DNA of 64,000 nt from an uncultured cyanobacterium (GCA_963744145.1 CAVUSO010000001.1:7264001-7328000), one strand, 5' to 3'; counted from the first letter of the stretch, positions 1 to 64,000 are shown. The notes: generated by a model from the letters alone, not told the origin. Translations and numbers: made by a program.

Positions 1-789
1 GGTGGCATACTGACGACGAGATGCTAAAGCTTCTTCTCCATCTAAGTTCGGATTGCTTTCGGTACTAGCAACAATAGTAACTGTATCTCCTGGTTCTAAT
101 TGGGTGCGAAAATTGGCGATATGAAGATGGTTTTCCTGGTAATCTAAACCGCGATATTTTTCTCTAGGTAAATAAAATGCGTAATACCAATTATAGGTCG
201 GTGTTCCTTGAGCGATCGCAGAAAGTAAATAGAGGGGTTCAGCGGTGGGAAAAGCAATAAAACAAATCCCTTTTGATAAAGGAATTATACTACTTTCCCA
301 ATCTGCATCACGAGTCAGATAATGATACGGACGATAGTTGACTAAGGCTTTTATGGTTAGGTTAATTGGCGCGGATGCACGACGCAAGGTATAATGGATA
401 TAAGTGGTATTTTTGCCTTGTTCCATCCAAATTCGCTTTTCTAATAACGCATTAGCAAAAGCAAAACGCCATAGGGGAATTCCGTTTTCTAACTCAAAGC
501 TTTCAATATGATTGTAACCAGTTGGATCGATTTTGTCATTCATCCAGCAGTTACTAAATAGGGGATAGTATTGCTGATCATATTCTGCGGTTTCTTCCAA
601 TTTGGCTAACATTAGAGTTCTCCCCAAAGGAGGTTGGAGCGCAGCAAAAAGTAATCCATGATATCGACGGGTAAGTTGACCTGCGATCGTCCCCGATGCG
701 TAACTACCTAAACCATTGGTGACTAACCATTCCCGGGTTACAGATATGATTGGATCACCACAAATTTCTCGTCCAAATTCAATTTTCAT
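1..789 (-). CDS. Glycogen debranching enzyme (amylo-alpha-1,6-glucosidase), N-terminal part, runs off the window edge
   Basis: Hand translation from ATG at 789: MKIEFGREICGD...REWLVTNGLGSYASGTIAGQLTRRYHGLL, the typical GDE_N signature; not in the ORF track. Confidence 0.9.
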   Translation of the reverse strand, partial: MKIEFGREICGDPIISVTREWLVTNGLGSYASGTIAGQLTRRYHGLLFAALQPPLGRTLMLAKLEETAEYDQQYYPLFSNCWMNDKIDPTGYNHIESFELENGIPLWRFAFANALLEKRIWMEQGKNTTYIHYTLRRASAPINLTIKALVNYRPYHYLTRDADWESSIIPLSKGICFIAFPTAEPLYLLSAIAQGTPTYNWYYAFYLPREKYRGLDYQENHLHIANFRTQLEPGDTVTIVASTESNPNLDGEEALASRRQYAT

Positions 790-834
790 CACTTTTACCT
801 AAGATAGCTACCATCAATATATAACTAATTAAAA

Positions 835-1584
835 TTATTCTGTCTTCCGTAGTACCAAAATAAATTCAATCCCATTGTTTTGCATTAATTCAATTGTATA
901 GGGGGTTGATATGTATGGACGACAGCATAGCAAGAATTCTAAAAAATCTAGTTGAGTCCAGACATGAAAATGAATGCTAAAATCCATTTCCATTCTAGAT
1001 TGAATCCGTGCTTCTATATCTGGTTCTGGATATTTTTCTACTACCCGTACCCATTCTTCAAAGTGAGAACGTCTCGATAACTCTGGACCAGCTAAATAAT
1101 CCTGAATTCGATGTGCTACAGTGGTAATCGGTCGATCGCGATCAAAAGTATAGCGTTGATCGGGAACTGCCATATATAAAATTCCCTGAACTTTTAAAAC
1201 CCTTAGCCAATTTTTGATCGCAGTAATCGGATCTTGACAGTGTTCAATCATGTGGTTAGCAACCACAAAATCTAAAGAATTATCTGCAATTGAAGATAAG
1301 GTTTCCCCATCATCGATCAGATCAACATTAATTAAGGGAGCATCACCTAATTTTGGATATTGTCTTCGCAAATCAGGGACTGACATCCGATCTAAATAGC
1401 GTACTCGAACATAAGGAGGAAGTTCTAAAGGTGCGTTTAATCCACCAATTTCAATCCCATTACCCTCTAAGTAACGATTAGCTATTTCCCGACGTAGTGG
1501 GGTTTCAGTTGATACTGGTGTGGGAAAGGGAACTTGGGTTTGGTTACTCGAATTACAGTAATTAGTTTGAAGTTGATCTTGCAT
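835..1584 (-). CDS. Class I SAM-dependent methyltransferase (type 11-like)
   Basis: GIEIGG motif I; SLDFVVANHMIEH; RVLKVQGILYMAVPD. Confidence 0.8.
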   Translation of the reverse strand: MQDQLQTNYCNSSNQTQVPFPTPVSTETPLRREIANRYLEGNGIEIGGLNAPLELPPYVRVRYLDRMSVPDLRRQYPKLGDAPLINVDLIDDGETLSSIADNSLDFVVANHMIEHCQDPITAIKNWLRVLKVQGILYMAVPDQRYTFDRDRPITTVAHRIQDYLAGPELSRRSHFEEWVRVVEKYPEPDIEARIQSRMEMDFSIHFHVWTQLDFLEFLLCCRPYISTPYTIELMQNNGIEFILVLRKTE

Positions 1585-1884
1585 TAGTAATGATTAGGGG
1601 ATAATTTTTGACCATCTCCATCAAGATTATCAGAAAATGGGTTGATTTCCCCGTTTATTTATTGATTTTTACCAAATTAAAATTTTTTCACCCCCTGTGA
1701 ACCTGTAAAAACCAGATATCCTATAGTAATTTTAACATATCTGTGCCAAATTGACAGTAAATTTGGGCTAGACTAGCTAAAAAAAACTAGACTGGATAGA
1801 ATAGTTGAATGTCCGAGTCCCATTGACTCAATTAAAATCTGGCTTTCTCTTTTCTGTGTTAATCTCAACCATTACCAGGGAAAA

Positions 1885-3264
1885 ATGCTCAACCAATCAA
1901 CAATTAACCAAACCATCCAACTCCAGCGCGAGTTTTTTCATACAGGTAAAACTAAAAATATTGAGTTCCGGATCGAACAACTTCATCAACTTTACCAAAC
2001 AATTAAGTCAAATGAAGAGCGGATTTTTTCAGCGATTAAAGCTGATTTACATAAACCAATGGTGGAATGTTTTATTGCAGAAACGGGATTTTGTTTATCT
2101 GAAATTAAAAATGCCATAAAAAATATTAAAGCTTGGACAAAATCTCAAAACATTATCCCACCCCTGACCCAATTTCTCTCTTCTGCTCAAATCCAGGTTG
2201 AACCTTTAGGAGTAGTGCTAATTATTTCTCCCTGGAATTATCCTTTTCAATTAGCGATCGCACCTTTAATTGGTGCGATCGCAGCAGGTAATTGTACCAT
2301 CATCAAACCTTCAGAACTTACTCCCCATACCTCCCAAGTTTTAGCTGATCTCATTCACGAAACTTTTGCTCCAGCTTATATTACTGTTGTTCAAGGTGGA
2401 ATCGCAACCAGTCAACAACTACTTACGGAAAAATTTGATCATATCTTCTTTACTGGTAGCACCGCTATTGGTAAAATTGTGATGCAAGCAGCAGCACAAC
2501 ATTTGACACCAGTTACTTTAGAATTAGGTGGAAAGAGTCCTTGTATTGTCGATCGAGATATTCCTTTAGAAATAACAGCAAGAAGGATTGTGTGGGGTAA
2601 ATTCTTCAACGCGGGACAAAGTTGTATTGCTCCAGATTATTTATTAGTTCATCGACAAGTAAAAACAGATTTAATCGCAAGTTTGCAAAAGATTATCTTA
2701 GAATTTTATGGAGAAGATCCAGAACATAGTGCCGATTATGGCAGAATTATCAATGAAAAACAATTTGATCGGATTGTCAAATTTTTGCAAAATGGTCAAG
2801 TAATCTTTGGAGGGAAAACCAATCGATCCGAATTATATATTGCTCCTACTGCGATCGCGGGTATTTCCTGGGAAACACCAATTATGCAAGAGGAAATTTT
2901 CGGTCCGATTTTACCAATCATGGAATATGAAAATATCACTGATGCGATCGCTCAAATTAATCAGCAACCAAAACCCCTAGCTCTTTACATTTTCTCCCAA
3001 AATCCCCAAATTCAAGCCCAAGTCTTACAGGAAACTAGATCGGGAGGAGTTTGTATCAACGACACCTTATCACATTTTGTTGTATCTGATTTACCTTTTG
3101 GGGGAATTGGGACGAGCGGAATGGGTCAATATCATGGTAAAGCTAGCTTCGATACCTTTTCCCATCAACGCAGTATCTTAAACAAATCCTTTTTAGTTGA
3201 TTTAAAAGTCAGATATGCTCCCTATAAAAATCAACTAAAACTGCTCAAGTTCTTGATCGGCTAA
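1885..3264 (+). CDS. Aldehyde dehydrogenase (ALDH3-like)
   Basis: PWNYP, FTGS, TLELGGKSP, NAGQSCIAPDY, EEIFGP motifs. Confidence 0.95.
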   Translation: MLNQSTINQTIQLQREFFHTGKTKNIEFRIEQLHQLYQTIKSNEERIFSAIKADLHKPMVECFIAETGFCLSEIKNAIKNIKAWTKSQNIIPPLTQFLSSAQIQVEPLGVVLIISPWNYPFQLAIAPLIGAIAAGNCTIIKPSELTPHTSQVLADLIHETFAPAYITVVQGGIATSQQLLTEKFDHIFFTGSTAIGKIVMQAAAQHLTPVTLELGGKSPCIVDRDIPLEITARRIVWGKFFNAGQSCIAPDYLLVHRQVKTDLIASLQKIILEFYGEDPEHSADYGRIINEKQFDRIVKFLQNGQVIFGGKTNRSELYIAPTAIAGISWETPIMQEEIFGPILPIMEYENITDAIAQINQQPKPLALYIFSQNPQIQAQVLQETRSGGVCINDTLSHFVVSDLPFGGIGTSGMGQYHGKASFDTFSHQRSILNKSFLVDLKVRYAPYKNQLKLLKFLIG

Positions 3265-3319
3265 AACTAGGGGGAGTGCCGCGACGACAAGCAGAAGCCC
3301 TGCGAAAAACCAATAATCC

Positions 3320-3453
3320 GGCTCTCCCGTACTTGTGGTGGAAAATTCTGTTTTTCGGCAGAGGGAAGGGAACAGGGAGCAGGGGGAAAGCTTATGTAGT
3401 AAGCATAAGGAAATTCAATAATTTTTACTGATCACCATAAGTACGGGAGAGCC
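3320..3453. mobile_element. MITE, 134 bp, with 21-bp terminal inverted repeats
   Basis: GGCTCTCCCGTACTTGTGGTG ... CACCATAAGTACGGGAGAGCC (20/21 match); no internal ORF; no clear target duplication. Confidence 0.75.
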
Positions 3454-3582
3454 ATTCTACTGAAAGAATATCTCTGTTCTGGATGCGATCGCCATTTATC
3501 AGGGTTTCAGGGGTGTTGTCGCCAAGTTTCTTTACAAAACTTTACACCTTGTCCTATTTTGTCCGTATCCCGGCTTTACCCG

Positions 3583-4113
3583 TTAATCAGTTCCAGCCCA
3601 AGTCCAGGTAGGATTGCCATTGTTTAAGCTCTTTTTCACTACGACTAGCGGGTAATTATTAGGATCGAAGCCGCCTGCCAAATCCAAAATAAAGTAAACC
3701 TTACCTTGAACAAAGTGCATCCTGACATAATTCAGCTTTCCAGAGTAGTCTTGTCCATTAACCTTGGTCATGCCAGCAGATGCCAAGCATTTAGCATATA
3801 TCGGTTTGAGTTGACCCACCCATGTAACGCTAAAGTTATTGCTGGTAAGAATAGAGATGTTACTAGCGTAGGCACTTAGGTTAACAGAACCATCTGTGGC
3901 AAAACTGCCTTCTTGATAAGGACGAGGTTGTTCAGTGACAAGCACTTTGTCTGGACAGTTTTGTTTTTGCTGGTTTTCGCTATAAACTTTTAACTCAATC
4001 TTTTGTGATTGATTCTGTGCAAGGGCGCTCAAGTTTGTCAACAGAGGTAATAAAGCAATACTTGCGCCTAAAATCAAAGGTCTAAACGTAATCATAATTT
4101 TCAACTGACTCAA
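3583..4113 (-). CDS. Hypothetical secreted protein
   Basis: 176-aa ORF with signal-peptide-like N-terminus (ALA-Q). Confidence 0.7.
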   Translation of the reverse strand: MSQLKIMITFRPLILGASIALLPLLTNLSALAQNQSQKIELKVYSENQQKQNCPDKVLVTEQPRPYQEGSFATDGSVNLSAYASNISILTSNNFSVTWVGQLKPIYAKCLASAGMTKVNGQDYSGKLNYVRMHFVQGKVYFILDLAGGFDPNNYPLVVVKKSLNNGNPTWTWAGTD

Positions 4114-4331
4114 CTAATTCTTTTAAGGCTTGTGGGTCAAAATATCGTCTGGGTTGGTTTTGAAATATTGGAAACTTCACTATTTATTCACCTACTTTTG
4201 AACCTGGCGATCGCCCGCCAAACTCAAAAACGCAGAGCAATGCGTTGAAAGGTTGTAAAGCAGAGTTGCGATCGCTATTCTACTGGTTTGGTTATTCTAG
4301 ATGCGATCGCCACCTCACCCCGTTTAAATTT

Positions 4332-4574
4332 ATGCTGAAACCAATCTTGTCCATAGTTTTAGTCCTGGTAGCTATTACGGCAAACCTATTCTTTTTTGAT
4401 ATTGGCCAATTACAAGCCGCCCAAGATTGCCATAAGTCCTACCCAGATGTCTGTATTCCTTCGCCTCCTCCTGATTTGGATTGCAAGGACATAAGTTATC
4501 GCAATTTTAAGGTTTTACCTCCTGACCCTCACAAGTTCGATCGGGATCAGAATGGGGTTGGTTGTGAGCGGTAG
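4332..4574 (+). CDS. Small secreted Excalibur-like calcium-binding protein
   Basis: Start reassigned to ATG 4332; signal peptide then CHKSYPDVCIPSPPPDLDC...DPHKFDRDQNGVGCE. Confidence 0.8.
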   Translation: MLKPILSIVLVLVAITANLFFFDIGQLQAAQDCHKSYPDVCIPSPPPDLDCKDISYRNFKVLPPDPHKFDRDQNGVGCER

Positions 4575-4746
4575 TTTTGGGGGCGATCTCGCTATCGTCC
4601 CAGATGCCTTAAGTGTAATTTTGGTATTAATTCGTTAAATTTATCTAAAAATTTAGCTATAAAGCATACATATAGGATAAGACATGAGCTAAAATAACTC
4701 AGAATATCTGAAGTTAAAAAAATTAAACATCTAAATCAGAAACCTT

Positions 4747-6213
4747 ATGTCGGATGAAAATATTGAAAGAGCAATAGTACCTGAAATAGTTCTTATACCA
4801 TCAAGTAATACACCACCATCTCAGATTGAGACTTCTATAGGCGCATTTAGTCAGCCACTTGCAGAACTATTACAGCATATTGGTTTACCAACGGAAAATA
4901 TTCTTTCACCTATTCAAGAACGCCGAAAAGTAATTTGTGCTTTAGAAAGTACCCTAGAAATTCTTCCGATGGAAGACAGAGCTAAAGCTGATTATTTATC
5001 CAAGTTTACTGTTGCAATTGCAGTTGGTTTATTTGATGGCGCATTAGCTTTTTTATGGAATGAGACTATTAAAGCGTTAGGACGTTTAATAGTTTGTTTC
5101 GACTTGCAATATTTTTACAAAGTAGCAGAAAGTATATCTCCAAAATATAAAAACTTAAACTCAGTAGAAGACTTAGAAGCAATAACTGCACATGATCTTT
5201 TAGAAATATCTAGAAGAATTGGTTTAGTTAACGATATTAATTTTCAAAGATTGAGCCAAGTTAATTATCTTAGAAATCATGCAAGTTCTGCCCATCCTAA
5301 TGAAAACGATATTTCTGGGATTGAAATGTTATCTCTATTAGAAACTTGCCTAAAATATGCTATAATTGCTAAACCTGACCATTCTGTAATTCAAATTAAA
5401 CAACTTCTCGAAAATATTAGAAAAAATCAAATTCCTGATGAAGACTTCGCTGTTATTGGTGAGAATATTTCTAATCAACCACAAGAAAGAATAAATGATT
5501 TTCTGCTATCAATATTTGGTATTTATTGCAATCCAAGACAAGAACAACAAGTCAAAAGTAATATAGAAAAACTAATTCCTTATGTTTGGGCTAGTGCTTT
5601 AGAAGATACTAAATATCATATAGGCTCTAAATTCGGTTTGTATAGAAAAAATGGAGATATTGATAGAAAAAATGCAACTCAAAAGATTTTAGAAATAGTT
5701 GATGGTCTTCGATATCGTGATGAAGATAGCTTGGCAGCAGAGCTTATTGAAAAACTACAAAATTTAAACACTGTCCATTTTGATTTTAATAACTTTTATA
5801 ATGAATCTGTTCATGCAAAATCTATTTTAGAGTCAATTCCCAAAACTGGAATTCCGATAGCAGCAAGAAAGTTATTTGTCAAAGTTATTTGTATTTGCTC
5901 TTGTGGAAATGGGAATGGTTATAGAAATGGTATTGATGAAAATGCTTTACCTTACTACAACAAATTTATTGCAGATTTCACGGTAGACGAGATTAAAGAA
6001 TTTTTGAAGCTTTTTAATGATAACGAGTTTGTTACTGATCTAAGTAAACCTAAAGCTGATGAAAGAATGCGGACATTAGCTAAATATTTTAAACAAAAAA
6101 CAACCAATGTTCACATTAATAAAGCTTTAGATATTATTATAAATTTTCCTAAACAAATTTTGAATAAAGTTGCTAATGATTCTGATTACAAAGCGGTACT
6201 AAAATATGTATAG
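4747..6213 (+). CDS. Hypothetical 488-aa protein with a HEPN-like RxxxxxxH motif
   Basis: Long AT-rich ORF with no HIP1 site seen; LRNHASSAHPN at about 5269-5301. Confidence 0.7.
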   Translation: MSDENIERAIVPEIVLIPSSNTPPSQIETSIGAFSQPLAELLQHIGLPTENILSPIQERRKVICALESTLEILPMEDRAKADYLSKFTVAIAVGLFDGALAFLWNETIKALGRLIVCFDLQYFYKVAESISPKYKNLNSVEDLEAITAHDLLEISRRIGLVNDINFQRLSQVNYLRNHASSAHPNENDISGIEMLSLLETCLKYAIIAKPDHSVIQIKQLLENIRKNQIPDEDFAVIGENISNQPQERINDFLLSIFGIYCNPRQEQQVKSNIEKLIPYVWASALEDTKYHIGSKFGLYRKNGDIDRKNATQKILEIVDGLRYRDEDSLAAELIEKLQNLNTVHFDFNNFYNESVHAKSILESIPKTGIPIAARKLFVKVICICSCGNGNGYRNGIDENALPYYNKFIADFTVDEIKEFLKLFNDNEFVTDLSKPKADERMRTLAKYFKQKTTNVHINKALDIIINFPKQILNKVANDSDYKAVLKYV

Positions 6214-6254
6214 TTAAAAGAATTGCTATAGCTAGGCTTTAAGCCCGGTTAGTT

Positions 6255-6434
6255 GCGATCGCTATTCTCCTAGATGGTTTACCTGATAACCTAGCTTTAG
6301 TTTGGATAAAAGCGATCGCTATCTGATGGACTTGATTGGGGTTGGGCATAATCGCTATTCTCCTGATTGGGTTTGGTCTGGGGGGAGCGATCGCTATCTG
6401 ATGGCTTGAGGTTTGTCCGGATGGGGGCGATCGC
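6255..6434. repeat. HIP1-anchored alternating short repeat array
   Basis: GCGATCGC at 6255, 6312, 6387, 6427 plus a degenerate copy near 6348; tails alternate TATTCTCCT / TATCTGATGG. Confidence 0.7.
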
Positions 6435-6481
6435 ATACTCAAAACCCTTTTAGATTTTTAGCGTCTAGAATTACTAAAAAT

Positions 6482-6766
6482 TTACCAGCTATCGATCCAG
6501 TAGTCGCGAATATAGCCAATTAATAATCCCAGTGTAATAGTCATAAAACAACCATTAGCAATGATCGAGAACATATCATTAGTGGGAATTAGCTTCGTAA
6601 TTGCAAAAAACGCGATCGCTACAAACAAAGAGTATTTGCCAAAAGCTGGACTTAGGATAAAACTACTTAAGCCTGCAATGACTATTAGAACGTAGAATGT
6701 ACATTCCCAAAATACTGTAGTTGTGGTGGTTGATGCGATGTTTGATAGATTTTGAATTTCTTCCAT
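6482..6766 (-). CDS. Small hypothetical membrane protein
   Basis: 94 aa, about three hydrophobic segments, GAGG upstream of the ATG. Confidence 0.6.
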   Translation of the reverse strand: MEEIQNLSNIASTTTTTVFWECTFYVLIVIAGLSSFILSPAFGKYSLFVAIAFFAITKLIPTNDMFSIIANGCFMTITLGLLIGYIRDYWIDSW

Positions 6767-7091
6767 AAATTATAACCTCGGTTTTTGCTGATTATAGTTT
6801 ATTTCTTCGATTTCAGCAACTGTGATAGAACTACTCATAACCTTAGCAGCTAAAACTTTTAAGCTTGGTTGTCTGGTTGGTTGATTTAAAAATCAAACAT
6901 CCCTAATATTTAAAGTTCTCTAGTGTTATTTGCGATCACTTTTGGGGTACATTTATCTATGGAATCTGGAGTCAAATAAGCATTTTTAAGAAAATATGAT
7001 TAATTAAATAGAATTTATTTATATATTATTGTGGTAATAAATATGCTATCATAAGCTAAGAGAAATATTCATTTAAGCTAGAATTAGAGTA

Positions 7092-8459
7092 ATGATAAAA
7101 ATATCCAATTCAAAATTATTAAACCAAATAAAATTACCTTTACACATTGTCACTTGTCGAAGTAATTTTACTTTCATAGACTTATTTGCGGGTATTGGTG
7201 GCTTTAGAATTGCCTTAGAAAAATTAGGTGGTAAATGCTTAGGGTATTCCGAAATAGACAAAAATGCTATTCAAGTTTATCAACAAAATTTTTTAAATTA
7301 TCTAAATGCGGATGAAGTTGAATTAGGAGATATAACACTCATTAATGAACTGACCTTAGATGTAGATATTATAGTTGGTGGTGTACCTTGTCAACCTTGG
7401 TCAGTCGCAGGTAACTTAAAAGGATTTGAAGATCCTCGAGGAAAATTATGGTTTGATGTGATCAGACTAATTACTCAAAGTAAACCGAAAAGCTTTATTT
7501 TTGAAAATGTCAGTGGGTTGGCTAAACCTAAGCATAGAGAAAATCTTGAACTAATCTTAAATAACTTAGAATCAATTGGCTATTGTGTTAAATGGCAAAT
7601 AGTTAACTCTTATGATTTTGGTTTAGCTCAAAATAGAGACCGAGTTTTTATCGTTGGCATCAGAAATGATTTAGAGAATTATCAAGAATATAGATTTCCT
7701 ACTCCATTAAATATTCATCCCAAAGTGTTAGACATTCTTGATTATAGAAAAAAAATTACTACTTTTGAAAAAATTAAATTAGACCCAGAAATTTTATTTA
7801 ATGGCGCTATTCCGCCATCAAGAAATCGTTTTCAAAAAGATGATGAATTAAACGATTTTTTTACATTTTCAGATTTAAGAAATGGACATACAACTATTCA
7901 CTCATGGGACTTAATTAAAACAACTGCAAGAGAAAAGTTAATCTGTCTAACCCTACTGAAAAACAGACGTAGTAAAAAGTATGGGAATAAAGATGGAAAT
8001 CCGTTATCTTTGGAAAATTTTCAAGATAGTATTCCAGACTTAAAACTAAGTGAGTTAGAACATTTAAGAAAACTAAATATTCTCCGATTAACACCTGATC
8101 AAAAGTATGATTTTGTTAACTCTAAAAATCTGACAGGGATAAATGGTATTTATAGAATTATATTACCTAATGCTGATATTATTCCAACTATAACAGCAAC
8201 TGGCTCTAAAGATTTTATAGCTACTATATCAATTAACGCTAATAACCCTGAAAAATATAGAAATCTTTTTCTAAAAAAAATCTACAAACCTAAAAAATAT
8301 ATTCCACTCAGTGCAATTCATGCTTGCAGACTACAAGGATTTCCAGTAGATTTTGAATATCATCATAATGAAGAAATAGCTAAGGGTCATTTTGGCAATG
8401 CTGTACCTGTGCCTGTTGTTGAATATGTTACTAAAGAATTAATCAAAATTATTCTATAA
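7092..8459 (+). CDS. DNA (cytosine-5) methyltransferase, probably of the GGWCC/GGNCC group
   Basis: FAGIGG, GGVPCQPWS, ENV, QNRDRVF, RLQGFP, FGNAV motifs; specificity inferred from resemblance to HgiCII/AvaII-type enzymes and from the neighbouring gene. Confidence 0.9.
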   Translation: MIKISNSKLLNQIKLPLHIVTCRSNFTFIDLFAGIGGFRIALEKLGGKCLGYSEIDKNAIQVYQQNFLNYLNADEVELGDITLINELTLDVDIIVGGVPCQPWSVAGNLKGFEDPRGKLWFDVIRLITQSKPKSFIFENVSGLAKPKHRENLELILNNLESIGYCVKWQIVNSYDFGLAQNRDRVFIVGIRNDLENYQEYRFPTPLNIHPKVLDILDYRKKITTFEKIKLDPEILFNGAIPPSRNRFQKDDELNDFFTFSDLRNGHTTIHSWDLIKTTAREKLICLTLLKNRRSKKYGNKDGNPLSLENFQDSIPDLKLSELEHLRKLNILRLTPDQKYDFVNSKNLTGINGIYRIILPNADIIPTITATGSKDFIATISINANNPEKYRNLFLKKIYKPKKYIPLSAIHACRLQGFPVDFEYHHNEEIAKGHFGNAVPVPVVEYVTKELIKIIL

Positions 8460-8460
8460 A

Positions 8461-8841
8461 CTATGTTTTCTTATTAGGATAAAATATATTATCAAATTCT
8501 TTTGAAAAATTTTCATTTCCTAATTCAATAAAGATTAATTCTAAATCCCTAAATGTATTTTGCTGACCAGAACAAAAATCCCAAAATTCATCTTCAACCC
8601 AGATATCATTTGACAAATTTAGCGGTGAACTCGACAATTGAGTTTTATTAGACTCTTTCCAAGATTTTTGGTTATTAGGATTAAACGGAATAACCATACG
8701 AGCTTCAACATTAACCATAGGATCTTGAGCAAGTCTATAAGCATACCATTCTAAAAGCTGATTACTATAATTATTAATAGCATTTTGATTTGGCTGTGAC
8801 GTTTTAATATCAAACATATATTCTATATTATTTTTAGACAA
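8461..8841 (-). pseudogene. 5'-truncated type II restriction endonuclease, TdeIII-family-like
   Basis: FDIKTSQPN, LLEW, IPFNP, EDEFWDFCSG resemble the C-terminal half of the family; convergent with the MTase; only 26 bp separate it from the upstream gene's stop. Confidence 0.65.
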
Positions 8842-8867
8842 CGAGATTGTTAGCTAGTGCTTTACAA

Positions 8868-9920
8868 CTAATATGGCGGCAATAACCGCCGAAAACCATG
8901 ACTCAATACTACTATAAGAAAAAATATATTTCGTAACAGTAAGCTGGGAAATAGTAATTGAATTGGCTGACTTACCATATTAGTTTGAATACTTTGGCTA
9001 AGTTGTTTGGCCAAACATTCTATCCACTCAACTGACCGAGATGGTTCCAACAACCTACTCAGCCATTCTCTCGGAATTCCTTCTTTACCAACCGATGCCC
9101 CGACAATCCCACCCACCATTGCAGCAATTGAATCGGTGTCACCACCACATTGAATTGTCGCGATAATAGCTCCCTGGTAATCCTGTTGATGACTTAACCA
9201 AGCATGAATAGCCACGGGTACGGAATGATAGACATATCCAGAGACACCTTTGGAAAACCCTAGTCCTACTGCAAACTGCGGTGTAGACTCAGATTTTTTC
9301 ACACTCTCTACTGCTTGACTAATCAGTGAGATGAGTTGATTGGCATCACTACCAAGACAAGAGTTTAGTTGACTCAGAAAATCTTCACCAGATATGGTTG
9401 TAGCTTGACAAGCATTTCTGGCAGCTAACGCGATCGCAAAAGCACCATACTCAGCTTTAGGGTCGGTATGTGTAATTCTTGTAGCAATCCGAACTACCTC
9501 CCGAAGTCTATCAAGATCGCCGATAGCTACGCCTAGAATTGCTGCACGCATCGCGGGGCCATTTCCAGCAGAAAAGACACCACTTTTGTCGGGGGAAACT
9601 CCGATCCATAACTTCAGGATAGAGCGTAGAGTTGCCAAACCAATTCCTGCTGGAAAACCAAGCAGCCACCAACGAAACCGCCAAGCTAATTGACTCTGAA
9701 ACTCAACTAGATTTCTACCAGATGCAATCAACGACTGTGCAACAATGCAAGTATGTTCAGTGTCATCAGACACCATTCCAAAACCAAATAATAAACGATG
9801 TTGGTTTGGAAATCCAAGCAATTTGGAAGCGCGACGAGGGGATAAGCCTTCATAAGGAAGCCCAATTGCGTCACCTACCGCAGTTCCTAAAATTGAACCA
9901 ACGATGTGAGATTGCTCCAT
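8868..9920 (-). CDS. ADP-ribosylglycohydrolase family protein
   Basis: GTAVGDAIG, SDDT, AGNGPAMR, ITH, GGDTDS motifs. Confidence 0.93.
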   Translation of the reverse strand: MEQSHIVGSILGTAVGDAIGLPYEGLSPRRASKLLGFPNQHRLLFGFGMVSDDTEHTCIVAQSLIASGRNLVEFQSQLAWRFRWWLLGFPAGIGLATLRSILKLWIGVSPDKSGVFSAGNGPAMRAAILGVAIGDLDRLREVVRIATRITHTDPKAEYGAFAIALAARNACQATTISGEDFLSQLNSCLGSDANQLISLISQAVESVKKSESTPQFAVGLGFSKGVSGYVYHSVPVAIHAWLSHQQDYQGAIIATIQCGGDTDSIAAMVGGIVGASVGKEGIPREWLSRLLEPSRSVEWIECLAKQLSQSIQTNMVSQPIQLLFPSLLLRNIFFLIVVLSHGFRRLLPPY

Positions 9921-10095
9921 AAAACTAGACTGCCCTAAATCAACAACACCACTTTTAATTTAGTTTTTTCTGCAATCGTACAGCTATTAAAATGTTTGAA
10001 AATCTTAGAAGATATAGCCTGAATATTTCTTAATTCTGAAAGTGATCGCCCCCAATTCCCAATCAACCATCTCAATAGCAGTGGGGGAACTTTTG

Positions 10096-10367
10096 CAAAA
10101 TTTCAGACCTTGAACAGAGAATAATCCACATTTTAGATGCGATCGCCCCTAAAACTTCCAAATATCGGCCACAAGACCTAAAAAGTTGCGGGTTGAATGC
10201 GAGCCACTCCCAAACCCTCTGCATATTTGGCCACATCTAAACAACTATAGACCTACAGGATTGAAGGCGATCGCTCCCACCCACTAAACAGCGAGTCCTA
10301 CCAGAATTACAGCGACCATTGAAAAATTTCAAACCCTGAGCAGAGAATAATCCTTAAATGCGATCGC
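10096..10367. repeat. Degenerate HIP1-anchored intergenic repeats
   Basis: AAAATTTCA-ACC-TGA-CAGAGAATAATCC...ATGCGATCGC occurs twice (about 10097 and 10322); ATGCGATCGCCCC-N-AATATC-GGCCAC recurs near 12055. Confidence 0.6.
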
Positions 10368-10493
10368 ATTTAATAGGGCTGACCATCCTTATGAGTAAAG
10401 TGCCATTTCCCATCTACCATCACTGCTAGCAGATCGTCGTCAGGATAAGTGACTGCATCGCCAGGGATGCGATCGCCTATTTCTAGGTAAATA

Positions 10494-11642
10494 ATACCAA
10501 TTCTCTAAATACCGACTACAGATAGTGCCTCTAATATATAGGCTCGTCCCGTAATTGAGGCAATTACTTTTGAATTCATCTTTTCTAGTTCTTTACTAAT
10601 TAAAAGTCTTAATTCATCTAAGTTTCTTGGTAATTCCCATCTCAATCCCTTTTTGAGATACTGCCATACCTGTTCGATTGGATTTGATTCAGGACAATGG
10701 GATGGTTGAAACATTAAAATAACGTTTTTAGGAATTACCAACTTTTTAGCTTTATGAAAACCACCATTGTCTAACTGAATGATCAAAATACTATCCGAAA
10801 AATGCGCGGCTACTAAGTCTAAAAATATCTGAAAGCATTGACTATTGAGATGAGTAAACTCGTAAAAGAAATGTTCCCCTGTCTTTGGCTCTACTACGCC
10901 ATAAATATAAGTCGCTTGAAATTTCCACTGCACTTTACCAATTGGTTTTACCCCACGAATGGTAATTTTTCTCCCACTAATCGTTTTCATGCCGATCCGC
11001 GTTTCATCTTGACATAAAAATCTGACTTTATCTCCTAAACTCATTACTGTTATGGCAAACCAACTCAGCATAGCTAGGTCCTCTGCCAAGTGATTTCTAA
11101 AATTATCTAACTTTTTTTTTGACTGTTCTGTACTTTTCGGCCTGGCGATTTTTGGTGAGGCTTTTAGTTTATAATGCACTAATTGATGAACGGTTTTATA
11201 TTTAGCTTCTATCCCAAGGGTGGATGATAGCCATTGACAAATTTCCCCATAACTATTAAATCCTTCCTCTTCATTTAGTCGTTTTTCTAAACTTTTTACC
11301 GCCCAGTCAGGAATTTTTCTCGGTCGGCCTGTACCCACTTTTTTCCCCAGATATTTGGCCAATCCTCCTTGACGGTATTTGGCTAACCAATCTTGAACGG
11401 TAACTCGATTTCTGCCCAAGATTTCAGCAACTTCTGTGACTGTTTTAGCTTTGTTTATCTTGAGTAGATATAATGCTTGTAATCGTTCTTTTCCTGGACC
11501 AGTTTTTTCCACTGCGAGCAATTTCTTCAGCTCGGCTTCACTTTCCTTAATGTCTAGGTGATAAACTCCTGCCATATTTTTCCTTCAACTCTACTCAAAT
11601 TATACTCTACACTATCTGTAGTCAAAGTTGCAAGAATTGGTA
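10494..11642 (-). mobile_element. IS630-family insertion sequence, about 1.15 kb
   Basis: Terminal IR TACCAATTCT / AGAATTGGTA; TA duplicated at 10492-93 and 11643-44; excision restores the host reading frame. Confidence 0.92.
10505..11575 (-). CDS. IS630 transposase (HTH + DDE), single intact ORF
   Basis: QDETRIG, QLDNGGFH, PESNPIEQVW. Confidence 0.95.
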   Translation of the reverse strand: MAGVYHLDIKESEAELKKLLAVEKTGPGKERLQALYLLKINKAKTVTEVAEILGRNRVTVQDWLAKYRQGGLAKYLGKKVGTGRPRKIPDWAVKSLEKRLNEEEGFNSYGEICQWLSSTLGIEAKYKTVHQLVHYKLKASPKIARPKSTEQSKKKLDNFRNHLAEDLAMLSWFAITVMSLGDKVRFLCQDETRIGMKTISGRKITIRGVKPIGKVQWKFQATYIYGVVEPKTGEHFFYEFTHLNSQCFQIFLDLVAAHFSDSILIIQLDNGGFHKAKKLVIPKNVILMFQPSHCPESNPIEQVWQYLKKGLRWELPRNLDELRLLISKELEKMNSKVIASITGRAYILEALSVVGI

Positions 11643-12326
11643 TAACTTCTTCATTAGTGTTGTTTACTAAGTGATGGGCATTACCGGAACCTGCCCTAAA
11701 ACCCGCACACATACCCGGAGATAGTTGCTGCTCCCCTTCATCTGTAATCAATGTGGGATTGCCTTGCAAAATATAGATAAATTCATCTTGAGTGGTATGG
11801 GCATGACGCAGGGCAGAAGCCGCCGAGGGTAATAATTTTGTTAGGTTGACACCGAAATTCTTCAGGTCCGAATAAATCCCCTAAAATGCGTTTCTCTCGT
11901 CCTTCCATTTTCTGGGCATAGGGTTCTGGGTAATAACTTTTCTTGGCACGGGGGACTACTTCGCTGGAAAGGATCGCGCTTGGATAGTTGGAGTCTGACA
12001 TTTCTATCTAATAAGGCGAGAACTACTAGGGCATTTTAATTTATTACAGAATCAATGCGATCGCCCCCAAATCTCTCAATATCTGGCCACTCTAAGAAAA
12101 ATTAGCCTTTAACTTGGGGGAATGGATACTATTCGCTACAGTTTTTCAACATCCAGCCACTCCAGAAAATTGCTGATAGACTGGGAATGGGATGCGATCG
12201 CCACTCCAAGCTAAACATTTTCCCCCAGTAATGACTATGTGGTTCAATTGAAAGCGATCGCTCCCAAATTAGAGACATAATAACTTAGGCATTACTTGCA
12301 CTAATAAAGAAAAATAGGAGTATTTT

Positions 12327-13040
12327 ATGGATTCAAGGGCAATTTTATTGGGGATTAACTTGATTTCTTTTATTATTGCAATTTATTATATTTTTATAGC
12401 AAAAGAGCCATTGGGAATATTTCTTTTAGTAATCATTGGATATGCTTATTTTAATAGCGCGTATATTCGAGGAATATTATGTATGCGGCAACATCAATTT
12501 CCAGAGGCAATAGATAATTTCCAAAAAGCTATAAGAATAAGACCTAATTTGTCTATAACTTATTTAAACCTGGCCTATGCTTTTACATATATTAATCAAC
12601 AAGAAACTGCAATGTTTTATTTTTCTAATTTTATTCACCTAAATTCTAACAATTTTGTAGGCTATTATAACCGTGGGATGGTGCTTTATAATTTAGAATT
12701 ATTTGATGATACGCTTGCAGATTTCAATCAAAGTATAAAATTTTACAAAAATTATCCAGCAGCCTACTATGGACGTTGCAATGTTTATATTAAATTGAAT
12801 TATCTGAATGACGCGATCGCAGATTTTAAATTAGCTAATAAATTAGAACCTAAATATCCTATCCAACCCAACGATATACATGGATTGTATCATGCAGGAT
12901 TAGCTCATAGTTCTTATAGTAACTTCAATCTTGCTCTAGTCTATTTATACAAAGCAGCCCGTTTATGTATAAAAAACCGGAACGACTGTATGCTTGTAAT
13001 TATTGAAGATGCTATTAAGACTCTGGAGTCTGAGATGTAG
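12327..13040 (+). CDS. Membrane-anchored TPR protein
   Basis: Two N-terminal hydrophobic helices; TPR patterns AYFNSA..RG, YYNRG, AYYGRC, AIADF. Confidence 0.8.
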   Translation: MDSRAILLGINLISFIIAIYYIFIAKEPLGIFLLVIIGYAYFNSAYIRGILCMRQHQFPEAIDNFQKAIRIRPNLSITYLNLAYAFTYINQQETAMFYFSNFIHLNSNNFVGYYNRGMVLYNLELFDDTLADFNQSIKFYKNYPAAYYGRCNVYIKLNYLNDAIADFKLANKLEPKYPIQPNDIHGLYHAGLAHSSYSNFNLALVYLYKAARLCIKNRNDCMLVIIEDAIKTLESEM

Positions 13041-13420
13041 AGTTAATGCGATCACCTAAACAAAAATAGCTAACCTTCAGACCAAAAGATGGTAAAGTCT
13101 GAGAGAAATTAAAAGCGATCGCCGCTCACCCAAAACATCTAAATTGCACAATTGTTCACCCAAATTGAAACTGTGCAGCGCCGTCGCGGATAAACGCTAG
13201 GATAATTACAGAGTAAAGACCCTAGCTAAAATATTCATCTCAGCAAAAATTACCTTCACAAGTTTCTCTAAAAAATTAGATGTTTTTGGTATCGAAACTG
13301 GAACAAATGGCCATAATAATTGCTAATTGCTTGGTAGTTGCTATTGGGCGATCGCCACTCCCATAATTTAAAGCGATCGCGACCTCAAGCTAGACAAAAA
13401 TATAACCGGAGAAATATCAA

Positions 13421-13813
13421 TTACTCGTATTCGAGATTGGTGTCAAACCCATAACCCACCAAATCCTGAAACGATAAATCAAACACTTGATCATCTTGCA
13501 GATGACGGTCAATGAGTTCTAGCCGATGCAATTCTTGCTCAATCTCATAGATGCGCCGACAAAGTTGGCTTATCTCTTCCTTTTCTTCACTAGAAATATC
13601 ATCTTGAGAGTAGAGTGTGGCAGGCCCACGTCCATGACCGTAACTGTTATCAAAAACACGCAGCATAAATGAACGGACTTTCTTAGAATCGCTCATAAAA
13701 TTGTTGAGCGCAGCATTACGCTTTTCTAGTCGCTCTTGAAGTTGAGTGATCCGATATCCGATAGCCGCTTTAATCTCTTTGCCACTCTTGCGAAACTTGA
13801 TATCTAATGGCAT
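13421..13813 (-). CDS. Hypothetical helical protein
   Basis: 130-aa ORF with AAGGAG RBS; coiled-coil character; no HIP1 site. Confidence 0.7.
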   Translation of the reverse strand: MPLDIKFRKSGKEIKAAIGYRITQLQERLEKRNAALNNFMSDSKKVRSFMLRVFDNSYGHGRGPATLYSQDDISSEEKEEISQLCRRIYEIEQELHRLELIDRHLQDDQVFDLSFQDLVGYGFDTNLEYE

Positions 13814-13937
13814 AGTAAACTCCTTAACTCATGATACTAACTGTATCCGATTGCTCCTGTTCTGACAATCCATTTGATCCCCTATACCCCAAACTCAAGT
13901 AATTGTCTTTGTCGAAATCTTCATGGTCTCACTTTAT

Positions 13938-14155
13938 GCGATCGCCACTCTCCAGCTCCATATCTAGAATTGCGGTTTGAATGCGATCGCCTAAAACAAA
14001 TCTAGAATCAGGTCGCGATCGCTACTCTCTAACTCCACAAATCAAACTCATAAATTAAATACGATCACACCTAAGCAAATATTGAAAGCGATTTCTATTC
14101 TTAAACCCAATTAGATTCAAAGTTTGCTGGATTGGGAGCGATCACACCTAAGCAT
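13938..14155. repeat. Degenerate HIP1-anchored array
   Basis: GCGATCGC or variants every 30-50 bp; CGATCACACCTAAGCA twice; GCGATCGC(C/T)ACTCT..CTCCA twice. Confidence 0.6.
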
Positions 14156-14467
14156 GAGAAAATAATCAGAAAATATTTCAATAATTATATAAGCAACCAT
14201 GCTGGCGATTTAATTCAATCATTACCGACAGGAAAAATCTCGCCACGGAGAGCGATCGCCAAGTACCGCACCAGTGAAGAAGGAAAACTGGCAAAACTTG
14301 AGGCACAACAAAGATATAAGCGATCTGAAAAGGGTAAAGAAGCTCAGTTACGGGCTGCTCAAAAATATGAAGCAGCTAATCTGGAGAAACGTCGCAAACA
14401 AAAAGCTGAGTGGGCTAGGAAAAACTACCAACGGAAAAAAGTGGCTGCGACTGAACTTGCAACGTAA
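14132..14467 (+). CDS. Small basic helical protein (start uncertain)
   Basis: KYRTSEEGK / RYKRSEKGK / KYEAANLEK internal periodicity; strongly K/R rich. Confidence 0.55.
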   Translation: MGAITPKHEKIIRKYFNNYISNHAGDLIQSLPTGKISPRRAIAKYRTSEEGKLAKLEAQQRYKRSEKGKEAQLRAAQKYEAANLEKRRKQKAEWARKNYQRKKVAATELAT

Positions 14468-14574
14468 TTATCCAAAGTTTGCAACAAAAATTAATGATGT
14501 TGAAGTTCTTAGCAAGTGATAGCACCAGATTAATTGTTGGGTATTTTATGTAAATAACCAGCTTATTTAATAAT

Positions 14575-15385
14575 ATGAAAACTCAAGAGTTATTAAAGCT
14601 TTACAAACGAGGTAGGAGAGACTTTCGCGGTCATGACCTTCGAGGTTTATCTTTTGAAGGTAAAGACTTATCTGGTGCAGATTTTTCTAAATGTGATATT
14701 AGAGGAACTAACTTTAGTCGCGCTAATCTTACGGGTGCTAAGTTTGTAGAAGCTAAAGCTGGATTGCAGAAACAGTGGGTGATTGGCTTATTTATTTTTT
14801 GTTATTTATTATCTGCTTTTGCTGGATTGTTTATTTCCATTTTAGTTGCTTTTATCACACTTATATTTTCTAATGAATATAATAATATGATCATGGGTTG
14901 GATCAGCATATTTATAACTTTTAGTTTAAATTTGATTCTTATTTACCGAGGATTTAAACCCGTCGCCTACACTGTCGGATTCCCTATTCGCTGCACTGTC
15001 CGATTCGCTGTCACCTACATTGTCGGATTCCCTATTGCTTACGCCTGTTGCTATCACTATGGCAATCGCTGTTGCTGTGGCCGTCGGTGTGGCCACCTTT
15101 GCCAGAACCTTCGCCACAATTGTCGCTATCGCCATTATTCTAATATTATTCTACAGTTACATTGGCTGGTGTGCTATTAAAGGAGATTCTAAATATAACA
15201 AGATTCGAGAAATTGCAATTAGGTTAGCTGCTACAGGTGCTACTAACTTTAACGGTGCAATTCTAGCTGATGCTGACTTTACCAAAGCCTCACTTAAAAA
15301 TACTGACTTCCGAAAATCTGACTTAACTAATACTTGTTTTCAAGATGCTAAACAATTAGATTTAGCTTGTTTTAATGATCTTTAG
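14575..15385 (+). pseudogene. Pentapeptide-repeat membrane protein, frameshifted and truncated paralog of 18068-20248
   Basis: N-terminus nearly identical to the 18068 gene; frame changes near 15045; TAG at 15385 where the paralog continues. Confidence 0.85.
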
Positions 15386-15532
15386 TTTGAAGCTAATTTG
15401 AAAATTCGTTAAATGTTTATTTTGATAGTCTGGTCTAAGCGATCGCAATCTCCCAACCAACGCCCAAGCATCAATAACCATAGGATCACTCAATTGCTCT
15501 CCAAAAATAATCAGGCGATCGCCCTAAATAAT

Positions 15533-16531
15533 TCAAGTTTCCATAGCAAAATCTTCTGGATCAATATACCAATTAATCCAGCAAATTGCTTCTCTAGCAG
15601 AATCAAGATCGGGTGGAACACGCAGGACATGGATATGAGCTGTACTTGGACAAGTCATTTTTAGTAGATGGATGGGTTCAACATCAACATCCGCATCAAT
15701 TTTGAGTAATGTATATTCCCGATAGCGATCAATTTCGATTGCTCCTAATTCTTCAATGATGCGATCGTATCCCAGTCGCTGAAGTAACATTCTCCGAATT
15801 TCAGCATTTTTTTCTGTAATTAACCATTCAGCTTTCCATTCCTCTGAATGAGTCCAATAGCGACGTGGAAGATTGACACCAAAACAGTAAACCTCCAAAT
15901 CTTGATTAGGATGATTAGCCAAAGTAGATAAATCTTCAATAGAGTTACCACAGAGCTGAAGCATTCTTAAAGAATGGATCTGCCCTATCTCTGTTGGGAT
16001 GCTTGTTAGTTGGTTATGAAACAGATCGAGAGTTTCCAAAGATTGGAGTTGTCCAATCTCTGCTGGTAGGTTTGTTAGTTGGTTTTGCCACAGATCGAGT
16101 GTGTTTAGAGAATGGAGTTGTCCGATTTCTGCTGGTATGCTTGTTATTTCATTTCTCCACAAATCAAGTCTAGTCAAAGAATGGAGTTGTCCTATCTCTG
16201 GTGGTAGACTTGTTAGTTGATTCCAACGCAGATTGAGTGTGGTCAAAGAACGGAGTTGTCCTATCTCTGGTGGTAGACTTGTTAGTTTGTTCCCGCGCAG
16301 GTTGAGTATGGTCAAAGAATGGAGTTGTCCGATCTCTGCTGGTAGGCTTTTTAATTGATTGCCAGACAGCCAAAGGTTTTTCAAAACACATAACAGTCCT
16401 ATCTCTTTTGGCAAAGTTGTCAATCCCTTGCAATTGAGAAAAAGTTCTGTCTTATCTAATGAACTAAGAATTATTTCTCGTATTTCTGTTTCTTCCATGT
16501 TCAATATCTTTTTCCTTTTCTTTATGGCCAA
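15533..16531 (-). CDS. LRR protein with C-terminal DUF6745-like domain
   Basis: About seven 23-aa LPxEIGQL repeats; WLITEKNAEIRR, LLKMTCPST, LRVPP, EAICW. Confidence 0.85.
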   Translation of the reverse strand: MAIKKRKKILNMEETEIREIILSSLDKTELFLNCKGLTTLPKEIGLLCVLKNLWLSGNQLKSLPAEIGQLHSLTILNLRGNKLTSLPPEIGQLRSLTTLNLRWNQLTSLPPEIGQLHSLTRLDLWRNEITSIPAEIGQLHSLNTLDLWQNQLTNLPAEIGQLQSLETLDLFHNQLTSIPTEIGQIHSLRMLQLCGNSIEDLSTLANHPNQDLEVYCFGVNLPRRYWTHSEEWKAEWLITEKNAEIRRMLLQRLGYDRIIEELGAIEIDRYREYTLLKIDADVDVEPIHLLKMTCPSTAHIHVLRVPPDLDSAREAICWINWYIDPEDFAMET

Positions 16532-16650
16532 TTACAATCCTAAAAGATGTGATCGCCGCTTATTTTTCATTATTTCTTCTAATTCTGCGACTAAATTATA
16601 TGCGATCACAAATAAAGAAACCTTCTACCATACTGCACCAAACAAGGTAA

Positions 16651-17532
16651 TCAAAATATTGCCCCAGTAAGATCAGCTTCACTTAAGTTTACATCAATCA
16701 ATATAGCATCTCTAAAATCAACATCTTTAAATACAACAGGATTATCGTTTAATGAACTAAGATCATATATACCTATCTTGCCAAAATCATTTTTTCCTGT
16801 AATCAAAGCTTTACTTAAGTTAGCTTTTCTGAGATTTGCACCTGTAAAATCTGCACCTCTGAGATCAGCTCCTTCAAGATTTGCTTCTTCAAGATTGGCA
16901 TTTCTGAAATTTGCTCCATCAAGTTGAGTGTTACTTAGATTTGCTCTAACTAAAATTGCGTCTTTAAAATCTGCTAATGATAAAAGCGCACCACTTAAAT
17001 TAGCATCTGTAAAATTTGCCTGTGCTAAAGATGCCCTAAAAAAAAGCCCTCCCATCATAGATCCACAACTAAAATCAGCATCGGCTAAGTTGGCATTAGA
17101 AAAATTAGCTTTAGTAAATTCTACTGAACAGAGAAACTGACCTCGGCTCAAATCTGCATAGCTTAAGTCAGCTTCACTAAGGTCTAAACATTCTAAGTCA
17201 CAGTCTTTCATATTAACTCTGCTCAGATTTATTTTTGTTAAATCTATATCATCTTCAATAGATACAAATTCCTTTATTAGCTCATCATCACATGAAAGAG
17301 AACCACCACCCAAAGCACTAATATATGCTCTTTCTAAATTCGGAATTTTTTCTGGATTGTTTTCTCTCCAGGTATTCCAAACTTTGGCTCCTCGACAAAA
17401 AATTTCTAATTCTGACATTGCAGATAGTTCACTATGTTCTAATAATTTAGGATTGCTTTTGTTTCTCAGTGCTTCTAACGATATAGTGATTTTACGTTCG
17501 CAAGTATGATCCAAATCTTCTGGATTAGACAT
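16651..17532 (-). CDS. Pentapeptide-repeat protein
   Basis: WNTWRENNP start then A(D/N)LxxA repeats; AAGGAG RBS. Confidence 0.9.
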   Translation of the reverse strand: MSNPEDLDHTCERKITISLEALRNKSNPKLLEHSELSAMSELEIFCRGAKVWNTWRENNPEKIPNLERAYISALGGGSLSCDDELIKEFVSIEDDIDLTKINLSRVNMKDCDLECLDLSEADLSYADLSRGQFLCSVEFTKANFSNANLADADFSCGSMMGGLFFRASLAQANFTDANLSGALLSLADFKDAILVRANLSNTQLDGANFRNANLEEANLEGADLRGADFTGANLRKANLSKALITGKNDFGKIGIYDLSSLNDNPVVFKDVDFRDAILIDVNLSEADLTGAIF

Positions 17533-17696
17533 TTAGTTGCTCCTTATCAAATTCTTAGAAAACAGTTTGACTATTTTTTTCACAAATTTCCCAACTAACT
17601 CCTAAGCAGCACTAAACACAGGCTAACTTACCAGGAGAAGTTTGTCAGCCACTTGGCGATCGCTCACCAAAAATTAATCTATCCCGCCCCACAGAT

Positions 17697-17936
17697 TCAA
17701 CCAGTCTGTGTCCAACATGGGGCTTTCCAGACTGCATCCCAAATGACTGCGGGCAAAGTTCCCATAGTTTCTAGTTCTGTGACTAACTGATTTGCTTGAT
17801 CTATGGTGGCGATCGCCATTTCTCCAACTTTTGCCCAAGCTGCACTAATCACCGCTGCACTCACCGGGGGGATTTTTTCTGTGGGACTGACTAGCAGTTG
17901 GGTTAATTGGCGATCGCTCTCAATATCTGAAATCAT
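17697..17936 (-). CDS. Small hypothetical protein or fragment, paralog of 23472-23684
   Basis: LVSPTEKIPPVSAAVISAAW...IWDAVWKAPCWT shared with the second copy, with many synonymous differences. Confidence 0.55.
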   Translation of the reverse strand: MISDIESDRQLTQLLVSPTEKIPPVSAAVISAAWAKVGEMAIATIDQANQLVTELETMGTLPAVIWDAVWKAPCWTQTG

Positions 17937-18067
17937 TACAGTTACTAGATATTGGGGAAATATCTGCTTGTAACAAAAGTTAATGATGTTGAAGTTTTCA
18001 GCAATACTGACACCTGGTTAATTGTTGGCTATTTTGGTGTAAATAACCAGTTTGCTTAATTATTTAT

Positions 18068-20248
18068 ATGGAAGCTCAAGAGTTACTAAAGCTTTACGCA
18101 GAAGGCAGGAGGGATTTTCGCAGTCAAGACCTTCGAGGTTTATCTTTTAAAGGTCAAAACTTATCTGGGACGGATTTCTCTGAATGTGATATTAGAGGAA
18201 CTAACTTTTCTAAAGCTGATCTTACGGGGGCTAAATTTGTAGAAGCTAAAGCTGGATTGCAGAAACAATGGGTAATTGGTTTGTTAATTATTTGTTTTCC
18301 GTTGTCTGCACTTTCAGGGTTTATTACAGCAATTTTTAGTGCTCTTATGTCAGAAATATTTAGCCTTGATAGTAGTAAGTTTATTATGGGCTGTGTAAGT
18401 ATATTGTTGTTTTGTCTTTTTAATTTTTTCTTTATTTACCGAGAAGTTAACGCCGTCGCTGTCGCCTTCGCCTTCGCCTTCGTCGCCTTCGCTTTCGCCT
18501 TCGACTTCACCGTCACCGGAGCCGTCGCCGTCGCCGAAGCCTTCATCGTCGCCGGAGCCGTCGCCGGACCTGTCGCCGGAGCCGTCGCCGTCGCTGGAGC
18601 ATTCGCCATCGACGGAGCCGTCGCTTTCGCCGTCGCCGGAGCCGGAGCATTCATCGGAGCCGTCGCCGGAGCCATCACCGTCGCCAGAGCATTCGCCGGA
18701 GCCGGAGCCCTTATATTTCTACTACTAATATTCTTATACACTACTTATATCGGTGGGTGTGCTATTAAAGGAGATTCTAAATATATCTTGATTCGAGAAA
18801 TTGCAGTTGTTTTTGCTGCTATAGGTGGTACTACCTTTAACAATGCAATTCTAACTAATACAGACTTTACAAAAGCTATACTTAAAAATACAGATTTCCG
18901 AAAAGCTAGGCTAAGTCTTACTTGTTTTAAAGAAACTAAAAAACTAGACCTAGCTCGTTCCGGCAATACATATTTGAAAAACAGAGAAATTCAAGAACTA
19001 GTCCAAACAGGACAGGTAAAAAATAAGAACTTCGATTACCAAGATTTACAAGGCATCTATTTAAAAGGAGCTAATTTATCTGATGCTAGTTTTATTGGAG
19101 CAAATCTGAATTATACTAATTTTCAAAATACCGATTTGACAAGTGCTGATTTGACAAGTGCTGATTTGACAAATGCTGATTTGACAAATGCTAATTTGAC
19201 AAATGCTATTCTTACTAGAGCGAGCTTAAATGGCGCTAACCTATATAATGCTAATTTATCTAACGCCAAGCTTGTCCAAGCTCAGTTAGACAAAACTGAC
19301 TTTACAGATGCTATTCTTACAGGAGCTTATATCGAAGATTGGAGTATAACAAGGAGTACCAAATTTGATGGTGTAAGATGCAAATATGTATATATGAGAC
19401 TACCTACTAAAGACAATGACCAGCCAATTCGTAAACCTGATAACGAACATGAGGTATTTGCAGATGGGGAATTTGGAGATTTCATTAAACCAATATTTGA
19501 TACACTGGATCTTTACCATACTCAAAATATCGATCCTCGTGCGATCGCCATTGCTTTGAAAAACTTGGCTAAAAACAACCCTGATGCTCAGATGGAAATC
19601 AAAGCAATGGAAAAAAGAGGGAATAATTTTCTAATTCGACTTGCTATATCACTGAACGCAAATCGTTCTAAATTAAGTGCAGAATATTTTAAAGACTACA
19701 ATAAAATTAAATTATTAAACGAACAACAGCAAGCTCGTTTGTCAGAAAAAGATGATAGAATCAAAAGTTTAGAAAATATGATAGTCTCAATGATGGTCTC
19801 ATCGCTGAATAAACCTACATTGTACGCAGAAAATTATCACAACCACGGGAATACTATGTCAAAAGATAACACGGAAATTAACATTGGTTCTATTGGCGGT
19901 AATGCTATAGGGATAGGTAATATTAGTGGGACAGTAACCGCTACTATTGGGCAACTTGCCAAGTCTGAAGCTCCAGAAGCTCCTAAACTTGTAGAATTAC
20001 TAAAGCAATTACAATTAGCGATCGAATCTGACACTCATTTATCAGAAAAGGACAAGGCCAAAGCATTAAAACAGGTGCAAGCCCTAGCTGAAGCAGGTCA
20101 AAATCCCAAGGATGAAGATAAAAAAGACTTGGCCGATACAGCAATCACCATGCTCAAAGGCATAGTAACTGGACTACCAGGGATTGCTGCTGCTGCTACA
20201 GCTTGTAAAGAATTACTCCCATTAATTACATCGGTGTTTGGGTTATAG
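18068..20248 (+). CDS. Pentapeptide-repeat membrane protein with Ala/Val/Gly low-complexity tract and helical C-terminal domain
   Basis: 726-aa ORF; pentapeptide blocks flank TM segments; GAYIEDW...CKYVYM. Confidence 0.9.
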   Translation: MEAQELLKLYAEGRRDFRSQDLRGLSFKGQNLSGTDFSECDIRGTNFSKADLTGAKFVEAKAGLQKQWVIGLLIICFPLSALSGFITAIFSALMSEIFSLDSSKFIMGCVSILLFCLFNFFFIYREVNAVAVAFAFAFVAFAFAFDFTVTGAVAVAEAFIVAGAVAGPVAGAVAVAGAFAIDGAVAFAVAGAGAFIGAVAGAITVARAFAGAGALIFLLLIFLYTTYIGGCAIKGDSKYILIREIAVVFAAIGGTTFNNAILTNTDFTKAILKNTDFRKARLSLTCFKETKKLDLARSGNTYLKNREIQELVQTGQVKNKNFDYQDLQGIYLKGANLSDASFIGANLNYTNFQNTDLTSADLTSADLTNADLTNANLTNAILTRASLNGANLYNANLSNAKLVQAQLDKTDFTDAILTGAYIEDWSITRSTKFDGVRCKYVYMRLPTKDNDQPIRKPDNEHEVFADGEFGDFIKPIFDTLDLYHTQNIDPRAIAIALKNLAKNNPDAQMEIKAMEKRGNNFLIRLAISLNANRSKLSAEYFKDYNKIKLLNEQQQARLSEKDDRIKSLENMIVSMMVSSLNKPTLYAENYHNHGNTMSKDNTEINIGSIGGNAIGIGNISGTVTATIGQLAKSEAPEAPKLVELLKQLQLAIESDTHLSEKDKAKALKQVQALAEAGQNPKDEDKKDLADTAITMLKGIVTGLPGIAAAATACKELLPLITSVFGL
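18451..18710 (+). repeat. GC-rich low-complexity codon repeat (GCC/GTC/GGA/TTC)
   Basis: Repeated GCCGTCGCCGGA units inside an AT-rich gene. Confidence 0.9.
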
Positions 20249-20419
20249 GCAAGATTTAACTGCACCAGTTTAGCTCAAAACTTGGCTGGGACTGGCAATG
20301 CGATCGCACCTTCACTAACCAATCAAAAAGAGACACCAATAATCTATGTCCCTCAAAATTGGTTGATGCGATCGCCATTTCTCCAACCAACTTCCAAGCA
20401 GCACTAAGCACAGACCAAC

Positions 20420-23235
20420 TCACCAAGATTGCTGACAGGTTCTATGCCAAAAGTTTTGGATATTTTCTTGATAATTTGCTACTAATTCTATCTGACCATT
20501 TTGATTAAATTTCCAACTATTTGCTTCCACAATAGGAGCAGATTTTTTTGTCAATATCTCCGGAGCATTTTTATTAATATTACCAGATTGTATATGTATT
20601 TTTTCGTTCGTTCCTAAATCAGACAGAACTGAGCGATGAAATAATAAATCGTAGGGTGCTGAAGGTTCCCCACCTCTACCTGTGAGAATAAAATTATTAT
20701 CTTTCACTCGGGCACAAGTATTATTAATTTGATTACTCAAATCAGCAAAATTTACTGGTAAATGATCTAACCCAGTAGCCGGATTAATATCAGGTGTATT
20801 AATTGTGACGATACCGCTAAATTTTGCGCCTAAACTGGAAGTGGCTGTAATATCACTAAGGGGTGTTAAATATGGTCGATATTCTGTGCCAAAAATCCCT
20901 TGACTATAGATACTGATACTCCCACCAAAACCGATTTGAGCATTTGCCGTAATATCACTATTTTCTAAAGCGACTAAATTATCAGTTTGGATGGTAATAT
21001 TACCCCCATTAGCAGCACCGGCATCCGTGTTAATTCGACTATTATGACGCAGTTGTAAATTCTGGATTTGGAGATTAATACTACCGCCTAATCCAGACGC
21101 TGTATCCGCATTAATGCTGCTTTGATTATCCAGGGAAATTAAATTACCAACAACATTAATATTACCAGCTTTTCCTGTTCCTAATGTTTGCACATTCAGA
21201 CTTGTCCCATCCTGGAGTAACAATTGATTAACAGTTAAATTCAAGAAACCTGCATTTCCTGTAGCGTTGAGATTAATTTGGTTATCCAAAATCCCATTAC
21301 TAGCTGAAATTTGACTGTTAAATTGATGCGGATCTGTCGTAGCTATAAGTTTGAGCTGTTGTGCATTGATAAAAATATTTCCTGCATCTCCTACGCCTAA
21401 AGATGAAGTAGAAATCCCTCCTCCATTTTGCAGAGTTAGTACAGGTGTGAAAATCCGGATATCACCTCCTGAACTTTGGCTATTTGTTTCCGCATTAATA
21501 CTACTATATCGGCGAGTACCATCTACTAAAAATCCGGAATTGCCTATGATATCTATAGACTTAGTCGCATTGATGATTATATTCCCCCCGGGTCCAGCTT
21601 TTTGACCGACTATTTGTTGATCTAAAACGTAACCACTTCCAGACTCAATCGTACCACCATCAGAGATAGTTAATTGCTTAGTATTGATATTAATATCATC
21701 AGCTTTTCCCCCTACCCCCAGGCTAGTATTAGCAATAAAAGTTTGCACAAAACTTCCATCAGTAAAACCTCGAATTTCTACGGATTCGGAAGCTTGGATA
21801 TTAATCTTACCTGAGGTCGTATTACTAAAGGTAGTGCTAGCGACAAATGCGTTATCTTGTAGGATTAATTTTTCTACTTCAAACGTAATATTTCCCGCTG
21901 TAGTTGCGGTACTAAGCTGATCAGTACCACTCTGAATGAAAGAACCATCCAGAGTAGCAATTTTAGCCTGAATAGTGATATTTCCAGAATTCCCTGCTCC
22001 GCCAGTCGAGCTAGATATACCACCGCCATTTTTTACAAGTAAATTCCCAGTATCAATCTTAATTTCTCCTGCATGTCCACTGCCAGTAGTCCCACTAAAT
22101 ACAACAAATGTTGAGTCAAAAGGATTAGCAATTCCTTCTAATAGATAAGTAGCCAGGGTTTGTTGATATTTATTAGCTCCAATTCCACTCAATTCTACTG
22201 CGTTATTAGTGCTGATATTGATATCACCTCCCTGTCCTACTCCCAGGGTTAAACTATATATTTGTGCTCCTGCTTCTGTCTGAAAATTGTTACCGTTAAT
22301 ATCGATACCTCTACCATCGGCATTTCCTAGAGTTAACGCATATATTTTACTCCCATTTAGGAGAATATTGCCCCCTTTATATCTACTTTTCCTCCTCCGA
22401 TTCCGCTAGTATTGATAGTGGAATTATTAGCTGTTATATTCCCAAAATTGAGAATGTTGCTATAATCAAAACTTAGGCCGACTGGAGTGGTTTGCAAGTT
22501 GACTAATCCGGCATTAGCCACACTACCTAGATGTATTTCTCCTGATGATACAGTCAAATTACCATTGTTTAAAATAATATCCCCACCGATGAGGGCTAAA
22601 GTTTGACCAGGCATCACTTCTAACCCGACATTTTTGGGTAAGGGAATACTCGGATCTACAGATGGTAGTGGTAATAAACTGGTGACTTGAGATTGATTCG
22701 TAATACTTTGAGGATTGGTGCCAAATTGTAATCCTACGGGTACATTAATTGCTAATAGGGATGGTGGATTAGGATTAACTGCACTAAATTCGCTCCCATC
22801 GGCAAATTTGATACTATTCGCAGTAGTTCCAATCAAGGAACCGCCAATTCCTAACTGGGCGTTTGGTCCGAAGATAATCCCCTTCGGATTAATCAGAAAT
22901 AAATTAGCATTACCGTTGGCTTTAATTAATCCATCTATATTAGAAATATTATTACCAGTAACGCGACTGATGATATTTTGAATATCGACTGGATTATCAA
23001 AAACAGCCACATTGCCCGTCGGGAGCGAAAAGTTTTGGAAACTGTGAAATAAATTAGCCCCGACTCTGGTCCCAGCGGAAATATAATTAATATTATTATT
23101 CACATTGACAATCGTATTGTTCGGTAGAGTACGATCAGGAATGATTTGTCCCCATCCTAGAGGGGTAATAATGAGATTGCTACTAAAAACAATCACACCA
23201 ATATTGGCTAAATTTTTCGCTTTAAAAAGATTCAT
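20420..23235 (-). pseudogene. Filamentous haemagglutinin N-terminal-domain secreted protein, split by a 1-bp deletion
   Basis: NLFHSF, NLFLINPKGIIFG, beta-helix G-rich repeats; adding one G to the run at 22371-75 gives IKGGNILLNGSKIYALTLG in frame with the downstream ORF. Confidence 0.88.
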
Positions 23236-23471
23236 AAATTACCCCGCTTTAAACCCATCCGTGAATGGGATCTTTTTTCTCTTTTCTGACAGCGACCAAC
23301 CAGTTTGTTTATATTCAACTGATCTGCCGAGAAATCCCATTCCAAGCCCGATCCGCAGCAGATTGTCTTGCTTGGGATTTTTTGTTCAATCTATTCATAA
23401 AATTATGCTGCAACAAAAACAGCGATCGCCAAACTAAAATGGCAATTCAATTAGCTGAACTAATTAAAACA

Positions 23472-23684
23472 TTAACCAGTCTGTTGATGTGATTCTGTCC
23501 AACAGGGTGCGCTCCATACTGCATTCCAAATAGCTACTGGTAAATTTTCCAATACCTCTAATTCTGCCACCAATTCATTAGCCCTTGATATACTTGCGAT
23601 CGCCAATTCTGAAACCTTCTCCCACGCTGCACTAATCACCGTCGCACTCACAGGAGGAATATTTTCTGTGGGACTGACTAGCAA
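23472..23684 (-). pseudogene. Second copy or fragment of the 17697 small ORF
   Basis: LVSPTENIPPVSATVISAAW...IWNAVWSAPCWT; homology stops near 23690; no ATG start. Confidence 0.55.
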
Positions 23685-23764
23685 TTGGGAGCCTTAAAAA
23701 GTAAATTTGAACAGGAAAAATTTGCTTATCACTACATTTTTGGCACTACCAAACTAGGATTCTC

Positions 23765-24361
23765 TTAAGAACTATAACGTTCTTGAGTCCAAGGATCACC
23801 TCGACGATGATAACCATTCCTTTCCCAAAAACCTAATTCTTCTTCTGCTCCCAGAAACTCTAACCCATTAATCCATTTCGCACTTTTCCAAGCATAGAGA
23901 TGAGGGACCACTAACCGCATTGGACCACCGTGATCAACTGGGAGGGATTGACCAAATAAAGTATGAGCAAAGAAATTTTCTGCTCGAAGAAAATCTGCTA
24001 AGGAAATATTAGTAGTATAACCACCATAACAGTGTTCCATGAGATAGACTGTTTGGGGATCATAGTCAATATACTGAATAAAATCAGTAACTTTCACACC
24101 AGTCCACTCCACATCCAGCTTAGACCAATGGGTAACACAGTGAAAATCAATGGTAAAATTGCTTTGGGGCATATTCATGAAATCATTCCAGTTCAAAGTA
24201 AGTGGTTTCACCAATCCCCAGACTTTAAATTCCCATTGGTCAAGATTAATTTGGGGTGTATCTCCGTAAGTCATCACTGGAAACCCTTTAGTCAGGTGCT
24301 GACCCGGAGGGACGCGATCGCTTAGTTCTGGTCCTGGTTTTTGAAAAAATTTTCCAATCAT
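23765..24361 (-). CDS. Sulfite-oxidase-like molybdopterin oxidoreductase (YuiH-like)
   Basis: RVPPGQ, DFHCVTHWS, HGGPMRLVVP, WKSAKW, GFWERNGYH. Confidence 0.92.
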   Translation of the reverse strand: MIGKFFQKPGPELSDRVPPGQHLTKGFPVMTYGDTPQINLDQWEFKVWGLVKPLTLNWNDFMNMPQSNFTIDFHCVTHWSKLDVEWTGVKVTDFIQYIDYDPQTVYLMEHCYGGYTTNISLADFLRAENFFAHTLFGQSLPVDHGGPMRLVVPHLYAWKSAKWINGLEFLGAEEELGFWERNGYHRRGDPWTQERYSS

Positions 24362-24472
24362 ATCAATTAAATAGGAATAACTTACATTTCATTATAAAAT
24401 GAGATGCTGATAATCATTAAAGTCAAAAAATCACCCCAGTCATAATCGATAGGAGGTAGTTTAGCAAAGGAA

Positions 24473-25405
24473 ATGATGAAATTTAGTGTAGTTAAACAGC
24501 AACGGACTTGGTGGACAATTTCCTCAACAATCATTATTTGTGGTTTGATCGGGATTTTCATTTCCCTGATCAAATTTCATGCTCCGGTACGTCCCAGTCT
24601 TGACTTTATTGGTGGCACCAGATTACAATTTGAATTAGATTGTACTAAACCGAACAATTGCGATCGCCCGATTGATCTTGCTAATGTGCGTAGTGTTTTA
24701 GATCAGCAAGGGTTAGGTAATAGTAGTATTCAAATTATTGGTGCAGAGCAACATACTGTTTCGATTCGGACTGAACCTTTAGATGTGGAAAGACGAACAA
24801 AACTCCAAACTGCTCTAGCAGAAAAAATTGGTAGTTTTTCAGCTAAACAAACTCAAATCGATACCGTCGGTCCGATCATTGGTAAACAACTGTTAACCTC
24901 TGGATTAATTGCTTTAGTAGTTGCTTTTAGCGGAATAGCTGTTTATCTCACCTTTCGGTTTCAATCCGACTATGCCATGTTTGCCATAGTGGCGTTATTT
25001 CATGATATTGTGATTACCGTGGGATTATTTTCAATTTTAGGATTAGTAACCGGAATTGAAGCAGATAGCTTATTTATTGTCGCACTTTTGACGATCGCGG
25101 GTTTTTCAGTCCAAGATACAGTCGTGATCTATGATCGAGTCCGAGAAAACCTCCACCTCCATCCAGAATTATCAATCAACGAATTAGTAGATGAATCAGT
25201 CCGTCAATCGATTACGCGATCGCTCAACACAGTTTTCTCTGTATTATTAACCCTATTCTCAATTTTCCTCTTTGGAGGAGAAACACTGAGAAACTTTGCT
25301 TTAACCTTAATCATCGGCTTTACGATGGGAGCTTATTCCAGTATATTTATTGCTAGTGCTCTTTTGGCTTGGTGGCGATCGGAGCAAATCAAAAGAAAGC
25401 AATAA
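24473..25405 (+). CDS. secF: Protein translocase subunit SecF
   Basis: LDFIGGT, VGPIIG, ALFHD, GFSVQDTVVIYDRVRE, YSSIFIAS. Confidence 0.95.
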   Translation: MMKFSVVKQQRTWWTISSTIIICGLIGIFISLIKFHAPVRPSLDFIGGTRLQFELDCTKPNNCDRPIDLANVRSVLDQQGLGNSSIQIIGAEQHTVSIRTEPLDVERRTKLQTALAEKIGSFSAKQTQIDTVGPIIGKQLLTSGLIALVVAFSGIAVYLTFRFQSDYAMFAIVALFHDIVITVGLFSILGLVTGIEADSLFIVALLTIAGFSVQDTVVIYDRVRENLHLHPELSINELVDESVRQSITRSLNTVFSVLLTLFSIFLFGGETLRNFALTLIIGFTMGAYSSIFIASALLAWWRSEQIKRKQ

Positions 25406-25407
25406 AA

Positions 25408-26103
25408 CTAAGGTTTATCGGGAAAATCAGGAGCTTTCAAAGAAGGTAAACTTGTCGGTAAGGGTGAAGAGGAAGATTCTGGTGACTTGGAATTAAGTAG
25501 AGTAGTTGACACTAAAACATAACCAAGGTAAGCAGGTAAGAGCGTAAAAATAAGTGCTACCAAAGTTCCTAACCAAGTAATTAAATTTGAGGAAGAACCA
25601 TAGTGACAGCGATAGGGATCAAAAGATAATAATTCCGGTTTAATCACTTCCCGTAAAGCGATCGGTCGTTTAAAACGAACACGATGATCATCTAACTTTT
25701 CTAATAAAATCCAACCAGCTTGCGCTTCTTCATCACATAAACGTTTAAAAATAATCGGATTACGGAACAAATCACCATTTGCCCGAACAATTTTAAATTC
25801 CCAACCAGCTAAACGAGGATCTTTTAAATTGGGCAGATTATGACCATTGGTGAGAGCCTGGGGTGGTACTAATTTGCGAGATTGTTCCAAAGGTAGATCA
25901 TCCTTAGATTGATAACGGGTCAAAATTTCTTCCTCCTCCTCTTACTAGATATCATCTTTAGATTGATAACGGGTCAAAACTTCTTCTTCTTCCTCCTGCT
26001 GTTGTTCGAGCTGAAGTTGATATCTGTGCATAAAGCTACTGACAATCACAACAGCTAAACCCAAACTACCAACTAAAAAACTCCAAATCAATATTGCCCC
26101 CAT
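25408..26103 (-). pseudogene. Cyanobacterial membrane protein with a 54-bp internal duplication containing in-frame TAG TAA
   Basis: ATG 26103 MGAILIWSF...QQEEEEEVLTRYQSKDDI**EEEEEILTRYQSKDDL...GWEFKIVRA; stops at 25942-47; the 25408-25923 part may still be translated. Confidence 0.7.
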
Positions 26104-26209
26104 AGTGATTTTCCATCAATAATGCTTTTAATTTAACCAAACTAATGTCATTTAGGAACAGATCAGAAAAATCCCCCAATTTGACAACCAAATTACCGCC
26201 GAAAGTATC

Positions 26210-27379
26210 CTAATGCAATTGCTTCGGTAAATAACCTTCTACCAAACAATCCGGTCCAACAGGTTTCCAAACCACCCTTTCTAAGGATAAAGCTTCGGTC
26301 ATCACAGCAAAGCCTAAATCCCCAACTGGTGAAGGAGCATTTCTCCCACCCACAATTTTAGGAGCAATAAAAGCCAGAATTTTTTGGACTGCACCTTGGG
26401 CGATCGCACTTGCGGCTAATGTCCCACCACATTCCCAGAGAACAGACAATAACTGTCTTTTATAGAGATATTCCATCACCTTAGCGGGTGTTAAAGGCGT
26501 TAACTCCACCACGGACACACCCTTCTTCAATAACAACCGCTGAAAATCCGGAGAAGAACCGGACTCGGTAATGACCAAAGTATTTGCTACAGAAGTTTCC
26601 CATAAATGGGCATCAACTGGTAAATTTAGACTCCGACTCATGACTACTCGTAAAGGATTACGAGCATTTTCACCATGGGTAGTTAGTTGGGGATTATCCA
26701 AACACACCGTATTAGTGCCAACAATAACCGCATCACAAGCAGAACGCAAGAGATGAACTTCATGACGAGCTTGTGGACTTGACACCCAAGCACTATGTCC
26801 CTGACTAGTAGCAATTTTCCCATCAAGAGTCATCGCATACTTCAAAATTCCTAACGGACGATGGTAAAGAATGCGATGGACAAAAGCTTCATTTAACCTT
26901 TGACAAGCATCTTCTTCTATCCCTACCACTACTTCAATTCCCTTTTCCCGTAACTGAGTAATTCCACCACCAGTGACCAAGGGATTAGGATCAACCATCC
27001 CGACTACCACTTTAGCAACTCCTGCCGCAATTAAAGCTTCTGTACAAGGAGGTGTTCTCCCATAGTGATTACAAGGTTCGAGGTTGACATAAATCGTCGC
27101 TCCCTTAGCTAAATCACCAGCTTCTCGTAAAGCAAAAACTTCTGCATGGGGATGTCCAGCTCCGGGATGAAAACCTTCCCCAACAATTTTGCCATCCTTA
27201 ACGATCGCAGCACCAACTAAAGGATTAGGAGCAGTCCTTCCTAGAGCATGACGAGCTAATTCTAGACATCGGTGTATCATTGCTCGATCGAATGCTGCTG
27301 GGTCAGAAAAGTGTAAGCGGATCAGCTCGGTTTGGCTCCCCTCTGTATCGCGTTGAGCGTCCATTGGAAAACTTTCCAT
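26210..27379 (-). CDS. ribD: Bifunctional riboflavin biosynthesis deaminase/reductase
   Basis: PNPLVGA, HAE, LEPCNHYGRTPPC, TLDGKIAT, ECGGTLA. Confidence 0.96.
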   Translation of the reverse strand: MESFPMDAQRDTEGSQTELIRLHFSDPAAFDRAMIHRCLELARHALGRTAPNPLVGAAIVKDGKIVGEGFHPGAGHPHAEVFALREAGDLAKGATIYVNLEPCNHYGRTPPCTEALIAAGVAKVVVGMVDPNPLVTGGGITQLREKGIEVVVGIEEDACQRLNEAFVHRILYHRPLGILKYAMTLDGKIATSQGHSAWVSSPQARHEVHLLRSACDAVIVGTNTVCLDNPQLTTHGENARNPLRVVMSRSLNLPVDAHLWETSVANTLVITESGSSPDFQRLLLKKGVSVVELTPLTPAKVMEYLYKRQLLSVLWECGGTLAASAIAQGAVQKILAFIAPKIVGGRNAPSPVGDLGFAVMTEALSLERVVWKPVGPDCLVEGYLPKQLH

Positions 27380-27625
27380 GAATTAGAAACTATTTTCCCT
27401 GAGTTTAAGTTAAAACTGTCTAAATTTTGTGTACCGAGGTGGTTAAATTGAGTCAAAAGTCCCATTAAAGAGGGCGCAGAGCTCTTGCACCCCTACTGTT
27501 TACGTCTCAAAAAAAAAGCCATTTCATAATCCTTAGTTATCGTAAATTAATGATGGATGGATTGGGATGCGTGCTGTTGGCGATCGCACTTAGGGCACTT
27601 AGGGCGTAATTTACCGGATTTATGG

Positions 27626-28981
27626 CTATTTTATTTTCCCATTAGCGCCTTCATTTTCAATCGCTGAATAAGCATCTTTTGGCAAAAGTCCTAACCAGGG
27701 ATCGGTGCTAGGTGTTAAAAATAGGTCACTATAAACCTGGTTATTGAGATGATCAACATTATTCCAGGGATTATCAATCAACCAGGCGTAAATTTTCGGC
27801 TGTAATAGGTATTCATTCCGAACTGAATCCAAAGCGATCGAAGATTGAAATTTATTCAAAATGGGTACTAAAGGATCATCGGAGGAGCCTGGTATAATAC
27901 CTTGATTAGAAATATTCCAAGCTTGGGAATTTTTACTTCTCATTAAATCTTGACTATTCTGATCTAGTAGTGCTTCGGGAAGATGAAGTTCGGCGATTTT
28001 TGTCCAAGCTGAATCATCGGTTACACTTGACATGACTTTTTGATTAATCCCGATCGCAGAAATAATAGGTAGTTCTACAAAACCTTTCGATATAGCTCTT
28101 CGACCTGCTTCTTGAGCGGTAGGTATTTGGGTAGGAACATTAACTAATCCGGTTGGTGCTGGAATATCTAATTTAGCTAGATCTGCTTTCCATTTGGTTT
28201 GAATCTCGGTTAATCGATCGCGCTGATATTGACGAATAATATTTATTTTTGCAGCGGAATTATTAACTTCTGATACTTGAATTTGGTTGACTTGCTTGAC
28301 AATTTTTTCCGCTTGCTCTAATTGGTGCAAAAATATTTTTGGACCGTATAATCCTGGCAGCGCATCGATCACATTTCCATCTGCATCAAGTACATAATGG
28401 ATACTATTACCTGTAATAGTCCGTTCTAGTTTGCGCCCATCGCCAAAATCAATCGTAATTTTCGGTGCGGGACGGACGGTTTCCCAATGTAAAATAAAGC
28501 GATCGCGTAACAGCTTAGAAATTTCAGCATTGGGATACAAAGCTACCCGAAAAAAGCGACTGTTTGCACAGCTTAATTCTTGATCAAGTTTACCTAACAA
28601 ACGCAAGGATAAAATTGGTTTACCTGTAGCTTTTGCTGCTGCTTTTGCTTGAGCTAAATCTGTATACCAATATAGTTGAGAGGAATAACAATCACGTTGT
28701 TGACAAATAGTATCTAATGCAGTAGTAAATCTTTGCCAAGTAGGACTGTTACCTGCTTGCTTGTTTTGTAACTGCGCTCCATAAGCATTAATTAAAGCTG
28801 GAATGCTATGAGGTCCTTGTTGTCGTAAAGCAGCGATCGCCCCATTAGACTCAGATAAATTATCAGATAAAGCCTGGTGAGCGAGAATATCTAAGGATGT
28901 AAGCGCGAAAACTGGACTGAATAACCCAAACCCAACGCTAATGACCATCGTTACTGATCGGAAATTGCTTAATCTCATCAA
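27626..28981 (-). CDS. Secreted hypothetical protein with a thioredoxin-like segment
   Basis: Signal peptide; WYTDLAQAKAAAKATGKPIL...SCANSR...FILHW. Confidence 0.75.
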   Translation of the reverse strand: MMRLSNFRSVTMVISVGFGLFSPVFALTSLDILAHQALSDNLSESNGAIAALRQQGPHSIPALINAYGAQLQNKQAGNSPTWQRFTTALDTICQQRDCYSSQLYWYTDLAQAKAAAKATGKPILSLRLLGKLDQELSCANSRFFRVALYPNAEISKLLRDRFILHWETVRPAPKITIDFGDGRKLERTITGNSIHYVLDADGNVIDALPGLYGPKIFLHQLEQAEKIVKQVNQIQVSEVNNSAAKINIIRQYQRDRLTEIQTKWKADLAKLDIPAPTGLVNVPTQIPTAQEAGRRAISKGFVELPIISAIGINQKVMSSVTDDSAWTKIAELHLPEALLDQNSQDLMRSKNSQAWNISNQGIIPGSSDDPLVPILNKFQSSIALDSVRNEYLLQPKIYAWLIDNPWNNVDHLNNQVYSDLFLTPSTDPWLGLLPKDAYSAIENEGANGKIK

Positions 28982-29031
28982 AAACCTCGCGTTGAACCGA
29001 GCAAAACTGTAAAATTAATATCAATATAATG

Positions 29032-29198
29032 CCCACGCTAGCCGAAGAAACCAGAAACCGGGTTTCTACGACAATTTTGGCAGATTAACTAAGATTTGGT
29101 AAGAGTTCCGGTTTCTCAATCCCACGCGCTAGCCAATAAACCGGGTTTCTGCGACAATTTTGGCAGATTAACTGAGATTTGGTCAGAAATCCGGTTTT
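29032..29198. repeat. Two ~83-bp direct copies of an AGAAACCGGGTTTCT palindromic element
   Basis: AAACCGGGTTTCT-CGACAATTTTGGCAGATTAACT-AGATTTGGT at 29055 and 29138. Confidence 0.85.
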
Positions 29199-29240
29199 GA
29201 GAAAAATATCTGGTTGTGTAGAGCGGTGGAGTCCAGCAAC

Positions 29241-30602
29241 ATGCTTGCATACATCCTAGCATTGGTGGTCGGTTTTGGTAGTTTGGCGATTTATATGGCT
29301 GCTTTCTTTTTCCCAGAAGTTCATCGTAAAGGAGACTTTATCTGGAGTGGAGTAGGTCTGTTTTACGCTTTGGTATTATGGACTTGTGCTGGGCGCATTA
29401 CAGGAGCAGTTCTTCTGGGTCAAGCAGCTAGTGTGGCTCTTGTATGTTGGTTTGTTTGGCAAACTTTAACTTTACGCAGGTTTGTCACTCCAGAAACAGA
29501 AAAAACCGTCATACCTAGTGATCCTTCAGGTAGGGTGATGGCTCGGTTAAGTGGATTGGTGCCATTTAAAAAGCGTCCAGAGAAAGCCCCAGTTCCAGCG
29601 ACCCCAACGACCACGTTAGAGACTGATTCCCCCAAACCTGTGGAAGAATCTGTCTCCACAGCAACAGTAGATCAAGCAGAAAAAAAATCGGCGATCGCAG
29701 ATCAAGTCCAAGGTTCGAGGGATTCAATTACTCAGGTAGAACTAGCGATCGCATCCCCTAGTTCACCTTCTTCAGAAACCGAACCAGCGATCAACCATCC
29801 TAGCTCTGTTAGCGTTTCCCCTGAACCGGAACCGTCGGTGAAGACTGAAGAACCTATTGCGACTGAACCGGAACCGTCGGTGAAGACTAATGATGAGGAT
29901 TTTGATATTGATGATGAAGAATTTGCAGCTAAAGGATCTTCCTCGTCCTCAGTGAGCAATGAAACTGTAACCTCTCCACCGAAAACTGAGTCAGCTAAAG
30001 CAAAAACTAAATCTGGGGGTAACTTATTCAGTTGGATCAAAGGGATTTTTAGTAAACCTAAAAAAGATAAATCTGCATCTGTTCCGGAAACTTCTGCAAA
30101 CCAGGTCGCTGCTGCTCCAGAAAACTTGACTAAAGCGCCAGAATCTGATTTGGAACAAAAAACTACATCTGAAGATGATTTAAAATCGACTTCGGAAACT
30201 AGCACAACCTCAGAGCCAGTAGAATCAATTCACCCTGAGACATTAGACCATGCAGTTGGGCAAACAGAAACAAGCCATGAGGAAGTAACTCACCCAGCAG
30301 AACCAACTCCACCAATAGCACAAACGGAAACCGTTCCAGTTGCAACTTCCGAAGTAGTTCCTGAAGTTGAACATCCCAAGGAAGTTGTAGATGCTGAACC
30401 TAAAATTGAACCTCAACCAATTACTGAGGTTACTACTGAATCTGCACCCCAACCCCCAACCAATTCAGAGTCTATAGAAGAATTAAGTTCAGCCAAAAAA
30501 ACTGATGCTGTTTTAGTAGACGCAGCTAAACATTCCACGGAAGCAAAATCTGCATCTAATCCAACGGATGATTTAACTAAATCATCTCAGGAAATTGACT
30601 AG
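29241..30602 (+). CDS. ycf66: Ycf66-family protein with long acidic S/T/E/P-rich tail
   Basis: MLAYILAL...AFFFPEVHRKGDFIWSGVGLFYAL...LLGQ; start reassigned to ATG 29241. Confidence 0.85.
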   Translation: MLAYILALVVGFGSLAIYMAAFFFPEVHRKGDFIWSGVGLFYALVLWTCAGRITGAVLLGQAASVALVCWFVWQTLTLRRFVTPETEKTVIPSDPSGRVMARLSGLVPFKKRPEKAPVPATPTTTLETDSPKPVEESVSTATVDQAEKKSAIADQVQGSRDSITQVELAIASPSSPSSETEPAINHPSSVSVSPEPEPSVKTEEPIATEPEPSVKTNDEDFDIDDEEFAAKGSSSSSVSNETVTSPPKTESAKAKTKSGGNLFSWIKGIFSKPKKDKSASVPETSANQVAAAPENLTKAPESDLEQKTTSEDDLKSTSETSTTSEPVESIHPETLDHAVGQTETSHEEVTHPAEPTPPIAQTETVPVATSEVVPEVEHPKEVVDAEPKIEPQPITEVTTESAPQPPTNSESIEELSSAKKTDAVLVDAAKHSTEAKSASNPTDDLTKSSQEID

Positions 30603-30605
30603 AAC

Positions 30606-30794
30606 ACCTCTCCCCCAACCCCTCTCTATCACGGTCAAAGGGAGTAGTATAAACTCTCCCGTTTGACCTCTCCCCCAACCCCTCGACCCAGAAGAAAGGG
30701 GAGCAAGAATGACTCGCTCTTCAATCTCCCATCAATTTAATCATATTAATTACTTCCCCTGCCCTCCTAGGGAAGGGGGTTGGGGGGTTAGGTC
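30606..30794. repeat. GC-rich palindromic ACCTCTCCCCCAACCCCT ... GGGGTTGGGGGTTAGGT repeat element
   Basis: Two left arms (30606, 30666) and one inverted arm (about 30771-30794); related copy at 57375-57470. Confidence 0.75.
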
Positions 30795-30896
30795 TGATTA
30801 ATTAGGGGTGTCACTAAGTTATGTAACAAGTTGTTAAGTGCTACTGACAAGATTCTATAATAAAGTTTAATAACTTTCTCTCATTGGTATTTAGCT

Positions 30897-33800
30897 GTGA
30901 CAGAAGCGAAAAGTTACAAAGATACGGTAAACTTGCCCCAAACTAAATTTGAGATGCGGGCCAATGCTGTTAAGCGCGAACCGGAAATCCAAAAATTTTG
31001 GACAGAACAGCAGATTTACCAAATTCTGTCGCAGAATAACCCAGGAGACATCTTTGTTTTGCATGATGGTCCTCCCTACGCGAATGGATCTTTACATATT
31101 GGTCATGCCCTCAATAAGATTCTCAAAGATATTATCAATCGTTATCAGTTACTCCAAGGACGTAAGGTCCGTTATGTGCCAGGATGGGACTGTCACGGTT
31201 TACCCATTGAGATCAAAGTTTTACAGGAGATGAGTCCAAAGGAACGAGAAAATCTCACTCCTCTGAAATTACGTCAAAAAGCTCGGGATTTTGCCCTCGA
31301 AACTGTTAAAGAACAAAGTAAAGGTTTTCAACGTTATGGTGTTTGGGGTGATTGGGAAAATCCTTACTTAACTTTAACGTCAGAATACGAAGCAGCACAA
31401 ATTGGCGTATTTGGCAAGATGTTTCTGAAAGGTTATATTTATCGAGGATTTAAACCAGTTCATTGGAGTCCTAGTTCTAAAACTGCTCTAGCAGAAGCAG
31501 AACTTGAATATCCTGAAGATAACGAAGGTAAACCCACTCATACTTCTCGTAGTATTTATGTGGCTTTTCCCATTACTAATCTGTCAGAATCAGTTAAGTC
31601 CCTCCTCGAATCCTATCTACCTGATTTAAAAGTAGCAATCTGGACAACGACACCTTGGACGATTCCTGCTAATTTAGCGATTAGTGTTAATCCCAAACTG
31701 AACTATTCAGTAGTTGAAGTAGGATCAGGTAATCAGTATTTGTTAATTGCGACAGATTTAGTCGATCGCTTATCGGTCACTTTGGGTAATCCGTTAACGA
31801 TTAAAGTGACTGTTTTGGGTCAGGATTTAGAACATATTACCTATAGTCATCCTCTATTTGAACGGGAAAGTAAAATCGTCATCGGTGGTGATTATGTGAC
31901 TACTGAATCAGGGACAGGGTTAGTTCATACTGCTCCTGGTCATGGTCAAGAAGATTATCAGGTTGGGTTGCGTTATGGGTTACCAATATTTGCACCAGTA
32001 GATAAGAATGGGAATTTTACTACTGAAGTCGGTGAATTTGCAGGGTTGAATGTACTGGGAGAAGGAAATACAGCAGTAATTACAGCTCTGCAAGAAAAGG
32101 GTGCTTTATTGAAAGAAGAAGCTTATCAGCATAAATATCCCTACGATTGGCGCACGAAAAAACCGACAATTGTAAGAGCGACAGAACAATGGTTTGCTTC
32201 GGTAGAAGGTTTTCGAGAAGCAGCTCTACAAGCGATCGCAGCAGTAAACTGGATTCCCGCTCAAGGACAAAATCGGATTACTCCCATGGTAGCTGAACGT
32301 TCCGACTGGTGTATTTCTCGTCAACGGAATTGGGGAGTACCGATTCCTGTATTTTATGATGAAGAAACTGGGGAACCATTGCTGACAGAAGAAACTATTG
32401 CTCATGTCCAAGCAATTATCAGAGAAAAAGGTTCTGATGCTTGGTGGGAATTATCAGTAAAAGAATTATTACCAGACTCCTATCAAAACAATGGTCGGAG
32501 TTATCGTAAAGGTCTAGATACCATGGATGTTTGGTTTGATTCTGGCTCATCTTGGGCAGCAGTAGCAAACCAGCGCGAGGAATTGCGATATCCTGTGGAT
32601 ATGTATTTGGAAGGTTCTGATCAACATCGTGGTTGGTTTCAGTCTAGTTTATTGACTAGTGTGGCTAATAATGGGGTTGCTCCTTATCAAACAGTATTGA
32701 CTCATGGTTTTGTCTTAGATGAACAAGGACGAAAAATGAGCAAATCCTTGGGAAATGTGATTGATCCACTCTGGGTGATTGAAGGGGGAAAAAATCAAAA
32801 AGAAGAACCAGGTTATGGTGCAGATATTTTGCGATTGTGGGTATCATCTGTAGATTATGCCTCTGATGTGCCGATCGGGAAAAATATCCTGAAGCAGATG
32901 GCAGATGTCAGAAGTAAAATTCGCAATACAGCTAGATTTTTGTTAGGCAATTTGCACGATTTTAATCCCGATGCTCATGCAATTCCTTATGAACATCTGG
33001 CTCAACTTGATCAATATATGCTCCATCGGATGACAGAAGTGTTCTCAGAGGTGAAGGAAGCATATGATCAGTTTCAGTTTGACCGAGTGTTCCAAGCAAT
33101 CCAGAATTTCTGTGTAGTGGATTTGTCGAATTTTTATTTAGATATTGCCAAAGATCGTCTTTATATTAGTGCTCCAAGAGCTTGGAGACGTTGGAGTTGT
33201 CAAACCATACTAGCGATCGCAGTGGAAAATTTAGCTAAAGCGATCGCGCCGATTTTATGTCATACTGCTGAAGATATTTGGCAATATTTACCCTATCCAA
33301 CTCCTTATAAATCAGTATTTACAGCGGGATGGGTACATATAAGCGATCGCTGGATTGATCCCCAACTTGCTACTACTTGGCAAAAATTACGTCAACTTCG
33401 GGGAGAAGTTAATAAGGTACTGGAACAAGCTCGAACTCAGAAGAAAATTGGTTCGTCTTTAGAAGCAAAAGTATTACTGTATACGACTGATTCAGAATTA
33501 CTTTCATTGTGGAAGAAATTTAATCCAACTCCTCAGAAATCAACCGAAAATGTAGCTGAAATAAGTGATGATCTAGCTGATGTAGATTTTTGGAGTGATC
33601 AAGAAGAACCAAAAATAAATAGTGCAGTCAATCAGATGGAAGGATTGACAACCGAGGAAGTAGGAGAATCAAATCAAGAAATCAGCCAGCAGTTAGCTCT
33701 AATTTTAGCTAATTTACAAGAATATATCAATGGGTTTTTAGGAAATAAACGCTTTCTAGCTTTAAGTAGTTTAGGATTACTGGGAGTGTTTACCCTTTAT

Positions 33801-34376
33801 AGTATCACTGTCATCTTAGATGGAGTGAGTCGGGTATTTCTGTTAGGAGACTTTTTTAAAATCATCGGAGTTGGATATGTAGGTTGGTTTGTCTATCGTT
33901 ATTTGTTAGAGAAAAATAAACGTCAAGAATTGAATGATTTACTGAAATCTGTAGTTAAATCATTGGAGAAAGAAGTATTGGGTCAAGATGAATCTCAACC
34001 AGTGGTAAAGGAAAATCAGATTAGTTCAGAGCGATCGCAAGTAGAAGAAATTAAACCAATTCCTGAACCTAAACCAATTCCTGAACCTCAAGCAGATCCA
34101 GCATTATCGATCGCTAATTATCTCGCACCCAATTCTAATCATGTCGATGAATTGCGCTATCTGTTTTTAACTTCAGGAGTGGAATTATTAGAGTCTCCTC
34201 AAGAGATAGAAACAGCAGAATTTGTGTTAAAAACTGATCAAATTAGCATCGGAGTCAGTCAAGCAAATGGACATAAATGCGATCGCTGTTGGAATTATTC
34301 AGATTATGTGGGAAAATCAGTCACAGATCCGCTACTGTGTGAACGATGTATTTTAGCTTTAGCAAGTGAATTCTAA
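30897..34376 (+). CDS. ileS: Isoleucyl-tRNA synthetase with inserted CAAD (CURT1-like) membrane domain
   Basis: HIGH, WCISRQR, KMSKS, C-terminal CDRC..CERC; about 200-aa insertion with two TM helices. Confidence 0.97.
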   Translation: MTEAKSYKDTVNLPQTKFEMRANAVKREPEIQKFWTEQQIYQILSQNNPGDIFVLHDGPPYANGSLHIGHALNKILKDIINRYQLLQGRKVRYVPGWDCHGLPIEIKVLQEMSPKERENLTPLKLRQKARDFALETVKEQSKGFQRYGVWGDWENPYLTLTSEYEAAQIGVFGKMFLKGYIYRGFKPVHWSPSSKTALAEAELEYPEDNEGKPTHTSRSIYVAFPITNLSESVKSLLESYLPDLKVAIWTTTPWTIPANLAISVNPKLNYSVVEVGSGNQYLLIATDLVDRLSVTLGNPLTIKVTVLGQDLEHITYSHPLFERESKIVIGGDYVTTESGTGLVHTAPGHGQEDYQVGLRYGLPIFAPVDKNGNFTTEVGEFAGLNVLGEGNTAVITALQEKGALLKEEAYQHKYPYDWRTKKPTIVRATEQWFASVEGFREAALQAIAAVNWIPAQGQNRITPMVAERSDWCISRQRNWGVPIPVFYDEETGEPLLTEETIAHVQAIIREKGSDAWWELSVKELLPDSYQNNGRSYRKGLDTMDVWFDSGSSWAAVANQREELRYPVDMYLEGSDQHRGWFQSSLLTSVANNGVAPYQTVLTHGFVLDEQGRKMSKSLGNVIDPLWVIEGGKNQKEEPGYGADILRLWVSSVDYASDVPIGKNILKQMADVRSKIRNTARFLLGNLHDFNPDAHAIPYEHLAQLDQYMLHRMTEVFSEVKEAYDQFQFDRVFQAIQNFCVVDLSNFYLDIAKDRLYISAPRAWRRWSCQTILAIAVENLAKAIAPILCHTAEDIWQYLPYPTPYKSVFTAGWVHISDRWIDPQLATTWQKLRQLRGEVNKVLEQARTQKKIGSSLEAKVLLYTTDSELLSLWKKFNPTPQKSTENVAEISDDLADVDFWSDQEEPKINSAVNQMEGLTTEEVGESNQEISQQLALILANLQEYINGFLGNKRFLALSSLGLLGVFTLYSITVILDGVSRVFLLGDFFKIIGVGYVGWFVYRYLLEKNKRQELNDLLKSVVKSLEKEVLGQDESQPVVKENQISSERSQVEEIKPIPEPKPIPEPQADPALSIANYLAPNSNHVDELRYLFLTSGVELLESPQEIETAEFVLKTDQISIGVSQANGHKCDRCWNYSDYVGKSVTDPLLCERCILALASEF

Positions 34377-34524
34377 AGTTCAATCGGTTGAGGTGATTTA
34401 CCGGAATGGGCGATCGTTTGTTTGGGATACGAATAGCGATCGCTAGTTGGGAAAAGAATTTTTCAGAAGAAACGGGTGGCTTTAATTTTCTCTATTTTCT
34501 AAAAAAATATTCTCAAAATCTCGC

Positions 34525-34551
34525 TTAACCACTCAAAATGTAACGACTCAT
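34525..34551 (-). pseudogene. Remnant of ParE/RelE toxin start
   Basis: ATGA overlap with the antitoxin stop; MSRYILSG* resembles ParE N-termini. Confidence 0.5.
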
Positions 34552-34815
34552 TTTTTCCCCACATCCGCTTGTTGAATCTCCTCACGCAGTTCTCTTAACA
34601 CTTCTTCACCATCAAAAACCTCGCCGCGATCGGAAGCTTCAATTCCCATCATTATTTCCTGACGGAGTTCCTCTAAATGCACCAAGCGTTCCATTTCTCT
34701 TGCTTCTAACAATTGTAACGCTGCCCGTACAACTTCGCCAAGCCGAAGAATACCTACCGCTTTTGACTGTTGACTGTACGAACTGTTCTAGTTCAGAGGT
34801 TAACGATATATTCAT
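34548..34815 (-). pseudogene. parD: ParD-family RHH antitoxin with +1 frameshift
   Basis: MNISLTSELEQFVQSTVKSGRYSSA / EVVRAALQLLE...LRQEIMMGIEASDRGEVFDGEEV; extra base near 34740. Confidence 0.8.
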
Positions 34816-34852
34816 ATATAGTTGAGACACTTACTTGAGTCAACATTATTAC

Positions 34853-35152
34853 TATACCAATTAACTATGAAATTGCACTTAATCTGAGGTTGATCTGTTA
34901 GGCCAGGGCAGGTTTATAATGGTGATCTGTTGGTGGCAAAATTGACTGGTGAACCTGCCCCTACCAATTTTATCCTCAATTTGCGGATTTCTGTAGTAGG
35001 GGCGGGTTCGCCCAGATTTTTGAAATTTACCAATTAATTAGAAAAACCCGCCCGGGTTCACCGAGATGTTTGACATTTACCTACTAATCATCAAAACCCA
35101 CCCTCACCCACAGATCAATCTTATCAATGTATCTTCATAGTGAATTGGTATA
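34853..35152. mobile_element. 300-bp MITE with IS630-like ends carrying REP-like hairpins
   Basis: TATACCAATTAACTATGAA ... TTCATAGTGAATTGGTATA (18/19); internal GGGCAGGTT..AACCTGCCCCTAC and GTAGGGGCGGGTT..AACCCGCCC. Confidence 0.8.
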
Positions 35153-35266
35153 TACTCCTAATAATCAAGATGATCAAATTTAGTGAGCCAACTCCCCATG
35201 AGATGAGAAAGTCCTTGACACAGCCACAGCAGATGTCCGTCCCACTAGAAAAAATTAATCTTGTAA

Positions 35267-35285
35267 GACAGTCATCTTGACTGTC
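35267..35285. promoter_or_regulatory. Perfect operator-like palindrome
   Basis: GACAGTCA-TCT-TGACTGTC, about 55 bp upstream of the ATG at 35339. Confidence 0.5.
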
Positions 35286-35338
35286 CTAGTTATAGGATAA
35301 TAGGAATTGATGAAAAAACTGCTGATTCTCCCACTTCT

Positions 35339-35707
35339 ATGTCTGAATCCATCCAGCAAGAAGCTGAAGCCATAATAAATACTCTTGCATCCATTCCTTT
35401 TCAAAATTGTATTGCCCTTTCCAAAGAATTTCGCGAACTACCGATGAGGGCTGGGATCTACGCTGTCAAGCATCGTACCCTTTCCACCCTCTATATCGGT
35501 AAAACCAGATCACTACGCGATCGCTTTCGTGGCGGTCACAAAGCTTTACTTTGGGCATTTATTGAAGAATTGAAAGCCACAGACATCCGAATCGCCTTTT
35601 ACCAATTAGATTTTCCTCAATGGATTCAGCTATCATCAGAATTAGAAAGCCTAATCATTCAAGCAGTTAACCCACCCTATAATGTGAAAATTCCAGCAAG
35701 GGACTAA
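35339..35707 (+). CDS. GIY-YIG nuclease family protein
   Basis: AGIYAV...LYIGKT..LRDRF...LESLIIQAVNPPYN. Confidence 0.88.
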   Translation: MSESIQQEAEAIINTLASIPFQNCIALSKEFRELPMRAGIYAVKHRTLSTLYIGKTRSLRDRFRGGHKALLWAFIEELKATDIRIAFYQLDFPQWIQLSSELESLIIQAVNPPYNVKIPARD

Positions 35708-35711
35708 TTCT

Positions 35712-35921
35712 ATGCAAATCCAGTCTTCTACCACCGAACATCTGTCACCTGAATTAGCACAAACCTTTCTCGAAGGATTACCCGAAACCATTCGTACAGC
35801 ACTGGAAATGCGGGCTAAAACAATGAACTATCCAGTTTGGGCAGTAATTGAAATGGCGATCGCCGGCTATCTTGACGAAGAGGCTCTATCTTTTGTTGAT
35901 TGCCAACCTAAACTTGACTAG
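35712..35921 (+). CDS. Small acidic protein, possibly RHH-like
   Basis: 69 aa, 4 bp after GIY-YIG; LPETIRTALEMRA..MNYPVWAVIEMAIAGYL helix pair. Confidence 0.7.
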   Translation: MQIQSSTTEHLSPELAQTFLEGLPETIRTALEMRAKTMNYPVWAVIEMAIAGYLDEEALSFVDCQPKLD

Positions 35922-35923
35922 GG

Positions 35924-36892
35924 ATGGTGCAGTGTGATGGTAACACTGTCGGCTATGGTGGATGGAACGCAAGCGATCGGAGATTTCTTATGGGTCAGTT
36001 TGAAAAAGGTGGTCAGACTGCTTGGTTTCATGATCAAGGTCATCTTGCTGGTTTTTTTCATACCTACGATCGCTTACAAGTAGGGGGAGAAAATGATCGA
36101 CCTAGAAAAGTACATATACTTGTACCCAGAGATTATGAAACATCAGGAGAACACTATCCAGTTATTTATATGAATGACGGGGATAATGTTTTTTTTCCTG
36201 ATGGTTCAGTCGGAAAATGTTGGTGGACAGCAGAAGCATTGGGAAAACTTTATGCTCAAAATGTAATTCGGAAAGTGATAGTTGTCGGAATTTATCCGAT
36301 TAATCGCGATCGGGAATATACCCACGCACAAGTTTTTAATAACGATTACGGTGGATTAGAAGATTATAGTAACTATTTAGCCGATCGGGTGAAAGTATTT
36401 ATAGATAACAACTATCGGACTTTACCAGCAGCAAAAGAAACCACCATTATTGGATCTTCTCATGGTGGATTAGCAGCATTTTATTTAGGATGTCGTCATC
36501 CCGATCGCTTTGGGAATATTGGAGCAATGTCATCATCTTTTTGGGTAGGATTAGATCCAAAAATTAAGTTATTTAATTCCCTCGCAAATTCGGAATTAAT
36601 TAAATTAACTGCAAATACCTTAGCAGACAAAAACATCAGACTAAAAATTTGGTTAGATTGGGGATTAAAACGCGATCAAGGGTTTCATAATTGGTTTATT
36701 GAACACTATGCAACTAACCGGGGAAGAGAAATGAAAAAACTTCTTTGTGAGCGATTTGGTTATGTGCTAGATGTGAACTTATTTACTTATGAAGATCCAG
36801 AGGGAGAACATTCAGAGGACTCCTGGTCGCGACGTTTACCAATGGTATTAAAAGTTTTTTACTCTCTTGCTGTTTCATGCGATCGGACATGA
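35924..36892 (+). CDS. Putative esterase (alpha/beta hydrolase)
   Basis: YPVIYMNDG, GSSHGG nucleophile, EHSEDSW; start may be a downstream Met. Confidence 0.88.
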   Translation: MVQCDGNTVGYGGWNASDRRFLMGQFEKGGQTAWFHDQGHLAGFFHTYDRLQVGGENDRPRKVHILVPRDYETSGEHYPVIYMNDGDNVFFPDGSVGKCWWTAEALGKLYAQNVIRKVIVVGIYPINRDREYTHAQVFNNDYGGLEDYSNYLADRVKVFIDNNYRTLPAAKETTIIGSSHGGLAAFYLGCRHPDRFGNIGAMSSSFWVGLDPKIKLFNSLANSELIKLTANTLADKNIRLKIWLDWGLKRDQGFHNWFIEHYATNRGREMKKLLCERFGYVLDVNLFTYEDPEGEHSEDSWSRRLPMVLKVFYSLAVSCDRT

Positions 36893-37338
36893 TTGCGAGC
36901 AGAGAAGAAGGGACGAATCCGTAAACCAGTCCAACCACATTGACGGTTACGACATTGATAACGATAGACAGGGATAAAAAAATTAATCAAGCGATCACGG
37001 AAATGACGATGACGACGACGAAGTTTACTCTGACAAATTGGACATTTCACCGATCCATAGACTTGAGAAGTCTGGAGACGATGTTTGAATTGTTTTAAGA
37101 TTAAGGAGATACTTATCCCCAGCAATAGCAGACCAACAATATGGGAAAATTGGGTGTGAATCAGACTATTGACCAAGTTTTTGAGGATCACGTTGATCCC
37201 TTGGTTAGAAATCCATAACAGATAGGATAAATTTGCTTCTAGTTGAAATGGCTCAATCAACAAAAAAAATCCCAAAGATGCTAAAAATAGAGCAAATAGC
37301 TCTATCCCCCATTTTGGTCGGACGATCTGCTTTAACAT
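36859..37338 (-). CDS. Membrane protein with C-terminal zinc ribbon
   Basis: Two hydrophobic segments; CPIC ... CRNRQCGW. Confidence 0.7.
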   Translation of the reverse strand: MLKQIVRPKWGIELFALFLASLGFFLLIEPFQLEANLSYLLWISNQGINVILKNLVNSLIHTQFSHIVGLLLLGISISLILKQFKHRLQTSQVYGSVKCPICQSKLRRRHRHFRDRLINFFIPVYRYQCRNRQCGWTGLRIRPFFSARNHVRSHETARE

Positions 37339-37486
37339 TACTGTACTAAAGAATTAACTTTAAACAATATTCGGGGCTTACTTGCTCGGTTCAGGATAAT
37401 TTGGGTATTGCTGACCTAGGTCATGGAGATATTTAGATATGACTTGATCTTGGGAATGTACCACTCCAAAATTGAAGTGATAACTG

Positions 37487-40400
37487 GTGAGCGAGAGAAA
37501 ACAGGAGTTAGCAATGGTAATGGATGAAGCATATCGTCGAGCCCAAGAGTGGATTGAAGTAGCACGCTCAAGCGGAGCGACCGAGCTTGATCTGGGTGAT
37601 ATGGAATTGACGGAAGTACCAGAAGCGATCGCTTTACTCACCGATTTACAAATACTTAATCTGTCCGACAACCGATTGACCAAGTTACCAACAGGACTAA
37701 GTAACCTGACCCAGTTGCAAACTTTGGTTCTATCTAATAACCAATTGACAATAGTACCAGAGGTAATCGCGACTCTGGGTGAATTACAATTTCTCAATCT
37801 TTCCCATAACCAATTAACCACATTACCAGAAGAGCTCAAGACCCTGACCCAATTGCAAGAGCTGAGTCTATCTGGGAACAAATTGACGATGGTCCCAGAG
37901 GTAATATTTTCTTTCACCCAGTTACACACACTTGATCTCTCCCATAATCAATTGAGAACATTACCAGAGACACTTAATTCTCTGACCGAATTGCAAACGC
38001 TTGATCTCTCGCGGAACCAATTGACTACAATTCCAGCAGTAATATTTTCTCTCACCCATTTACAAACACTGAACCTGTCTCAGAACCAATTAACTACAGC
38101 CCCACAGGTGAGTATTTCTCTCACTGAATTGCAAACATTAAACCTTTCTTTTAATCAATTGATGACAGTACCAGAGATCATCTTTGCTCTGACTCAATTA
38201 GAAATACTTAATCTTTCTAATAACCAATTAAGGAGCGTACCAGAAGCACTAGGGTCTCTCACTCAAATCCAAGAACTGAATCTCTCTTTTAACCAATTGC
38301 AAACATTACCTTTGTCACTTAGTTCTCTGATTAACTTGGAAGAACTTGGTCTCTCTCGGAACCAATTCACCACCATTCCAGAAGTGATATTTTCCCTTCC
38401 AGTCTTGCAAATCCTGAATCTTTCTTTTAACCAATTAACTACTATCCCCGAAGCACTCAGTTTTCTGACTGAGTTACAAACTCTGAACCTCTCTTTCAAT
38501 CAATTGACTACAGTTCCAGAGACCATTCATTTTCTGATCCAATTACAAGAACTGAATCTCTCCTTTAACCAATTAACCACCATTCCAGAGGTGATATTTT
38601 CCCTAACTCAGCTACAAACTCTTGGTCTTTCTAGTAATCAAATAACCACAGTACCGGAGATCATATTTTATCTCACCGAGTTGCGATCGCTAGGTCTGTC
38701 TTTTAATCAATTAACCACCTTACCAGAAACACTAATCTATCTCACCCAATTACAAGAACTTAATCTATCTGGAAATGAATTGACTACAGTACCAGAAGCT
38801 CTCAGTTCCCTCCGACAGTTACAAATACTTGATCTCTCCGATAACAAATTGGAGACAGTACCAACAGCACTCAGTTCCTTGAGACACTTACAAATGCTTG
38901 ACCTTTCTGGTAATGAATTAACAACTATACCAGAAACATTCGGTTTTCTCACTCAGTTACAACAACTTGATCTATCCTTTAACCAATTAACTACAGTACC
39001 TGAAACACTGAGTGTTCTTACCCAGCTACAGGAACTTAGTTTCTGCTTTAACCAATTGACCACAATCCCAGAGATGATATTTTCTCTGACCCAATTGCGA
39101 TCGCTAGATTTAGCTCATAATCAATTAACTACTGTCCCAGAGTCTCTAGATATCCTGACTCAATTACAAGAGCTGAATCTAACTGATAACCAATTACTAA
39201 CATTACCAGAAGCATTAAGTTCTCTCACCCAATTGCAAATACTGAGCTGTTCTGGTAACCAATTAACTACCTTCCCCGAAATTTTTTCTGCTCTCACTCA
39301 ATTGCAAAAACTGGATCTCTCTGATAACCAATTAACTATTTTTCCAGAGACAATTATTTCTTTTGCACAGTTACAAGAGCTGAACCTTGCTCATAACCAA
39401 TTACAGACAATACCAGCAACACTTAGTTTTCTAACTCAGTTGCGATCACTTGACCTATCGGGCAATAAATTAACCACATTACCACCATCAATTAAAGACT
39501 TAAAAAAATTACTTTATCTCTCCATATCTAGTAATAATTTGAGCGATTTCCCCTCGATTATTACATCCTTAACAAACTTAAAAGAACTCTATATTACTGA
39601 TAATAAAATCACCGAAGTTCCGCCAGCAATTAGCAATTTAATTGCTCTGAAAAAACTTTATTTAGGAGGTGAAAAAATATCTTGGCATGATCAATTAAAT
39701 AAACCAGAAAATCGTGGTAATAAATTAACAACCTTACCCTCTAGTTTAACTAAGCTTACTCAACTAATTGATCTTAATCTTGATGGTAATCCTCTGGAAC
39801 TTGATTTTGCTGCTGTTTACGAACAAGGAATTGAAGCAGTGATGGAATATCTCCGGGCAAAATCCGAGGGAGAGGTAAGCAATCTCGGTCAAACCCTACC
39901 GAGCAAATGGCTCCAAATTTGGGAATATTTAGAGCAATTAAGCAAAACCTATTTACCCTACCAAACTTTAATTACCATTGGTCAAGAACAAGGTTTAACC
40001 GGATTTACTGCGGAACTATTTGTGAAAGTTTTTGATCGATTAGGGTATTTGATTCATTATGATTATGATCCAATGTTGCAGGATATTGTAATTCTGCAAC
40101 CAGAATGGTTAACCAAAGCAATCAACTTAGTTTTAGACGATCAAACTATCCGTCAGCAAAACGGACTAGTTAATTTTGATCATCTCAGTAAGTTATGGAG
40201 TCAGTATCCAAAAGAACTCCATCCAATCTTGCTCCGACTGATGGAGCATTTAGATTTATCCTACAGAGTGGTACTTGCTCCCCATGAATCCAGTCACACC
40301 AGTTTGATCGCTCAATTAGTATCTTCAGAACCGATCGCACAATTACCCAATTGGGGTGAAAAACCAGCACCAGGAGAGCGAGAACAGGTGCAAATTTGTC

Positions 40401-41440
40401 GATTTTTGGGCGATCGCGAGCAATTATCACAGATCAAAAAGTTATTTTCTCAACTGATTGTGCGTTTACATAAATATTCCCTTGGACGTACCAACTATAA
40501 AAATAGTGTTCACTGGGAACGGGGTTTAATGCTCGAACACGATTATCATGGTCTGGCTTTATTAGAATATATTGAACCAGATTTAAAGATTACAGTTCGA
40601 GCTGCTTACCCAGAAACATTTCTATCCTATCTGATCACTGAAGTAAAATGGTTAGTTGAGCATGGGGGAAAAACAGCACCAAAACTTGAACTACTCAATC
40701 AAGCAATCATTCAGGTTCCATTAATAGAAAAGGGGAGGGGAAAATTCCCAGAGTTAGTGAAAAAAGAACTTGAGATAATTCGGCAAAATTTAGTGAAACT
40801 ATCTCCTCAAGAACAATTTCAAAAATTATCAAAAGAGCATCTTGCTATTTTAAGTCAGATTGATCAACAGTTTGTTGAACTGATGCAAATGTTCCGGAAT
40901 GAAGCAAAAACTGGACCAAGACTATTTAGCTTTAGAGTAGTTGATCCAGGGTTTTTCGATCGCCCCAAATGGCTCAAAACCAAGTTTCAACTTACACTCT
41001 GGTGTGAACATTCGCGTTTACCACTACCGATTTTAAATTCCCCAGATATTCAAACAGGAGTTTATGAATTGGAAGTAAATCCTGAGTGGATTAGTCGCGC
41101 ACTTCCCAGTTTAAAACTTTTGATTAGCACATTAGGTTTAATTTTACCAATAGCAACTTCAACTAACCAAGTAATGTTAGATGACCGCATCTATACTAAG
41201 ATTGAACAAGAAATAAATCTGGGTGAGAAGAGTCTAGAAATTGCTTTAAAAAACAGTGATATAGCCCTAGATTTATCATCAATTACTTCTAATAAGTTTA
41301 TGGCTTTTCAAAGTTATATATTACGAGAACTGCATAATCTTTTGCAAGAAAAAGATCCTAATTTTGGTGGATTAGTACGAGTCCAAAACCAACAAAAGGA
41401 ATTTTTATGGGTACATCCGAATTTTGTCCATTACTATTAA
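37487..41440 (+). CDS. Large LRR + COR-domain protein lacking a Roc GTPase
   Basis: About 30 23-aa LRRs; LGYLIHY...VILQPEWLTKAI COR signature; no GxxxxGK(S/T) between them. Confidence 0.85.
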   Translation: MSERKQELAMVMDEAYRRAQEWIEVARSSGATELDLGDMELTEVPEAIALLTDLQILNLSDNRLTKLPTGLSNLTQLQTLVLSNNQLTIVPEVIATLGELQFLNLSHNQLTTLPEELKTLTQLQELSLSGNKLTMVPEVIFSFTQLHTLDLSHNQLRTLPETLNSLTELQTLDLSRNQLTTIPAVIFSLTHLQTLNLSQNQLTTAPQVSISLTELQTLNLSFNQLMTVPEIIFALTQLEILNLSNNQLRSVPEALGSLTQIQELNLSFNQLQTLPLSLSSLINLEELGLSRNQFTTIPEVIFSLPVLQILNLSFNQLTTIPEALSFLTELQTLNLSFNQLTTVPETIHFLIQLQELNLSFNQLTTIPEVIFSLTQLQTLGLSSNQITTVPEIIFYLTELRSLGLSFNQLTTLPETLIYLTQLQELNLSGNELTTVPEALSSLRQLQILDLSDNKLETVPTALSSLRHLQMLDLSGNELTTIPETFGFLTQLQQLDLSFNQLTTVPETLSVLTQLQELSFCFNQLTTIPEMIFSLTQLRSLDLAHNQLTTVPESLDILTQLQELNLTDNQLLTLPEALSSLTQLQILSCSGNQLTTFPEIFSALTQLQKLDLSDNQLTIFPETIISFAQLQELNLAHNQLQTIPATLSFLTQLRSLDLSGNKLTTLPPSIKDLKKLLYLSISSNNLSDFPSIITSLTNLKELYITDNKITEVPPAISNLIALKKLYLGGEKISWHDQLNKPENRGNKLTTLPSSLTKLTQLIDLNLDGNPLELDFAAVYEQGIEAVMEYLRAKSEGEVSNLGQTLPSKWLQIWEYLEQLSKTYLPYQTLITIGQEQGLTGFTAELFVKVFDRLGYLIHYDYDPMLQDIVILQPEWLTKAINLVLDDQTIRQQNGLVNFDHLSKLWSQYPKELHPILLRLMEHLDLSYRVVLAPHESSHTSLIAQLVSSEPIAQLPNWGEKPAPGEREQVQICRFLGDREQLSQIKKLFSQLIVRLHKYSLGRTNYKNSVHWERGLMLEHDYHGLALLEYIEPDLKITVRAAYPETFLSYLITEVKWLVEHGGKTAPKLELLNQAIIQVPLIEKGRGKFPELVKKELEIIRQNLVKLSPQEQFQKLSKEHLAILSQIDQQFVELMQMFRNEAKTGPRLFSFRVVDPGFFDRPKWLKTKFQLTLWCEHSRLPLPILNSPDIQTGVYELEVNPEWISRALPSLKLLISTLGLILPIATSTNQVMLDDRIYTKIEQEINLGEKSLEIALKNSDIALDLSSITSNKFMAFQSYILRELHNLLQEKDPNFGGLVRVQNQQKEFLWVHPNFVHYY

Positions 41441-41456
41441 ATAATTGTAGGTATTT

Positions 41457-41714
41457 GTAGGGGCAAAGCATTTCGGCAGATCCGCGATCGACTTAACGCA
41501 GAAAATTATGACCGAAATGCTTTGCCCTTGATTTATGCAGCCCACAGATTGACTATAGCCCAATCTACCAGGGAATTTTTGGGGGTTTTTGCAGGATACG
41601 GGAAGAATGGCTGTCAGAGAATTTTTGGAGATACGGGCGAAGAAGGGCGAAGCATTCGGATTTCATATTACTCGCTCTGAGCGATAATTTATCGCCCGAA
41701 TGCTTCGCCCCTAC
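41457..41714. repeat. Inverted pair of GTAG-type REP-like hairpins (REPIN-like)
   Basis: GTAGGGGCAAAGCATTTCGG..CCGAAATGCTTTGCCC and GGGCGAAGCATTCGG..CCGAATGCTTCGCCCCTAC between convergent genes. Confidence 0.8.
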
Positions 41715-41724
41715 ATGGATTGCA

Positions 41725-43749
41725 TTATGATAGATAAGTATAGCGTCCTAAACTACGCTCATAATTTTGCAATAGCAGTTGAGATTCTTGGAGAGTAATC
41801 TGATTTTGTTGTAACGCTTGTTCAGCTTGGAGACGGATACTTTCAATCATATCTTCCGTATCATACTGCACATATCCTAACACTTCTTTCATGGTATCGC
41901 CTTTAACAACATGTTCAATTTTGTATCCAGAAGGTGTTAATTGAATATGTACTGCATTTACATCCCCAAAAAGATTATGCAAATTTCCCATAATTTCTTG
42001 GTAGGCACCACTGAGAAATAACCCAATATAGTAAGGTTCTCCCGGTTTATAGGGATGTAATTCTAAGACTGATTTCACGTCCCGTAAGTCAATAAATTGA
42101 TCAATTTTCCCATCACTATCACAAGTTAGATCCGCTAATGTACCCCGTTGAGTCGGTTCTTCATCTAGACGATGAATGGGCATAATTGGAAATAGTTAAT
42201 CGATCGCCCAACTATCCGGAGCCGATTGGAAAACTGAAAGATTAACGTAATAAATTGAAGCCATGATCTTTTCTAAGTCTTCCAAATCATCCGGTACATA
42301 ATCTGCGGTACGAGCGATCGCTAGAATCTTTTCACAACAACCCCAATAAATTCGCTCGGCTTTGGCTCGATCGGTAATTCCCAAATACCCCAAATTAAAC
42401 AGACTAATTGCTTCTTCTTTGAACTGAGTAGCGTCGTGATAAGCTTCTTGATAGTTATCAACAGTAATTGATTGATAGGTTTCGTAAAGATTCCGGGTTA
42501 ATAGATGATCATCTTCACTAACTGGTGGAGGTGCTCCAGTCGGTACATCGCTAGTCCCCAGAATATCAAAAATTAACACCGATTGATGAGCAGCGATCGC
42601 CCGTCCACTTTCGCTAATTAAGGTTGGAACAGGTAATTTTTTCTCCAAACAAGCATCTTTCACACCAGCAACTACATCATTAGCATAATTTTGCATATTG
42701 TAGTTTTTCGAGGCATGAAAATTAGTTTTTGAGCCATCATAATCTACACCTAGACCACCACCCACATCTAGGTATTTCATATTACCTCCTAACTTCGCTA
42801 ATTCTACATAGATATGACTAGCTTCGCGAATCGCTTCTTTAATCGTAGTAATCGAAGAAATTTGGGAACCAATATGAAAGTGAAGCAGTTGTAAACAATC
42901 GAGCATATTCGCAGCTCGTAATTCTTCTACCGCAGTAATTATCTCCGGAATTGTCAAACCAAACTTAGCGCGATCGCCCGTAAATCCACCCCAACGACCA
43001 ACTCCTTTGGTACTTAATTTAGCCCGAATTCCGACTACTGGTTTAATTCCCAAGGTTTGACTAGTGGCAATTACCAGTGGCACTTCTTCCACTTGTTCGA
43101 GTACAATAATTGGTAATTGACCTAAACGAGTAGCTAACATTGCGGTCTCAATATATTCTTGGTCTTTATAACCATTACAAATGAGTAGAGCTCCGGGAGT
43201 TTTTAAATTTGCTAAAGCAATCATCAACTCTGGTTTTGATCCAGCTTCTAACCCAAAATGATGGGGTTGTCCAAACCGGACTAAATCTTCAATCAGATGT
43301 CGGTGTTGGTTACATTTAACTGGAAAAACACCACGATAGACACCTTGATAACTGTAGCGAGTAATTGCTTTGGCAAAACAAGCGTTTAAGCGTTCAATCC
43401 GGTCTTCTAAAATATCGGAAAAACGAATTAGTAGAGGTAACCCTAAGTTACGCTGGGTAATAGCATGAGCCAATTCATACAAATCTAGGGAACCACCCCG
43501 ATCAGCTTTGGGTGCAACTGTCACATGACCAGCAGCGTTAATCGAAAAATATGGCTCACCCCAACCTTCAATCCGATAAAGTTCCTCACTATCCTCGATC
43601 GTCCATGATTTGCTCGGGACAGATGTTCCTTTATGCTCTCCAGAACTAATTTGAACCCGCTGTGGTAAGAGAATTTCTTCCTGACCAATTGATTGATCCT
43701 GAGCTTCTGACTGAGTGGTGATTTGCGACATAGCTGTTCGGAACCTCAA
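41725..43749 (-). pseudogene. speA: Biosynthetic arginine decarboxylase with one in-frame TAA
   Basis: FPVKCNQ, GLEAGSKPEL, HFHIGSQ, DLTCDSDG; SWAID*LFPIMPIHRL where Q is expected (42196-98); start may be ATG 43731. Confidence 0.92.
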
Positions 43750-43910
43750 CGCACGATCTATCGGCTAAAAGTCTATCCTATATTTCCACCTGACTAAAGA
43801 GTGCTGGGAGGAGGTTAAATCAGATCCACTCTGGGATTTGGGATTGTTTGCGGAAACTTTTGGGATAATCTTAATTTTGTATAGGTTAATGCAAAATCTA
43901 GGAGATTAGT

Positions 43911-44360
43911 TTGGAACGCACCTTTTTAGCTGTGAAACCCGATGGTGTCCAACGAGGACTGGTGGGTGAAATTATCCGTCGGTTTGAATCTAAAGGTTTT
44001 ACTCTCGTTGGTCTCAAGCTGCTGAAAGTCAGTAAGGAACTTGCAGAAAATCATTATGCTGTCCATCGGGAAAGACCTTTTTTTGCTGGGTTAGTCGAAT
44101 TCATTACTTCTGGACCTGTAGTGGCTATGGTGTGGGAAGGTAAAGGTGTGATTGCTAGTGCTAGAAAAATTATTGGTGCAACTAATCCCCTGAACTCTGA
44201 ACCTGGAACTATTCGTGGTGATTTTGGTGTGGATATTGGTCGCAATCTGATTCATGGTTCTGATGCTCCAGAAACAGCGGTTACAGAAATTAAACTTTGG
44301 TTTAAAGATGACGAGCTGGTAAGCTGGCAACCATCTGTAACTCCTTGGATTTACGAATAA
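43911..44360 (+). CDS. ndk: Nucleoside diphosphate kinase
   Basis: [30 protein letters not shown]. Confidence 0.97.
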
Positions 44361-44382
44361 CAATTAAATAACTGTTTAGTTC

Positions 44383-44418
44383 GTAGTAAGCGCCAAGCAC
44401 GCTCTTGGCGCTTACTAC
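44383..44418. terminator. Hairpin between convergent genes (terminator or REP-like)
   Basis: GTAGTAAGCGCCAAG-CACGCT-CTTGGCGCTTACTAC. Confidence 0.65.
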
Positions 44419-44425
44419 AAGCGAA

Positions 44426-45710
44426 TTATTTAATGTTAATTGGTGGCACTAGAGGTAAATTGGGGTCTTCTCCTAAATGACTAATATTGCCGAGGGAAAT
44501 ATCTCCTGTCGTGAGAAACCGAAAAGTTTCTTGATAAAGACTTTTCCAAAAGGTGTTACTCATCCCACGACTAACTTCAGTCGGATCTACCATGGGATGA
44601 GGAACTAAATCTTTAGTCGGATAAATATACAAGCGATGACCGTTAGGTTCAGCACCGATATCTTGGAAAAATTGCTGGTTAGTTTCAATATCAGCTGCAT
44701 CTTCATTTTCCGTCAAAACTAACATCGTCGGAATCCGACTGAGTTTTTTTCGATTCTGATCATTACGCACAAAAGCACCAAATCTGTTAGTTGCGGTTAA
44801 TGCTCCCACCGGAAACCGTAATGCTGGGTCCCAACCTAATTCTTTCAAATCTAATGGACCAGCTAAATTCACATATTGTCTTCTTTCTTCACCATAAATC
44901 TTTAGTAATGGTGCATAAGCAACTACACCTTTAATCCGATCGCTTCGATCGGCTGCTAGTGCTAATGCTACTGCTCCCCCAACTGATAACCCAACCGTAT
45001 AGATTGGTCCGGGTAGATGATCTAATTCTGCTAAACGACTCCGCGCTTGGATTAAGTAATCCAGATGAGTCGAAACAAAATAGCGATCGAAGTCTGGATC
45101 GCGATCGATATCGATCGCCAGAATAATTTTTGGTAATCGTGGTTCTAACGATAACAATCGAGCAACTAATGCTAACTGCTGTTGATAGCTAGGACGGGCA
45201 AATCCCTCTGGATTATTAATAATGTTAGTTAGATATTGTTGTAAAACGTGATCTTGGTCGATTTTTTCTTGCAACGATTGGTAAAGGTCTGGTTTAAGAT
45301 CAACTTGAGATCCAAAATTTACTAGGTGGAACAAATACATGACCTGCTAAAGAGGGTTGATAGACATTAAATCCATTCCGAAATAAATAGTCTGCTAAAC
45401 GCCACATTTGATCAGGTTTAGCGCTAAATCCATGAAAAATCATCACTGTTCCCCGAATCGGTTGTCCCGCTTCATGAAACAAATAATAAGGGTAAGCACC
45501 TACTCGACGTTGACGATTAGCATCAATAGTTTTAATATAAGCATCAATGATTAACTTTGTTTGGGCAATTTGCTCGGCACTAGGATTAATGGTAAAATTA
45601 AAATTCTCACTCAGCGTCTGAGGTTGAGCTGAGGGCAAAAATCCCTTGAAAAATTGACCAGGTTTAGCCAAACATTGTTTAATTAGTTCCAGCATAGTCA
45701 ATATCCCCAC
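44426..45710 (-). pseudogene. Alpha/beta hydrolase split by +1 frameshift
   Basis: FHGFSA...PSLAGH in the first ORF, GLSVGG in the second; frames join at KFW/QVDLKP near 45308. Confidence 0.85.
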
Positions 45711-45816
45711 ACCCTCACGTTATTTACCCAGTAATTTACCTTAAATTACTCTCTGTAAACCACTTTGACAAATAAAAGGGGTGCAAACTTAATACACCCC
45801 GATGATAATTTATAAC

Positions 45817-46947
45817 TTATTTACCAAATCCTTTGGGTTTTTCTCGTTTCGGTAAACAAACACATTCTTCTAGTTGCGATCGCAATTTTTCATGGTCTAA
45901 CTCTTGACCAATCAATACCAATTGGTTTTTTGGTTGACCTTTCCATTCGTCATCTTCGATCGAAAAACGTTTTCCACAAAGATGAAAAATATGTCGTTTG
46001 GGACTTTCATCAAACCACATAATTCCTTTAGCTCGAAACACAGTTGCTGGTAACTGATTGTCTAAAAAGTATTGAAACTTCTTAATTGCTAATGGTTTAT
46101 CACTCTGAAAAGAAATCGAAGTAAATCCATCATTTTCTAAATGATCAGAGTGATGGTGATGATGTTCGTGATCGTGATCATGTTCATGCACACAATGACC
46201 ATGATCATGGTCACAGTCATGGTGATCATGGTGATCATGGTGATCATGGTGATCATGGTCTGATTTTTCTGACTCAAAATATTTATCAGATTCAAACAAA
46301 CCAACACTCAGAATTAATGGGAGTGCGACCTGTGCTTTAGTGGTTCGGAGAATTCTTGCTCCTGGTTTAACATCGCGAATTTTGATTTCTAACAAATCTA
46401 AATCCGCTTCATCAACCAAATCGGTTTTGTTGAGCAAAATAACATCACCGTAGACAATTTGACTTTCGGCAGCTTGACTATTAAATAAATCCAAACTAAA
46501 ATTAGCCGAGTCTACTACAGTAATAATCGAATCAAGACGAGTCATGTCGCGCAGTTCTGTTCCCAGAAATGTCAGTGCTACTGGTAAGGGATCAGCCAGA
46601 CCTGTTGTTTCCACTACTAAATAATCGATTTTTTCTGCACGTTCCAAAACTTTGTAAACTGCTTCAACCAAATCATTATTAATGGTGCAACAGATACAAC
46701 CATTGCTTAATTCCACCATATCCTCACCAGTGGTGACAATCAATTCATTATCGATCCCGATTTCACCAAATTCATTGACTAAAACTGCTGTTTTGACTCC
46801 TTGCTGGTTAGTGAGGATGTAGTTAAGGAGAGTGGTCTTACCACTACCTAGAAATCCTGTAATAATGGTAACTGGGAGACCTTGTTTAGGATGATCTAGT
46901 ATCTGAGAAGGGTCCGAGGTAGCTGTTGATTGCATCATGCGAGTCAC
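45817..46947 (-). CDS. COG0523/CobW-family metallochaperone GTPase
   Basis: TGFLGSGKTT, NEFG, GCICC, ETTG, NKTD, His-rich loop, RAKG. Confidence 0.95.
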   Translation of the reverse strand: MTRMMQSTATSDPSQILDHPKQGLPVTIITGFLGSGKTTLLNYILTNQQGVKTAVLVNEFGEIGIDNELIVTTGEDMVELSNGCICCTINNDLVEAVYKVLERAEKIDYLVVETTGLADPLPVALTFLGTELRDMTRLDSIITVVDSANFSLDLFNSQAAESQIVYGDVILLNKTDLVDEADLDLLEIKIRDVKPGARILRTTKAQVALPLILSVGLFESDKYFESEKSDHDHHDHHDHHDHHDCDHDHGHCVHEHDHDHEHHHHHSDHLENDGFTSISFQSDKPLAIKKFQYFLDNQLPATVFRAKGIMWFDESPKRHIFHLCGKRFSIEDDEWKGQPKNQLVLIGQELDHEKLRSQLEECVCLPKREKPKGFGK

Positions 46948-46986
46948 AAAAAAACTTGGTAAGTGGGAAGCTCAGGTTCTTTAGAC

Positions 46987-47104
46987 CGTTCGACTTGTCC
47001 CTGAGTTTACCCTGAGTTTACCCTGAGCGAAGTCGAAGTTTACCCTGAGCGTAGTCGAAGGGGGCGGAGTCGAAGGGCGGAGTCGAAGGGCGCTCACTTA
47101 GAGC
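46987..47104. repeat. Five nested ~24-nt small dispersed repeat units
   Basis: Consensus TTTACCCTGAGCGNAGTCGAAGGG; removing 118 bp restores TCTTTAGAC|CTGAGAG as at the IS right end. Confidence 0.85.
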
Positions 47105-47237
47105 CTGAGAGGGAAACGACCCAAGTGGTTTTAACCACTAGAGAATATTTCTTAATCTTACCATTGCTTTTGTAGAAAAGACTTGCTTTTTTCTCGACAT
47201 TGAGCTATGATGTATATAGAGAAAAGAAAGTGATCAA

Positions 47238-48471
47238 ATGGTCAAAAGAAAGAAACCCGAAAAGAAGCCCCAAGTACCGTTAGGTGTTCAGCAAAATTTA
47301 ATTGATGCTGGTTCAGAGTTAAAGGCAATTCTTGAATTTATTTGCTCAGAGTCCAATAAACTACACAATTGTGCTAACTATTACGCTCGTCAAATCTGGT
47401 TCAAAACTCGCAGATTTGTAACGAAGTTTGAGATTGGGACGTATCTAATACAAACTAAAAATAGACATTTTTCTGCCCTACCATCCGATGCCGCAACACA
47501 AACTTGTAATGCCGTAGGTGAGTCAATTAGTTCCTTCGCCAAGTTACGAGAACTTTGGCTGAGTGGTAAACTCGAAACTAAACCCAACTTGCCCAATTAT
47601 CGAAAACCAGGCTATCAATTAATTGCCTATCCGAACCAATCGCTGAGACTAATTGATGGCAAGATTAGATTTCCTTTAGGATTGCAGGTCAATGCTTGGT
47701 TTGGCATCAAAGAATTTTTCCTACCAATGCCAACTAACCTAGATTTTGAGTCTCTTAGAGAGGTCAGGATACTCCCTAGAAACGGTTGCTTTTATGCTGA
47801 GTTTGTCTACCCGAACTTAGTTGAGAAACCTGTCCTAGACCCGTCGAAGTGCTTAGGATTAGATCACGGGTTAAATAACTGGTTGACAGCCGTTAGTAAT
47901 GTAGGGACAAGTTTTATTATTGATGGCAAACACTTAAAGTCAGTCAATCAATGGTACAACAAACAAGTAGCTAAACTCAAAACTAATCAACCTCAAGGTT
48001 TCTGGTCTAATCGTTTGGCAGCAATGACTGAGAAACGGAATAGACAGATGAGGGACGCTATCAACAAAGCGGCTCGAATAGTGATAAAGCACTGTTTAAA
48101 TAATGGGATCGGGACTTTAGTATTTGGTTGGAATAAAAGCCAAAATCCAACAACTATGTGAGTTGTACGGCATTAAGTTTGAGGAAACTGAAGAAAGCTA
48201 CACCAGTAAAGCTAGTTTTTTAGATGCGGACACTATCCCTACTTACGGTGAAAAACCCGCAGGATGGAAAGCCTCTGGAAAACGAGTCAATCGTGGCTTG
48301 TATTGTAGTTCTCAAGGCATTCAAGTTAATGCTGACTGCAATGGGGCAGCCAATATTTTAAGAAAAGTAGCGATGAATCTTGGGCTTGTCCTAAGTGAAA
48401 TCAGTAGAGGTGTTTTGTACGCGCCTTTGAAGTTCAGATTCTGGACTCTTCAAGAATCTCGGTGTCTTTAG
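47238..48471 (+). pseudogene. tnpB: TnpB RNA-guided nuclease gene with internal deletion and frameshift
   Basis: GLDHGLNN (RuvC-I), EESYTSKAS, NADCNGAANI; jumps from VFGWNK to KAKIQQLCELYG near 48136. Confidence 0.88.
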
Positions 48472-48502
48472 ACCTGAGAGTATCAAAAAAGCCTAATCTA
48501 CT

Positions 48503-49741
48503 TTAAAATATTATTGGTTCAAATTTAGGACATTTCTGTCCCACATCTGGCTCGTCTAGTCGCTGAGGTAAGATCATCTGACTGGCGATCGGATGATGCG
48601 ATGGGACAAGCACTGCTAGCAATTGATCGACGATATGCTTCCAGGTTAACCGATCTGCGACAAATTGAGGACCGGTCTGACGGGCACGAGCGACAAAGTC
48701 CGGTTTTTCCATGACCGTTTCCATTAAGCAAATCAGATGATCTAAGTTTGGTTGGAGGAAAAATCTCACCTCATCGTTCATTATCGTCTTTTGCGGTTGA
48801 CTCTCGATCGCCAGAGCAAAATCCGGATGAGTAAAGTCATCTGTTGACCCACCTTTGGTGCAAATTACAGGTAATCCACAAGCGATCGCTTCTAATACGG
48901 GCATATTAAACCCTTCTGCTAAATAGGGTGATACATAGGCATCCGCTGCCTGATAAAGTTGTGCTAGTTGCTGAAATGATAAATTTTCACCGATATATCC
49001 TAATTTTTGTCTCATTTTTTCCCGCTGATCGGGCTGCATAAATTGCAACATTTTGGTTAAAGCTTGCTTTGATGCAAATAAAGAATCTGTGCCTTTTAAT
49101 ACTAATCTTGCTTGGGGATAACCTGCCGCGATCGCTGCAAACCCTTTTAATAATCCCGACATTCCTTTATTATTTAACATGACTCCAATATTTAAAAATA
49201 TAAAGCATCCTTCCCAACCTAATTGACGTCGTAAAGCAATCCGTTCAGGTTCTGTTAAAGGTTTATAAATATTTGGATCTATCCCCAAGGGAATCGAAAC
49301 TACTCGATTGGGATCAGCCCCGCTCCGCAGAAATCCATTTCTTGACCAATTAGATGTAGTGACAATGATCGTATCGGAATGAGCAAAAGCGGTTTGCATC
49401 GTTTCATTGTTTCTGATCGCTGTATTGTGAACTATTCCCCATTCGGTAGTACCAAATACACAGGTACGTTGAGCCGAAGATGGTCGAAAATCAAAAGGAT
49501 AAGAAACTCGCCAAGTTGCATCCGCAATTAAGTTTGGAGGTGGACTAGGAATTGCTTTTAATTTTGCCTCATTTTCTGGATCAAATAATCCTGTGACTGG
49601 TTGCCAACTAGGCATAGCATAGGGTAAATCTTGGTGGAAAAGCTCAATTTCAGGACGTTTAAGCATTTCCAACATTTCAAATTCACTAAGAATGGCGTGC
49701 GATCGCGCAATAAAGCGCCAACCTTCAACAACTATTTTCAT
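48503..49741 (-). CDS. Glycosyltransferase family 4
   Basis: LYQAADAYVSPYLAEGFNMPVLEAIACGLPVI. Confidence 0.92.
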   Translation of the reverse strand: MKIVVEGWRFIARSHAILSEFEMLEMLKRPEIELFHQDLPYAMPSWQPVTGLFDPENEAKLKAIPSPPPNLIADATWRVSYPFDFRPSSAQRTCVFGTTEWGIVHNTAIRNNETMQTAFAHSDTIIVTTSNWSRNGFLRSGADPNRVVSIPLGIDPNIYKPLTEPERIALRRQLGWEGCFIFLNIGVMLNNKGMSGLLKGFAAIAAGYPQARLVLKGTDSLFASKQALTKMLQFMQPDQREKMRQKLGYIGENLSFQQLAQLYQAADAYVSPYLAEGFNMPVLEAIACGLPVICTKGGSTDDFTHPDFALAIESQPQKTIMNDEVRFFLQPNLDHLICLMETVMEKPDFVARARQTGPQFVADRLTWKHIVDQLLAVLVPSHHPIASQMILPQRLDEPDVGQKCPKFEPIIF

Positions 49742-49815
49742 TATATATTGAACTAGAATTTAATATTTTTGACAATTTGCCAACAAAAAGTAGATTAATT
49801 TCCCAAATGTGTCAT

Positions 49816-49939
49816 TAGACCTCTTGCAAAAGTCCTTATTCATCTATTTATTGACAGGCAAGATGCCTGTCCCACCAGAAAAAATCACTTTTGTGGGACA
49901 GGCATCTTGCCTGTCCTATTTATTTTTGCAAGAGGTCTA
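49816..49939. mobile_element. 124-bp MITE with internal palindromic doublet
   Basis: TAGACCTCTTGCAAAA ... TTTTGCAAGAGGTCTA; internal GACAGGCAAGATGCCTGTCCCAC..GTGGGACAGGCATCTTGCCTGTC. Confidence 0.8.
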
Positions 49940-50213
49940 TTATACTCCAGTACAGTTCAGTTTATTCATCTATTTATTGACAGGCAAGATGCCTGTCCCA
50001 CCAGAAAAAATCACTTTTGTGGGACAGGCATCTTGCCTGTCCTATTTATTTTTGCAAGAGGTCTATTATACTCCAGTACAGTTCAGTTTATTCATCTATT
50101 TATTGACAGGCAAGATGCCTGTCCCACCAGAAAAAATCACTTTTGTGGGACAGGCATCTTGCCTGTCCTATTTATTTTTGCAAGAGGTCTATTATACTCC
50201 AGTACAGTTCAGT
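49836..50213. repeat. Perfect tandem repeat, 3 x 126 bp
   Basis: Units start at 49836, 49962, 50088. Confidence 0.95.
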
Positions 50214-50300
50214 GTTCGTAGTAAGCGTTTACTACGCAAGCAAGCTGATCTGAACCATATTGCATTATATTCTAAGTTAAATTGAAAATTCACAATTGAT

Positions 50301-51761
50301 ATGACCATCTTGCTGTACAACACTCTTACCCGTCGCGAAGAACCTTTAGAAACTCTCGAAGCAGGCAAAATCCGGATTTATGGCTGCGGTGTGACGGTGT
50401 ATGATTATTGTCATTTGGGTCATGCTCGCTCTTACATAGTTTGGGATATCCTGCGGCGGTATCTACAATGGCGGGGGTATGAGGTGCGCTATGTGCAAAA
50501 TTTTACCGATATTGATGATAAAATCCTGAATCGGGCGAAACAAGAAGGATCATCAATGGAAACTGTGGCTGAACGGTTTATTGATGCCTATTTTCAAGAT
50601 TTAGATCGGCTTAACGTCAAAAGAGCAGATGAATATCCACGAGCAACTCATACCTTGGATGGGATCAAACGGTTGATTCATGAGTTGGAATCTCAGGGTT
50701 ATGCTTATCCGGCTGGAGGAGATGTTTATTATGCCGTACAGCGATTCGCTGAATATGGTAAACTGTCTGGTCGCAAGCTCGAAGATCTGCAAGCTGGAGC
50801 GAGTGGTCGGGTAGAGGTGGAGGATTCTGATGTTCAGAAAAAGAAATATCCCTTTGATTTTGCCCTCTGGAAAGCTGCGAAATCTGGTGAACCTTTCTGG
50901 AATTCTCCTTGGGGTGATGGTCGTCCTGGGTGGCACATCGAATGTTCGGCTATGGTTCGCGATCGCTTAGGAGATACGATTGATATTCATGTTGGTGGTG
51001 CTGACTTAATTTTTCCCCACCACGAAAATGAAATTGCCCAATCGGAAGCAGTCACTGGTAAACCTTTGGCTCGCTACTGGCTCCATAATGGGATGGTCAC
51101 GGTAGCTGGTGAAAAAATGTCCAAGTCCTTGGGCAATTTTATTACTATTCGTGAGTTACTCGATCGTCCTAATGCCCCAGATCCAATGGCTTTACGTTTA
51201 TTTGTCTTACAAGCCCAATATCGCAAACCCATCGATTTTACGGATGAGGCGATCGCTAGTGCCCAAAATAGTTGGCATACTCTGAAAGAAGGCTTGTTAT
51301 TTGGCGAAAAATATGCTAAGAAGTTGGGCTGGGAATTAGAAACATCCCCATCGACCTTATTAGATGTCAAAGCTGTTGAAAGATTTCAAGCAGGGTTAGA
51401 TCATGATTTTAATACCCCTGAAGGTTTAGCAGTTTTATTTGAATTAGCTAAAGAATTACGTCGAGTAGGTAATATTTTAGTCCATGAAGGAAAAACAGAG
51501 ACTTCCTCAGATATCCTTTACCAACAATGGCAAACTCTGGTTGTTTTAGCCCAGGTTTTGGGTTTAGAAGCTAAACTGGAACCAGAATCAGATATCTGTC
51601 AGGGATTAACTGATCAGGAGATTGAAGATTTAATTAACCAACGACAAGCAGCAAGGAAATCGAAAAATTTTGCCGAAAGCGATCGGATTCGCAATGAACT
51701 CCAAGCTCAAGGTATTATTTTAATCGATCAACCAGGTGGAGTAACAAGTTGGCACCGCTAA
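50301..51761 (+). CDS. cysS: Cysteinyl-tRNA synthetase
   Basis: CGVTVYD..HLGH, GRPGWHIECS, FPHHENE, KMSKS. Confidence 0.97.
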   Translation: MTILLYNTLTRREEPLETLEAGKIRIYGCGVTVYDYCHLGHARSYIVWDILRRYLQWRGYEVRYVQNFTDIDDKILNRAKQEGSSMETVAERFIDAYFQDLDRLNVKRADEYPRATHTLDGIKRLIHELESQGYAYPAGGDVYYAVQRFAEYGKLSGRKLEDLQAGASGRVEVEDSDVQKKKYPFDFALWKAAKSGEPFWNSPWGDGRPGWHIECSAMVRDRLGDTIDIHVGGADLIFPHHENEIAQSEAVTGKPLARYWLHNGMVTVAGEKMSKSLGNFITIRELLDRPNAPDPMALRLFVLQAQYRKPIDFTDEAIASAQNSWHTLKEGLLFGEKYAKKLGWELETSPSTLLDVKAVERFQAGLDHDFNTPEGLAVLFELAKELRRVGNILVHEGKTETSSDILYQQWQTLVVLAQVLGLEAKLEPESDICQGLTDQEIEDLINQRQAARKSKNFAESDRIRNELQAQGIILIDQPGGVTSWHR

Positions 51762-51767
51762 GAATTT

Positions 51768-54700
51768 TCAAATTGATGCTTGAAAGGGTAAGGATATCAC
51801 AAACTCGGAACCTTCCCCAAGCACAGAATTTACTGTAATGGTTCCTCCATGTTTATCAACCACAATTTGTCTGGCGATCGCGAGTCCCAATCCAGTTCCT
51901 TTCCCAACTGCTTTAGTCGTAAATAAATGGTCAAATATTTTGGTTCTGACGGTCTCATTCATCCCAATTCCATTATCAGCAATACTAATTTTTACTTGGT
52001 GATTATCGGCTGATGTTTTAATAGTAATTCGGCTAGGTTTTAACTTAATTTCCTCTAAACTACGTCTTTCATTTAAGTCACCTAAAGCATCAATTGCATT
52101 AGCAAGTATATTCATAAACACCTGATTTAACTGACCAGGAAAACACTCGATTTGTGGTAAATCACCAAATTCCTTTATTACCTCAATAGCGGGATATTTT
52201 TCATGACCTTTAAGACGATGTTTAAGAATTAAAATTGTACTTTCAATCCCTTCATGAATATTGAATAAAACTGGGTGATCTTGATCAGCCCGGGAAAAAG
52301 TTCTTAAGCTGGTACTAATATTTTTTAATCTATTACAAGCTATATTCATTGACTCAATCATCTGCGGTAAATCTGCGCTGATATAATTTAGATCAACTTC
52401 TGTAGCGTGTTCAATAATTTCTTCGCTCTGGTGAGGGAAAGTATCCTGGTATAGTTTTAGATGGTGGATAATATCAGCTACCGTAGTTTTAGTTTGTGCT
52501 AGAGTCGCAGCAATAAAGCCCAAGGGATTATTCATTTCATGAGCTATTCCAGCAACTAAGTTACCGAGAGCAGACATTTTTTCACTTTGCACAATTTGCA
52601 ATTGAGCTTGTTGTAAATCTTGGAGAGCTTGCTGTGCTTGTTGGTAGAGTCGAGCATTTTCTATGGATATAGCAGCTTGAGCAGAAAGTAAGTGAATAAC
52701 TTGCAAACGTTCTGGGGTAAATACTCCCGTAGTAATTCTATTTTCCAGATATAAAATCCCCAACTTATGACCTTGATGGAGAATTGATGTGCATAATCCA
52801 CTTTGGGGTTGATGTTGAAGAATATATTCGTCAGTTAGTCCTGAGATATTTGGTTGACATTTATCTATAATAACAGATTTGCCCGTATGTTTGACGTAAT
52901 TAATTATTTGACGCGGTATATATTCACAATGGTCAATTTCTTCAGTTACTAGGAGATTTTGAATCAGAGATGGTGAGCTTTTGTCTTGATTAATCATAGT
53001 AATTACTCGGACTTGCCAAATATTTTCTTGCCCCAGCATTAAGATTGCTTTTTTGGCTCCGGAATTTTCTAAGATAATTTTATTCAAATGTAGAATTAAT
53101 TGATCTAATTCAATATAACTAGAAATTACTTGCGCTGCTTTGATAATAGAGTTTAAATCAATTAAATCTGAAATACTGGTGCTACTATTTATGCTAGTAG
53201 TAAGATAATTCTCGATCGGAGTGGAATCATGGGTAACATTTGTAATAGTTTCCGCAGCATTCTGGTTAACTTGTCGTTGCGATCGGTTGGGTTTGAGTAG
53301 TTGAGCATATCGTTTTTCTAAGTCTGAGGTTTTAGCTTTTGCTCCCCATCGAGCATAGCAATAGTAAGCTTCTTGCATATAAACAGTAGCAACTTTTTCT
53401 TTACCCCATTCCAGGTAGAATTTAGCAGCTAGTTCATTAGCTAAAGCTTCATCTTGAATGAATTCATTTTCTTGGGATTTACCGATCGCCAGATCGTACA
53501 AATCGATCGCTTCTAAAAAATTTCCCTCCATCCGAGCTACTTCACCTTTGACCAGAGAAAACAGGTGGAGAAAATTCTCAGGACAATTATTAGCCCAAAT
53601 TTCCAGTCGATTTTGATAGGTAGATATTTTTTCTCTGTACTCGATTTTTCCGGTTGCAGATGCGTAGGGATATAGTGCGATCAGGAGGAGTGCATAGATA
53701 AATAGATGACGGATATATGGAAGTAAACCTTGTGGTGCTACGTTAATAATTTCTGCGTCAGCTTGTTGAGCATACTCAAATGCTTCACCATATCTTTCCT
53801 CAAAGAAAAGAAACTCGGTTTTTAAGATATTGTAAATACAAATTACTTGGGAGTTTTTATGTTGACGACACTCGGTTAAATATGCAGTTTCTGAAAATTC
53901 CTCATCTGGTGCAGATAACTCAGCCTTAATCTCCATAAATTCGGCAATAATTGCTTGACCACCTCGGAGCAAATCGATCGCCCATTGATTTTTATACTTC
54001 CGACTGAAAGCTAGAGAATCAGCAATTTCTGTCCAGAGATTTTCTAGAGCAAAGCTTTGATAAAATCGACAATACATATTATGCCCGAAAGCATAAGCTG
54101 CATATTGTAAGTTACTAGATTCTAAACCGACTCGATAGGAAGCAAGATAATCTTCCGTAGCTACTTTCAGGGGATGAGACCAATGTCTGAGGGAACTACC
54201 AATCATCAAATAGGCTACACTTTCAGCAGATTTATTATTAAAGCTTTGCATTAAATTCAGTGTTACCTGGAGCAATTCTCCTGTATTTTGGTAATTATTC
54301 AGAGCATATCCGCGCAAACTACCAAAAGCCGGATAAATATATCCAATTTCCGGTGTATTGCCATATTCCCAGCAGAGATTAACTGCTTTAGCACAAATAA
54401 CCGACCATAATTGTTGGTGGGAACGATAGGTAGGAGGTCCCATACTAATTAACAGTGCGATCGCCATTTTTGCTTCTGGATCGGTCATCATTGGTAACTG
54501 AGCTAAACAAGAGAAAGAGCGATTTTGTAAATGAGTTTCTACTATTGCTAATTCAGCATCTCTTGCTGCATGGAAATTTTCTTCAGGCAGATGTATATTA
54601 ATTAAAGCTAGAGCAGCACGACCTGCTTGAATCGCTTCTGGATATTCTGCCCGTAAAGTATACTGCACGATCGCCATTTTATATACTTCCGCTTTTTCCA

Positions 54701-57189
54701 TCGGTGTTCTGGCTTGTGCTAGGGTAAGTTCAAGCCAAACTTTAGCTGTCTCGAAATTCCCATTCAAATACTCAATTTCAGCTCGTTCTTTAGATAAAGC
54801 CAAACTCATTTCATAATGGGTTTCCCAACAGTTGGCTGGCAAAAGTTCGATGGCGGTGGTAATATAGGTATAAGCGGCTTCATAAGCAGTGGAAGTTTTA
54901 GCTTTGCGACCCGCTAATAAATTCAGTTGAACGAGTTCTTCTATTTGCGTTGGTTGAGTAATTAATGTACGGCTAATATTCAAATGATTGAGGATTTCAA
55001 ATAGACGCTCTTCCCGCTCAGTAGCTGGTAAATCATTGAGGAGCAAGGTGCCAATATGCAGGTGAGTAGCTTGTTTTTGCTCATCCGCAATGAGGGTATA
55101 GGGCAGCTTGTTGAATGCGATCGTGTAAAAATCTGTAAGAGACTACAATCGTTTGATTGGTTTGACTAATATCATGATTGTCTTGGAAAAACTTGTAAGT
55201 TTCATTGAGAGGAACAATTAATCCTTCTTGCAGCGCTTTCCACAATGCTGCTGCTGCGTTTATTTCCGAAATTTCTGCCACGATCGCGAGGGTATGCAAG
55301 TCAAATTGTGCCCCAATACAAGCCGCTAGTTTCAGAATTGTTTGAGTTGGTTGTGGGAGTTTCTGCAACTGGATTGCCATAAACTCTACCACATCATCGG
55401 TTAGGCTATGGGCTTTGATTTGACTAATATTGCACTGCCAATATCCTTCATCTCGGTTGAACTGAATTAAGCTATCTTGATGCAATGCTTTGATAAATTG
55501 AGTAGTAAAAAATGGATTACCTTGAGCTTTTTGATAGACTAATTCAGTTAATGGTTTAGCTAGGGGGCGATCGCAGTTCAAAGTTTCTGCGACTAAGTAG
55601 TTGATATCTTCTTTTCCCAAGGACTGTAATGTGATTGTGTTTACAGTTACCCCGTTTTTTTGGATTTCGTTTACTGTCAAAATCAATGGATGAACTGGTG
55701 ATACTTCGTTATCTCGATAGGCACCTAAAATTAATAGGTGACCAGCCTCACTCATTAGTAATTCTAATAGCTTAAGCGAGGCAGAATCTGCCCACTGTAA
55801 GTCGTCTAAAAAAATTACCAAAGGATGGTCAACCTTAGTAAATACTTGGACAAATTTTTGAAATAATAGATTAAAGCGGTTTTGAGCAGCACTACCTGAT
55901 AGCTCTAAAGCGGTTGGTTGAGGGCCAATTAGTTCTTCTAATTCGGGAATCACCTCAATCATAATTTGTCCATTTTCTCCTAATGCTGCGCCAATTTTGG
56001 TTTTCCATTGATTTAGTTGGGCATCAGTTTCACACAGCAACTGCTTGATTAAGTCTCGAAACGCTTGGACGAAAGCACTAAACGGGATATTGCGGTTCAA
56101 TTGGTCGAATTTCCCTTTAATGAAATAACCCCTTTGTTTAACGATCGGTTTATGTACTTCATTGACTACTGCTGTTTTCCCAATCCCAGAAAATCCTGCG
56201 ACTAGTAGGATTTCTGGATGTCCCATGGACGTGCGGGTGAAAGTATCCATTAATAGCTGGATTTCCTGTTCCCGACCATAGAGTTTTTCCGGGATGAGGA
56301 ACCGCTCTGATGAGTCCCGGTGGGCGAGGGCAAACTGAGTAATTTTACCTGTTTCTTCCAGTTGCTGTAGACAAATTTCTAAATCATGCTGAAGTCCTAA
56401 AGCACTCTGATAGCGGTCTTCAGCATTTTTTGCCATCAGTTTCATCACTAGCTCTGATAGCAAGGGTGGTACGAGGGGATTCCACTGGGTCAATTCTGGA
56501 GGTTTACCCGCGATGTGACAGTGGACTAACTCCATTGGTTCTTTGGACCCGAAAGGCAATTTCCCTGTTAATAATTGGTAGAAAGTTACTCCCAAAGAAT
56601 AGTAGTCACTCCGATAATCGATCCCGCGATTCATCCGTCCGGTTTGCTCTGGTGAAATATAAGCTAGAGTCCCTTCGAGGATATTTGGACTTTGAATTTC
56701 CAGGGTTTCTCTCGGTAATAAGGAAGCGATCGAAAAGTCAATCAGTTTGATTTGGTGAGTGGTGGGGTTAATCAGAATATTAGCGGGTTTGATATCTTTG
56801 TGAATAACTCGCTTAGTGTGTAACTGATGTAGAGTTTTGGCGATTTGGAGCGCGATCGGCAGAAACTGAGCGATCGTCAGCGGTTTGTATTCAGTGAATT
56901 GCTCTAGTGAAATACCTCCAAAGTCTTCCATTACCAGCGCATATCTCCCTTGTTCAGCCTCCAAGCTGTAAGGTTTGATAATGCTGGGAATATCTAAGTT
57001 TCGCATAATTGTATATTGGTTGCGAAATTGAACTAACTCGCTAAAAGAAGGATATTCATATCGCCATATTTTGATCACTACTGATTGGGAATTTTTTTCT
57101 CTCCTTGCTCGATATACCAATGTTTTGGAGCCGATATGAATTAGTTCGATAATTTGATAATCGGAGATTTGCGGTAAGTTAATGAGCAT
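51768..57189 (-). pseudogene. Ser/Thr kinase-AAA ATPase-GAF-histidine kinase fusion split by +1 frameshift
   Basis: HKDIKPAN, DFS, GFSGIGKT, LDDLQWAD, GAF, AHEMNNP, GTGLGL; removing one base at 55101-03 gives HDRIQQAAYTLIADEQKQATHLHIG. Confidence 0.9.
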
Positions 57190-57374
57190 GGTTAATTTAT
57201 CAGTTACTAAATGTCAGTAAATATCATCAAAATTTAGCTGTTTTTTATCAGACAGACTCAGAATTTTTGGTAGCTAACTATGCCATATATAATTCTTTAG
57301 TGATACTATTGGTGTTGAGTTTCTAGTTGATAGCTATAATCAGGGAAATCGAGTTTTAGCTAAGTTTGATGGAA

Positions 57375-57470
57375 AACCTAACCCTCCAACCCCCTTCCCG
57401 ACAAGACAAGGGGGAGAATTAAGAACTCATGCTCCCCTTTCCTCTTAGGAGAGGGGCTGGGGGAGCGGTC
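57375..57470. repeat. GC-rich palindromic repeat related to 30606-30794
   Basis: AACCTAACCCTCCAACCCCCTTCCC ... GGAGAGGGGCTGGGGGAGCGGT. Confidence 0.7.
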
Positions 57471-57909
57471 AGTTTTCTATTATAATTATCTTGAATAATA
57501 TAAGCAATACCTCTTGCCTGATTTTTTTTATTTGGAATTTTTCGAGAGGATGGTTAAATCAAAATATCCTAACCTTTGTATCGATCGCTAAAAACATTAG
57601 CTCATTCAATTGAACAATTTTTATTTTAAAAAAGTAATTATCGCTAGTGATCATGGGTGATTATTTGAGGAATAAATTAAGGTAAATAGGGCGATCGCTG
57701 CTCAATTTTGCTAGTAATTTTGCTGGATGTTGTCTGTCTATAATTATACCAATTTCCTCAATGAGTCTTAAAGATGGTCTAATAATTAAGGCTCTCACAT
57801 GGGAAATTTAAGGTGACAGCAAATCCAAAAATTTGGTGGCAAGCGATCACACTCATCCGGAACAATCAACTCAAGGCATTACTTTCCTAGCTCAATCAGG
57901 TGAATAAAT

Positions 57910-58521
57910 CTAGAAAATTTTAGCAGTGTGAGCGATAGGATCAAACTCAAAGCGTTGGGAGTGGTGAGTTTCTCCATAGATATTGAAGGTGACAGTTGGT
58001 TCATTACCTAGGGTTTCAATTGAATGAATCGCTCCGGGAGTAAAACTGATGATATCCCCTGGTAACAAGATCACATCCGTTACCTGTTCCACCCGATCGG
58101 GAAACTGGGGATGAGGAACTCGTTTCCAGATGGTATTTTTTTCTTCCCCTCGGAGTATGGCAACAATACCCCAATTTCCGTGATTGTGAACAGCGAATTT
58201 TATCCCCGGTAAGTAGGTAGTAATTTGCACGGTCAGGGGATAGCCAATTTCGTCGTAAAGCATAATCACCCCAGTACCTAGATGGGGTAAAGGTTCTATG
58301 TACTGAGTCTGAATCCAGTAAGAATTGGTAATCAATCGGCGCACGATCAGCCTGAGTTGAGGTAAACAATCGGTCTCGTCGATTGCTGCTTCCAATACAT
58401 CTTCCACTTCTGTCAAAAAGCGATGAAACCGATAAGATGTCCGCAGTAAATCCCACTCTCTAGCAGATTTACAAACCTGGCACTCCCCTGTCTCTGTGAC
58501 TAACAAATCTCTATATTTCAT
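57910..58521 (-). CDS. Cupin / cysteine-dioxygenase-like protein
   Basis: VHNHGNWG...GEEKN...AIHSI...FNIYG. Confidence 0.85.
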   Translation of the reverse strand: MKYRDLLVTETGECQVCKSAREWDLLRTSYRFHRFLTEVEDVLEAAIDETDCLPQLRLIVRRLITNSYWIQTQYIEPLPHLGTGVIMLYDEIGYPLTVQITTYLPGIKFAVHNHGNWGIVAILRGEEKNTIWKRVPHPQFPDRVEQVTDVILLPGDIISFTPGAIHSIETLGNEPTVTFNIYGETHHSQRFEFDPIAHTAKIF

Positions 58522-58779
58522 GGAAATCTAATCAATATTGAGTTAAATCCAATCTATAATTAGAACATAAAGTTGCTTGATTTAGTATTATTTTTAACCA
58601 ATTGCATTTGTAGTTACAGTATCGAAATCAGATTTTTATTATGGCTGTAGTAGGCTGCCACGCTGATCCCAACTCCTGGAGTTAGAAAACTCTATAGTTA
58701 AAAAATTGTTAATTAATATTTTTTTAATATTTTCTAAATTATGAATAATTGTATCTATCCAAGTTTTTTTTGGGTTTTT

Positions 58780-58795
58780 TGTATATTATTATACA
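58780..58795. promoter_or_regulatory. Candidate NtcA-type site
   Basis: TGTA-TATTATTA-TACA matches GTA-N8-TAC, but the context is very AT-rich. Confidence 0.4.
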
Positions 58796-58823
58796 TTTTC
58801 GTTTAAAGAGGGTAATTTTTACC

Positions 58824-59027
58824 TACTCATTGAGTACAATCAATGATCATGGCAAAATTGCTGAAAAAAAATTCTTCAACTCAAGGATTGATAAGGGTTG
58901 AGCTTGAGTACAAAAATGCCTGCTTGATTCTTAATAAATACTAGCCATCTAGCCCTAAAATACTCGCACCTGTATCTATAAAAAAGTTTCAATACTGTGA
59001 GGATAAGGATTTGAGACTGTGAGTACA
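58824..59027 (+). promoter_or_regulatory. Three TGAGTACA direct repeats in a divergent promoter region
   Basis: 58831, 58905, 59020; two share an upstream GATAAGG-TTGAG; TACTCA-T-TGAGTA palindrome at 58824. Confidence 0.55.
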
Positions 59028-59246
59028 GCCTTAATCAGTTTAATTAGTTTTAATCCGAGCTAGAAACAAGGTGATCAAAATCGGTAGCTGTTATAACAAA
59101 AATGTGAATTAAACAAACTCTGTTACCAAAATCAAGGTATGGAGATCCCAGAATTCTGTAAGTTCTTTGCAGATATGGCTCAACTAGCTAACTATTCACA
59201 GGGCTAAAATGTTTTAAATTCAACCCCAAAAAAAGAGGACCGGAAT

Positions 59247-59879
59247 ATGTTGAAAGCATCTGATATTATGAGTCAAGACGTTGCTACTATTCGTGGATCA
59301 GCAACAATAGCGGAAGCAGTAAAACTGATGAGACTAAAAAATTTGCGGGCACTAATTGTCGATATCCGCAACCAACAAGATGCTTATGGAGTAATTACTC
59401 AGACGGATATAGTCAATAAGGTCGTTGCTTATGGAAAAGACTTAGAAAAAGTCCGCGTCTATGAGATTATGACCAAACCTTGTATTGTGGTTAATCCTAA
59501 TCTGCAAGTTGAATATGTAGCACGGTTATTTGCCAACACAGGTATTCGTGTTGCTCCAGTAATCAGTGGTGAGTTAATAGGTATTATTACTCAAACTGAT
59601 ATTCTCTTTAAAGGTGACTTTCTCGAAAATCCCAAAGTTCCTTTGCTGCAACGTGAATTAGCAAAAGCGATCGAGAATGCTAAATCAATTTCAGCTACGA
59701 AGGGAATTACTGCTCAGGAAGCGATTGATGCTTGGACTTTAGCAGAAGATTTGGAAGCAGAAGCTATTTACCAAGAAGGAATTCAGCCGAAGGAAAAAAC
59801 AGCTTTTCAAGAATACTGTGAAGCAAATCCATCCGTTTTACAAGCTCGACATAAAGTTTTGGTATCAACTGGATCTTAA
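59247..59879 (+). CDS. CBS-pair / CP12 fusion protein
   Basis: Two CBS domains (ASDIMS, YEIMTKP); AWTLAEDLEA and FQEYCEANP CP12-like motifs. Confidence 0.88.
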   Translation: MLKASDIMSQDVATIRGSATIAEAVKLMRLKNLRALIVDIRNQQDAYGVITQTDIVNKVVAYGKDLEKVRVYEIMTKPCIVVNPNLQVEYVARLFANTGIRVAPVISGELIGIITQTDILFKGDFLENPKVPLLQRELAKAIENAKSISATKGITAQEAIDAWTLAEDLEAEAIYQEGIQPKEKTAFQEYCEANPSVLQARHKVLVSTGS

Positions 59880-59934
59880 GCAGAGCAACTGTTCCTTAAC
59901 ATCTGAACCAACCTGTTCAGTAGAACTTCAGCAA

Positions 59935-60000
59935 AGAAACCGGGTTTCTGTGAAAAATTCCCAGTTTGTCACCAGTGTAATCTGGAGAAACCCAGTTTCT
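59935..60000. repeat. AGAAACCGGGTTTCT-type palindromic element
   Basis: AGAAACCGGGTTTCT ... AGAAACCCAGTTTCT; same family as 29032-29198. Confidence 0.75.
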
Positions 60001-60127
60001 AGTCTCGGATTACAGCAGCTCACTCTAGTCAACAAAGAACGATTTCAGGAATTATCTAGCACGGGTGAGAGATCCTCTCTTGTCCGAGCTTAAATGTTAT
60101 TTAAGTTTGAGATTCCATTCAATGGTA

Positions 60128-60649
60128 CTACTTATATTTATTTAACCACTTTTGTTTCAGCACTAAGATTTTTTTATCAATCTTAGGAAAAATAACCGCT
60201 AAACCTTGAATTAAAGTTGAGGGAATTTGGATTAAATCTACGAACAAGTTTTCTGTTTTCCCATAGAATTTGATAATCTTGACAACTCGATCAGAAAAAA
60301 TTAACCTGGACAACCAATAAACCTTAGTATATTTGACCCGATCGCAAAAAATATACAATTCTTCTACTGGCTCGGTCCAATTGACCAATATTTTATTTGC
60401 ATAAAGCAAATTGTGAACAGTGGTCATCGCTTCTTCTTCTAGCACTAAATTGACCTGATCCGTGCGATCGCTGATCAGTTGTGCCATCAACTTCGCTTCG
60501 GAGATCTGATCATTACAAGTGTAGCCTCCGCTCAAGATCAACGTAGATAGGTGTTCTTGAGTCACATAGTCAACTACAGAATTAATGTAATTTTTTATAT
60601 TTTCATTTAAAGTATTACCGTAACCACAAACAATTGCTATTTTTGTCAT
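60128..60649 (-). CDS. YdcF/DUF218-family protein
   Basis: IVCGYG, LILSGG, SEAKLM, LEEEAMTTVHN. Confidence 0.8.
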   Translation of the reverse strand: MTKIAIVCGYGNTLNENIKNYINSVVDYVTQEHLSTLILSGGYTCNDQISEAKLMAQLISDRTDQVNLVLEEEAMTTVHNLLYANKILVNWTEPVEELYIFCDRVKYTKVYWLSRLIFSDRVVKIIKFYGKTENLFVDLIQIPSTLIQGLAVIFPKIDKKILVLKQKWLNKYK

Positions 60650-60964
60650 TACTTTTTGTTAAAAAATTAGAAGATTTACATAGCCCAGGAAAAATGGCCT
60701 ATTGTCCAAATATAGACTAATTTGGCTATTTTAACAAATCTCTGGCGATTGCCATCTGGATTTACTCAGTTCACCATCTAGAAAAAAAAGATCACAGGTG
60801 GGCTTAAATAAATTGGGTAGACCAAAATAAATAATCGGTGAATTAAGAAGATAAGTAATCGGTAATTATAAATTATCAGTTACCGATTGGTGCAGCAATT
60901 TCCCAATTTTTCCCTCGTTAAATTCCTGAGCTAACCCTAATCCTCGTTGACCGATTTTTAAACA

Positions 60965-63667
60965 TCAATTTTCAATTAATGGTGATTGCACCAATTCAAT
61001 CATACCTTTCTCATCAAATTCCGCTGCTAATTCCAATAATTTTTGAGCAAATGGGGCATACTCAGGAGCAAGTGTTTGAATCCGTCTTGCTTCTTTTTCT
61101 ACTTCTTCAATATCTCCAATTTTCAGAGCTGCATAGATTTTTTCTAATTCAGTTTCTGAGGGTAAGGTCAATCCTGGTAATGTAGATTCTGATGGATGGA
61201 TATTATCATCTAATTGTTCTCTTTCCCACTGCAATTTCAGCAATTTTTCTAATTTGATGAATAACTGAGACATATCTACTGGTTTGGACAGAAAATCATT
61301 ACAGCCAATCGCGAGAGCTTTTCCTTCATCAGCACTAGAAACACTAGCACTACAAGCAATAATGGGAAGTTCTCGTTGAGAATATAATTGACGAACTTGC
61401 TGAGTAAATTCATATCCATCCATGATGGGCATCGCAATATCAGTAATTACTAAATCTGGATTAATTTCTTTGACTTGTGCTAATCCTTTAGCTCCATCTT
61501 CTGCTTCATCAATGAGAAAACCTACACTTTTTAATACTTCCGATATCACCATCCGATTTACTTCCTTATCATCGATAATTAAAATTCTTCTTTTTTCACC
61601 ACTGTAGCCAATAATTTTACTATTATTACCTATAGTCGCCGCATTAATCCATTTATCGGAAATCGGAAAATCAACTTCAAACCAAAAGGTACTACCTTGT
61701 CCTTGATGACTAATAACTTGAATTTTACTATTCATCATGGTGATTAATTGGAGACAGATTGTTAATCCTAATCCTGTACCTTCTGCACGTTTAGAACTAT
61801 TACCTACCTGTTCAAAAGGTAAAAATATTTTCTCTAATTGTGCTGGAGTCATCCCCACTCCCGTATCAGCGATCGTAAATTTGATTTTCACAGTTTCTGG
61901 GGTTCCACTTAATACTTGGACGTGAAAAGTTACATTACCCCGTTCCGTAAATTTAATGGCATTACCTAAAATATTAATTAATATTTGACGTAACCGTTTT
62001 TCATCAGCACATACTCCACTGGGTAAATCCAAATCGGGTAAATAATAAAAATTTAGGTCTTTTGCTTCAGCTCGAACTCGACTAATTTCTGCTACTCCAG
62101 ATAGAAAAGAAGGTAAATGAAAATCTTTCGGTGCTAATTCCATTTTTCTGGCTTCAATCTTCGCCAGATCAAGTATATCATTAATTAAAGTCAGTAAATG
62201 GGAACCAGCTTGTTCAATCACATCAATTCCTTTTCTTTGTTTAGGAGTTAAATCTTGGGAGCGTTGAAAAATTTGAGCATAACCGAGAATTCCATTCAAA
62301 GGTGTGCGTAATTCATGGCTCATATTTGCCAAAAATTCGCTTTTAGCTTGGTTAGCAGAATCAGCAATTTCTTTGGCTTTTTGTAATTCTATTGTCCGCT
62401 CTGCTACCCGTTTTTCTAAGGCTGAGTTATTTGCTTCTAAGGTATTAAATGATTCTTGTAATTGCATAGCCATTTGATTAAAACAATCAGCTAATATTTC
62501 TAATTCTTTGATGATTGAACCTGGAACTTGTTGGGACAAGTGACCATTAGCTAAAGCTTGATAGGCTAAAGTTAAACGATTGACTGGTTTTTGAATGACT
62601 CGAGCTGTAATAATTCCCAATCCCGTCGCGATCGCTAGTGCGATTATACACAAAATCACGGTACTGGTAGTGTTAATATAAATTTGTCCCATAAAATCAT
62701 CTTCAGGTACAACTACAACAATTAACCAATCCAGACCATTATTGTCTTGATAAGGTAAAACCTGTAAAAATAGTTCTTTACCATTAAGCTTAAATTCTAA
62801 CTGTTTATTTCCGCGAATTTTCGAGAAATTACCAAAGTAATTACTTAAATACTGCTTGATAGTTTCGATCTGGTTTAATGAATCAGAAGAGGCTTTTTCA
62901 GGTTGGGAACTAGCTACTAATTTACCATTATTAGTGATAATAAATGTCTCTCCAGTTTTGCCAATTTTTAAAGTTCTCAAAAATTTGCTAATATCTGATA
63001 AACTTAGGTCTGCACCAATCACACCTACGGGATGATTCTGATGATCATAAACTGGAGTTGCATAGGTAGTTCTGAGTATACCGTAGTTAAAACCAGTATA
63101 AATATCCCCCCATTTAGGTTTACCACTATGGATAGAAACACTATACCAAGGACGTACTCGCGGATCATAATTTGGAGCTGTTTTCAATATCTTATTTGTT
63201 AAGTGACCTTGTTGATCTGGAGCATAATAATTAAAATTGTGATTCGTCATTTCATCAGCGATTTGAATATAAAATCCTTTTTCGTTATCGAATCTACCTA
63301 CACCAAAATATCTGCCCTGTTCATTGCCAAAATTAACATTAGTAATTGTTGGAAATAATTGCACTTGATTCCAAAAAAAAAGCTCCATACTCCGGGGTTT
63401 TTTGGGATCGATCCAACCAGCTTTAATTGCATGAAATACATTGTCATTGATGATTTTTGGTACAACTAAAAAGCTGGTTAAATGTTGCTCAATTCTGTTA
63501 CTAATTTCACTTCTTAGCTGAGTAGCCAAATCGTTAACGGCAATTTTACCATTTCTTAATGATAACCACCCAACTAATCCTACGGCTGTAAATATTTCCA
63601 TGAGAAATGGGATAATTAACATCAGATTAAGGGGCAATTTTCCGAGGTTTTTTTTGATGTTGTTCAT
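60965..63667 (-). CDS. Hybrid sensor histidine kinase (Cache-HAMP-HisKA-HATPase-REC)
   Basis: [44 protein letters not shown]. Confidence 0.95.
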
Positions 63668-63696
63668 AAGAAATTTGCTGAATATGATTATTGATA

Positions 63697-64000
63697 TTAT
63701 ATTTCTGATTGGTATAACAATTGGAAAATTTCTTCCTCGTTAAATTCCTGAGCTAACTCTAAGATTTTTTGCCCAAAAGAAACATATTCATGGGCCAGTT
63801 CTTGGAGCCGTTGTGCTTCTCTTTCTACGATGTCAATGTCACCAATTTTCAGAGCTGCTTGTAAAATTTCTAATTCAGTTGTTGGCGGTATAATTAGAAC
63901 TGTCGATGGAGATACTGCAATTGGTTGAGCTGGATCTAATTGTTCCCGTTCCCACTCCAATTGTAAAAATTTTTGCAGTTTCACAAATAACTGTTCCATT
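63697..64000 (-). CDS. C-terminal end of a paralogous hybrid kinase, runs off the window edge
   Basis: QLFVKLQKFLQLEWEREQLD...AALKIGDI closely matches the C-terminus of 60965-63667. Confidence 0.85.
   Translation of the reverse strand, partial: MEQLFVKLQKFLQLEWEREQLDPAQPIAVSPSTVLIIPPTTELEILQAALKIGDIDIVEREAQRLQELAHEYVSFGQKILELAQEFNEEEIFQLLYQSEI

Follow-up and report, generated by a model that had tools for sequence, protein, structure and literature searches.

Repeats of about 24 nt that nest in themselves rank with the smallest pieces of DNA that act as mobile elements. Elhai, Kato, Cousins, Lindblad and Costa (Genome Res 18:1484) reportedly described them in 2008 as SDR1-8 of Nostoc punctiforme and its relatives, and these SDR elements are said to be 21-27 nt long, dispersed and present in high copy, with a hairpin that carries compensatory changes. 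They are also said to insert precisely into themselves without duplication, and to lie within arrays of heptamers and within small repeats that resemble transposons. We know of no protein encoded by SDR elements, and to our knowledge the mover of such self-nesting repeats has not been established since 2008; Elhai et al. reportedly proposed movement through an RNA intermediate and a reverse transcriptase. The existence of the SDR paper, and of SDR5 inside HIP1, is recorded in passages of PMC5861425 and PMC4390886.

In this study we analysed a window of 64,000 nucleotides from the genome of an uncultured cyanobacterium, in which a 118-bp insert is built of units of about 24 nt that sit inside each other. 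Compared with this description, rather than with the sequences of SDR1-8, the unit fits the behaviour of an SDR by analogy: there are 403 units of 22-24 nt in the genome, 189 nested events are found in 96 nests, the hairpin shows stem variants in this genome and covariation over 119 hairpins, and the units are embedded in two REP-like families and beside heptamer-type arrays (at locus L013). Since every SDR feature named above is matched, the nest would be of a known kind and a well-resolved new example of it. The comparison with SDR-type repeats, which the first-pass annotation of this DNA had offered, therefore suits the unit in size, nesting, covarying hairpin and embedding. There are also differences from the SDR elements, as the loop motif found here extends beyond heterocystous cyanobacteria and is abundant in several other phyla, and a linked nuclease gene has been identified.

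Peel-and-paste transposition of the IS200/IS605 family (IS608, ISDra2) leaves no target duplication, keeps a strict orientation and recognises hairpins. The units resemble it in all of these features, and the host of the nest is itself such an element, but the unit is a single 24-nt hairpin with no fixed 5' tetranucleotide and is not linked to Y1 genes. An assignment to the IS200/IS605 type was rejected, the unit having one hairpin instead of two subterminal ones and 5' flanks that vary, with no fixed tetra- or pentanucleotide. REP sequences and RAYTs were reportedly also the subject of work by Ton-Hoang in 2012. Portions of Bertels and Rainey 2011 (PMC3116915) deal with REP and REPIN sequences together with RAYT (TnpA_REP). 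The likeness here lies in short hairpins with hundreds of copies and a patchy distribution among genomes, and in a single-copy, putatively cognate gene that has these hairpins on either side, inverted relative to each other. The differences are that this gene codes for a GIY-YIG nuclease and not for a Y1 HUH enzyme, that the conserved part is the loop whereas in REP it is a GTAG-tagged stem, and that the units nest within each other in one orientation.

Homing endonucleases spread by having their own gene copied into empty alleles during repair, whereas here a gene-less 24-nt piece spreads to unrelated hairpins. MITEs are, like the unit, non-autonomous, short and present in many copies, but the unit is 4-10 times smaller, and MITE membership was rejected because neither terminal inverted repeats nor target site duplications were found at the junctions inspected. 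With free-standing GIY-YIG nucleases the linked gene shares a minimal stand-alone domain, a place in the Slx1 cluster (1zg2, 1ywl) and a horizontal distribution. In the sections of Dunin-Horkawicz et al. 2006 (PMC1564403) that concern them, proteins of the 1zg2/1ywl type are placed among the minimal GIY-YIG nucleases of the Slx1 cluster, Slx1 is described as a structure-specific nuclease, and a type I HsdR gene of Methylococcus is noted to contain a recently inserted Slx1-like domain.

Structure of the 118-bp nest

The insert at 46987..47104 is an exact parse of the form U0(U1(U2(U3(U4)))), which was read directly in the window sequence and leaves no base over, as had been claimed from the sequence at first sight. 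The outermost unit, U0, is a variant with a degenerate stem on the minus strand; as read on that strand, its 3' part lies at 46987..46995 and its 5' part, the other half, at 47091..47104. All inner units are on the plus strand. U1 (left half TGTCCCTGAG, 46996..47005; right half, 47078..47090) is reversed with respect to U0 and sits at the variable loop base of U0, and its length is 22 or 23 nt, which hinges on whether T46996 is counted as that base. U2 (47006..47016 and 47065..47077) is inserted after G11 of U1, U3 (47017..47038, with its final two bases at 47063-47064) after G11 of U2, and U4, the innermost intact 24-nt unit TTTACCCTGAGCGTAGTCGAAGGG (47039..47062), after G22 of U3. Excising U4 restores U3 with loop base A, excising U3 restores U2 with loop base G, and excising U2 restores U1 with the tail TGTC and loop base G, while the residue after removal of U1, CGTTCGACT/CGCTCACTTAGAGC, is the reversed variant unit U0. 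The variable loop base is G in U2, A in U3 and T in U4, and U1-U4 differ in tail and loop base.

We also ran a recursive excision parser (core CCCTGAGCGNAGTCGAAGGG, at most 2 substitutions, both strands, border offsets tried), which independently rebuilt U1-U4 with the same halves as a nest of depth 4 with 0 mismatches. U0 was outside the tolerance of the parser because its stem is degenerate. Owing to a 2-nt CC ambiguity, the 118-bp insert can be placed equally well at 46986-47103, 46987-47104 or 46988-47105. No target duplication is present around it, in line with the earlier description. The 64-kb window has 4 copies of the core GAGCGNAGTCGAA (at most 1 mismatch), compared with 0.12 expected; 0 of 100 shuffles reach 4, and a chance origin of the core copies in the window is excluded. 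The folding of the whole nest is no better than that of shuffles (z = +1.06).

Metagenome contigs are letter-identical to both flanks right up to the nest borders, and among the short metagenome contigs compared none spans the whole nest. One contig joins 46985 to 47104, with just 21 letters on one side, and most likely derives from an empty paralogue. Another contig, from a different metagenome, is identical to 46866-47005, a stretch that runs from unique cobW sequence through U0 into the left half of U1, and then continues with a CTTG-type unit in place of U2. At depth 2, it is a weak hint that related strains may vary in the inner layers of the nest.

Taken as a whole, the nest is in our judgement very likely the product of serial insertion of an SDR-type element. 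The exact parse, together with the empty, single and nested states that occur at one site in paralogous copies of the host, bears out the earlier view of an ordered record of repeated self-insertion.

Units and nests in the genome

The unit is 22-24 nt long and consists of a 4-nt 5' tail, a 4-bp stem CCCT/AGGG and a conserved 12-nt loop, GAGCGNAGTCGA. Of the 403 units with CCCT core that the excision parser found in the genome, 214 are top-level copies, which confirms that free-standing units exist outside the nest, and the others are nested. The loop core GAGCGNAGTCGAA has 275 exact matches in the genome, compared with 0 for the reversed control. The depth distribution is 118 at depth 1, 52 at depth 2, 31 at depth 3, 8 at depth 4, 4 at depth 5 and 1 at the maximum depth of 6, and the 96 nests represent 82 distinct sequences and 43 architectures.

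Most nested units are exactly 24 nt long (163 of 189) and lie in the orientation of their host unit (186 of 189). The insertion hot spots are after G11 (90 events, with a 1-nt ambiguity), after C12/G13 (about 31) and after G22 (about 30). The position CCCTGAG^, at which two insertions within the window nest had been noticed, is thus used again genome-wide, by 90 of the 189 nested events. The tail goes with the position, as units with TTTA and TGTT are mostly found at G11 and those with CTTG at C12 or G22. In each of the 3 reversed events of the 189, the unit is of the TGTC type and sits at the variable loop base; these events are U1 of the window, one at C1:6464755 and one upstream of the GIY-YIG gene described below, all at the same host position.

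Top-level units are mostly located in the spacer of two REP-like hairpin families. The members of these families are 51 or 52 nt long (about 200 copies each) and then 75, 99, 123, 147 and 171 nt, each length step being 24 nt. As to strand, 98 top-level units are on the plus and 114 on the minus strand, and the GC skew is flat, so the replichores are indistinguishable. The 5' flanks of the units vary (GAG, GAGC, GAAG, AAAC, AGCG, CAGG). At L013, heptamer-type arrays adjoin the units. Searching literature full text for the unit sequence returned unrelated primers only, and a comparison with the plasmid collection gave one weak Microcystis match and no Nostoc plasmid.

For the hairpin itself, several stem variants are found in this genome on a constant loop, namely CCCT/AGGG, TGTT/AACA, GGCT/AGCC, GGTT/AACC and CCGT/ACGG. 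Covariation was assessed on 119 distinct hairpins from other genomes against 500 shuffles. It turned out that 77.8% of the cells pair, compared with 58.9% in shuffles, and that both-sided changes occur in 193 cells compared with 64, which 0 of the 500 shuffles reach. Five inner pairs covary strongly, and pair 7/22, for instance, is CG in 88 hairpins, UA in 25 and GC in 3; when partner columns are shifted, pairing falls to 27-49%. The loop motif conserved across genomes is GAGCGNAG[T/C]CGAA, carried on a covarying stem.

Host insertion sequence and its empty sites

The nest is hosted by a decaying tnpB-only element of the IS200/IS605 family at 46947..48486 (plus strand). According to the paralogue alignment, its left end begins after TCA and its right end stops at GTATCAA. 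The tnpB gene (47238..48471, plus strand) is broken into two ORFs, 47238-48161 and 48124-48471, in which OrfB_IS605 and Cas12f1-like TNB domains are found; a 74-nt deletion near 48142 is seen in comparison with the paralogue C1:6248400-6250050, whose 436-aa ORF is intact. In one genome of the same family (G009), cobW is followed by about 110 nt and then by the glycosyltransferase gene. Since this orthologous spacer has no IS, the IS itself is an insertion.

In the left-end hairpin of the IS, the 5' arm CTCAGG (46971..46976, plus strand) pairs with the 3' arm CCTGAG (47104..47109, plus strand). The loop is TTCTTTAGA, and the insertion point is at its 3' edge (CTCAGG-TTCTTTAGA^CCTGAG). We aligned 19 paralogous left ends, of which 12 are empty and read TCTTTAGA^CCTGAGAGG, 5 carry one 24-nt unit, and 2, the window copy and C1:6464755, carry nests. 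Other copies of the IS thus speak for insertion, as was anticipated, and the site is empty in the closest paralogous left end (95% identical) as well. A single unit identical to U0 occupies the site in C1:3370437 and C1:177449, and better-paired variants of U0 occupy it in C1:4591355 and C1:6642802; the single left-end units vary in their stems (CTCTAAGT.., CTGACCGT.., CTCGCCGT..). The 19 left ends make up an allelic series for a single site, and the window nest is a clean and ordered case of a self-nesting repeat.

The right-end hairpin of the IS contains an unoccupied 16-nt TCTTTAGACCTGAGAG at 48466..48481 (plus strand). The first-pass annotation had called the site intact at this end, which is true of the window copy and of 17 of 17 aligned right ends. 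None of the 17 is occupied though the same sequence is present, and therefore shared sequence alone is not the target determinant. Units at the right ends had been guessed from BLAST lengths and were rejected, as all 17 are empty and the extra length is a different 20-nt palindrome.

The proposal that landing is guided by structure holds in part. On the one side, the hosts are the loop of the unit itself, the REP-like spacers and the left-end loop of the IS; on the other side, the identical TCTTTAGACCTGAGAG at the right end is never used. Insertion points fall in hairpin loops in 34% of cases by the MFE class, compared with 25% of random positions, and in 16% compared with 18% by a perfect-stem search, a test to which the long imperfect REP-like hairpins are invisible.

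A GIY-YIG gene bracketed by the hairpins

The sole high-scoring small GIY-YIG gene of the genome is located at C1:140287-140634, between hsdM and hsdS, and 11 hairpins with the loop motif are found no more than 1.7 kb from it. Its ATG comes 25 nt after the end of a nest, and a reversed hairpin overlaps its 3' end and encodes the last codons (..SGFDYAQP..). The four remaining small GIY-YIG genes of this genome, of which the one at 35450-35683 is in the window, belong to other families and are not closely flanked by hairpins. The protein encoded at C1:140287-140634 has 115 aa, with a core of 97 aa. It matches the UPF0213 structures PDB 1zg2 and 1ywl, and in 13 homologues the columns of the catalytic Tyr, Arg, His and Glu do not vary.

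In a sample of 151 genomes of the cyanobacterial order, 21 have a homologue. The hairpin flanks all intact close homologues (13 of 13) and is absent at one gene fragment and at five distant homologues (at most 45% identity). We then scanned all species genomes for homologues and took the best 80 loci, which share 63-85% protein identity and come from many cyanobacterial families and from other phyla (Geobacter, Desulfuromonadaceae, Gemmatimonadota, Methylobacter, other Methylococcaceae, Nitrosomonadales, Thermoanaerobaculia and Chloroflexota). Among these best 80, the motif (at most 1 mismatch) is found within 150 nt in 79 loci, upstream in 74 and downstream in 65. Usually the copy at -25 to -40 is in sense, and an antisense copy begins at the end of the coding match or the stop codon. 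As the bracketing hairpins are inverted relative to each other, they resemble the ends of a DNA element.

Flanking ORFs were scanned for 78 loci, 41 of which have an N6 DNA methylase (HsdM type) upstream and/or a type I specificity subunit downstream, with both neighbours in 24. The remaining loci have unrelated neighbours (topoisomerase, bilin reductase, GidA, TrpA, psbA-type) and keep the hairpins, which therefore travel with the nuclease gene and not with the restriction system. The linkage is also seen where the motif is scarce. Two low-copy cyanobacteria have 2 of 3 and 3 of 6 motif copies near the gene, and the 2 of 3 in low-copy G060 lie within about 85 nt upstream of it; three low-copy genomes of the Methylobacter family have no exact motif near the gene. 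A sister GIY-YIG subfamily, to which most homologues in the Methylobacter-family sample belong, co-occurs with the motif in that sample and is flanked by hairpins in 1-2 of 6 loci. At the GIY-YIG loci no Rfam family was matched and no adjoining tRNA gene was found.

From this linkage we consider it very probable that this GIY-YIG gene family has the hairpin as its cognate partner. No paper linking the hairpins to an Slx1-like GIY-YIG gene was found in the literature searched, whose coverage excludes Elhai et al. 2008, and the hairpin-bracketed gene appears to be what is new here.

Co-occurrence across genomes

The motif count in the 151 genomes of the order ranges from 0 to 350 and is very patchy even within genera. 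The gene (E<=1e-30) is present in 8 of 19 hairpin-rich genomes (at least 20 copies) and in 5 of 132 others (Fisher p 1.2e-5), and among 71 genomes of the Methylobacter MAG family a strong homologue is present in 9 of 15 rich genomes (at least 10 copies) and in 3 of 56 others (Fisher p 1.1e-5), values which overstate the association because the cut-offs were set after viewing the data and related genomes are not independent. Nine hairpin-rich genomes (24-177 copies) have no GIY-YIG homologue even by profile at E<=0.01, and two of them, G138 and G113, are complete or near-complete in one or two contigs. Outside the cyanobacteria, five genomes that bear the cassette contain 9 to 416 motif copies compared with 0-2 for the control, and these copies often form inverted doublets 33-40 nt apart.

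The presence of TnpA or RAYT genes was suggested earlier as a further check, and neither tracks hairpin abundance. IS200-type TnpA is present in 7 of 19 hairpin-rich and 72 of 132 other genomes, and the richest genome of all (G021, 350 copies) gives no match with the TnpA query. For the RAYT family the figures are 16 of 19 and 87 of 132, respectively, or 103 of 151 in the order overall.

Possible movers of the units

The nest was very likely built as follows. A first variant unit, U0, landed at the 3' edge of the loop in the left-end hairpin of the tnpB-only IS605-family element, and subsequent units entered the loop or the 3' stem of the resident unit without target duplication. The 24-nt units may be solo copies of the hairpins that bracket the Slx1-like (UPF0213) GIY-YIG gene. 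The nuclease would cut hairpins extruded as single strands, by which units are released and target loops opened, and host repair or ligation would seal the unit in. We know of no GIY-YIG enzyme that rejoins DNA; since these nucleases only cut, it must be assumed that something else performs the joining step.

For this explanation as a whole, serial SDR-type insertion plus GIY-YIG-linked movement, we see the chances as evenly balanced. That the GIY-YIG protein is the enzyme mobilising the units is a tentative proposal, which we infer from the linkage and place a little below that. Still more speculative, though possible, is the reading in which the units are lone ends from a class of mobile DNA not described before, whose sole enzyme would be the 95-residue Slx1-like GIY-YIG nuclease acting in trans. 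In such a class the gene would reside mainly in the hsdM-hsdS spacer and have spread over at least five or six phyla, and the hairpins would spread in trans into the loops of other hairpins, their own loop included. If this were true, the mobilising enzyme of SDR elements would have been named, and it would be the first transposition-like system driven by a GIY-YIG structure-specific nuclease. Either way, one small nuclease gene and a defined 13-nt loop on any stem, found from cyanobacteria to Geobacter and methanotrophs, make a testable candidate pair, which is amenable to bench work with short oligonucleotides.

The linkage could also mean that the flanks of the gene are simply a favoured landing site. 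More generally, another function of the host or of an element might move the hairpins, with the GIY-YIG gene as a mere passenger carrying a hairpin pair or as a preferred target. The nine motif-rich genomes without a homologue fit such a mover, as do the mostly unflanked sister subfamily and the pile-up of hairpins around the gene in this genome, which resembles that in other repeat-rich spots. We regard it as rather unlikely, though, since the linkage in 79 of the best 80 loci spans phyla with fixed distances and orientations, and persists in genomes nearly free of other copies and in unrelated neighbourhoods.

An HUH (Y1) enzyme, either the TnpA of IS200/IS605 or a RAYT, could move the units by single-strand peel-and-paste, and a HUH/TnpA-like enzyme was the possible mover named in the first-pass annotation. 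It would agree with the missing target duplication and the strict orientation, with the choice of hosts, which are the hairpins at an IS605-family end and in REP-like elements, with the 17 Y1_Tnp matches in the genome, with an IS200-type gene (C1:4993516) that has units on both sides, and with the somewhat higher frequency of RAYT-family genes in motif-rich genomes. However, across other genomes the loop motif is found in 1 of 29 IS200-type TnpA loci (3 kb each), and that one is chance-like; TnpA presence is not associated with hairpin abundance, the RAYT difference is small for a family common in the order, the unit has one hairpin and not two subterminal ones, and the 5' flank is variable. 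The proposal of a HUH/TnpA-like enzyme found no support in these counts and is improbable. The Slx1-like GIY-YIG nuclease is the better-linked candidate. Membership in the REP/RAYT systems was rejected on the same 1 of 29 loci and on Y1 presence, which does not track the motif. In this genome, the RAYT-like ORF contains a single in-frame unit and has no unit next to it.

Movement via RNA, in which reverse transcriptase would insert the hairpin of a transcript or copy it back, would equally suit units that keep a strict orientation, cause no duplication and have a conserved loop with covariation in the stem, and in the GIY-YIG cassette the hairpin before the gene almost always has the sense orientation. 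The bracketing hairpins are opposite in orientation, though, which is the geometry of DNA ends and not of one transcript, no Rfam family matches them, and nothing in this analysis connects the units with a reverse transcriptase, so we give this route only a slim chance.

As for an origin without insertion, insert and host have different variable loop bases in 89 of 189 events and the same one in 100, compared with 73 expected if they were independent, and some local copying of units may occur. Half-units are balanced genome-wide (390 left, 383 right), and regular L^n R^n nests have equal n on both sides. The GIY-YIG gene is preceded by a nest with 6 left and 3 right halves, and therefore processes besides clean insertion also act. 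Replication slippage or unequal recombination within one unit, as the local source of the whole 118 bp, is disfavoured and highly improbable: regular L^n R^n loci and tandem arrays do occur, loop bases match somewhat above chance and one nest is unbalanced, but the tails and loop bases of U1-U4 differ, halves are balanced inside nests and across the genome, and hosts unrelated to the unit grow by exact 24-nt steps.

Consequences for annotation

Besides their possible mode of movement, the units matter for the annotation of genes, repeats and insertion sequences. With 24 nt corresponding to 8 codons, they enter genes in frame, for example hsdM and the RAYT-like gene. Units inserted at IS ends probably disable them, and the REP-like repeats are inflated by the units that they contain.

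Hosts, arrays and nests of the hairpin unit

In the source genome (G000, contig C1), the 22-24-nt mobile hairpin units are mainly hosted by a pair of REP-like hairpin families, 51-52 nt long and distributed genome-wide (for example, at C1:251695 and C1:568116). The arms are GCATTCGGGCGA../..TCCGAATGC in one family, with about 270 pattern matches in G000, and CATTTCGGC../..ACCGAAATG in the other, with about 390.

The 24-nt unit also forms a head-to-tail array of eight copies (C1:4345586-4345780) and a perfectly regular nest, six deep, in which the 12-nt left part is repeated six times and followed by six copies of the 12-nt right part (C1:284588-284731). The array and the nest are extreme outcomes of insertion recurring at a single position.

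A type I R-M operon that lies outside the window (C1:137520-141845; locus L013/L020/L163) carries a 1.2-kb repeat field that separates hsdM from the small Slx1-like GIY-YIG nuclease gene. This field contains a 14-nt (two heptamers) tandem array together with a 146-nt unit repeated three times in tandem; every copy has a pair of loop-motif hairpins whose stems differ. A nest of units adjoins the GIY-YIG start codon.

Several units are read through in coding sequence. One lies in frame within a RAYT-like ORF of 252 aa (C1:6189069-6189440, minus strand; L010:1120-1878), which matches NF047646 below the cut-off, and is translated as ..GHGSTSLTTS... Likewise, units are translated in the C-terminal part of HsdM at locus L044 (..PFDSAQGA..) and at locus L098 (..SLSEVEGN..).

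In non-cyanobacterial genomes (loci of G154 and G155), the loop motif often occurs as inverted doublets with a spacing of 33-40 nt, reminiscent of REPIN doublets.

A 20-nt palindrome at IS ends, and two further loci in the window

Some copies of the IS family carry a 20-nt perfect palindrome, GGGCGTATTGCAATACGCCC, distinct from the hairpin unit, while others are without it. It is located at IS left ends near C1:5660233, 177397 and 6464700, and at right ends near C1:3371935, 6641088, 4589977, 6464591 and 3321376, and has the appearance of another very small insertion element.

The window also contains an unrelated second GIY-YIG-domain ORF of about 146 aa (35450-35683, plus strand; PF01541, 31.6 bits). 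Its paralogue lies at C1:3676067, and no loop-motif hairpin comes within 2 kb of the ORF. On the minus strand, two overlapping ORFs of 304 and 136 aa (window 44426-45710), each matching alpha/beta-hydrolase families, are possibly a single gene split by a frameshift.
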